Translations under genes and position numbers: made by a program
From: Deltaproteobacteria bacterium
GTDB taxonomy: Bacteria; JAGRBM01; JAHCIT01
Length of the DNA stretch: 43,297 bases
Assembly: GCA_026129095.1 (NCBI GenBank)
Contig: JAHCIT010000014.1
Coordinates: forward strand, 1-43,297
Reading direction: 5' to 3'
In this document: positions 1 to 43,297 of the stretch, piece after piece
Numbering within the stretch: the stretch's first letter is position 1
Layout of the letters: each line of letters opens with the position of its first letter
The notes under the pieces: model-generated
Database searches by the model: none
What the model was told of the DNA's origin: nothing
What the model saw: the letters and a program-made list of their open reading frames with translations, nothing else

Positions 1-1
1 A

Positions 2-541
<540 letters not shown>

Positions 542-570
542 GCCGTCGGTTAGCCTGCGACCGTAACCCC

Positions 571-614
571 GCCAGCGCCCGCGCCTTCCAGGAGGCCCGC
601 GGGCGCTGGCTTTC
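571..614 (+). terminator. Probable rho-independent terminator after groEL
   Basis: 13-bp inverted repeat GCCAGCGCCCGCG...CGCGGGCGCTGGC followed by TTTC, 30 nt after the stop. Confidence 0.6.
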
Positions 615-678
615 GGATAGGCGGGGTACGGGATGGGCGGTTTGCCCAGCCGCTGTGTTTCCGTTCATCCTTGTGTCC

Positions 679-1299
679 ATGCCTTTTAGCAAGCGCACTC
701 CAGGCTCCCTCCGTGAATACGCATACTGGCTGTGGGAAACGGCGCAGCGCGTCCCGTCTCTGGTCCGGACCGAATCTGGGGCAGACGGGATTGACGGCCG
801 GTTCCGCGAGGAGGTGATGCTCGCGGTGACGGCGGTGAACGACTGCCGCTATTGCCGCTTTGTGCACGGCTCGCTGGCGGAGTACGAAGGCGTCGAACTG
901 GACGAGATCCAGAAGATGATGAAAACGGACTGGGAGCCGGGGGATCAGCGCCTGGCGGCTGCCGTCCATTATGCCCGGGAATGTGCCGAAGCGGGGAAAC
1001 TGCCGCCTTCGAAGGCGAGCCGTGCGGCACTGGGCAGGCTGTTTGATGAAAAGGAAGTTCGCGCCATTGAGGCATCGATTGCCGGGATCATGGTGGGGAA
1101 TCTGACCGGCAACACATTCGATGCCCTTCTTGCCCGCTTTACCGGTGAGCGCCGGTTTCGCGAGGAAGGCTGGGTCAGGGAGGCCGTCATCGCCAGCGCG
1201 GCACTCGCTGGTGGCCTGTCCGCCCTGGCCATGGGCGCGGCGGCCCGGGGTGCCGCCCGGCTGCCATTCCGCCGCCGGCTCCGTGCGGCGCAACGCTAG
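679..1299 (+). CDS. Carboxymuconolactone decarboxylase / AhpD-like protein
   Basis: REEVMLAVTAVNDCRYCRFVH is the AhpD-core CxxCxxxH motif. Start ATG at 679 chosen; the ORF is open from 655. Confidence 0.8.
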   Translation: MPFSKRTPGSLREYAYWLWETAQRVPSLVRTESGADGIDGRFREEVMLAVTAVNDCRYCRFVHGSLAEYEGVELDEIQKMMKTDWEPGDQRLAAAVHYARECAEAGKLPPSKASRAALGRLFDEKEVRAIEASIAGIMVGNLTGNTFDALLARFTGERRFREEGWVREAVIASAALAGGLSALAMGAAARGAARLPFRRRLRAAQR

Positions 1300-1591
1300 C
1301 AGTCAGGAAAACGGAGGGCCGGAACCCGGTCAGGGATTGGGAAATCCGGGCGCAGTGCCGTCTGTGGGTCTTGCCAGCCAGGTCTGCCAGCGGCAGGCCT
1401 GGCGATCCCGTGGCTATCCCCGGCACCGGCTCCCGGAGGAGGAAACCCGCCGCCGGGTTCCGGCTTCTCCGAGCATTGTAACCGCGGGCCGGACAGGCCG
1501 AGGCTCCCGGGGTGCCGGACCGGCGATATTTGTATCGAACGCCGGATCCGGAACCCATGGGAGCCTCTCCCCCTTCCCGGGTGAAACGTGG

Positions 1592-3052
1592 TCAGCGGTT
1601 GGCGTGGATTGTGTCGCCTACGTAGGCCTCGACGCCGATTTCCATGTAGTCGAGACCCTCGACCTCTTCTTCCTCGGTAACCCGGGCACCGATCGTCACC
1701 TTGATGACCGTCCACAGGATGAGGCTTGCAGTCAGGGTGAACGCTCCTACCGAGACGATGCCGATGATCTGGGGTATCACCTGCCCCATGCCGCCGCCAT
1801 AGAACAGCCCAAGACCGGGCTGAGCGTCGCCTCCGGCAAAGCCGGGTGCGGCGAACAGGCCCACGGCGAGTGTGCCCCAGATGCCGTTCACCAGATGAAC
1901 GGAGAGTGCGCCCACGGGGTCGTCAATCTTGATCTTGTCCCAGAACAGGATGCTGAAAACGCAGAGCACGCCGCCAATGGCGCCGATCAGGAAAGCGCCG
2001 CCCGGAGTCACCCAGGCGCAGGGCGCAGTAATGGCGACCAGGCCTGCCAGGGCGCCGTTCAGCGACATGTTGATGTCGGGCTTGCCGAACTTCAGGGCGG
2101 CAACTCCGGTTGCGGCCAGCAGGCCGGCGGCCGCGGCGATATTGGTTGTCATGGCGATGTGGGCGATGGCGTTGAAGTCAGCTCCCATCGTGGAGCCCGG
2201 GTTGAACCCGAACCAGCCGAGCCACAGGATCAGCGTTCCCAGAACGGCGAGCGGGATCGAGTGGCCGGGGATTGGATGTACCTTGCCATCGGTGCCGTAT
2301 TTGCCGATGCGCGGTCCGATGATGAGAATGCCCGCCAGACCGGCCCAGCCGCCCACCGAGTGAACTACCGTCGAGCCGGCGAAATCCCAGAAGCCCTTGT
2401 CAGCCAGCCAGCCGGCGCCCCAGATCCACTTGCCGGGGAACGGATAGACGAGAATCGTCAGCAGGAACGAAAACACGATGAAGGAGCCGTACTTGTTCCG
2501 TTCGTCCACACAGCCGGAGACAATCGTGGCGGCGGTGGCGGCGAAGGCGAGCTGGAAGAAGAACTTGGCCTCAATGGGTATGGAGGTCCAGCTCAGTGAT
2601 TCGTAGAGTGATGCATCGCCGACAAATGGTGACAGCGCGCCCAGGAAGCTGCTCCCGTTTCCGAACATGAGCGAAAACCCCAGCAGCCAGTAAGCGATGG
2701 TTGCCGCTCCGAATACCGTGAAGTTCTTGCCAAGGATTGTCGCGGCATTCTTCTTCCGGCACAGGCCGCTCTCGAGGAGAGCAAAACCGGCGTTCATGAA
2801 GAAAACCAGAAAGCCGGCGATCATCGTCCAGATGGTATCGGCGGCGATCTTCAGGTCGGCGGCCTGCTGCTCCAGGGCAGCCAGCTTGTCTTCAGCGCCG
2901 CCTGTCCCGGCTGCTTCAGCTTCGGGCGGCGGTGCTTCGGGAGCCGGGACTGCTTCGGTTGCGGCCGGCATTTCATCGGCTACCAGGACCGATGGCGCGG
3001 CGACCGCTACCGCGAAGAACAACAACATGGACCAGCTCAAAATTTTTCTCAT
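1592..3052 (-). CDS. amt: Ammonium transporter (Amt family) with N-terminal signal-like extension
   Basis: GFALLESG, DFAGSTVVHSVGG, LWLGWFGFNPGS, NGALAGLVAITA and DDPVGALSVH motifs with both pore histidines; ATG at 3052 has a GGGAGAGG RBS-like sequence upstream. Confidence 0.96.
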   Translation of the reverse strand: MRKILSWSMLLFFAVAVAAPSVLVADEMPAATEAVPAPEAPPPEAEAAGTGGAEDKLAALEQQAADLKIAADTIWTMIAGFLVFFMNAGFALLESGLCRKKNAATILGKNFTVFGAATIAYWLLGFSLMFGNGSSFLGALSPFVGDASLYESLSWTSIPIEAKFFFQLAFAATAATIVSGCVDERNKYGSFIVFSFLLTILVYPFPGKWIWGAGWLADKGFWDFAGSTVVHSVGGWAGLAGILIIGPRIGKYGTDGKVHPIPGHSIPLAVLGTLILWLGWFGFNPGSTMGADFNAIAHIAMTTNIAAAAGLLAATGVAALKFGKPDINMSLNGALAGLVAITAPCAWVTPGGAFLIGAIGGVLCVFSILFWDKIKIDDPVGALSVHLVNGIWGTLAVGLFAAPGFAGGDAQPGLGLFYGGGMGQVIPQIIGIVSVGAFTLTASLILWTVIKVTIGARVTEEEEVEGLDYMEIGVEAYVGDTIHANR

Positions 3053-3520
3053 GGCTTTCCTGCCTCTCCCATATTCATATTTGTTCAGCTCCGGTTCGCA
3101 TGTGTCCCGTACCTTGTTGCCGGAACATGTGCGGACGGAACGCCAATTGGAGCCGTTAGCTCTCAAACGAGGTTTGTCTCTCAGGCGAGACGGGCCGGGC
3201 CCGGTGGATCAGACGGCACGGCAGTCTTTCCCGCATGGCGTTGTGCATCACGCGGGCCAACTTGGGATGGTCCATCAAAGTTTGGTCTGGAACCACGAGA
3301 TCTGGAGGCCGGGAAGAAGCATATCAATGGAGTTCCGGAGCGAACATGCAAACCGGGGATAGTCTATTGAGATTACAGGGCTTACTGCGGGTTTAGCCGG
3401 ATCACTTCTGGCGTCAGCCATGCCATGAGGGAAAGAGACTTCTTCAGCGGTTGCTTCTGGTATACGCCCGTACCTGATCTCCACCCTGGTGCCCACTCCT
3501 GAGGCGACTAGCGAACGAAC

Positions 3521-3537
3521 TGCCTAATCCGTAGGCG
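3521..3537. promoter_or_regulatory. Possible NtrC-type enhancer palindrome
   Basis: TGCCTAATCCGTAGGCG, a 17-bp dyad (GCCTA-N5-TAGGC) with NtrC-box-like length, between amt and glnB. Confidence 0.3.
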
Positions 3538-3667
3538 CGCCTGGTTGGCAATCACGGGCTAATTCCCCGTCAAGGGTATTGGTGTCATCTGTGGATAAGC
3601 GGGAAATCACAATAAAATAAGCGGGTTATTTGCATGATGCAGTCATTGGGCAGTTTCGGGATGTCGC

Positions 3668-3684
3668 TTGGTTTCTTCCTTGCA
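3668..3684 (+). promoter_or_regulatory. Possible sigma54 (-24/-12) promoter for glnB-glnA
   Basis: TTGGTTTCTTCCTTGCA has exact GG-N10-GC spacing and ends in TTGCA; an AT-rich tract lies just upstream (3603-3632). Confidence 0.4.
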
Positions 3685-4030
3685 GTCAACCGGGCGTCTT
3701 GGCTGGAAACGGCCACACCAGATGAACTGGTGGCCCCATTGGGGTGGATGGCCAAGGCTCCGTATGGGGCCGTAGCCAGCAGGGCATTACGTAATGTGAC
3801 GGATTGCCGCAGGCGGGAAGGGTTCCTGCCGGTGGCAGGTGGATCCCGCCAGACTACCTGTAGCTGCCTTGTGCATGTGCGGCCTGGATCTCATGTGGGG
3901 TTCCGGCCGGGACTGGATACTAGAAGAAATATTTTTCCCCGGGCCGGTTCCGTCCGGTTTTCCCGTAGCAACCGGCAAATCCGATGGCTAGGGTAAGCGC
4001 CGCCTGGGGTCGTTTGGATACTGGAGCTGA

Positions 4031-4372
<342 letters not shown>

Positions 4373-4536
4373 CCGGCGGGAGTCAGCAATAAGGAATTCA
4401 GGTGGGCGGACGCTGGATCCCGGGCGGCCGCCAGCCGGAAAAGAGGGGAAGTGGCGCCTTTAACACAGGCCCGGCTTCCCTGAAGCGCAGGAAACCAAAG
4501 CAGGGAAAATAACACCCAAGGAGAATTGGTGTCACC

Positions 4537-5955
4537 ATGACGACAGCCAAAGATGTTCTCAAGATGATCAAGGACCACGGGGTTGAGATGGTTGATCTCA
4601 AGTTCGTGGACTTTCTCGGGACCTGGCAGCACAAGTCCCATCCCATCAACATGATCGATGAAGATGTATTCGTGAGCGGCCTCGGTTTCGACGGCAGCTC
4701 GATCCGCGGATGGCAGGGTATCCAGGAGTCTGACATGCTTCAGGTTCCGGACCCGGCGACGGCACGGATTGATCCGTTCATGCAGCACCCGACGCTTTCG
4801 ATGATCTGCGACATCGTGGATCCGATCACGAAGGAGCCCTATTCACGGGATCCGCGCAACATCGCCAAGAAGGCTGAGGCATATCTCAAGGCTTCCGGCG
4901 TGGGCGATATTGCCTACTTCGGTCCCGAACCCGAGTTCTTTATCTTCGATGATGCCCGTTACGAAGTGCAGCATCACAAGGCGTCGTTCTCGGTCGATTC
5001 GGGCGAAGCCCACTGGAACTCGAACCGGGACGAGGGCGGAAACCTTGGCTACAAGATCCGCCAGAAGGAAGGGTATTTCCCTGTAGCTCCGTACGATACC
5101 CAGCAGGATATCCGGACGGAGATGTGCCTGGTTATGCAGAAGGTCGGCATCGCCATCGAAACGCATCACCACGAGGTGGCCACCGCTGGCCAGGCCGAGA
5201 TCGACATGGTGTTCGACCAGATGCTTCCCATGGCCGACAAGGTCATGTGGTACAAGTATATCTGCCGCAACGTGGCGCGCCGGCACGGCAAGGTCGTGAC
5301 CTTCATGCCGAAGCCGATCTCGGGCGACAACGGATCGGGCATGCATACCCACCAGTCGATCTGGAAGGGCGGGAAGAACCTGTTTGCCGGCGACGGCTAC
5401 GGCGGACTCTCCCAGTTCGGCCTGCACTACATTGGCGGCATCCTGAAGCATGCCAAGGCGCTCAACGCCTTCACGAACCCGACGCTGAACTCCTACCGGC
5501 GTCTGGTTCCGGGCTTCGAGGCGCCGGTGTCCCTGGCGTACTCGTGCCGTAACCGGTCGGCTTCCTGCCGTATCCCGATGTACAGCCAGAACCCGAAATC
5601 CAAGCGGGTCGAGGTGCGGTTCCCCGACGCCGCCTGCAACCCGTACATTGCCTTCGCGGCGATGCTCATGGCTGGACTCGATGGCGTGCAGAACAAGATC
5701 GATCCGGGTGACGCGCTCGACAAGAACCTCTACGACCTGCCGCCGGAGGAACTGGCCAACGTGCCGCAGGCCTGCGGCTCGCTGGAAGAGGCGCTCGAGG
5801 CGCTTGAGAAGGACCACAAGTTCCTGCTCAAGGGCGACGTGTTCACCAAGGACGTGGTCGAAACGCAGATCGCCTGGAAGCAGCAGAACGAACTCGATAC
5901 GGCCCGCTTCGCGGTGCCGCCGATCGAGCACAAGCTGTATTTCGACGTGGGCTGA
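4537..5955 (+). CDS. glnA: Glutamine synthetase type I
   Basis: [32 protein letters not shown], and the adenylylation site NLYDLP; AAGGAG RBS upstream. Confidence 0.98.
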
Positions 5956-5993
5956 TTTTCAGTCTCCCGTCCGGCCTTTTAGGGGCCAGGTTC

Positions 5994-6031
5994 GTGCGCC
6001 CTTCTGGAAACAGGGGGCGCGCGGCCTTTTT
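5994..6031 (+). terminator. Rho-independent terminator after glnA
   Basis: GTGCGCCCTTCTG-GAAA-CAGGGGGCGCGC hairpin followed by GGCCTTTTT. Confidence 0.65.
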
Positions 6032-6088
6032 CGGGTCCATGTCCACCCCTTTTCCTGCCCGTCCCCGGACCGGCTACGCTGCCGGTCT

Positions 6089-7138
6089 ATGCCGGAAGTC
6101 TCGGTCCTTATTCCTGTCTATAATGGTGAAGCACATGTCGAGGTGGCGCTGGAGACCGTACTTGCCCAGCGGGGACCGTCGTTTGAGGCCGTGGTGGTTG
6201 ATGACGGCTCCACCGACTCCACGCCGGCCATACTGGAACGGTTCGGTCGGTACCCCAGGGTCCGGGTCCTGACCGTTCCGCATGACGGAATTGCATCGGC
6301 GCTCAGGTCCGGAATGCAGGCATGCAGTGGCGAGTTTATCTGCCGGATGGACTCCGACGATCTCATGCCGCCGGACCGTATCGCCGTCCAGACGGACTAC
6401 CTGCGGTCGCACCCGGAGATCGGCCTCGTCGGCGGACAGGTCCGGCACGAACCGGCAGAGGGGGGGGCGGGTTTTCCTGCCGGTTTGGACGGCATGGCTC
6501 GCTATGTGGACTGGATGAACAGCCAGCGGACCCATGACGAGATGTTTGAGGCCATCTGGACCGATTCGCCGCTTGCCCATCCTTCGGTGATGTTCCGCAA
6601 GCCGCTGGCCGAACAGGCAGGGGGATACCGGATGGTCCCTTGGGCCGAAGATACGGACCTGTGGTACCGGCTCTTCCTTGCCGGAGCTGGATTTGCCAAG
6701 GTCGATGCCGAGACGGTTGTCTGGCGGGACCGTCCGGACCGGCTCACCCGGACCGATCCGGACCACTATGGACAGGAACGGCTCGCCGTGATGAAAGCGC
6801 ACTATCTCCCCCGGTTTTTCCGGCGGGCCCGGCAGGGTGGTGTGACGTTGCTCGGTGCGGGACCGTTCGGCCGCCGGATCGCCCGTGCGCTCCGGTCGGA
6901 AGGCGTTGCAGTCAACCGGTTCGTGGATGTTGATCCCGCCAAGATCGGCCGGACCCGGTCGGGAGTGCCGGTCGTGCCCGTGACGGAACTCGGTGCAGGA
7001 GACAGTGACCTGCTGGTGGCGGCGGTTGGCCAGCGCGGTGCCCGTCAGGAAATCGTTGCCGCGCTGGGGAACCGGGGTATTCCTTACCCGGAACCCGGCC
7101 GGCCCAGGGAGGAGACCCGCGTTGTCTTCTGCCACTGA
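6089..7138 (+). CDS. Glycosyltransferase family 2 with C-terminal Rossmann-like segment
   Basis: VSVLIPVYN, VVVDDGSTDST, the RMDSDD DxD motif, HPSVMFR and ED; C-terminal LLGAGPFG. The real start is ATG 6089 within the longer listed ORF. Confidence 0.92.
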   Translation: MPEVSVLIPVYNGEAHVEVALETVLAQRGPSFEAVVVDDGSTDSTPAILERFGRYPRVRVLTVPHDGIASALRSGMQACSGEFICRMDSDDLMPPDRIAVQTDYLRSHPEIGLVGGQVRHEPAEGGAGFPAGLDGMARYVDWMNSQRTHDEMFEAIWTDSPLAHPSVMFRKPLAEQAGGYRMVPWAEDTDLWYRLFLAGAGFAKVDAETVVWRDRPDRLTRTDPDHYGQERLAVMKAHYLPRFFRRARQGGVTLLGAGPFGRRIARALRSEGVAVNRFVDVDPAKIGRTRSGVPVVPVTELGAGDSDLLVAAVGQRGARQEIVAALGNRGIPYPEPGRPREETRVVFCH

Positions 7139-7148
7139 TGCCACTGAA

Positions 7149-7646
7149 ATGACCGGGGGAGCGAGGCAGTCCCGTGATGACCGGTGGCTCGTGGTCGAGA
7201 CTGCCGGTTTCCAGTTTGCCATACCGATGGAAATCCTCGATGCGGTGGTGGAAATACAGTCATCGCGGATCAAGCGGAGCCAGGGCCGCCGCCGGCCGGG
7301 TTATCTGGGAATTGTCGAATGGGCGGGTGATGAACGCGAACTCCGCTCGCTCGCCGAACAGGTCGGCCTCCAGTCACGGGTAGCGGAAGCCTATCCGACG
7401 CTCGTGACGACGATCGAAGGGGTGGGCGCAGGCGGCGGTACCGGTGAGCCATACTTCTGGGCAGTCGAGAGGGTTGTGGCATCAGTGGAAAACGGCTCCG
7501 TGCAGGTCGAGCCGGCTCCGGCCAGGTGGTGGGCCGGCGGCGAGACGGTTTTTACCGGTTTGTGGTGGCATGGGGGGGCACCCGTGTGGGTCGTGGACCT
7601 GGCGCGAGTGGTACGCCGGGCGGGCGGGGGAGAATCGGCCGCATGA
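7149..7646 (+). CDS. CheW-like domain protein (divergent)
   Basis: WLVVETAGFQFAIPMEILDAVVE...YLGIVEWAG...VWVVDLARV pattern; located upstream of romR. Confidence 0.6.
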   Translation: MTGGARQSRDDRWLVVETAGFQFAIPMEILDAVVEIQSSRIKRSQGRRRPGYLGIVEWAGDERELRSLAEQVGLQSRVAEAYPTLVTTIEGVGAGGGTGEPYFWAVERVVASVENGSVQVEPAPARWWAGGETVFTGLWWHGGAPVWVVDLARVVRRAGGGESAA

Positions 7647-8089
7647 GCAGCATCCGCGGTTATTCCGATCCGGGCCGGGCGATCGAAGGGCTCGATGTGC
7701 TGGTTTCCGGCGGCGGGGTCCGGTGGGTATTTCCGCTTACCGGCGCAGCGGTCTTCTTCGAGATGGAGCGCCTGTTTCGGCTTCCTCCTCCCGCCGCATG
7801 GGATGGAATTACCCGTGTTGAAGGCCGTACCTATTGCGTCCGGTACCTGCGTCCGTCACCGGATATGCAGCTCCCGATGACCAGGCCGGGTTCGCCGCTC
7901 CGGGGCTGCGTGGTCAGTGCGGGCGATTTGCCGGTGGCGCTGGTATTCGACCGGTTCCTGACCGGCTCCAGGCGGCCGGAATTCGAGCCCTTGGGACAGT
8001 CCAGTGCCCCGTTTCCCGGTGTCACCGGGCACGGGCAACTGGACGGTGTCGCCTGCTACCGGGTCGACACGGCCAAACTCATCGTTTAA
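7643..8089 (+). CDS. Second CheW-like domain protein (divergent)
   Basis: ATGA overlap with the previous gene; LFRLPPPAAWDGITRVEGR...VALVFDRF...YRVDTAKL resembles a CheW fold. Confidence 0.5.
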   Translation: MSSIRGYSDPGRAIEGLDVLVSGGGVRWVFPLTGAAVFFEMERLFRLPPPAAWDGITRVEGRTYCVRYLRPSPDMQLPMTRPGSPLRGCVVSAGDLPVALVFDRFLTGSRRPEFEPLGQSSAPFPGVTGHGQLDGVACYRVDTAKLIV

Positions 8090-8191
8090 AGTCCCCCGTG
8101 GTCCAGCCTTCAGCAGGTGAGCGACGCCGGTTGCCCCCAGCCAGCGCCGGATGCTACGGACGGGAAAAGCCGGGAATTCAGGTAGCTACGC

Positions 8192-9433
8192 ATGCCCAAA
8201 AAAGTTCTGGTCGCTGACGATTCAATTACCATCCAGCGGGCCGTACAGATTTCCTTTGCGAATCATCCGGATTTCGTTCTGGAGTTCGCCAGGGATGGCG
8301 ACGAAGCGCTTGCCAAGGCCAAGGCGGCGAAGCCTGATGTCGTGGTAGCTGACGTCGTGATGCCCAAGAAGTCCGGTTATGATGTGGCGGACGCGCTGAA
8401 GGGGCAGGGAATCCCGGTTGTTCTGCTCAAGGTCGGCTCTGAGGCCTATAATGAGGCCCGTGCCACCGCCGCCGGTGTGGCGGGCGCCATCCAGAAACCA
8501 TTTGAAACGACCGCGCTTGTTGAATTGGTCACTGCCGCTTCATCCGGCACTGCCCCCAAGGCTGCAGCCGCACCAGCAGCGGCAAAGCCGGTGGCTGCCC
8601 CGAAACCGGCGGCTCCACCACCGCCCAAGGCCGCGCCGGTATCCCTGGAAGACGAAACCGACTCATGGGATCTGGGTGAACCAGAAGCCGCTCCAGCTCC
8701 CGTGAAGGCTTCGCCGCCGCCAGCCCCGGCGCCCAAGCCTGCGGCGGCACCTGTAGCGCCGAAACCGCCGCCTGCTCCGGCACCGAAGGCACCTCCCGCC
8801 CCGCCGCCAGCCGCGGTGGAGGAAGAGGCGTGGGATCTGGGAGAACCCGAAGCGGCTCCTCTGTCTGCCACCTCGCTGGAGGCCGACGTGGAAGTTTCGG
8901 TCGAGACGGCTTCCGAATCGGAAGCATGGGATATGGGTGAACCGGAAGCGGCTCCCGCCACCGTCGAGGTCGAAGCCGAGTCTGCCGGAGAAACCTGGGA
9001 TCTGGGCGAACCGGAGGCGGCTCCAGCCGCGGCAGCCGAAGCACTGATGGCTGGTGGCGGTTCCGAGATCGAAGTGGAACTGTCCGCCGACTCCGGAGAT
9101 GCGTGGGATCTGGGAGAGCCCGAAGCGGCTCCGGCAAGCACTCCACCGCCGGCAGTAAAGATTCCGGTCACGGCTCCTCCTCCCCCTCCGGCTCCGAAGG
9201 CTGCCCCGGCTCCTTCCATGCCTCCGCCTGCAATTGCCGCACCGGCTGCTCGGGCTCCGGCTCCGGTCGATCCCGCACAGATCGAAGCGGCCGTCCGGCA
9301 GGCAGTCGAGCTGGCCCTGCGGCCCATGATCGACGAATCGGTGAAGCGGATCGCCAAGGCGATTTCCGAGGAGTTCCCGAAGATCGCCGAGCGCCTTATC
9401 CAGAACGAAATCGACCGTCTCAAGGAAGGGTGA
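8192..9433 (+). CDS. romR: RomR-like response regulator (receiver + Pro/Ala/acidic linker + C-terminal helix)
   Basis: Receiver motifs VLVADDS, VADVVMP and KPF; long low-complexity linker; C-terminal PKIAERLIQNEIDRLK; cheW-like/romR/valS order as recalled for myxobacteria. Confidence 0.8.
   Translation: MPKKVLVADDSITIQRAVQISFANHPDFVLEFARDGDEALAKAKAAKPDVVVADVVMPKKSGYDVADALKGQGIPVVLLKVGSEAYNEARATAAGVAGAIQKPFETTALVELVTAASSGTAPKAAAAPAAAKPVAAPKPAAPPPPKAAPVSLEDETDSWDLGEPEAAPAPVKASPPPAPAPKPAAAPVAPKPPPAPAPKAPPAPPPAAVEEEAWDLGEPEAAPLSATSLEADVEVSVETASESEAWDMGEPEAAPATVEVEAESAGETWDLGEPEAAPAAAAEALMAGGGSEIEVELSADSGDAWDLGEPEAAPASTPPPAVKIPVTAPPPPPAPKAAPAPSMPPPAIAAPAARAPAPVDPAQIEAAVRQAVELALRPMIDESVKRIAKAISEEFPKIAERLIQNEIDRLKEG
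8666..9133 (+). repeat. Five copies of the coding motif WD[L/M]GEPEAAP in the RomR linker
   Basis: The motif occurs five times in the translation, with synonymous codon differences between copies. Confidence 0.9.
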
Positions 9434-9528
9434 CAGGCGGGGGCAGAGCCCCGGTCTGACCGGGGGACAGCCCCGGCCCGGTTTCTGTTTGCCTCCCTGT
9501 CCGGTTCGCGTTAGCCACTCTGCCGGAT

Positions 9529-12183
9529 ATGAGCACGACCCACGAAATCCCCACGACCTTTGACCCCGGCACCTATGAGGAAAACTGGCTCAGGCGCTGG
9601 CTTGAGTCCGGCATTTTCGCAGCCGATCCCGGTGCGCCCGGCGAGCCGTTTTCCATCGTGATCCCTCCACCGAATGTCACCGGCGCGCTGCATATGGGCC
9701 ATGCGCTGAACAACACGGTCATGGACATCCTCTGCCGGTATCACCGGATGCGGGGACGCAACGTGCTCTGGCTTCCCGGCACCGACCACGCCGGTATTGC
9801 CACGCAATCCGTGGTTGAGCGCGAACTGGCGAAGGAGAAAAAAACCCGCCATGACATCGGGCGCGAACAGTTCGTCATCCGTGTCTGGAAGTGGAAGGAA
9901 GAGTACGGCTCGCGGATCATCCATCAGCTCAAGCGGCTGGGATCATCCTGCGACTGGTCACGCGAACGGTTCACGATGGACGAGGGCCTGAGCCTCGCCG
10001 TCCGGGAAGTATTCGTCCGGCTCTACCGGGAAGGCCTGATCTACAAGGGCGAGTATCTTGTCAACTGGTGTCCGGCGTCGCGGTCGGCCATCAGCGATCT
10101 CGAAGTCGAATACCGGGAAGAAAACGGCAATCTCTGGCATATCCGGTATCCCCTGGCTGACGGTTCGGGCCATCTCGTCGTGGCGACCACCCGGCCTGAG
10201 ACGATGCTCGGCGACACAGCCGTTGCCGTGAATCCCGAAGACGACCGCTATCGCCATCTCCACGGGAAAAGCGTCCGGCTTCCGCTCATGGACCGGGAGA
10301 TTCCCGTCATCACCGACGGGATGGTGGACCGGGAGTTTGGTACCGGCGCCGTGAAAATCACCCCGGCGCATGATCCGAACGACTACCGCGCTGGGCACCG
10401 CCACAAGCTGCCGATGATCAACGTGATGAACCCCGATGGTACGATCAACGGGAACGGCGGGCCGTACCAGGGGCTGGATCGCTATGAGGCGCGAAAGCGG
10501 ATCGTGGCTGACCTGGAAGCGCAGGGGCTTCTGGAAAAGGTCGGGAAGCACCGGAACCGGGTGGGCTACTCCCAGCGTCATGGTGTGCCGGTGGAACCAC
10601 TTATCTCGGAACAGTGGTTCGTGAAAACGGGGCCGCTGGCCGCCGAGGCGCTGAAGGCCGTCAAGGACGGGCGGACCACGTTTCATCCGGCCCAGTGGGC
10701 CAATACCTACTATGCCTGGATGGAGCGTATCGAGGACTGGTGCATTTCGCGCCAGCTCTGGTGGGGTCACCAGATCCCTGCCTGGTACTGCGGGGACTGC
10801 GGACACATCAACGTCGAGATGTCCGCGCCGGTAAAATGCACCAAATGCGGGTCGAAGAACCTCCGGCAGGACGAGGACGTTCTGGATACCTGGTTTTCGT
10901 CAGGGCTCTGGCCGTTTTCGACGATGGGATGGCCCGACGAAACCGAAACGTTGCGGAAATACTACCCGACCTCGGTTCTGGTCACGGCCCACGACATTAT
11001 CTTTTTCTGGGTTGCCCGCATGATGATGATGGGTCTGCACTTCATGGGCGAGGTGCCGTTCCGCAATGTTTATATTCATGCACTGGTGCGGGATGCCGAA
11101 GGGCAGAAGATGTCCAAGACCAAGGGGAACGTCATTGATCCCCTGTCGGTCGTCGATGAGGTCGGAGCCGATTCGGTCCGGTTCACGCTGGCGGCATTTG
11201 CCGCGCAGGGGCGGGATATCCGGCTCTCGCGGGACCGGATCGAGGGCTACCGGAAATTCATCACCAAGCTCTGGAATGCGGCCCGGTTTGTCCAGATGAA
11301 GCTGGGCGGACCGGTGCCGGAACTGGTGCCGGAATCGAAAATGTCGCCGGCTGACCTGTGGGTCCGCCGGGAGCTGGGCATTGCCTCCAGGGAAGTCGCC
11401 CGGGCCATCGAGGCATACGAGTTCGACAAGGCCGCGCTCGCCGCCTACCACTTCGTCTGGGGTACCTACTGCGACTGGTACATCGAGTTCGTGAAGCAGG
11501 ATCTGGCTGAAGGCGCCGACCCGGCACGCAGCGAGGTGGCCAGAAGCGTCCTGGGCAACACGCTGCTGGATACACTGAAACTGCTGCACCCGTTTGTCCC
11601 GTTTGTGACGGACGAACTGGCCTCACGCCTGAAACCCGGCGGAGAGTTCCTGATGAAGGGAAATTTCCCCGCCACGGAAGTCCCCGAAGCGAGCGAGGCC
11701 ATCCGGCAGGTCGAGAACCTGCGGCTGGCCATTACCGCCGTCCGGAACATTCGTGGCGAGCTGAACGTGAAGCCCTCCGGGTTTGTCGATGTGCAGGTCC
11801 GGGGCGAGGGCGCGGCGCTTCTTCTTGGACAGTTCCGGGGCCAGTTCACCGCGCTTGCCCGCATACGCACCCTGTCGGAGCTTGCCGCCGGTGCCGCCCG
11901 GCCAAAGGCGTCAGCGCAGGCGGCCGTCGGCAGGCTGGAAATCATTGTTACCTTCCCCGATGGTATCGAGGTGGAGAAGGAGCGTGACCGGCTGGTGAAG
12001 CAGATCGCAGGCCGCGAGGATGAACTGAAAAAGCTGACCCAGAAACTGTCGAACCAGGGATTTGTGGCCAATGCGGATCCGGACCTTGTGGACGAATACC
12101 GCGAGCGGGAATCCGGACTGAAGCTGGAACTGGAAAAACTGAAGCAGTCGCTCGCCCGGCTGGCTGATTTCGGGGCAGCCTGA
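9529..12183 (+). CDS. valS: Valine--tRNA ligase
   Basis: PPPNVTGALHMGH, GTDHAGIATQ, DWCISRQLWWGH and KMSKT motifs; C-terminal coiled coil. Confidence 0.98.
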   Translation: MSTTHEIPTTFDPGTYEENWLRRWLESGIFAADPGAPGEPFSIVIPPPNVTGALHMGHALNNTVMDILCRYHRMRGRNVLWLPGTDHAGIATQSVVERELAKEKKTRHDIGREQFVIRVWKWKEEYGSRIIHQLKRLGSSCDWSRERFTMDEGLSLAVREVFVRLYREGLIYKGEYLVNWCPASRSAISDLEVEYREENGNLWHIRYPLADGSGHLVVATTRPETMLGDTAVAVNPEDDRYRHLHGKSVRLPLMDREIPVITDGMVDREFGTGAVKITPAHDPNDYRAGHRHKLPMINVMNPDGTINGNGGPYQGLDRYEARKRIVADLEAQGLLEKVGKHRNRVGYSQRHGVPVEPLISEQWFVKTGPLAAEALKAVKDGRTTFHPAQWANTYYAWMERIEDWCISRQLWWGHQIPAWYCGDCGHINVEMSAPVKCTKCGSKNLRQDEDVLDTWFSSGLWPFSTMGWPDETETLRKYYPTSVLVTAHDIIFFWVARMMMMGLHFMGEVPFRNVYIHALVRDAEGQKMSKTKGNVIDPLSVVDEVGADSVRFTLAAFAAQGRDIRLSRDRIEGYRKFITKLWNAARFVQMKLGGPVPELVPESKMSPADLWVRRELGIASREVARAIEAYEFDKAALAAYHFVWGTYCDWYIEFVKQDLAEGADPARSEVARSVLGNTLLDTLKLLHPFVPFVTDELASRLKPGGEFLMKGNFPATEVPEASEAIRQVENLRLAITAVRNIRGELNVKPSGFVDVQVRGEGAALLLGQFRGQFTALARIRTLSELAAGAARPKASAQAAVGRLEIIVTFPDGIEVEKERDRLVKQIAGREDELKKLTQKLSNQGFVANADPDLVDEYRERESGLKLELEKLKQSLARLADFGAA

Positions 12184-12210
12184 TGCACTGATTGCCGCTG
12201 ATTATCACCG

Positions 12211-13206
12211 ATGGCCGGCCTTACCCACACGGAACTGTCCATGCTGGACCTGCTGAGAAGCGGCGGGGGATTCCATTCGTCGGCGGAGCTGACGGAAAAG
12301 CTGGGCGTCACGCGGGCGGCGATGTCAAAGGCCGTGGCGCGTCTCCGGGACCGGGGCTATGGCATAGAGTCAAAGGCGTCGGTCGGTTATGCGCTGGAGA
12401 GTCTTCCCGACCGGCTGTACCCAGAACTGATCCAGCACGGCCTGGAGACCCAGTTTGCGGGGCAGGAGATCGTCTGGTTCGAGAAGACCGACTCCACCAA
12501 TACCCAGGCCGCCCGGCTCGCAGACAAGGGTGCAGCCGAGGGGGTTCTCGTCGTGGCCGAATCCCAGTCGGCCGGTCGCGGACGGCTCGGCAGATCCTGG
12601 GTATCTCCGGCCGGGCTCAACTTTTACGGCAGTTTCGTGTTGCGCCCTTCGCTTGCGCCGGTGGCTGCCGCGCAGGTGACGTTGCTGTCGGGGCTCTGCG
12701 TGGCCCGGTCGATCGAGGCGGTGTCCGGCGTGCGCCCCCGGATCAAATGGCCCAATGACGTGCTGATCGGTGACCGGAAAGTGTCCGGCGTGCTGACCGA
12801 ATCGTCCAGCGAGCTGGACCGGATCAACTGGATCGTGCTGGGCATTGGCGTGAACCTGAACGTGGAAAAGTTCCCTGCCGAACTGAAGGATATCGCAACG
12901 AGTGTGCGGATCGAGTCGGGAAACCGGGTGGACCGGGCCGCCTTCGCCCGGCGGCTCTGCATGGAACTGGAGGCCCACTATCTCCGGTTCGTGACGCAGG
13001 GGTTTGCGCCGTTCCGTGACGACTGGGAGCGGTTCGCACGGATGGCGGGCGAGGAGGTCCGGGTCGGTACCGGGACAGAGACTGTTGAGGGCCGGTCGCT
13101 CGGTCTTGATTCGGACGGATTCCTGCAAGTAGAAACGGCGGAGCGCCGCGTGGTGCGGATCGTCGCCGGTGACGTCACGCTGATCCGGGGTCAGAACCGG
13201 CGCTAG
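12211..13206 (+). CDS. birA: Bifunctional biotin--protein ligase / repressor
   Basis: N-terminal HTH (LGVTRAAMSKAVARL), DSTN, QSAGRGRLGRSW, KWPND, KVSGVL and GIGVN. Confidence 0.96.
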   Translation: MAGLTHTELSMLDLLRSGGGFHSSAELTEKLGVTRAAMSKAVARLRDRGYGIESKASVGYALESLPDRLYPELIQHGLETQFAGQEIVWFEKTDSTNTQAARLADKGAAEGVLVVAESQSAGRGRLGRSWVSPAGLNFYGSFVLRPSLAPVAAAQVTLLSGLCVARSIEAVSGVRPRIKWPNDVLIGDRKVSGVLTESSSELDRINWIVLGIGVNLNVEKFPAELKDIATSVRIESGNRVDRAAFARRLCMELEAHYLRFVTQGFAPFRDDWERFARMAGEEVRVGTGTETVEGRSLGLDSDGFLQVETAERRVVRIVAGDVTLIRGQNRR

Positions 13207-13242
13207 TTTTCCGGTCCGCACTGCAATTCAGGTGAAACATCC

Positions 13243-14013
13243 ATGCTGCTAGTGATCGATGTCGGCAATACCAATATCGTTTTCGGCGTTTATGACGGCG
13301 ACGAGCTGGCCGGGCACTGGCGGATTGCCACCAATCCCGACCGTACGACCGATGAGACTGGCATCCTGCTTCACGAGATTTTCAACTTCGCGGGAATCGA
13401 TATCCGCAAGATCCGGGGTTCGGTAATCTCGTCGGTCGTGCCGCCTGTGCTCCACCCGGTGACGCGCATGTGCGAACGCTACTTCCGCCATGCGCCGCTG
13501 GTGGTGGGACCGGGCATCAAGACCGGTATCAGCATCCTGTACGACAATCCCAAGGAGGTCGGGGCTGACCGGATCGTTAATGCCGTAGCCGCGCACCACA
13601 TGTACCCCGGCGACAACTGCGTCGTGGTGGATTTCGGGACGGCGACGACTTTCGATTACGTGACGCGCAAGGGAGAGTATCTGGGCGGGGTGATCTCGCC
13701 GGGCCTTCAGGTGGCCCTGAACGGCCTCTTTTCGGCGGCCTCAAAACTGCCCCGCGTCGAAATCGCCAAGCCAACGAAAATACTGGGGAAAAACACTGTT
13801 CACGCGATTCAGGCGGGGATTTTCTATGGCTACGTCGGCCTTGTGGACGGGATCGTCAACCGCCTGCGGGAAGAGCAGGGTGATCTCAAGGCCCGGGTTC
13901 TGGCTACCGGGGGGCTTTCGTCGCTGATTGCCCAGGAATCGAAGACAATTGAAGAAGTAGATGCCTTCCTCACGCTTTTTGGGTTAAAATTGATCTACGA
14001 AATGAATCGTTGA
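13243..14013 (+). CDS. coaX: Type III pantothenate kinase
   Basis: IDVGNTN, SSVVP, VGADR, VVDFGTATT, GGVISPG and ATGG. Confidence 0.97.
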   Translation: MLLVIDVGNTNIVFGVYDGDELAGHWRIATNPDRTTDETGILLHEIFNFAGIDIRKIRGSVISSVVPPVLHPVTRMCERYFRHAPLVVGPGIKTGISILYDNPKEVGADRIVNAVAAHHMYPGDNCVVVDFGTATTFDYVTRKGEYLGGVISPGLQVALNGLFSAASKLPRVEIAKPTKILGKNTVHAIQAGIFYGYVGLVDGIVNRLREEQGDLKARVLATGGLSSLIAQESKTIEEVDAFLTLFGLKLIYEMNR

Positions 14014-14078
14014 ACTGCGGCCTCCAAGCCCGTCTTCTGGATGCCGCACGCCCGGATTGCCGGATGAGGGTGAGTGGC

Positions 14079-14546
14079 ATGGACATGGACGATCTGAGAC
14101 GCCGCCGGAAGGCAGCGGTCGAGATGCTCGACGCCGGGCGGGTGGAAGATGCACTCGTTGAACTGAAGAAACTGAAATCCGAGGCTCCCGAGGACATGCT
14201 TGTGCTCTCGTATCTCGGACTCGCGCTTGCCCGGGAAGGGGCCGATACCGGCCGTGCGATCGAGGCGTGCAGCAAGGCCGCCCAGATCGAGTTTTTCCGC
14301 CCGGAATGTTTCCTGAACATGGCGAAGGTCTATCTCCAGCTTGGGAAAAAACCTCAGGCCATTGAGGCGATCTACAAGGGGCTCACGGTGGATCCCGAGC
14401 ACGATGAACTCCGGCAACTGGCCTATTCGCTGGGTATCCGGCGCAAGCCGGCCCTGGGATTTCTCCCGCGAAACCATCCTGTAAACAAGTGGATTGGAAG
14501 ACTGACCTGGTGGTTGTCCGGCGAAAGCCACGCTTCAGCCGGGTAA
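14079..14546 (+). CDS. Tetratricopeptide repeat protein
   Basis: TPR-like helices (CFLNMAKVYLQLGKKPQAIEAIYKGLTVDPEH) and a basic C-terminus. Start uncertain (14010, 14064, 14079 or 14085). Confidence 0.75.
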   Translation: MDMDDLRRRRKAAVEMLDAGRVEDALVELKKLKSEAPEDMLVLSYLGLALAREGADTGRAIEACSKAAQIEFFRPECFLNMAKVYLQLGKKPQAIEAIYKGLTVDPEHDELRQLAYSLGIRRKPALGFLPRNHPVNKWIGRLTWWLSGESHASAG

Positions 14547-14779
14547 GCTCCGCTGGCCCGCGGCGATGCTTATGGAACTCCCCTGCTCTTGACAGTCTGT
14601 TCCGTTAACCGCAAAATGGCGAAAATGTTGAGCTTTCCGGCTGTCCCACACAGCATGATCCGGTAGCTCCGCCTGGCACCTCGTCCGTTGTTCCCGGGAA
14701 TCAGGAATAACAGATCAAGGATGAAGTGGCCCTAAGCGCGGTCCCAGGCGGCATCCGGTCAAGGGAGTTCCTCTCCAAC

Positions 14780-15904
14780 ATGGCGAAAGATGGCAGCGGC
14801 GGCGACGGAATGGATGAAGCGTCGCTGGACGATTTCTTCCAGCCCCCCACGCAGGATGAAGGCGGCGATGTAGTCGACGCGGAACTGTTTGCTCCGCCAG
14901 CACCTCTTCCTGCAGCGAAAAAAAATGCGCCGGCTGGCGCGAAAAAGACCCCGGTGCTTCAGGACCACGAGGCGGTTCAGCCATTCGGTACGGCTGAAGA
15001 AGCTCCCCTTGAAATGACGCCGGACGATGATGTGACCGACCTATTCGGTGATACGTCCGGTCCGGGTGAACCGGCCCAGGCGGTTGAAGACCTCGATTTT
15101 TCCGATGGAGCGCCGGACAAGGCCAAAAAACGGAAAAAGATGATACTGATTGGCGGCGCCGTCCTCGGATTGCTGCTGCTCATCGGTGCCGGCTTCATGC
15201 TGTTTGGCGGATCAGCGACTCCGCCTCCTCCTCCGCCCCGGCCGGTCGCAGCCGAGCCGTCTCCGCCGGTGGAGGCTCCGCCGCCCGCGCCGAAGATTGT
15301 GGATCCGTTTCCGGGTCCGTTTGCCATGCTGGGCGACATAGATCGCCGGCCCGATGGGGCGAACGTGCTGACGCGGACACTGTTCAACGCTTCCGGCGAT
15401 GCCGATGAAGCGGCCCGCTCGGCGCTTCCCCGGCTGGCCAAAAACCAGTTCCTCAGTTTCTATTTCGGCACCTACGTCGTGCCGGCCCATCTGGATGGAG
15501 CCAAGGAACGGGTCCGCCAGTGGGGCATCAAGCCCATCCAGCGCACCGCCGATGCCCGCATCGACATGCTGCGGCTCAGGGTGGCCGAGTTCCCCCAGCG
15601 TGCGACCTCGGAGAAGCTGGCCCGCGAACTGAAAGGCAAGGGCTTCGACGCCTTTGTCATCAAGAACTCGCCATCCAGCTATACGGTCTATGCAGGCAGC
15701 TTTTTCACCCAGGCCAAATATGCCGAATATGCCGCAAAGCTGGGGCCTGCGGGATATCCACCGGGCACCCAGGAACGGGTTCAACTAACCAAGCGGGTAT
15801 ATGATCTCTGGGGTGGCCAGTACAAGACCGTTCCCGAAGCCGAAACGGCCATGACCAGCATGTTGAAGGCCGGCTGGAATCCCCGGCTGTATCTGGCGGA
15901 CTGA
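14780..15904 (+). CDS. Bitopic membrane protein with SPOR-like periplasmic domains
   Basis: Acidic N-terminus, KKRKK followed by a TM helix, poly-Pro linker, then SPOR-like units (LRVAEF...LARELKGKGFDAFVI; YTVYAGSF; GQYKTVPEAE). Confidence 0.7.
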   Translation: MAKDGSGGDGMDEASLDDFFQPPTQDEGGDVVDAELFAPPAPLPAAKKNAPAGAKKTPVLQDHEAVQPFGTAEEAPLEMTPDDDVTDLFGDTSGPGEPAQAVEDLDFSDGAPDKAKKRKKMILIGGAVLGLLLLIGAGFMLFGGSATPPPPPPRPVAAEPSPPVEAPPPAPKIVDPFPGPFAMLGDIDRRPDGANVLTRTLFNASGDADEAARSALPRLAKNQFLSFYFGTYVVPAHLDGAKERVRQWGIKPIQRTADARIDMLRLRVAEFPQRATSEKLARELKGKGFDAFVIKNSPSSYTVYAGSFFTQAKYAEYAAKLGPAGYPPGTQERVQLTKRVYDLWGGQYKTVPEAETAMTSMLKAGWNPRLYLAD

Positions 15905-16123
15905 CGTTTTTTGCCAATCTAAAGGCCCTGCTTCTTTTTCCATCGTGGCATGACTGGCTAGACTGTGTGCCGGAAGGTTTAGCCAGCAGGGGGCATTCGC
16001 CCCATGCGGCCTGCCCGGTGCACTGCAGGCCATGATCGGAAATGAGTGCCGTGTCATGGGCACGGTGCATGGAAACCGGTCCCATGAGCGGGACGCGGCG
16101 CTGTTTTTGGGACGAGGGCAGAC

Positions 16124-17257
16124 GTGGAAATTCCCCAGGTACTCCGGAAATTCGTCGGGCCTGACGCCCCGGAGAAAACACGTCTCATGGCGGCCAGGGG
16201 GCTGGTGCCGCTCAAGCCCGAAGACCTGCTGATCGCCCTGTATTTCCTGTCGAGCGATCCGGTGGATGCCGTCCGGGAGGCTGCGGCCAAGGCGGCCGGC
16301 GAACTTCCGGCGCCGATGGTCGCCTCCACTGTTTCAAAAATCGAGGCCCCTGAAGTGCTCGATTACCTGGCGAAGATTGGGCTGCCGGACGAAGTCATGG
16401 AGCGGATCATCACTTCCAAGCGAATATCCGACGAGACGTTGATGCATGTGGCGCGGACAGGCGACCGCATGCTCGTGGATATCATCTCGCAGAACCAGGA
16501 ACGGATGATTGATAACGCCCAGATCACTGTTGCGCTGCTGGAAAACCCGAAGCTGGATATCGACATTCGCGCCCGGGTGATCGAGTTCCGTCACATCTTC
16601 CTCGGGATCAAGGACGAAACTCCCCCCGGTCCCGTGGCCCGGACAGCCACACTTGCGGACGCCGGTGGTGACGTCGAGATGCTCGAACTGGATGACGATG
16701 CCATTTCGGATGCTCCCAAGGCTGATGAATTCGCCGACATGGACTTCCCTGAAGAATGGCTGAGCGATGCACCGGCCGAGGGCGGGGCCGAAGAAGAAGC
16801 CAATCTGTTCGAGCTGGCCAAGACCAATGTCTATGCTGCCATCGCCAAGATGTCGATCGCCCAGAAGATGCGGCTTGCTTCGCAGGGAAACAAGGCTGTC
16901 CGGGCCCTGCTGGTCCGCGACCCAAACCGGCTGGTGTCGATGTCGGTCATGAAAAACCCGCAGCTCACCGAACCGGAAGTCGAGGCATTTGCCGCGGACA
17001 AGAACATCGACGCATTCGTGCTGGGATCCATTGCCCAGAGCAAGACCCACTCGAAGCTGTATGGGGTTCGTTACTCCATCGTGAACAATCCGAAGGCTCC
17101 GCTCGACCAGGCCATGAAATTTCTTGCAACGCTGATGCCTTCCGACCAGAAGGAAGTCAGCAAGAACAAGAATGCCTCGGCATCGGTCCGGGGTGCTGCA
17201 CGCCGGATATTGCAGCTCCGCGAGGAAGAAGAACGGCGCAAGAAAGAAAAGAAATAG
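16124..17257 (+). CDS. Conserved hypothetical helical-repeat (HEAT/LRV-like) protein
   Basis: Strong codon bias; repeated helical units ending in xxNP (LLENP, VMKNP, IVNNP); GTG start with a GAGG RBS-like sequence. Confidence 0.7.
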   Translation: MEIPQVLRKFVGPDAPEKTRLMAARGLVPLKPEDLLIALYFLSSDPVDAVREAAAKAAGELPAPMVASTVSKIEAPEVLDYLAKIGLPDEVMERIITSKRISDETLMHVARTGDRMLVDIISQNQERMIDNAQITVALLENPKLDIDIRARVIEFRHIFLGIKDETPPGPVARTATLADAGGDVEMLELDDDAISDAPKADEFADMDFPEEWLSDAPAEGGAEEEANLFELAKTNVYAAIAKMSIAQKMRLASQGNKAVRALLVRDPNRLVSMSVMKNPQLTEPEVEAFAADKNIDAFVLGSIAQSKTHSKLYGVRYSIVNNPKAPLDQAMKFLATLMPSDQKEVSKNKNASASVRGAARRILQLREEEERRKKEKK

Positions 17258-17284
17258 CGCGAAAGGCAGTCCGGACTCCGAAAC

Positions 17285-18322
17285 GTGGCAACCTTCAACA
17301 ACACCACCCGCGACATTCGCGCGAAGATTGTCTATTACGGGCCGGGGCAGTCCGGGAAAACCACGAATATCCAGTACATCCACGCCAAGCTGAAGGAAGA
17401 CCTGCGTGGCGACCTGATGACGCTGGCGACCGAACAGGACCGGACGCTGTTTTTCGACTATCTGCCGGTGGACCTTGGGGAGATCAGCGGGTTCAAGACC
17501 CGGATACAGGTCTACACCGTACCGGGCCAGGTTTTCTACAATTCGACGCGGAAACTCGTCCTGAAGAACGCCGATGGAATAGTGTTCGTTGCCGATTCCT
17601 CGCGCCGGTTCCTCAAGGACAACCTGGAAAGCTTTCAGAACCTTATCGACAACCTGCGGGACTATGGACTGAAGGTGACGGACCTGCCGCTGGTTGTCCA
17701 GTTCAACAAACGTGACGCTCCCGACGCAATGCCGGTCGCCGAGTTGCAGGAAAAACTCAACCGTGCCGGGTTTCCGCAGTTCGAGGCGGTGGCCAGTTCG
17801 GGCCAGGGAGTGCTTCCGACCTTTCAGGGGCTCACCAAGCTGGTCCTGAAGCACATCAAGGATACCACCATCGGGGGAATGCCTCCGCTTCCAGGGAGCC
17901 AGCGCCCGGTTCCGCGGCCGGCGCTTCGGATCTCACCCGCGCCTTCCGCGCCGGTTCCGTCGCTCGAAGGCGAGCAGCAGCTTGACGCCGACGAGGAGGC
18001 CCTGCTGGACAGTCTGGGGCCGCCGTCGACCGGGTCTGTGGCACCAGCAGCCTCCGCGCCACAAAAACCTGATGCCGTGCCGACGGCGGCGATACTGGCT
18101 GCTGCCGGCATCCCGGCGCCTGCGGCGAAGAATGTCGCGCCGGAAACGGTTTCCAAGATCGATCCGGTTCCCACGCGGCTTGCTGTAACCGGAATTGGTT
18201 CCATCGAGACCGCGCCCGGTGGCGGTATTCTGGTCACGGTCCGGCTCAAGGATCCCCTTACCGGAAAGACCTACGAGGCCAAGATCGACCTGTCGGTCCG
18301 GGCTCCTGCCGGAGGGAAATAG
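17285..18322 (+). CDS. MglA-family small Ras-like GTPase with long C-terminal extension (SofG-like orphan paralog)
   Basis: KIVYYGPGQSGKTTN (G1), DRTLFFD, YTVPGQVFY (G3), GIVFVADS and NKRD (G4) are MglA-family motifs; no mglB is adjacent. Confidence 0.9.
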   Translation: MATFNNTTRDIRAKIVYYGPGQSGKTTNIQYIHAKLKEDLRGDLMTLATEQDRTLFFDYLPVDLGEISGFKTRIQVYTVPGQVFYNSTRKLVLKNADGIVFVADSSRRFLKDNLESFQNLIDNLRDYGLKVTDLPLVVQFNKRDAPDAMPVAELQEKLNRAGFPQFEAVASSGQGVLPTFQGLTKLVLKHIKDTTIGGMPPLPGSQRPVPRPALRISPAPSAPVPSLEGEQQLDADEEALLDSLGPPSTGSVAPAASAPQKPDAVPTAAILAAAGIPAPAAKNVAPETVSKIDPVPTRLAVTGIGSIETAPGGGILVTVRLKDPLTGKTYEAKIDLSVRAPAGGK

Positions 18323-18448
18323 GCCCGCTTTTGCCTAAGTGTATCATAATGCTAGGCTCGCTGCCCCGCATGGACCTGTTGTGCGGTACCTGAACCGGCG
18401 GCCGGATATCCCCGGCGCCGGCATGAAAGCGACTCTGGCCCTAACCCT

Positions 18449-20257
18449 ATGGAACCCTCATCACGCTCCCTCAGGCTGCAGCCCCTTGATGGCTGGCAGC
18501 GAACCCACCGTAATCATGAATTGACCGCAAAGGATGCGGGGCAGGAAGTGGTCCTGTTCGGCTGGGCGCATTCAAACCGTGACCACGGCGGCGTCATCTT
18601 TATTGATCTCAGGGATCGTTGGGGGATCACGCAGGTGGTGGCTGATCCGGCCCACAGCAAGGAAGCGCATGCCCATGCCGATCTTGTCCGCGGCGAATTC
18701 GTGCTGGCGGTAAGGGGCCGTGTCCGGTCCCGGCCAAAGGACATGATCAACCCGCGCCTTCCGACCGGCGAGATCGAGGTGCTGGTGGACGAACTCCGGA
18801 TCCTGAACACCAGTGCGCCGCCGCCGTTCCAGATAGACGACAAGAGCGAGGTGAACGAGAACACTCGTCTCAAGTACAGGTATCTCGACCTCCGCCGTCC
18901 CGTGGTGCAGAGGCCATTTGTGCTCCGGCACGAGATCATGGCGGCCACCCGGCAGTATTTGAACCGGAACGGGTTTCTGGATCTGGAAACACCGATGCTC
19001 ACCAAGTCGACGCCGGAAGGCGCACGGGATTTTCTCGTTCCCTCACGGGTCAATCCTGGCCGCTTTTATGCCCTGCCCCAGTCACCGCAGCTGTTCAAGC
19101 AGATACTGATGGTGTCGGGCTTCGATGCGTACTACCAGATCGTCAAATGCTTCCGCGACGAGGATTTGCGGGCCGACCGGCAGCCTGAATTTACGCAGAT
19201 CGATATCGAAAAGAGCTTCCTTACCTGCGAACAGATGTACGCCCTCATCGAGGGGCTCCTGAAGGAACTGGTGAAGGTCTCCCGGGGCTATGACATTTCC
19301 ACTCCTTTCCCGCGGCTCACTTACGCCGAGGTGATGGAGCGATATGGCTCCGACAAGCCAGACACCCGGTTCGGCCTTGAGCATCTCACGGTGACCGACC
19401 TGTTCAGGGGGTCCGGCGTCAAGGTATTCGCCGCGCAGGTGGAGTCTGGCGGCATCGTCAAGGCGATGAATGCCAAGGGCGGCGGCCAGCTCTCGCGGAG
19501 CGAGATCGACTCGTTGACGGACCTGGTGAAGATACACGGAGCCAAGGGGCTTGCGTGGATCAAGATCAACGAGGGCGGTGCGTGGCAATCGCCAATAGAG
19601 AAGTTCCTCTCGCCTGCCGAGAAGGACGGACTCAGGGAACGGCTGAAACCCGAAGTCGGCGACATCCTTTTCTTCATGGCCGACAAACCGGCGGTTGCTC
19701 ACGCGGCCCTGTCGGCCGTGCGGCTGCATCTGGGAGCGAAGCTGAACCTCATTGACCAGGCGAAGCTGAACTTCCTGTGGGTGACCGACTTCCCCATGTT
19801 CGAATTCGACGAGGCGGAAAAGCGGTATGTGGCGCTCCACCATCCGTTCACCGCGCCGCGGGACGAGGACATTCCACTCCTTGACACCGACCCGCTCAAG
19901 GCGACGGCCCAGGCATACGATATCGTGCTGAATGGCCTGGAACTGGGCGGCGGCTCGATCCGTATCCACCGGCAGGATATCCAGCAGAAGGTTTTCAGCG
20001 CGCTCGGACTGACGGCCGAGGAGTCACAGGCAAAGTTCGGGTTCCTTCTTGACGCGCTGCAGTTCGGAACGCCGCCCCATGGGGGGCTGGCGCTGGGTCT
20101 TGACCGGACCGTCATGCTGCTGGCCGGAATGCACTCGATCCGGGATGTGATCACCTTCCCCAAGACCCAGAAGGGGGTAGATCTCATGACCGACGCCCCG
20201 GGGGAAGTAGATGCAAAACAGCTTCTGGAGCTCTCGATCCGTATCCACCGGCCCTGA
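18449..20257 (+). CDS. aspS: Aspartate--tRNA ligase
   Basis: RDHGGVIFIDLRD, RLKYRYLDLRR, STPEGARDFLVPSR, FRDEDLRADRQPEFTQ and PPHGGLALGLDR. Confidence 0.98.
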   Translation: MEPSSRSLRLQPLDGWQRTHRNHELTAKDAGQEVVLFGWAHSNRDHGGVIFIDLRDRWGITQVVADPAHSKEAHAHADLVRGEFVLAVRGRVRSRPKDMINPRLPTGEIEVLVDELRILNTSAPPPFQIDDKSEVNENTRLKYRYLDLRRPVVQRPFVLRHEIMAATRQYLNRNGFLDLETPMLTKSTPEGARDFLVPSRVNPGRFYALPQSPQLFKQILMVSGFDAYYQIVKCFRDEDLRADRQPEFTQIDIEKSFLTCEQMYALIEGLLKELVKVSRGYDISTPFPRLTYAEVMERYGSDKPDTRFGLEHLTVTDLFRGSGVKVFAAQVESGGIVKAMNAKGGGQLSRSEIDSLTDLVKIHGAKGLAWIKINEGGAWQSPIEKFLSPAEKDGLRERLKPEVGDILFFMADKPAVAHAALSAVRLHLGAKLNLIDQAKLNFLWVTDFPMFEFDEAEKRYVALHHPFTAPRDEDIPLLDTDPLKATAQAYDIVLNGLELGGGSIRIHRQDIQQKVFSALGLTAEESQAKFGFLLDALQFGTPPHGGLALGLDRTVMLLAGMHSIRDVITFPKTQKGVDLMTDAPGEVDAKQLLELSIRIHRP

Positions 20258-20499
20258 AATTATTGAGAAAATCCGTTTTTCCCCAGTCAGAGCTATCTGC
20301 TGACGTAGCGCGTCATCGTGTTCAGGCTTTATTCGCACACTGAACTTGGGCCAGTCACGGCTCGAAAATCCGTCAGAAACAACCCTGTCCCTGTTGAACG
20401 TAAAGAGATGTAAATGCCTGTAATTCAAGGGTAATTTGGCAATATCTCGTTGCGCCCAATGGCCGGTTCTAAGTAGTCTTTAATTCGCATCACGGCACC

Positions 20500-20529
20500 A
20501 AAAACTCGCCCCGCCTGGGGCGGGTTTTT
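20500..20529. terminator. Hairpin with A/T tails on both sides (bidirectional terminator-like)
   Basis: AAAAACTCGCCCC-GCCT-GGGGCGGGTTTTT. Confidence 0.55.
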
Positions 20530-20744
20530 AACGGATCAGAGGGCACTGGCGGGGACCGATCTGGCTCCGCCCGCTGCCCGTGGTCCGTTCGGGGAGTCGG
20601 AGAGGGCTTGTCTGTCTCGCGAGCGGACCGGCTTTCTCTCTCTGTTGCGGTGGGGTGATAGCCGAAGCACGCCTGGCTGGGGTGATCCCATGGCCGGTTT
20701 GTGGGGTGTGGACGTTGCAGGACGAGGCGAGACGGACAGTTCCC

Positions 20745-23700
20745 GTGCGGGCGAGTGCGCACCGCCGTGACGGGAGACCGAAGCCGGGGCATGGCAGCGG
20801 CCGGAAGCAATTCCTGTCGGCCGTGTTCCGTGCCGTCCTGCTCGCCTGCCTGCTTCTCCCTGCGGCGGCCTGTGAAAACACGAACAAGGCCAAGCCGCTT
20901 GCCGACTCAATTCCTCCGGGGGAGCAGTTCACCCGGTCGCCACCGGCAGCAGATATCCTGGTGCAGTTCACGGAACTGGCGCGGGCCGGGCAACTCGACG
21001 CGCTGGTGATCTCGTTCCAGCAGATTTACCGGACCGGCGGCCTGAAGGAGCTGGTCGATGCGTTGTCGATCATCCTGAACGCGCAGCGGGTGGAAGAGCT
21101 GTCGCGGGTGCTGAACGCCCTGATCGACCGGGGGACGATATTCCAGTTCACGCCGATCTCGACCGACCTGCTGAACGTGCTCGCAGCTGACCGCGATCCT
21201 TCCCAGCCGGGCATCCAGTCCTCGTGGGATCTGGTGTCGGTCCTGTTTGAAAGCGGCGCGATTCAGGACTTTCTGCCTGCACTCCGGAACCTGCTGGCGC
21301 CGGAGTTTCGCAGCGACGATCCCCGGTTCTCCGATCCGCGTGTGGAAGTGGTCGGGATACTGCTCGAACTGAACGACAAGCTGGGTTCGGATGGCCTGCA
21401 GAACATCCTGGACCAGCTCAACCTGGGACTCGTTCCCTACTCCCGGGTCCTTCCTCCGGACCAGGCATTCCTGGACCGCGGCGTGAACGGCGTTTTTGCC
21501 GTGCTCGCAGGCACGGGAACGACGCAGGCCTACGCGGCCGATGGAACGCTGAACTCGGCGGCTTCGACGTTCCGCCTCATGAACACAAACCTGATTCCCA
21601 CGCTGCCGAACGCCTGCACGCCGCAGCCGTCTGTCAACCCGGCCTTCCCGCAGGCGGTCCCGCTGGATAACTACCGGCTCTCGTTCCGGGTCCGGTTCCT
21701 TACCGGCCGCAATGCAGGCCGCTCGTTCAACATCGCTTCCGTGAACAGCGTGAACTCGCTGACGATCTGCCAGAACGCCTTTGTCCCCGGTGCCGTGGAC
21801 ATTGCCGAAGTGGGTCCTGTGCTGGAGGATGACACCAACTTCCGGTTCCAGATCCTCGTGCCGACGAATGTCCGCGCAACCGATGTGGAGCTGGACGACT
21901 TCAGCGTATTCCCGCCCGTGTTGAACGAGACATTCGACTACGCCGTCGATTCCGCTGCTGCCGGCGGCGTCGTATACAGCTTCCATGATCCGGCGGACTT
22001 CACGACCCGCGACTTCGCCGAAGCTGGCATCCAGGCAGGGGACGAGATCCGGTTCAAGAGCGGAGTCAATTCGGGACTCGACTTCAGGGTGGTCGCCCCC
22101 GCCCGCCGCGAACTCAAGGTGAAGCCGCGCTTCCTGGTGCAGGAAATGGCTGATGCGCTGGTCTTTGACCAGACCTACAACGACAGTTTTGCCGAGCGGA
22201 AGAAGCACCGGCGGCTGTCTGTCCTGTTGCCGGCGACACCGCTCGCGGGCGATATTCTTTATCTGGCACCGCAGTCGACAACGGGCCGGTTCCCGCGCGG
22301 CAACGACCTGAATTCCAGCAGCGGTTTCTATATCGCGGACCGGGCGGACACGACCCTGGCATACCGGTTTGGACAGCTGAACATCGTGCGCGATGCCCTG
22401 CCGGTGATCGAACGGGTGGTCAGCGGCAAGCTGACGCCCGATTCGCGCACGATTCTTGACCTGTTCCTGCTGACCGATCTCATGCCAGGCAACCGTTTCT
22501 ACGGCGACGACTTCGTGAGCCCCATCGAGCTGCTCGCGCTGACAAGCGTCCGCACCGACCAGAACCGGGACGGCGTGTTCAACGCCTTCGATAACCTGGA
22601 CCGCAACGGCGACGGCTCCTGCATGATCGCCAAGGATATCGTCGAGACCATCAATGTCCCGGCCAACCGGCGCATCCAGGTCGCCAAGACCGTGGACTAC
22701 CAGTTCGACTTCCTGAGCGGAACCCCCCAGTGCCAGCTCGACTTCCTCGACCTGAACAATGACGGCACGGTTTCGGATGGCGAGAACTTCGACGTGAATG
22801 GCGACGGCATTTTCGACATCCGGGATTTTTCCTTCGATGTGCTCACGAACCCGCTTTACGCCGCCCGCGCATTCCATTTTGACAAGGATGGCGACGGTTT
22901 CCCCGACTGCCGCCTGTTTACCGAGCCGCTGGACTGCCGGCTGTTCGACACCAATCTCGACGGCGTTCTGGACGATCAGGATCTGCTGCCGGCGGTCGTT
23001 GACCGGAACGGCCGGGTGAATCTGGTGAACGGGTTCTCGATACAGGACCGGTTCCCGGACGGGGCCCCCGACGGCGTGATCGACTATCGCGACATCCTGA
23101 ACACCGTCACCATCACGCCTGATAATTTCTACCAGCCCGATGACGCCAATCCGTTCACGCTGAACGACAATCTTCCCCGCCTGCTGGAAGCCACACTGGA
23201 CGGCGTGGAACTGGCATACAGCTCGGGCCTGGGGCCGTCGCTGGAGCGCGGAGCCTTCGCGCTGGCCGAGGGGTTGCGCAACCCGCTCCGGCTGTTCATC
23301 AACCGCGAGGACCAGAATGGCCAGGTCGTCAAGGAAGGCCTGCCGACGGTGATTATCCAGGACATCGGCTATGCGCTGCTGACGCAGGATCTGGTGAGTA
23401 ACGAGTACGTGCTGGGCCCCGCGATCAAGGCGCTCTACGCGCTGCTGACCGACGGTCCCCTCGGATACCAGTCGTTCCGTGGTTCCTTCGAAACCCGGTA
23501 CGCTGCTGAACTCCGGAAGGAATACAACCTGACGAGCGGCCAGTTTATCGAGGAGTATTTCGACCGGACGAGAGTTGCCGACGGTTCGACCTTCCTCCAG
23601 GCGCAGGCGCCCGTGAACCTGCTGACCCAGCCGGTCACGATCCGGATTCCCAACGATTTCGATAATCCTTTTGGGCGCGTTTTCCCGTATGGCACGCTGG

Positions 23701-26700
23701 AGTTCATTCTCCGCAATGCGCTGGGCAACATTGCGAACGATCCACTCGCATCGGTGGACGCCCTTTTCATACGCACCGCCCACAACTACCGGATGGAACC
23801 GCTTTGCCAGGGTCCGGATGGCTGTCTGGCGGTGCCGGTCCAGCGGGTGCTTCCCGACGGCAGTCCGATCGACCTGACCGAAGTCGCACTGGCGACTACC
23901 AGCGGCGATCCCGGCCAGGATCTGGTTCCGGGCAATGGACTGCGGATGTTCGGGTTCACCCGTGCAGAGGCACTTCTGGCCTGGGAGACACCGAAGGCAG
24001 TGTCCTGCGACATCGAGGCAAACGGACTTCCCCTGGCGACGGTGGCTGGAACGGGAGGATCCCTGAACCTCTCGCCAGATCCTCTCGACCTGGCAACTAC
24101 CTATTCCGTGACATGCCAGGGTACCGATGGCCCCGTGGAAGGCTCGCTGACGGTGGAGCAGCCGGTAGTGGGCGAGTTCCAGGTCCCCATCCGGGTGTTT
24201 GCGGCGACTCCATTCATCAAGACCGCACCCCAGTTCACCTCGCTTGGCTGGGATACCAGCGGCGTCACCGGGTGTTCGATCGACAATGGTATCGGAGCGG
24301 TCAATATCCCGTTCGGGCAGGTGTCGGTGAACCCCCCTGCCACGACGACCTATACGCTGACCTGTGATTCGGTGACCGGACCGGTGACCGCATCGACGAC
24401 GGTTGTCATCGGAACGCCCGGCACAAGCGTGGGACTGAGCAGCATTGAACTTGATGTCGCATCGGCAGCGAACGTGATCGATTTCAGCTTCGCGGTTCCG
24501 GGCGACATCATGGTGGTGGCTCGCCAGCCACTGCACTATGCCATTTGCGCGCCTGCTCTGGACGATCTTCCCAACGCCCCATCGGTCCTCGACCTGAGGC
24601 GGATGGCGGCGCCGGAAGTCGATGCCAGCGGGATTCCGCTGAACCCGGATATCCTGGACCCTGACAACTGCGATCAGTACCAGGTCTGGGATATCGATTC
24701 CCGGCCCGGGTATCCGGCTTACCGGGACAATACGATTGAAATCGAATCCCTGGAACCCACACCGGGGCTCCGTTTCGCCGACCGGCGCCGGATGGTGGAC
24801 CTTATCTGCAGCAAGGAGACGGTCGATTGCTATCGGGTGATGCAGGTGATCGGCGAGAGCGGCATCTATCTGGCGGCCGAGGAGGGGCTGGATGACGATA
24901 TCCTGCCGGGTGATGACATCGAAACCCGGCTTTCCGGCGGTGGGCTGTATCTGGGCACGATGGCAAACTACCTTGAAAGACTGCCCCATCAGCTGTTCCA
25001 GATTTACAACTTCCACCAGGAAGACGGACGGATCCCGACGTTTGACGGCCTGCCGCCGAACTTCGACTTCTCCAACATCGACCTTTCCCGCGCCCAGGCC
25101 AACGGTTCCCCGGAGTTCCGCCCCTCCATTGCGCAACAGATGACTCGTGCGCTGCCGATTTTCGACATCCAGGGCGAGTTCACGCTGCACTACGGGAGCG
25201 ATCTGAGGCGTCTCAATCCGGTTTCGACGACGGCGTACTCCGGCCAGCCACTTTCAAACCTGTGCCCGGTGAATTCGGTACCGGTTCTTTCCTGTAGCGG
25301 GGATTTCAGCGGCAACCCGTATACTGAAATCAATCACGATGGCACCGAGGACGATCTGGTGCTTCAGATCGGGACTGTGCAGGAACGGTTCCGCGTCAAG
25401 GCCGTGAAGGCGGACCAGATACTCTGCGTGAGCACCATATCCGTTAATGGCACGTCGCTGCCGGCCAGCATACCCGTTGTGGGAAGCGCCGGGTTCTCGC
25501 CGGATCTCAACTTCTACGATCCGTTCGCGAGTTTCGTGCCCGGCAGTCCGAACAATCCGCCTGACGAACTGAATGTGCGCGACGCGGCGGCCACGATATG
25601 CAAGCGGCAGGAACCGCCCACGGCGACTGTCTGCTCGGCATATCCGGCCTTTGTGCCGGGTGATCCGGTGCCGATCGTGCCGCGGAACTTCTGCACGGTA
25701 GAGAGCACATCGGTGTACCGGTGTAACGCCCCGCATCCCGGTGTCGATCCAAGCTGCCTGGTCAACGACACGGCTCCGCCGTCCGGTTCGGTTACCAGTT
25801 ACAGCATTCGCCGGTCGGTGAACGTGCTGGCGCAACTGCTTCCCCAGGTTTCACGGGTTCGCACGGCGACCGCCCGCCAGATGATCGAGGACACCAGCGC
25901 GATGACGGCTCCGCTGCTGGAGGGGTCGCTGGTGAGCGAATCCGACAAGCAGGCGATCCGCGAGTCGCTGAAGGCAATCGAGGCGCTGGCCCGGAACGGA
26001 ATTCTTCCGGTGGGGGTCCGTCTGGCGCAGGGACTGATCCGGCCCAATGGCCAGAACCTGAACGTCAATGACGCCATCATCACGGCGAGCCGATCGCTAA
26101 CCCGGTCCCGGCAGATGGATAACGGGGAGATCACCAACAACCGGATCGTTCTCCAGCAGCTGGAACCCCTGCTGGCGGCGCTGCTGAATCCGGATAACCC
26201 CCTGGTCCGGGACGCGCTCGACTTCCTGAACGCGTTCGATGAAGTCACCATCCAGAGCGTCAACAATCCGATCGTGATTCCTCCGATGCATTCGGCCTCT
26301 GACCCGGTGATCTACCGTGACATCATCGGGATTCCATGCAGTCTGGAGGAGATCGGCGTCGGGGCGTTCCCATGCGAGAACCGTACCGATGGTATCTCGC
26401 TGCTGGTGGACTTTGTCCGGGCGGCGACGGCAGCGGTTCCGCTACGGACCAAGGCAGGAGCAGTGCAGTATGATGCTTCCGGCAATCCCATCCTCATGCG
26501 GCCTGGCGATTTTCTCACGCAGGGGGCCGATGATCTCATGGCGCTCCTGGTTGACTGTATTGTCGGGGATGTGCCGCCGATCGGCATCGGCGCGCCGGTT
26601 TTCAACTGCAGTTCGCTGGAAGAACCTGCCCAACTGACGCTTTTTGGCGACATCATTGTCCAGGCGGCGCTTACGTTCGGAGCCATCGGGACCGATCCGG

Positions 26701-27350
26701 AGTTCGACACCGAGCTGGTCCCGTTCACGGCCACGCTGCTCGGCACGATCGGGGATCTGCTTGCCACGCCGCGGGGACAGCGCAAGGAGGATCCCCTTCT
26801 CTCGACGTTGCGGTTGTTCGCCGCTGAGCAGAGCCTGGCTGCGCTGGGTGAGGCCAACGACGCATTCCAGTCGCTGAACCATTCGGACCGCCAGAAGCTG
26901 CTTTCCTTCATCATCGACCAGTTTGACCCGAATACCGGCGCCGTCGCCGGATTTATCGACGCTACCATCCCGCTGATCGAGGCGGACGCGAAACTGGTGT
27001 TCCAGAAGGGCCTTTCGGAATTTTTCCAGGTCAATGTGGACCTGCCGCCTGTGCTCTGTTCCGCCGCGCCGTCGCTGGCCGGCCGGGTTATTGAATGCAT
27101 GACGCGGGTACTGGGCGATGTCCCGGAGCAGGACATCCGGTTTTTATATGATACGCTGGTCGAACTGATTGATACAGGGGTGGCGGACGTACTGGTGGGC
27201 GTCATCTCCCAGCTGGTAACGACGGGGGCACTTGAGCGCCTGACGCCGACGCTGGTGCTGATGTCTCAGGAAAACGTGACCGACGAGATGGTTATTTTTG
27301 TCAGCATTCTGCTGAATAATGGGGTGCTGGGGGTGGACAGGCCGAGATGA
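20745..27350 (+). CDS. Very large (~2200 aa) putative lipoprotein with Dx[DN]xDG Ca-binding repeats and Ig/PKD-like repeats
   Basis: Long ORF with host-like codon use; lipobox-like LLLPAAAC; several DxNxDG motifs; TTYSVTC and TTTYTLTC Ig-like units; helical N- and C-terminal regions. Start uncertain (20580, 20745 or 20823). Confidence 0.8.
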   Translation: MRASAHRRDGRPKPGHGSGRKQFLSAVFRAVLLACLLLPAAACENTNKAKPLADSIPPGEQFTRSPPAADILVQFTELARAGQLDALVISFQQIYRTGGLKELVDALSIILNAQRVEELSRVLNALIDRGTIFQFTPISTDLLNVLAADRDPSQPGIQSSWDLVSVLFESGAIQDFLPALRNLLAPEFRSDDPRFSDPRVEVVGILLELNDKLGSDGLQNILDQLNLGLVPYSRVLPPDQAFLDRGVNGVFAVLAGTGTTQAYAADGTLNSAASTFRLMNTNLIPTLPNACTPQPSVNPAFPQAVPLDNYRLSFRVRFLTGRNAGRSFNIASVNSVNSLTICQNAFVPGAVDIAEVGPVLEDDTNFRFQILVPTNVRATDVELDDFSVFPPVLNETFDYAVDSAAAGGVVYSFHDPADFTTRDFAEAGIQAGDEIRFKSGVNSGLDFRVVAPARRELKVKPRFLVQEMADALVFDQTYNDSFAERKKHRRLSVLLPATPLAGDILYLAPQSTTGRFPRGNDLNSSSGFYIADRADTTLAYRFGQLNIVRDALPVIERVVSGKLTPDSRTILDLFLLTDLMPGNRFYGDDFVSPIELLALTSVRTDQNRDGVFNAFDNLDRNGDGSCMIAKDIVETINVPANRRIQVAKTVDYQFDFLSGTPQCQLDFLDLNNDGTVSDGENFDVNGDGIFDIRDFSFDVLTNPLYAARAFHFDKDGDGFPDCRLFTEPLDCRLFDTNLDGVLDDQDLLPAVVDRNGRVNLVNGFSIQDRFPDGAPDGVIDYRDILNTVTITPDNFYQPDDANPFTLNDNLPRLLEATLDGVELAYSSGLGPSLERGAFALAEGLRNPLRLFINREDQNGQVVKEGLPTVIIQDIGYALLTQDLVSNEYVLGPAIKALYALLTDGPLGYQSFRGSFETRYAAELRKEYNLTSGQFIEEYFDRTRVADGSTFLQAQAPVNLLTQPVTIRIPNDFDNPFGRVFPYGTLEFILRNALGNIANDPLASVDALFIRTAHNYRMEPLCQGPDGCLAVPVQRVLPDGSPIDLTEVALATTSGDPGQDLVPGNGLRMFGFTRAEALLAWETPKAVSCDIEANGLPLATVAGTGGSLNLSPDPLDLATTYSVTCQGTDGPVEGSLTVEQPVVGEFQVPIRVFAATPFIKTAPQFTSLGWDTSGVTGCSIDNGIGAVNIPFGQVSVNPPATTTYTLTCDSVTGPVTASTTVVIGTPGTSVGLSSIELDVASAANVIDFSFAVPGDIMVVARQPLHYAICAPALDDLPNAPSVLDLRRMAAPEVDASGIPLNPDILDPDNCDQYQVWDIDSRPGYPAYRDNTIEIESLEPTPGLRFADRRRMVDLICSKETVDCYRVMQVIGESGIYLAAEEGLDDDILPGDDIETRLSGGGLYLGTMANYLERLPHQLFQIYNFHQEDGRIPTFDGLPPNFDFSNIDLSRAQANGSPEFRPSIAQQMTRALPIFDIQGEFTLHYGSDLRRLNPVSTTAYSGQPLSNLCPVNSVPVLSCSGDFSGNPYTEINHDGTEDDLVLQIGTVQERFRVKAVKADQILCVSTISVNGTSLPASIPVVGSAGFSPDLNFYDPFASFVPGSPNNPPDELNVRDAAATICKRQEPPTATVCSAYPAFVPGDPVPIVPRNFCTVESTSVYRCNAPHPGVDPSCLVNDTAPPSGSVTSYSIRRSVNVLAQLLPQVSRVRTATARQMIEDTSAMTAPLLEGSLVSESDKQAIRESLKAIEALARNGILPVGVRLAQGLIRPNGQNLNVNDAIITASRSLTRSRQMDNGEITNNRIVLQQLEPLLAALLNPDNPLVRDALDFLNAFDEVTIQSVNNPIVIPPMHSASDPVIYRDIIGIPCSLEEIGVGAFPCENRTDGISLLVDFVRAATAAVPLRTKAGAVQYDASGNPILMRPGDFLTQGADDLMALLVDCIVGDVPPIGIGAPVFNCSSLEEPAQLTLFGDIIVQAALTFGAIGTDPEFDTELVPFTATLLGTIGDLLATPRGQRKEDPLLSTLRLFAAEQSLAALGEANDAFQSLNHSDRQKLLSFIIDQFDPNTGAVAGFIDATIPLIEADAKLVFQKGLSEFFQVNVDLPPVLCSAAPSLAGRVIECMTRVLGDVPEQDIRFLYDTLVELIDTGVADVLVGVISQLVTTGALERLTPTLVLMSQENVTDEMVIFVSILLNNGVLGVDRPR

Positions 27351-28666
27351 ATCCTCGCAACTTGAGCGGAGGGCTGCCCGGCGGACGGTGGAGACACCGG
27401 CTCGCGGCGATGGCTTTCCTGTCCGCGGCCCTGCTGCTGCCGGCCGCTGCACGGGCCCAGTCGCCTGCCATCCAGTTCGGCCTCGGTTCGAAGTCGATGG
27501 CGCTGGGCGGTGCAGTGTCCGCGCATGCGGATGATTTCGCCGCCGTGTTCTACAACCCCGCCGGACTTGCGAACAAGACCGACCTCCAGCTTTCGGCCGG
27601 CCCGCAGCTGGTCATTCCCAGCTTCCGGATCCAGAGCTTTTCCGGTACCCGGAAGGGGAGCACCAAGACATTCCTTGCCAACAATTTCGGCGGTGTTGTG
27701 CCGATTGGCGGTCCGTTCGAACGCAAGCTCGCCATCGGACTGGCTGCCTACACACCGTTCCCGACCATCGTTTCTATACGTATCCGCACACCCGAGGAAC
27801 CCTCGTTTGTTTTCAGCGAGGACCAGCTCCAGACGCCGGTGATTGCCTTTGGTGCCGCATACCGGGTGAACCAGTATTTCTCGTTTGGCGCCGGCGGGCA
27901 GCTCCTCGTGACGGCGAAGGGCAAGATACGGACATCTGTGGACCTCGCCAACGCCGCGATACGCCAGCGCGATACGTCGATCACCATTGCGCCGACGCTT
28001 GCTCCCATTCTGGGTGTGCAGATCACCCCGATCCGGTACCTGAAGCTGGGCATGTTCTACAGGGGCAAGGTGAAGCCCGATTTCGACCTGCCGATCGACG
28101 TGGACGCCGACATTATCGGGTTCTCGTCGTCGTTCACGAGTTCGATCCTGTTCTCCCCGGCCCAGCTTGGTGGCGGTCTCTCTTTCGAGGTGCTTGAGAA
28201 ACTGATCCTTTCGACCGACTTCGTGTACGTGTTCTCGTCAGAAACACCGAGCCCCGGCATCGCGCTGCGGATCACGCCGACCGCGCTGGTTGCGCCGATC
28301 GTCACCATCGATCCGGACCCGAACTTCAGCAACACCTACGAACTGCGTGCCGGTGTCGAGTACAAGCTGAACGAGGATATCCGGTTCAGGGCGGGGTATT
28401 TCCGGCGTACAAGCCCCGCTCCCGAGCAGGTTTTCGACACGAGCTTCCTGGACTCCACTGCCAACGGTTTCTCCATTGGCACCGGTGTCACGCTGAAGGA
28501 TCCGACGGAAATACTCCAGAAGCCGTTCACGATTGACAACCATTTCCAGTGGACCCAGTACCAGCGTCGGACGTACCAGCGTGAATCACCGCTGCACCCG
28601 ATCGGTGATCTCCGCTTCAAGGGCCGGGTATTCAACATCGGCGCGACATTTACGGTGAGGTTCTGA
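27347..28666 (+). CDS. FadL/OmpP1/TodX-family outer-membrane transporter
   Basis: Signal peptide, GSKSMALGGA...DDFAAVFYNPAGL hatch signature, amphipathic beta-strands, LRAGVEY/FRAGY and a terminal Phe; ATGA overlap with the upstream gene. Confidence 0.88.
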   Translation: MNPRNLSGGLPGGRWRHRLAAMAFLSAALLLPAAARAQSPAIQFGLGSKSMALGGAVSAHADDFAAVFYNPAGLANKTDLQLSAGPQLVIPSFRIQSFSGTRKGSTKTFLANNFGGVVPIGGPFERKLAIGLAAYTPFPTIVSIRIRTPEEPSFVFSEDQLQTPVIAFGAAYRVNQYFSFGAGGQLLVTAKGKIRTSVDLANAAIRQRDTSITIAPTLAPILGVQITPIRYLKLGMFYRGKVKPDFDLPIDVDADIIGFSSSFTSSILFSPAQLGGGLSFEVLEKLILSTDFVYVFSSETPSPGIALRITPTALVAPIVTIDPDPNFSNTYELRAGVEYKLNEDIRFRAGYFRRTSPAPEQVFDTSFLDSTANGFSIGTGVTLKDPTEILQKPFTIDNHFQWTQYQRRTYQRESPLHPIGDLRFKGRVFNIGATFTVRF

Positions 28667-28671
28667 GAACG

Positions 28672-30621
28672 ATGCGTATGCACCGGAAACTGACGATAGG
28701 GGTGATACTGGTGGCTGCGGCCGGATTCTGGCTGGGGCCGCAGGGCTGCACCGATCCGTTCCTTCCCGATCCGTTCCCCACTGATCCGCAGGTGGGCTAC
28801 CTTGCCACGCTGGGCAAGGTGCCCCTGTTCGCATCGGACACGACACAGTCCGGCTTTGTCTACACGTTCGACGATTACGGCGTCGGCAGTCCCTACGTGC
28901 TGATCAATCCGGATGGCACGTATTCAATGTATTTCCAGGGCGATGACCAGCCCGACAGCGCCAGCGACCGGAACGTGACTTTCGCCATTGGCCGCTCAGA
29001 TTCCGACACCGAGGGGCAGACCTGGGGCCCCCGGGAAGTCATTCTCGTGAGGCGCAATCTGGCCGACGATCCGGGGCTCGTCCCGTTCGATCCGCCGGTG
29101 CCGGCGGTGGCAGGATGCGGCCCCAACGGCCTGATCGAGAACTGTTACGATTCAAATGGCGTGACCGACCCGATGGTGGCTGATGGGTTCCTTTACTATG
29201 CGGGGCCTGGGCTTCCGGATCCGATTCTCCGGTTCGACGGCGCCGAAGTTCCCGAAGTCCCGCCGGCAATCGGCCGGGCGCAGTTGCCCCCGGTAAACCA
29301 GATTGGCCGCAATGGGGTACCGCTTCTGATCGCCAACAAGGCGATGACGGCTGGCGACCCGGTGATCACGACAGAGGAAGACGCGTTCTTCAACTCACTG
29401 GCCGATTCGTTCGATCCCTACACGCTGCCGTGCGACCGGAAATCGTTCCTGCCGGACGAGTTTGGCAGTGCATCGGTCACGGAACTGAATTCGCGGAATT
29501 CGGCGCGGGCCACGGGAGTCCGGGCGGGGCCTTACCCTTGGGAATCGGGCGGCGTCAGCTCGCCCTTTGTCATCCAGAGTCCGTATGAACGGAACCGGGT
29601 TCTCATGTATTATACCTGCACCGAGGAGTTCGGGCGGATTGTCCAGGGGGACTGCGAGGTCCGGAAGATCGACCGGATCTGTGTTGCCGAGATGAGGACC
29701 ACCAGTGACGGGCGGATGGTTGCCGAGCGGCTCATCCGGTCCGATTCCGACGTGGTATATGCGACGCCATACGCCCCGAACCGGCCCCTTGCCAACAACA
29801 TCGTCGTCAACAACGGCAACTTCCCCGGCTTTGACGACGTAGGCAGCGGTGACCCGACTATCGAGCTCTCAACCACCATCACCGGCCGGGTGGTCATGCG
29901 GATGTGGTACACCGGCACGAGCGAGATCGGCGCCCAGCGAGTGGGCATCACGGGATCATTCGATGGTTTCGACTGGGATGCCGACGACCAGGTGCTCCGT
30001 ATCTCGACCATCATTCCGACCAATCCCGTCCTGGTCCAGGCGGCCAAGTCGGCCAAGCCGGCCTCGACATTCGATTCCAGTGATGTGCTTCGTGTGTTCT
30101 ATGAGTCGACTAGCAAGGGGCTCGCCTCGATCAACATGGCGACGATCGTCCGGCTGGACGACACGATTCCTCCCACGATCCAGTTCCTTTCGCCGCAGGG
30201 CTCCAGCCTGGTGTTTTCCCAGGGCGGGTCGGTCACGTTCCGCCTCCGCTTCGAGGATTTCGGCGGTTCGGGTATCGACCAGTCCACGTTCCAGATCCGT
30301 ATTACCGGTATCCAGACAACTGCCGGTGCCGGCACTGCGATTACTGCCACCAACCAGACCACCAATGGTGCCGTCGGCAGCGGATCGCCGCCGACCCTCA
30401 AGCTGAACGAGGATTTCAACGAGGAGTTCCCGGCCTTCCGGTTCGACGTGGCTGACCGGGCGGAAGTGGCCCTGACGCTCCAGGATTTCCTGATATCGCC
30501 GCCCCTCAGTGCCGGACAATCGGCCCAGGTGTCGGTCGAGGCGGTGATTTTCGACCGCGCTGATATCGGGCGGCAGCGTCCGGCCCGCAGCGGCGTGACG
30601 TTTACGGTCGTCCAGCAGTAG
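28672..30621 (+). CDS. Putative lipoprotein with glycoside-hydrolase-like 5-bladed beta-propeller and C-terminal Ig-like domain
   Basis: Signal ending in QGC; repeated blades GSPYVL..YSMYF, GVTDPMV..LYY, GVSSPFV..LMYY and GSGDPTI..RMWYTG..SFDGFDW; DTIPPTIQF starts an Ig-like C-terminus. Confidence 0.65.
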   Translation: MRMHRKLTIGVILVAAAGFWLGPQGCTDPFLPDPFPTDPQVGYLATLGKVPLFASDTTQSGFVYTFDDYGVGSPYVLINPDGTYSMYFQGDDQPDSASDRNVTFAIGRSDSDTEGQTWGPREVILVRRNLADDPGLVPFDPPVPAVAGCGPNGLIENCYDSNGVTDPMVADGFLYYAGPGLPDPILRFDGAEVPEVPPAIGRAQLPPVNQIGRNGVPLLIANKAMTAGDPVITTEEDAFFNSLADSFDPYTLPCDRKSFLPDEFGSASVTELNSRNSARATGVRAGPYPWESGGVSSPFVIQSPYERNRVLMYYTCTEEFGRIVQGDCEVRKIDRICVAEMRTTSDGRMVAERLIRSDSDVVYATPYAPNRPLANNIVVNNGNFPGFDDVGSGDPTIELSTTITGRVVMRMWYTGTSEIGAQRVGITGSFDGFDWDADDQVLRISTIIPTNPVLVQAAKSAKPASTFDSSDVLRVFYESTSKGLASINMATIVRLDDTIPPTIQFLSPQGSSLVFSQGGSVTFRLRFEDFGGSGIDQSTFQIRITGIQTTAGAGTAITATNQTTNGAVGSGSPPTLKLNEDFNEEFPAFRFDVADRAEVALTLQDFLISPPLSAGQSAQVSVEAVIFDRADIGRQRPARSGVTFTVVQQ

Positions 30622-30707
30622 TTTTACTTCTGCACCACCGGTGGCTATCCCTTGCCGCACGGACCGGATTTTTCGCGTCCGCATGCCGGGTTTCCCGGGC
30701 CTGAACT

Positions 30708-32633
30708 ATGAAGAATGCGATACGGTTTCATGTCCTCAAGACGCTGGCGCGTGTGACGGGTACGGGTGAGCTGCCGGTCCGGCTGGATGACGATGTGCTC
30801 GTAACGGCCGGTAATGTCCGGATCCCCGTCGAAATCATGCTCCCGAAGGACAAGGGACATGGGGATTTTGCACTGAATCTGGCGATGCAGCTCGCCAAGC
30901 CGCTCAGGGCAAATCCCCGGAAACTGGGTGAAGACCTGAAGCGCTGGCTCGACGACGGCCGGCCGGAGTGGCTTGATCCGGCAGAAGTGGCCGGACCCGG
31001 CTTCCTGAACTTCCGTATCCGGCCGGAGGGCTGGCACGGACTGGTTGACGAGATGCTCGCCGCCGGGCCCCTTGCCCTGTCAGGCGGCCAGTACAGGGGC
31101 TTCGGAGCGGTTCACGTCCCGTCCAACGAGAAGATCAACATCGAGTTCGTGAGTGCCAACCCTACCGGCCCGATGCATGTCGGGCACGGCCGTGGAGCGG
31201 CCTTCGGCGACACGATGGCGCGGATACTCCGGGCGACGGGGAACGATGTCACGGCCGAGTTTTACGTGAACGACGCGGGGCTCCAGGTGGATAACCTCGG
31301 AGAGTCGCTTTTCTACCATGCCCGCCAGCTTGCCGGACTGCACGTGAACGACCTGGAGGTAAAATACCAGGGCGAATACGTGAAGATCCTCTCGGTTATC
31401 CTGCTGGTCGAGGCGCTTGCGCCAGACCGGGTCGATGCGCTCGTCAACGGATCGGCGGATGATGAGTTCCCTGATCTCCTTCCGCGGACCGGCCGGGTGC
31501 TGGAAGTATACGAACTGGCAGCAAAAGGCGGCGAAGCCCCGCCGCTCAAGGAAGATCTCCACGAGAAGGCCCGGGAGTTCCTGAACGACCACGCGAAAGC
31601 GCTCGCGTTCTTCAAGGCTGCAGGCAGCGCCATTCTTCTGGGGCATATCCGGCGCACGCTTCGCCGGTTCAACGTCGTATTCGACCGGTATTTCTCGGAA
31701 CGCCAGATGGTCGAGTCGGGTGTCGTGGACCAGACCATCGAGCAGATGAAGGCCAGAGGCGTGCTGGTGCTCAAGGACAGCGCCTGGCAGCTGGAAAAGG
31801 ATTCGCTGGAGGACGAGAAGGACCGGGTCGTCGTCCGGAGCAATGGGGTCAAGACCTATTTCGCGAGCGACATCGCCTATCACGAGGACAAGTTCAGCCG
31901 GGGCTATCAGCGGCTCATCAATGTCTGGGGCGCCGACCATCACGGCTATATCCCGCGTGTCCGGGGGGCGATGAAGCTCCTGGGACATGATCCCGAGCGG
32001 CTGATTTTCCGGATTCTCCAGTTTGTGCTGCTGATGGAAGGCGGACAGCAGGGGAAGATGTCTAAGCGGCAGGGCAATTTTGTCACGCTTGAGGAAGTCA
32101 TGACCGACGTGGGGGTGGATGCCTGCCGGTGGTTTTTCCTCTCCCGCAGCCACGACCAGACCATCGAGTTCGACCTCGAACTTGCACGGAAGCAGTCGAA
32201 CGAGAACCCCGTTTACTATGTGCAGTACGGGTATGCCCGGATCGCCAGCATACTGAGAAAGGCAGCGGGAGAGGGCGTGCCGTTCGATCCGGCCGCGCCA
32301 GCCAAACTGGGACTGCTGGTGGCACCGGAGGAGATCGCCCTCATCCGCAAGGCAGCCGAATTCCCTGACGTGGTACTCGACTGCGCCCGGGCCCTGGAGC
32401 CCCACCATCTGACCTTCTACCTGATTGAGCTTGTCAGGACATTCAGTAACTACTACTCTGCAAAAAGTCCGTCCGGCGAAACCTTATATAAGGTCGTGGA
32501 CGCGGCGCAGCCGGAACTGTCCCGGGCGCGGCTCAAGCTGTCCGCCGCCATGGCGATAGTGATCCGGGGAGGTCTCGAACTGCTCGGGATCTCGGCGCCG
32601 GACCGGATGGACAGCCCAGCGGGTGAGGGCTGA
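30708..32633 (+). CDS. argS: Arginine--tRNA ligase
   Basis: AGPGFLNF, EFVSANPTGPMHVGHGR, WGADHHGY, KMSKR and NPVYYVQY. Confidence 0.97.
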   Translation: MKNAIRFHVLKTLARVTGTGELPVRLDDDVLVTAGNVRIPVEIMLPKDKGHGDFALNLAMQLAKPLRANPRKLGEDLKRWLDDGRPEWLDPAEVAGPGFLNFRIRPEGWHGLVDEMLAAGPLALSGGQYRGFGAVHVPSNEKINIEFVSANPTGPMHVGHGRGAAFGDTMARILRATGNDVTAEFYVNDAGLQVDNLGESLFYHARQLAGLHVNDLEVKYQGEYVKILSVILLVEALAPDRVDALVNGSADDEFPDLLPRTGRVLEVYELAAKGGEAPPLKEDLHEKAREFLNDHAKALAFFKAAGSAILLGHIRRTLRRFNVVFDRYFSERQMVESGVVDQTIEQMKARGVLVLKDSAWQLEKDSLEDEKDRVVVRSNGVKTYFASDIAYHEDKFSRGYQRLINVWGADHHGYIPRVRGAMKLLGHDPERLIFRILQFVLLMEGGQQGKMSKRQGNFVTLEEVMTDVGVDACRWFFLSRSHDQTIEFDLELARKQSNENPVYYVQYGYARIASILRKAAGEGVPFDPAAPAKLGLLVAPEEIALIRKAAEFPDVVLDCARALEPHHLTFYLIELVRTFSNYYSAKSPSGETLYKVVDAAQPELSRARLKLSAAMAIVIRGGLELLGISAPDRMDSPAGEG

Positions 32634-32654
32634 CGACAGCGAACGGAGAGAGCC

Positions 32655-33497
32655 ATGCGCTCCTTCAAGGACGTCGCAGACCGTCACCAGGTCTCCCTCG
32701 ACAACAAGCAACTGGCCATGCTCACATCCGCTGCGGTGGTCGCGGCAGGACTCTTTTTCCTGACCGGTGTCCTGTACGGAACACGGGTTTCGATCCCGGC
32801 GCCGCCGGGCAGTTCCGGACAGAACTCGCTTGCACTCCGGCTGGACAAGGACGAAGACGACGTGCTCCCGGCGGTTCAGGCTCCCCAGGGCAGTGCATCG
32901 ACGGTCGTCCCCGTTACTCCGGATGCGAAATCCCGCAAGAACCGTGCGGAGCTTCTGGATCAGTATTCCCGCGAATCAGTGGTGGTGGAGCAGCCTGTGG
33001 CTCCACCAGCGGCTGCGGCTCCGGCGCCGAAATCGGGTTCCGGTGCTTCCCAGCCGGCAAAACCGATCGCCCAGGTACGGCCGGAAGCGCCCAAGCCTGC
33101 CGCTGTGAAACCGGTGGCAGAGGTCCAGCCAGCGAAGCCAGTTCCCGAAAAGTCCGGAGCCAAGCCCGCTACCCAGGTCGCTTCCGCCAGTCCCGCCGTA
33201 TCCGCAAAGGATCCGGGCCAGCCGCTTCTGAGAGGGCGGCCTCTTTCTGGCATGAAGGGGCCACTGTCCATTCAGGTCGCCGCCTTTACCGATAAGGCGA
33301 GCGCGCAGAAGGAACTGGAGCGGTGGGAGAAGGGACGCTTCCCTGCCTTCATGGGGCTGGATACGGTCGGCGGAAAACGGATTTACCGTATTCAGGTGGG
33401 CCGGTTCAGCGACCGCGCAGAGGCCGAGCGTGCCCGCACAGCCCTTGAGCGGGACATGAAGGTCGTAGGCCCCCGGATTATCGATGCAGTAAAGTGA
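32655..33497 (+). CDS. SPOR-domain protein (FtsN/DedD-like)
   Basis: N-terminal TM helix, Pro/Ala linker, and C-terminal SIQVAAF...YRIQVGRFSDRAEAE; follows argS. Confidence 0.85.
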   Translation: MRSFKDVADRHQVSLDNKQLAMLTSAAVVAAGLFFLTGVLYGTRVSIPAPPGSSGQNSLALRLDKDEDDVLPAVQAPQGSASTVVPVTPDAKSRKNRAELLDQYSRESVVVEQPVAPPAAAAPAPKSGSGASQPAKPIAQVRPEAPKPAAVKPVAEVQPAKPVPEKSGAKPATQVASASPAVSAKDPGQPLLRGRPLSGMKGPLSIQVAAFTDKASAQKELERWEKGRFPAFMGLDTVGGKRIYRIQVGRFSDRAEAERARTALERDMKVVGPRIIDAVK

Positions 33498-33636
33498 GAG
33501 AGGCCTAAACGCACCTTAATTCAGCAGGTTAGGCTTTTCGGCTGGCCGCTGTTTCCCGGTTTGTTAGCCCCCTTGGGACCGTCTATACCCTCCCGTTCCG
33601 GGGCCGCCTGAAGCGGCCTGCGGTAACTGTGCTCCT

Positions 33637-35436
<1,800 letters not shown>

Positions 35437-35437
35437 C

Positions 35438-36337
35438 ATGACCGATGAAGTTTCCGCCGGTCTTGAGGGCCTTTCCGGCGCGCACTTGAAGGAAGCCGCC
35501 CGGTCCTATGTGGCCGAGTCGCGCTGGATTCGCCGCAAGCACCGGAAGGTGCTGGCCCCGGCCGTTCTGGAACGGCTGGAGGCGATGGAGACTGCCGTCT
35601 CGGACCGGATGGACGGAGATGCCGGCGCCCTGAAAACGGCTCTTGGTGATCTGGTGCAGTCGATCGAGGTGGATCTCGCCCACTACCGCCGGTCGCGGAC
35701 GGTGGAGTTCCTGGAATTGCTGGGTTTTGCGTTCCTGCTGGCGCTCCTGATCCGGACGTTCATCGTGCAGGCCTATGTGATCCCGTCCGAGAGCATGGTG
35801 CCGACGCTGCTCAGGAACGACTATCTGCTGGTCTGGAAGCCGGCCTACGGGATCAAGGTGCCGTTCCGGCATGACTGGCTGGTGAGGTGGGGCCGGCCGA
35901 AGCGGTGGGACGTGGTGGTGTTCGTTCCCCCCCAGGAACTCGGAAAGAAATATCTCGACCAGGAGGATTTCATCAAGCGGGTGGTGGGGCTCCCAGGCGA
36001 CCGGGTAGAACTGGTCGACCGCGTTCTGTATCTCAATGGCGAACCGGTGCGTGACGAGTGGGCCCACTGGATTGACGGCGAACTGAGCGGGCACGGGGAG
36101 TTCGGACCGTTCGTGATTCCGCCCGGCCACTATTTCATGATGGGCGACAACCGGGACCGCTCGCTTGATTCCAGGAGCTGGGGGACCGTGCCTGAAGATG
36201 CTCTCGTGGGCCCGGCGGCATTCATCTACTTTTCGACCGACAGCACCTCTCCCGGTGGCCTGACCGGTCTGGTGCAGGGGATCGTCCGGTTCCCGTTCGA
36301 TACCCGCTGGCGGCGTCTCGGCCGGATCATACGCTGA
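35438..36337 (+). CDS. lepB: Signal peptidase I
   Basis: IPSESMVPTL (catalytic Ser), FIKRVVGLPGD (Lys) and GDNRDRSLDSR; ATG 1 nt after the lepA stop. Confidence 0.95.
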   Translation: MTDEVSAGLEGLSGAHLKEAARSYVAESRWIRRKHRKVLAPAVLERLEAMETAVSDRMDGDAGALKTALGDLVQSIEVDLAHYRRSRTVEFLELLGFAFLLALLIRTFIVQAYVIPSESMVPTLLRNDYLLVWKPAYGIKVPFRHDWLVRWGRPKRWDVVVFVPPQELGKKYLDQEDFIKRVVGLPGDRVELVDRVLYLNGEPVRDEWAHWIDGELSGHGEFGPFVIPPGHYFMMGDNRDRSLDSRSWGTVPEDALVGPAAFIYFSTDSTSPGGLTGLVQGIVRFPFDTRWRRLGRIIR

Positions 36338-36371
36338 GACTGGCCTGCCGCCGCATGGCCGGAGCATCCTG

Positions 36372-36866
36372 ATGGCTGCTGTAACGCACAAGGGGTTTAC
36401 GCCAGAGGATCATCGCTGGATGGGCCGTGCGCTCGCGGCCGCCCGCCGGGCTGCCGCTGCCGGGGAGGTCCCCGTGGGGGCTGTCATAGTGTCCCGCTCG
36501 GGGAAGTTTCTGGGTTCCGGACGGAATCGCCGGGAACAGGACAGCGATCCCACCGCTCACGCGGAACTGGTGGCCCTGCGCCGTGCCTGCCGGCGGAGCC
36601 GGAACTGGCGGCTTCCGGGTGCGACGGTCTATGTGACCCTGGAGCCGTGCCTCATGTGCCTGATGGCACTGAAGAATGCCCGCGTCGCACGGGTAGTATA
36701 TGGGGCGAGCGACCCCAAGCGCGGGGCCGCCCGCTGGGGGGGCCTGGACATCCCCGAAGACGGGAACCTGAACCCGGTCCGCTGCGAGGGCGGGCTTGAC
36801 GCAGACGCCGCCGGGCCGCTACTCAAGGCCTTCTTCAGGGACCGCCGGCGCAAGGCCGGTTCCTGA
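36372..36866 (+). CDS. tadA: tRNA-specific adenosine deaminase
   Basis: EVPVGAV, DPTAHAE and TLEPCLMC zinc-binding motifs. Confidence 0.93.
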   Translation: MAAVTHKGFTPEDHRWMGRALAAARRAAAAGEVPVGAVIVSRSGKFLGSGRNRREQDSDPTAHAELVALRRACRRSRNWRLPGATVYVTLEPCLMCLMALKNARVARVVYGASDPKRGAARWGGLDIPEDGNLNPVRCEGGLDADAAGPLLKAFFRDRRRKAGS

Positions 36867-36892
36867 CCGGCACTTCCCTTCAAGGGTGCTTC

Positions 36893-36982
36893 GGAGAGTT
36901 GGCCGAGTGGCTGAAGGCGCACGCTTGGAAAGCGTGTATAGGGGAAACCCTATCGTGGGTTCGAATCCCACACTCTCCGCCA
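36893..36982 (+). tRNA. tRNA-Ser (anticodon GGA)
   Basis: Acceptor stem GGAGAGT/ACTCTCC, anticodon arm GCACGC-TTGGAAA-GCGTGT, long variable arm, T-loop GGTTCGAATCC, encoded GCCA end. Confidence 0.97.
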
Positions 36983-38452
36983 GTCACCGCCCTTGTTTCC
37001 TTCGGCGATCAGATCGAACGGAAACGCCAAGGAATATTCGACGGTTCCGTTCCTCACCTGAAGGTTTGTACACAGGATTTTCGAGATTCTCGCGAGCGCC
37101 CTGGGGCTCGCCGAATCCAGCGTGGTTTCGAGCTCTTCGGCGAGTTTGTACGCCGCCTCGACCTGGTCTGCTGCCGCGTGCGTCTCTTCGCGCTCCAGCT
37201 CCCTCAGCCCGATCTCGGCCCTGTCCCGTTCGGCCCTTAGCGCCCCGGTTTGTTCACGGTAGGTGGCGGAATCGACATCGCCACTGGTCATGGCCTCAAA
37301 CGCCCTCGCCAGCTTGCGTTTCAGAACATCCAGACGCGCTTCCAGCGCGGCCCGTTTCGCCGCCCTGACCTCATGGGCCTTGCTCCGGAATTCGTCGAGT
37401 CCGGCCATCAGAAGTCCGGCGGCGGCGGGGGGCAGGATCGCCCGGCGGGCGATCCCGTCCAGCCGCCTCAGGGCCTCGCTCTCTGCGAGGAAAGCGTGCC
37501 TGTTGCCGTTGCGCTTGCAGGTCCCGCAGAACCCGTAGGTGTATTTTCCTTTCTTGGCGGCAAAGAACGTCACCGAATGGCCGCATTCGGCACACTGGAA
37601 GACGCCGCTCAGGGGCCTGGGTTCCCGGATCTTCTTCTCCGTCCGGCGCGTGTCCGAAAGACGGAGCCTGATGCGTTCGTGCGTCTCCATGTCGATGAGC
37701 GGCTCGTGCTGGAAGTTCGTGACCAGCTTCCCTTTGGCATAAAACGGCCCGGCAAAGACAGGATCGACCAGCCACCGGTGAAGCGCCGAACGTGAAATGG
37801 GCTTATCCTGATACGTAATTCCGAGTCTCTTGGACTCTTTGACCAGTACGTCGAGGGAGTAGTTGCCGGTGGCGGCGGCTTCGAGAAGCTCCCTCACCAG
37901 CGGCCCCTGCACCGGGTCGGGTTCGATGCCGGTACGGGGCACCTTCCGGTATCCGGGCGGTGCCTTGTAGCTCCAGTATCCAAGGCTCGTCTGCTGCCTG
38001 ATGCAGGACTTGACGCGGGCCGACAGATGCCGCGTCTCGCTCCGGGCGAACATCGCCATCATCTCGAACCGGTCCCACTCGGACGGAGGGGCATCGGCAT
38101 GGAGATGAAAACGGTCCAGCGCGGCATGAAGGTGCTTGCCGTGCCTTTTCACCAGGTCCTCCAGCCGCGCATGGTCCCAGGAGTTGCGGTTCGAGCGGTC
38201 CACCTTGTGGAAGACCAGATGGGGCACGTCGCCGGAGGCGGCAAACTCCCTCAGCATCGCCTGGAACTCCACCCGCTCGTCGTCGAAGGTGGCCGTTTCG
38301 GCCACCTCCCACGTTTTGACGAGATCGAGGCCGTTCGCGTCGCAATAGGCCCTGATCGAACCGGTCTGGAGGCCGAGCGAGATGCCGCCCCGTGCCTGGT
38401 CCTCGGAACTCACGCGGGCGAAGCCGAAGGCTCTTGAAGATATCGTTGCCAT
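36950..38452 (-). CDS. Large serine recombinase (integrase)
   Basis: FARVSSEDQ catalytic Ser motif, [13 protein letters not shown] recombinase domain, Zn ribbon CAECG...CGTC, then a coiled coil; GGGAGG RBS before ATG 38452. Confidence 0.93.
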
Positions 38453-38507
38453 GAATGTTTCGCCTCCCAAAGTCAGCCTGCGAGCATCCGGCAGTTCCGG
38501 CCAAACG

Positions 38508-38702
38508 TCAACCGGTTTTTCGCCTCTGGCACGGAACAGCCATTTTCTCGCGGCGCATCCCGTTGCGGCCGTCCCGGATATCCTGAATCACTTCAAGCAG
38601 TTCCCTGACGCGCCGTCGGGCTTCGCCCGTTTCCTTTTCCGTCGGCATCCGGCCCGTGATGCGGACCAGCGCCCGGCGGAATTCGCTCCGGTCTGTTTCC
38701 AT
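38508..38702 (-). CDS. Small hypothetical protein upstream of the recombinase (possible directionality factor)
   Basis: 64-aa helical ORF, co-oriented with and 55 nt upstream of the recombinase. Confidence 0.5.
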   Translation of the reverse strand: METDRSEFRRALVRITGRMPTEKETGEARRRVRELLEVIQDIRDGRNGMRREKMAVPCQRRKTG

Positions 38703-38786
38703 GGGGGACGCTCACGCGGCCTCTGCCGCCCGTGCCGTTCGTTCCAGTGACAGGAATCGGTGGTGTTTCCATCTGGCGCTCCCGTG

Positions 38787-39008
38787 TCAGGAGTCGCACG
38801 CCTGGCCTTCCGGGGCCTTCGGGTGGATCAGGAACCGGTAGCTCTTTCCGGCCCTGACCGTGACGCACCGGATACCGCCCCTCACGATCTCCCCGGTGAC
38901 CGAATAGTCGAAAAACCCGTGATCGAGCCCCTCTTCCAGAACCTCGACGAGTTTCCGGATGGCTTGCTCCAGCTCGGTCCTGTCCAGGTGGGGGTTCCGG
39001 TGCGGCAT
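38787..39008 (-). CDS. Small hypothetical protein
   Basis: 73 aa, co-oriented; helix followed by HGFFDYSVTGEI...VTVRAGKSYRFLI beta-meander. Confidence 0.6.
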   Translation of the reverse strand: MPHRNPHLDRTELEQAIRKLVEVLEEGLDHGFFDYSVTGEIVRGGIRCVTVRAGKSYRFLIHPKAPEGQACDS

Positions 39009-39024
39009 GACGGGGGGTATCCAG

Positions 39025-39288
39025 TCAGGTCAGCCTGAGGTTCTGGAACCTGCGCACCGGAACCAGCCCGATGGCGTCCCGGCGGACCTGGAATCGCACG
39101 AGACCGCTTTTGTGAAGCTCGGCGATGATCTCGCCGAACTCGTCGCCCGTGATGAAGTAGCCAGCGGCATCGAAGGACTGCTTGACGGCCCTGATGAACC
39201 TGCCGGCCTGCGGGTGGCCGTTCCACCGCTCGCACAGCAGCCGGTAGACGGTCATCGCGCCCGGGGAGAGCTGTTCAGCGTTTTCCAC
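39025..39288 (-). CDS. Small hypothetical (winged-helix-like) protein
   Basis: 87 aa; GAGGAAG RBS-like sequence; overlaps the upstream gene; IIAELHKSGLVRF is wHTH-like. Confidence 0.55.
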   Translation of the reverse strand: MENAEQLSPGAMTVYRLLCERWNGHPQAGRFIRAVKQSFDAAGYFITGDEFGEIIAELHKSGLVRFQVRRDAIGLVPVRRFQNLRLT

Positions 39289-39730
39289 GGCGCTTCCTCC
39301 TCACCCACTCGAACGGAAGGGAATAAACCTCCATCTGCCGGGCGACCTCGCCGTCGATCTTGATGGTCTTTTCCTTCCCCGTAATCGTCATTCCTCCCTC
39401 GTGGTAGATGCAGAGGTAACCCATGAACGGTTCGCCGGTTTTCGGTTTTCCCAATTCGCCGACCCACATGGGGAGGTATCCGGATTCGAAATAGCCCCAG
39501 AACCGGTCCAGAAGCATCGGGATATCCTCGTGCCGGGCACCGATCTCGACAAGCTTGTTGGCGATCTCCGCCCGCCGGATATCATTCCGGGTCCACCAGA
39601 CGGGCGTGCGTGGCTTGCCTGTCCAGGTGGCTGGCTGGACATAGCCCGCCCGCACCAGGCGCATGAGCTTCGGATAGCTGATATCCAGAATTCTGGAGAC
39701 CGTCTCGCTGTCCAGGAGGGTTTCGGTCAT
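39275..39730 (-). CDS. MerR/Xis-like HTH DNA-binding protein
   Basis: LDSETVSRILDISYPKLMRLVRAGYVQP...WWTRNDIRR matches the MerR/excisionase HTH pattern; GAGGA RBS. Confidence 0.75.
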   Translation of the reverse strand: MTETLLDSETVSRILDISYPKLMRLVRAGYVQPATWTGKPRTPVWWTRNDIRRAEIANKLVEIGARHEDIPMLLDRFWGYFESGYLPMWVGELGKPKTGEPFMGYLCIYHEGGMTITGKEKTIKIDGEVARQMEVYSLPFEWVRRKRRGKR

Positions 39731-39745
39731 TTGGGGCCTGTCCTC

Positions 39746-39803
39746 ATAGTTTCACCACCGGAAATATAGCCCGCCTCCGGAATAGTTTCAAGATCGAAAT
39801 TAT
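39746..39803. promoter_or_regulatory. Two tandem 22-bp imperfect palindromes (operator-like)
   Basis: ATAGTTTC-N6-GGAAATAT (39746-39767) and ATAGTTTC-N6-GAAATTAT (39782-39803), immediately upstream of the HTH gene. Confidence 0.55.
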
Positions 39804-40206
39804 GCCCGGCCGCTTTTTCCGCGGAATTCACACGGGCGGGTCTTGCCCCCGCCACGCCCGAACCGCCGGAATCCAGGCGCTTCCCGGACTCACACCGGAG
39901 CTGCGTCGCCCCTTGCCGGAACCGTGACGGCCTGCGGCCGGCTGCAGGGCGCTTTTCGCCGGGTACACAACCTGGGGCGAGGCATGAAGCTGCTACCCCC
40001 GGCGTGCTCATTGCGCGACTGGCTGCCGGAGTTTCCCATGCCCGGATGCCCCAGGCATGTTGATCCGGCGAACCACCCCTGACCTGGAGACTGGAACACC
40101 GGATGCGGATGTCATCGTGACGACGGCCGCCGAATCACCAGGAATTGCAGCGGACGGCCAACCCGGATCGTCCCGGTTCCCGCACGGTACAAGGACATCC
40201 AGCGAT

Positions 40207-40298
40207 TCCGGCCGAACTTCGACCTCGTGGAACTCCGGCCGAACTCCGACCTCCATAAGAGATCGAACTTCGGCCTTTACAGGCCGTTCGAACGGCCT
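40207..40298. repeat. Iteron-like direct repeats plus a perfect 18-bp palindrome
   Basis: TCCGGCCGAACTYCGACCTC at 40207 and 40234, partial CGAACTTCGGCCT at 40264, and AGGCCGTTCGAACGGCCT at 40281-40298. Confidence 0.7.
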
Positions 40299-40312
40299 TA
40301 AATTGATGTTCA

Positions 40313-40401
40313 GCCGGGCGTGCGCGACACGGTGAATCTCCCTGCCGTGGCCTACGAGAGTAGGCAGCATGTAGGGGTGGGAGTCCTACCGTGCGTCCGG
40401 C
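40313..40401 (+). ncRNA. Candidate structured non-coding RNA
   Basis: A 12-bp closing stem with G-U pairs encloses a GCCTAC-GAGA-GTAGGC hairpin and a GTAGG-GGTGGGAGT-CCTAC T-loop-like hairpin. Confidence 0.35.
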
Positions 40402-40403
40402 AT

Positions 40404-40874
40404 TCATATTGAGACAACCTCATCCAGCGTCCACAATCCGAGCATCCCCTTGCACGCCGGGCCGTCCACTCTCCGGACGTTCGCCAAAACCCAGCCAAAT
40501 AAGACTTCACCGACAGCGGGTTCCGTTAATCCATAGAGGAGCACCCGTTTCCTTTCCGCTGGGCTTGTCCTCCAGCTTCCGGTGATCCTATGGCAGCCAA
40601 CTAGGTCGGCGACGGCCACGATGCGACCAATAGGTAGGTCAGTCCGGTCGAAGTAGCAGGCTGCCTTGGTGAATTCTGGATTTACGGTCCTGGCCATCCA
40701 GGTCCGCAGCGCTTCGGCGTTGGCCGTACGAGCCTGCTTCGTCAGTTTTCCGCGACCTGCGTGGATCAGCAACTGACCACGATAGCTCGTGGGCCACGAG
40801 CGCATCTCCCATGATTTGAAACCATCGGCGATAAGTGATGCCCAAGGCTGGACGATAGTGAGAGCCTTGGGCAT
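40404..40874 (-). CDS. ASCH domain protein
   Basis: KALTIVQPWASLIADGFKSWEMRSWPTSYRGQLLIHAG (GxKxxExR signature) and a C-terminal KGMLGLW; TGATG overlap with the upstream gene. Confidence 0.92.
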   Translation of the reverse strand: MPKALTIVQPWASLIADGFKSWEMRSWPTSYRGQLLIHAGRGKLTKQARTANAEALRTWMARTVNPEFTKAACYFDRTDLPIGRIVAVADLVGCHRITGSWRTSPAERKRVLLYGLTEPAVGEVLFGWVLANVRRVDGPACKGMLGLWTLDEVVSI

Positions 40875-41467
40875 CACCCACCCTGCTTTCGGTATAGGAC
40901 TGTCCCGTCACGGAGCAGCCGTTGAACGTCGATATCTCGTGATCTGCGGAATGAAACGACAAAAGTCGCCTGTCCGCTTTTCTCGGCACGGACCACGGCC
41001 ATATAGGTCTTACCGCTGGACCTGATCACAGCTACACGCTCCCCCTTACCATCAGTCGCCTTCTGCCTGACAATAAAGTCGGGGTGTTCACCCAGCTCCG
41101 GTAGAATCCGGTAGTCCTCTATCTTGAGTTCAGGATGCTTCTCGCGCTGCTTCCAAGATATACCACTGTTGATAGCCGCCACACGATGGCGTGCGCCGAT
41201 CGCTTGGGCGGCTTCATCCGACAGGCGGAGCACCGGAAATTCCCCTTTCGGGAACTCCGAATGGAACCAGTCGTCGAAGAGCCGTCCGTTCACCACGTCC
41301 CGGATTGCCACCTGGGCGATCATCGCAGGCGCGCCCTCGAGCTTGTCGGTGAGAAGGCGGTAGGCCGACTCGACGCGCAGCTTGCCGGGATTGGTGTCGA
41401 AGCCCGGGGTCACTCCCCTGGGGACCAGCTCCACGTCGCCGGTCCGCTTGTTCTTCCATTCGGCCAT
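40874..41467 (-). CDS. N-terminally truncated phage MuF-like protein with C-terminal PBECR-like (barnase/RelE-fold) nuclease domain
   Basis: WKNKRTGDVELVPRGVTPGFDTNPGK resembles the end of Mu gpF; KQREKHPELKIEDY...TYMAVVR...FVVSFRR resembles PBECR nucleases (recognised by eye). Confidence 0.7.
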   Translation of the reverse strand: MAEWKNKRTGDVELVPRGVTPGFDTNPGKLRVESAYRLLTDKLEGAPAMIAQVAIRDVVNGRLFDDWFHSEFPKGEFPVLRLSDEAAQAIGARHRVAAINSGISWKQREKHPELKIEDYRILPELGEHPDFIVRQKATDGKGERVAVIRSSGKTYMAVVRAEKSGQATFVVSFRRSRDIDVQRLLRDGTVLYRKQGG

Positions 41468-41556
41468 CGGTGACGGCGGGCGCGCTGTTTTAACGGGAAC
41501 GGAGCGCCGCTGCCGGTGGCCGGTGAGCCGCCCGCCGGGATCGCGGCGAAGCTGGG

Positions 41557-43296
41557 GTGTCAGTTGATCAGGTCCGCGTCGGCTCCGGCGGCGAGGGAAC
41601 TGGAGCAGACGACGGTCCGGAGACAGGTGTCAGTTGATCAGGTCCGCGTCGGCTCCGGCGGCGGCAAAAACAGTTTGCAGCGGCCCCGATCCCGTGGTGT
41701 CAGTTGATCAGGTCCGCGTCGGCTCCGGCGGCCCGTCCTCCGTGGAGGCCCCTGCGTCCAGCTCGACGTGTCAGTTGATCAGGTCCGCGTCGGCTCCGGC
41801 GGCGATCAGTGCCAGCTCGCGGGGGTGCCGTTCTTCTTGTGTCAGTTGATCAGGTCCGCGTCGGCTCCGGCGGCGGGAGTTGATGGTAGTGGCCCCTGTG
41901 CTAGTCGGGTGTGTCAGTTGATCAGGTCCGCGTCGGCTCCGGCGGCATTTCGCCCTTCAGGGTGGCGATCAGCCCGTCGTCGTGTCAGTTGATCAGGTCC
42001 GCGTCGGCTCCGGCGGCACCGGATTCTGATCCCCTTCGACGTGATGAGCCGCCTGTGTCAGTTGATCAGGTCCGCGTCGGCTCCGGCGGCGTCGACGAAG
42101 GAGAACGCCGTCCACGTCCGGGCGTGTCAGTTGATCAGGTCCGCGTCGGCTCCGGCGGCTCTCCCGGCGATGCTGCACGCGATACGGACACAGGGTGTCA
42201 GTTGATCAGGTCCGCGTCGGCTCCGGCGGCGGTCGCCCACCTGATCGCCCACGGGCAGTGGGACCTGGTGTCAGTTGATCAGGTCCGCGTCGGCTCCGGC
42301 GGCCATCCAGTCCTACCAGCGCGGCGCAGACGGGAAAAGTGTCAGTTGATCAGGTCCGCGTCGGCTCCGGCGGCCTCTACCCCTTTCGTCACGGGTATAC
42401 TCGTAACAAGTGTCAGTTGATCAGGTCCGCGTCGGCTCCGGCGGCGGGCGACGAGCGTGCCGCCGCCGGGCCAGTCGGCGTGTCAGTTGATCAGGTCCGC
42501 GTCGGCTCCGGCGGCGACGGTCGAGGAGCGCGTGTAGCATGTATTGGCGGTGTCAGTTGATCAGGTCCGCGTCGGCTCCGGCGGCACTCGCAACTGGTTG
42601 ATCAGATCGGGCGACATGAAGTGTCAGTTGATCAGGTCCGCGTCGGCTCCGGCGGCGCCGGGAAATCGCCAACAAACGGGAAAAACAAATGTGTCAGTTG
42701 ATCAGGTCCGCGTCGGCTCCGGCGGCCATTTCAACCCGCTTGCGCTGTTTAACGACGAGAAGTGTCAGTTGATCAGGTCCGCGTCGGCTCCGGCGGCGGC
42801 GCCCGGCGTCTCCGCCTCGATCTCCAGGGCGTCCGTGTCAGTTGATCAGGTCCGCGTCGGCTCCGGCGGCTGACACTGGAGCAGATGCACGTGGAGCTTT
42901 CCGTCGTGTCAGTTGATCAGGTCCGCGTCGGCTCCGGCGGCCAGGCGGCGCTCTTCGCCGAGATGCTCGACGGCGGGTGTCAGTTGATCAGGTCCGCGTC
43001 GGCTCCGGCGGCGTTAAACAGCGCAAGCGGGTTGAAATGGGCCTGATAGTGTCAGTTGATCAGGTCCGCGTCGGCTCCGGCGGCGCTCCACAGGTGGACG
43101 GTCAACGTAGCCAATAACGTGTCAGTTGATCAGGTCCGCGTCGGCTCCGGCGGCACTCTATTTCCCATTCACGGCTACGCCTTATTATAGTGTCAGTTGA
43201 TCAGGTCCGCGTCGGCTCCGGCGGCTCAAGAGGCTCCAGATTGGCGAAGCGCCGAAGCTGGTGTCAGTTGATCAGGTCCGCGTCGGCTCCGGCGGC
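41557..43296 (-). CRISPR. CRISPR array: 25 identical 36-bp repeats (+ strand GTGTCAGTTGATCAGGTCCGCGTCGGCTCCGGCGGC), 24 spacers of 33-37 bp, truncated by the window end
   Basis: Repeats read directly at 41557, 41627, 41697 ... 43190, 43261 with unique spacers. The minus orientation is inferred only from the ...TGACAC 3' end and is less certain than the array itself. Confidence 0.98.
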
Positions 43297-43297
43297 T

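Follow-up and report, generated by a model that had tools for sequence, protein, structure and literature searches.

The closest solved relative of the effector considered here is ChCas12b, the type V-B nuclease of Candidatus Hydrogenedentes, for which structures PDB 9KLN-9KLQ have been reported (Li et al., NAR 2025; PMC12204704). According to that publication, ChCas12b has 1496 amino acids, belongs to a clade distinct from the Aac and Bth enzymes, and uses a 5'-TTN PAM; its sgRNA contains three stems and two repeat:anti-repeat duplexes, of which duplex 2 is made up by the last five bases of the repeat. The publication describes the long clade as differing from Aac/Bth in helical-I, OBD, helical-II and sgRNA topology (PMC12204704). 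AacCas12b and BthCas12b, from Alicyclobacillus and Bacillus (PDB 5U30, 5WQE and 5WTI), represent the classical C2c1 proteins.

The stretch of DNA analysed in this study (the window, 43,297 nt) is the whole of contig C6, one of the 23 contigs of a 3.67-Mb genome. It ends in a CRISPR array, and the cas genes, a predicted tracrRNA gene and further repeats of the same sequence are found on contig C9 (Table 1). By every defining feature tested, the locus is a type V-B CRISPR-Cas system of the ChCas12b-like long clade.

Table 1. Positions of the locus and of the neighbouring element; entries prefixed C9 or L009 are numbered on contig C9 or locus L009, and all others in the window
Feature	Position	Strand	Remarks
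tRNA-Ser(GGA)	36893..36982	+	integration site of neighbouring element
large serine recombinase	36950..38470	-	Resolvase, Recombinase, Zn_ribbon_recom; phrog_95 integrase 5e-56; 3' end overlaps tRNA-Ser 3' end
six small ORFs between recombinase and array	38882..41467	-	last ends 89 nt from array
small ORF with ASCH domain / phrog_3193	40404-40877	-
small ORF with weak phrog_220 / PBECR3 likeness	40874-41467	-
non-repeat flank, 89 nt	41468..41556	.	beside terminal (probably oldest) repeat
type V-B CRISPR array, probable promoter-distal part	41557..43296	-	25 identical 36-nt repeats, 24 spacers of 33-37 nt
spacer C6_08	42727..42761	-	27-nt core reverse-complementary to part of C6_04
spacer C6_04	43013..43048	-	partner of C6_08
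cas4/cas1 fusion, 565 aa	C9:21330-23027 = L009 10848-12545	same as cas12b	NF049935 Cas4g/Cas1g 613 bits, cut-off 560
cas2, 96 aa	C9:23044-23334 = L009 12562-12852	same as cas12b	TIGR01573 42.5 bits, cut-off 24.5
two small ORFs between cas2 and cas12b	L009 12873-13756	opposite to cas12b
cas12b, 1458 aa (P0002)	C9:24446-28822; large ORF L009 13859-18340, likely start 13964		NF033949
gap between cas12b and array, 334 nt	L009 18341-18674		holds tracrRNA block and leader
tracrRNA gene, predicted, ~105 nt	~C9:28854-28960	same as cas12b	between cas12b and leader
leader, ~200 nt	5' of array on C9
C9 array, probable continuation, 19 more repeats	C9:29157-30466; from L009 18675	opposite to C6 block	ends 16 nt before contig end

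The Cas12b effector and its neighbouring genes

The protein encoded by cas12b matched the NCBIfam equivalog model NF033949 at 852.2 bits (cut-off 150) over profile positions 1-1252 of 1253, and the PADLOC Cas12b model at 703 bits. The earlier note, which was made from the window alone, had expected a type V, Cas12b-like, tracrRNA-dependent system, and the identification of the effector as type V-B Cas12b bears this out. Its further proposal that the effector might be a new Cas12 variant was not sustained, since the match of the protein to the Cas12b equivalog model runs from end to end.

Among proteins of solved structure, the best phmmer match was ChCas12b (PDB 9kln; 1043.7 bits, residues 44-1488), a likeness that covers the full length of both proteins (1458 versus 1496 amino acids). 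The RuvC triad of ChCas12b, D767/E1220/D1364, aligned to the identical residues D804/E1221/D1374 (P0001 numbering). The present Cas12b is nevertheless a different protein. Its nearest database relatives, which are 1375-1545 amino acids long, are at most 47% identical to it; several of them are named Cas12b by NCBI, and they come from Planctomycetota, Phycisphaeraceae, Kiritimatiellae and others.

The locus shares with the AacCas12b and BthCas12b systems a Cas12b with a single RuvC site, a tracrRNA, cas4/cas1 and cas2 genes, and a repeat of 36 nt whose 3' handle is short. In contrast to the end-to-end match with ChCas12b, only the RuvC region, about 200 residues, could be aligned with these proteins by phmmer (E 3e-20 to 4e-13, 51-75 bits), and the present protein is about 330 amino acids longer than the Aac and Bth proteins, which have about 1100.

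All cas genes of the C9 locus are full length. The neighbours of the array are cas12b, cas2 and cas4/cas1, and an adjacent type I or type III cassette, which the earlier note had listed among the outcomes that would refute its reading, was absent; the other outcomes listed there were not observed either. Between cas2 and cas12b, on the opposite strand, lie a gene encoding an AbiEii/DUF6036-like nucleotidyltransferase and a gene for a 119-amino-acid partner, a pair by which the present locus differs from that of ChCas12b; a PADLOC search of these two ORFs returned no match. The cas4/cas1 gene is adjoined by a giant gene that is rich in repeats and exceeds 3540 codons.

Seven related loci from named genomes were available for comparison, and the five that include an array (L011, L012, L014, L015 and L016, from Planctomycetota and other metagenome-assembled genomes) were used, while L013 and L017, in whose available DNA there was no array, were dropped. 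The Cas12b proteins of the five loci are 31-42% identical to the present one (best tblastn segment). Each of the five arrays is found downstream of its cas12b, in the same orientation, and has a repeat ending in GACAC, and all five loci contain a homologous tracrRNA block and homologous leader motifs. They differ from the present locus in the repeat bodies and the anti-repeats, which covary, and none of them adjoins a serine-recombinase element as the present locus does. The position of cas2 is variable; in L012 and L015 the array and cas12b have this gene between them. The leader motifs are conserved across phyla.

The repeat blocks on contigs C6 and C9

The first of the exact repeat copies in the window is at 41557-41592 and the last at 43261-43296, with start-to-start distances of 69-73 nt, and the repeat pattern read backwards, used as a control, had no match in the whole genome. 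A recount agreed exactly with the 25 invariant 36-nt repeats and the 33-37-nt spacers described in the earlier note (24 complete spacers in the window), and the minus-strand repeat sequence given there matches the letters of the window exactly. The observation that the repeat has only a weak stem was likewise upheld, as self-folding was not significant (MFE -5.9 kcal/mol, z = 0.26, with 111 of 200 shuffled sequences folding at least as well). Because the window is an entire contig, the array is cut one base past the 25th repeat.

Elsewhere in the genome the repeat occurs solely at one end of C9, in 19 copies. The C6 and C9 blocks fit head to tail in their orientation, and each has one unique flank and another end that is cut by the contig end. 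Furthermore, a public DNA contig of 10,001 nt (run X1) covers L009 17600-18710, reaching from the 3' end of cas12b across the intergenic region to the end of the first repeat, and past L009 18710 it continues with 30 letters identical to the window flank that follows the terminal repeat (41468-41556). This contig crosses a single repeat, and it therefore shows that the two flanks are adjacent in compatible orientation and not the exact length of the array; the single-repeat join may reflect either an array that collapsed in the assembly graph or a genuine variant with one repeat.

Since the repeat is restricted in the genome to the two contig ends, and since the X1 contig links their flanks, the blocks on C6 and C9 are read by us as one array, with at least 44 repeats and 42 complete spacers (33-38 nt). 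What had been predicted to lie just beyond the right edge of the window, namely leader, tracrRNA and effector, is located on C9 and tied to the window by the X1 contig. It is highly probable that the window repeats are the oldest, promoter-distal part of a single type V-B array that is split between C6 and C9 and would operate by a dual-RNA Cas12b mechanism.

Alternatively, the window array could be a second array, an orphan that has no more than the repeat in common with the array linked to cas12b. The two blocks are indeed on different contigs, and the X1 contig passes through one repeat only, a result that a de Bruijn assembler can yield by collapse. However, the confinement of the repeat to just two contig ends in head-to-tail orientation, the single unique flank and single contig-cut end of each block, and the identity of all 44 repeats make such an orphan very improbable, and a separate array would in any case have the same Cas12b and tracrRNA at its disposal. 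As the 44 identical repeats include the terminal one, repeat decay gives no clue to the polarity of the single split array.

Two spacers of the window, C6_04 and C6_08, match each other over 27 nt with 100% identity on opposite strands. Their reverse-complementary cores indicate that one target was sampled on both strands, which fits repeated sampling of one invader. Together with the full length of the cas genes and the uniformity of the 44 repeats, this is counted as an indication of function.

One further array was detected in the genome by a k-mer scan. It is located on C23, beside Cas9 (510 bits) and a second Cas1, and consists of six copies of an unrelated 36-nt repeat with spacers of 29-30 nt; in global alignment, 18-22 of 36 positions are identical between this repeat and that of the window. 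Searches of the genome with the Cas3 model TIGR01587 (cas3_core) gave four weak matches, none of them over the cut-off. Because the C23 array belongs beside Cas9, and because no Cas3 exceeded the cut-off, the array of the window is assigned to Cas12b.

Predicted tracrRNA, orientation of the array and targets

Alignment of the gaps between cas12b and the array from the five related loci and the present one identified a conserved tracrRNA block in six of six. RNAalifold predicted three stems for the six-locus block, and 10 of the 19 predicted pairs were found to have compensatory double changes. The stretch between stems 2 and 3 includes an invariant GTGTC, the complement of the invariant GACAC with which the repeat ends on its 3' side. 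The anti-repeat is located downstream of stem 2 and varies in sequence between loci.

The anti-repeat, a search for which had been recommended in the earlier note, was first spotted by eye and was then confirmed by the comparison between loci: in an all-against-all duplex calculation, the anti-repeat of the own locus was the best partner of the repeat at six of six loci. In the present locus the repeat:anti-repeat duplex has 18-19 bp with two mismatches. An RNAduplex scan of C9 was uninformative, because in this GC-rich DNA chance duplexes scored like the real site. Beyond the anti-repeat there is a terminator-like hairpin that has a T-rich tail (one site, versus 0.5 expected in shuffled sequences). 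An Rfam search over the tracrRNA, the leader and the first repeats found no family at E <= 1, and a sigma-70 promoter scan of L009 18200-18800 found no site.

The predicted tracrRNA resembles the sgRNA of ChCas12b in its three stems and two repeat:anti-repeat duplexes; the sequence of stem 2 is changed, with compensatory changes. In addition, when compared by eye with the repeat part of the published ChCas12b sgRNA, as read from the transcription primers, the last 16 nt of the present repeat differ at one position. Both this likeness and the GACAC end shared by all five related Cas12b arrays speak against the view that the repeat is unusual, and by these comparisons it is typical of the long-form Cas12b clade.

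The crRNA sense would correspond to the plus strand of C9 and the minus strand of the window, so that transcription would run from right to left in the window. This direction had been proposed before, and it is upheld here at the level of inference, by the strand of cas12b, the strand of the anti-repeat, the G-U pairs in the tracrRNA stems, and the likeness to the crRNA handle of ChCas12b. Metatranscriptome contigs from run X5 cover only L009 17600-17724 and 18038-18354, at the 3' end of cas12b, and extend over neither the tracrRNA nor the array; these contigs carry no strand.

It was also considered that crRNAs might be made from the plus strand of the window, or that the array might be used by the type II Cas9 of the genome, since the repeat has 36 nt, as in many type II arrays, and since a Cas9 is encoded together with a Cas1 on C23. 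However, this Cas9 is accompanied by a neighbouring array of its own, whose repeat is unrelated and whose spacers are shorter, the anti-repeat is on the cas12b strand, and on the other strand the conserved G-U pairs of the tracrRNA stems would become C-A mismatches. Moreover, it is the 3' end of the repeat in the minus-strand sense that matches the ChCas12b crRNA handle, and a plus-strand reading of C6_04 and C6_08 places GTC and GCC, which are not T-rich, at the 5' PAM position. Use of the plus strand or by Cas9 is therefore regarded as extremely improbable, and right-to-left use by Cas12b is preferred.

For transcription, RNA processing, PAM and present-day activity of the locus, the following scheme is proposed. 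The array would be transcribed from the leader, from right to left in the window. Each repeat would pair with the tracrRNA by two duplexes, the first being the 18-19-bp anti-repeat duplex and the second being formed by the last five repeat bases, GACAC, and the invariant GUGUC of the tracrRNA. Cas12b would bind this dual RNA and cut matching DNA beside a 5' PAM by means of its single RuvC site (D/E/D), and Cas4/Cas1 together with Cas2 would insert new spacers at the leader end.

Of the residues with which ChCas12b contacts the PAM, namely P289, G290 and K292, not all are identical here: P289 and K292 are unmatched in the phmmer alignment. Consequently, a TTN PAM for the present protein is an assumption, and with its changed PAM loop the protein might recognise a different PAM.

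Searches for protospacers gave chance-level or negative results within the collections covered. For the 42 spacers, the longest exact match in the own genome was 19 nt, which is the level expected by chance. Against cultured phages, the two array halves gave eight and five records, all of them partial and with E >= 0.01, and the best phage record (H2) fell mostly on repeat letters, as determined by coordinate arithmetic. The window half of the array gave 118 plasmid records, and the 15 listed all had E >= 0.04. Exact scans for the 27-nt core of C6_04/C6_08 found no match in viral contigs or in metagenome contigs, and the exact repeat had no match in metagenome contigs.

The serine-recombinase element at tRNA-Ser

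On the other side of the array, the window contains an element integrated at tRNA-Ser, with a large serine recombinase and six small ORFs. Four of the small ORFs had no family match, and the ORFs of the element had no match in a PADLOC search. In G001, a relative from the same family whose DNA flanking tRNA-Ser is 71-78% identical to the window, the same tRNA is occupied by a different serine recombinase, which is 28% identical over 224 residues. The presence of different recombinases at the same tRNA indicates that this site is used independently by different elements.

One explanation for the position of the array is that the whole V-B module (cas4/cas1, cas2, cas12b, tracrRNA and array) is cargo of a serine-recombinase island at tRNA-Ser and thus constitutes a self-mobilising Cas12b system, which would leave the type V-B assignment intact and add mobility. 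The order is co-linear, from the 3' end of tRNA-Ser through the recombinase, small ORFs, array, tracrRNA, cas12b and cas2 to cas4/cas1, and a single strand encodes every gene of the cas module and of the element. Cas12b was found in none of 30 other genomes (three of the same family, two of the same order and 25 more distant; completeness 59-100%), and in G001 the region upstream of the orthologous giant gene contains a DNA-polymerase fragment and no cas genes. A similar layout was observed in L012 (Pirellulaceae), in which a tyrosine integrase abuts the 3' end of tRNA-Gln beyond the array.

On the other hand, C6 past 37000 and the whole of C9 yielded neither a displaced 3' fragment of a tRNA nor an att-like direct repeat, the same was true of 14 kb of L012 sequence, and the downstream flanks of L015 and L016 have no integrase. 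Base composition points in both directions: the GC content of cas12b is 55-57%, compared with about 59-66% for the contigs, but that of the element ORFs is 0.59-0.64 and that of cas4/cas1 and cas2 is 0.64-0.66, so that the block as a whole is not set apart. Serine recombinases need only a very short core, and because the core may be so short, the missing att repeat is weak evidence either way. Taken as it stands, carriage of the module by the element is considered possible but unlikely.

This study adds one long-form Cas12b locus that is intact and apparently functional and includes a leader, a predicted tracrRNA and 42 complete native spacers, from a sparsely sampled host lineage that also carries a Cas9 system. 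Its practical value is modest: the protein, which shares 47% identity with its nearest relative in the database, is a divergent ortholog within a family of nucleases employed for genome editing, and a guide RNA for it could be designed directly by analogy with ChCas12b. The sole point of wider biological interest is the position of the array beside an integrative element. If the module were cargo of that element, the similar layout of L012 would point to a spread of long-form Cas12b loci by way of islands, and a module that moves with the element would illustrate that class 2 immunity can be mobile.

Recombinases at tRNA genes

The 3' end of tRNA-Ser(GGA) was found to be overlapped by serine recombinases in two genera, one in the window and the other in locus L022 on contig C25 of G001, a family relative of the source genome. 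The two recombinases share just 28% identity with each other, and both ORFs terminate in a tRNA-encoded ...DSNPR tail. tRNA-Ser(GGA) is a landing site common to both genera, and the contig breaks directly past it in all three family relatives. Two genes located directly upstream of the tRNA in the window, encoding signal peptidase I and a TadA-like cytidine/adenosine deaminase, are kept in family relatives with a DNA identity of 71-78% and are ordinary housekeeping genes.

A tyrosine integrase was also observed past the distal end of the V-B array of L012, a related Cas12b locus from a Pirellulaceae MAG, and its end overlaps the 3' end of tRNA-Gln. This arrangement of integrase, tRNA-Gln and array mirrors that of the window; a search of 14 kb of L012 turned up no att repeat.

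Features at the Cas12b locus (L009, on contig C9), in the window and elsewhere
Feature	Location	Strand	Match or property
Signal peptidase I, deaminase	window 35384-36866		Peptidase_S26; TadA-like
tRNA-Ser(GGA) and serine recombinase	window 36893-38470		
Giant ORF	L009:1-10620, into adjoining L010	minus	>3540 codons, exceeds locus
ORF pair	L009:12873-13756 (C9:23355-24238)	minus	
175-aa ORF	within L009:12873-13756	minus	DUF6036/DUF2204/AbiEii-like nucleotidyltransferase; Pfam E 6e-4; Atlas feature score 0.98
Leader	L009:18470-18674		
TCTTTGACAA	immediately past tracrRNA		leader motif
GCGAG...CTCGC			conserved leader hairpin
GGTTGCGAGC-like	immediately ahead of first repeat		leader motif
Repeat matched in run X3	L009:18684-18716		33 nt, 3 differences
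L012 tyrosine integrase	L012:11527-13410		Phage_integrase, 3.6e-12
Cas9	C23:115662-121052 region		1252-aa frame; TIGR01865, 510 bits
Cas1	C23:115662-121052 region		109 bits
C23 array			6 copies, 36-nt repeat; spacers 29-30 nt

Other arrays

Outside the window, the source genome carries a further class 2 system on contig C23, the array repeat of which is unrelated to that of the Cas12b array. A match to the Cas12b-array repeat was detected in a 653-nt DNA contig (record 5) of sequencing run X3 from another study, in which the match has unrelated flanks; this contig probably represents an array from a different strain or organism whose repeat is a related one.

Genes and leader of the Cas12b locus

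The giant ORF, made up of many ~93-aa repeats, starts 228 nt from cas4/cas1 in divergent orientation, and its ortholog in G001 is a 4115-aa frame with 61% identity over the N-terminal 500 aa. Between cas2 and cas12b are two overlapping ORFs, on the strand opposite to the cas genes, with the appearance of a toxin-antitoxin-type gene pair that was inserted into the cas operon; the 119-aa partner of the AbiEii-like gene had no family match.

Alignment of the leaders of six Cas12b loci (A1) indicated that leader motifs are shared from Planctomycetota to Bryobacteraceae, and these conserved motifs may be promoter or spacer-integration signals.
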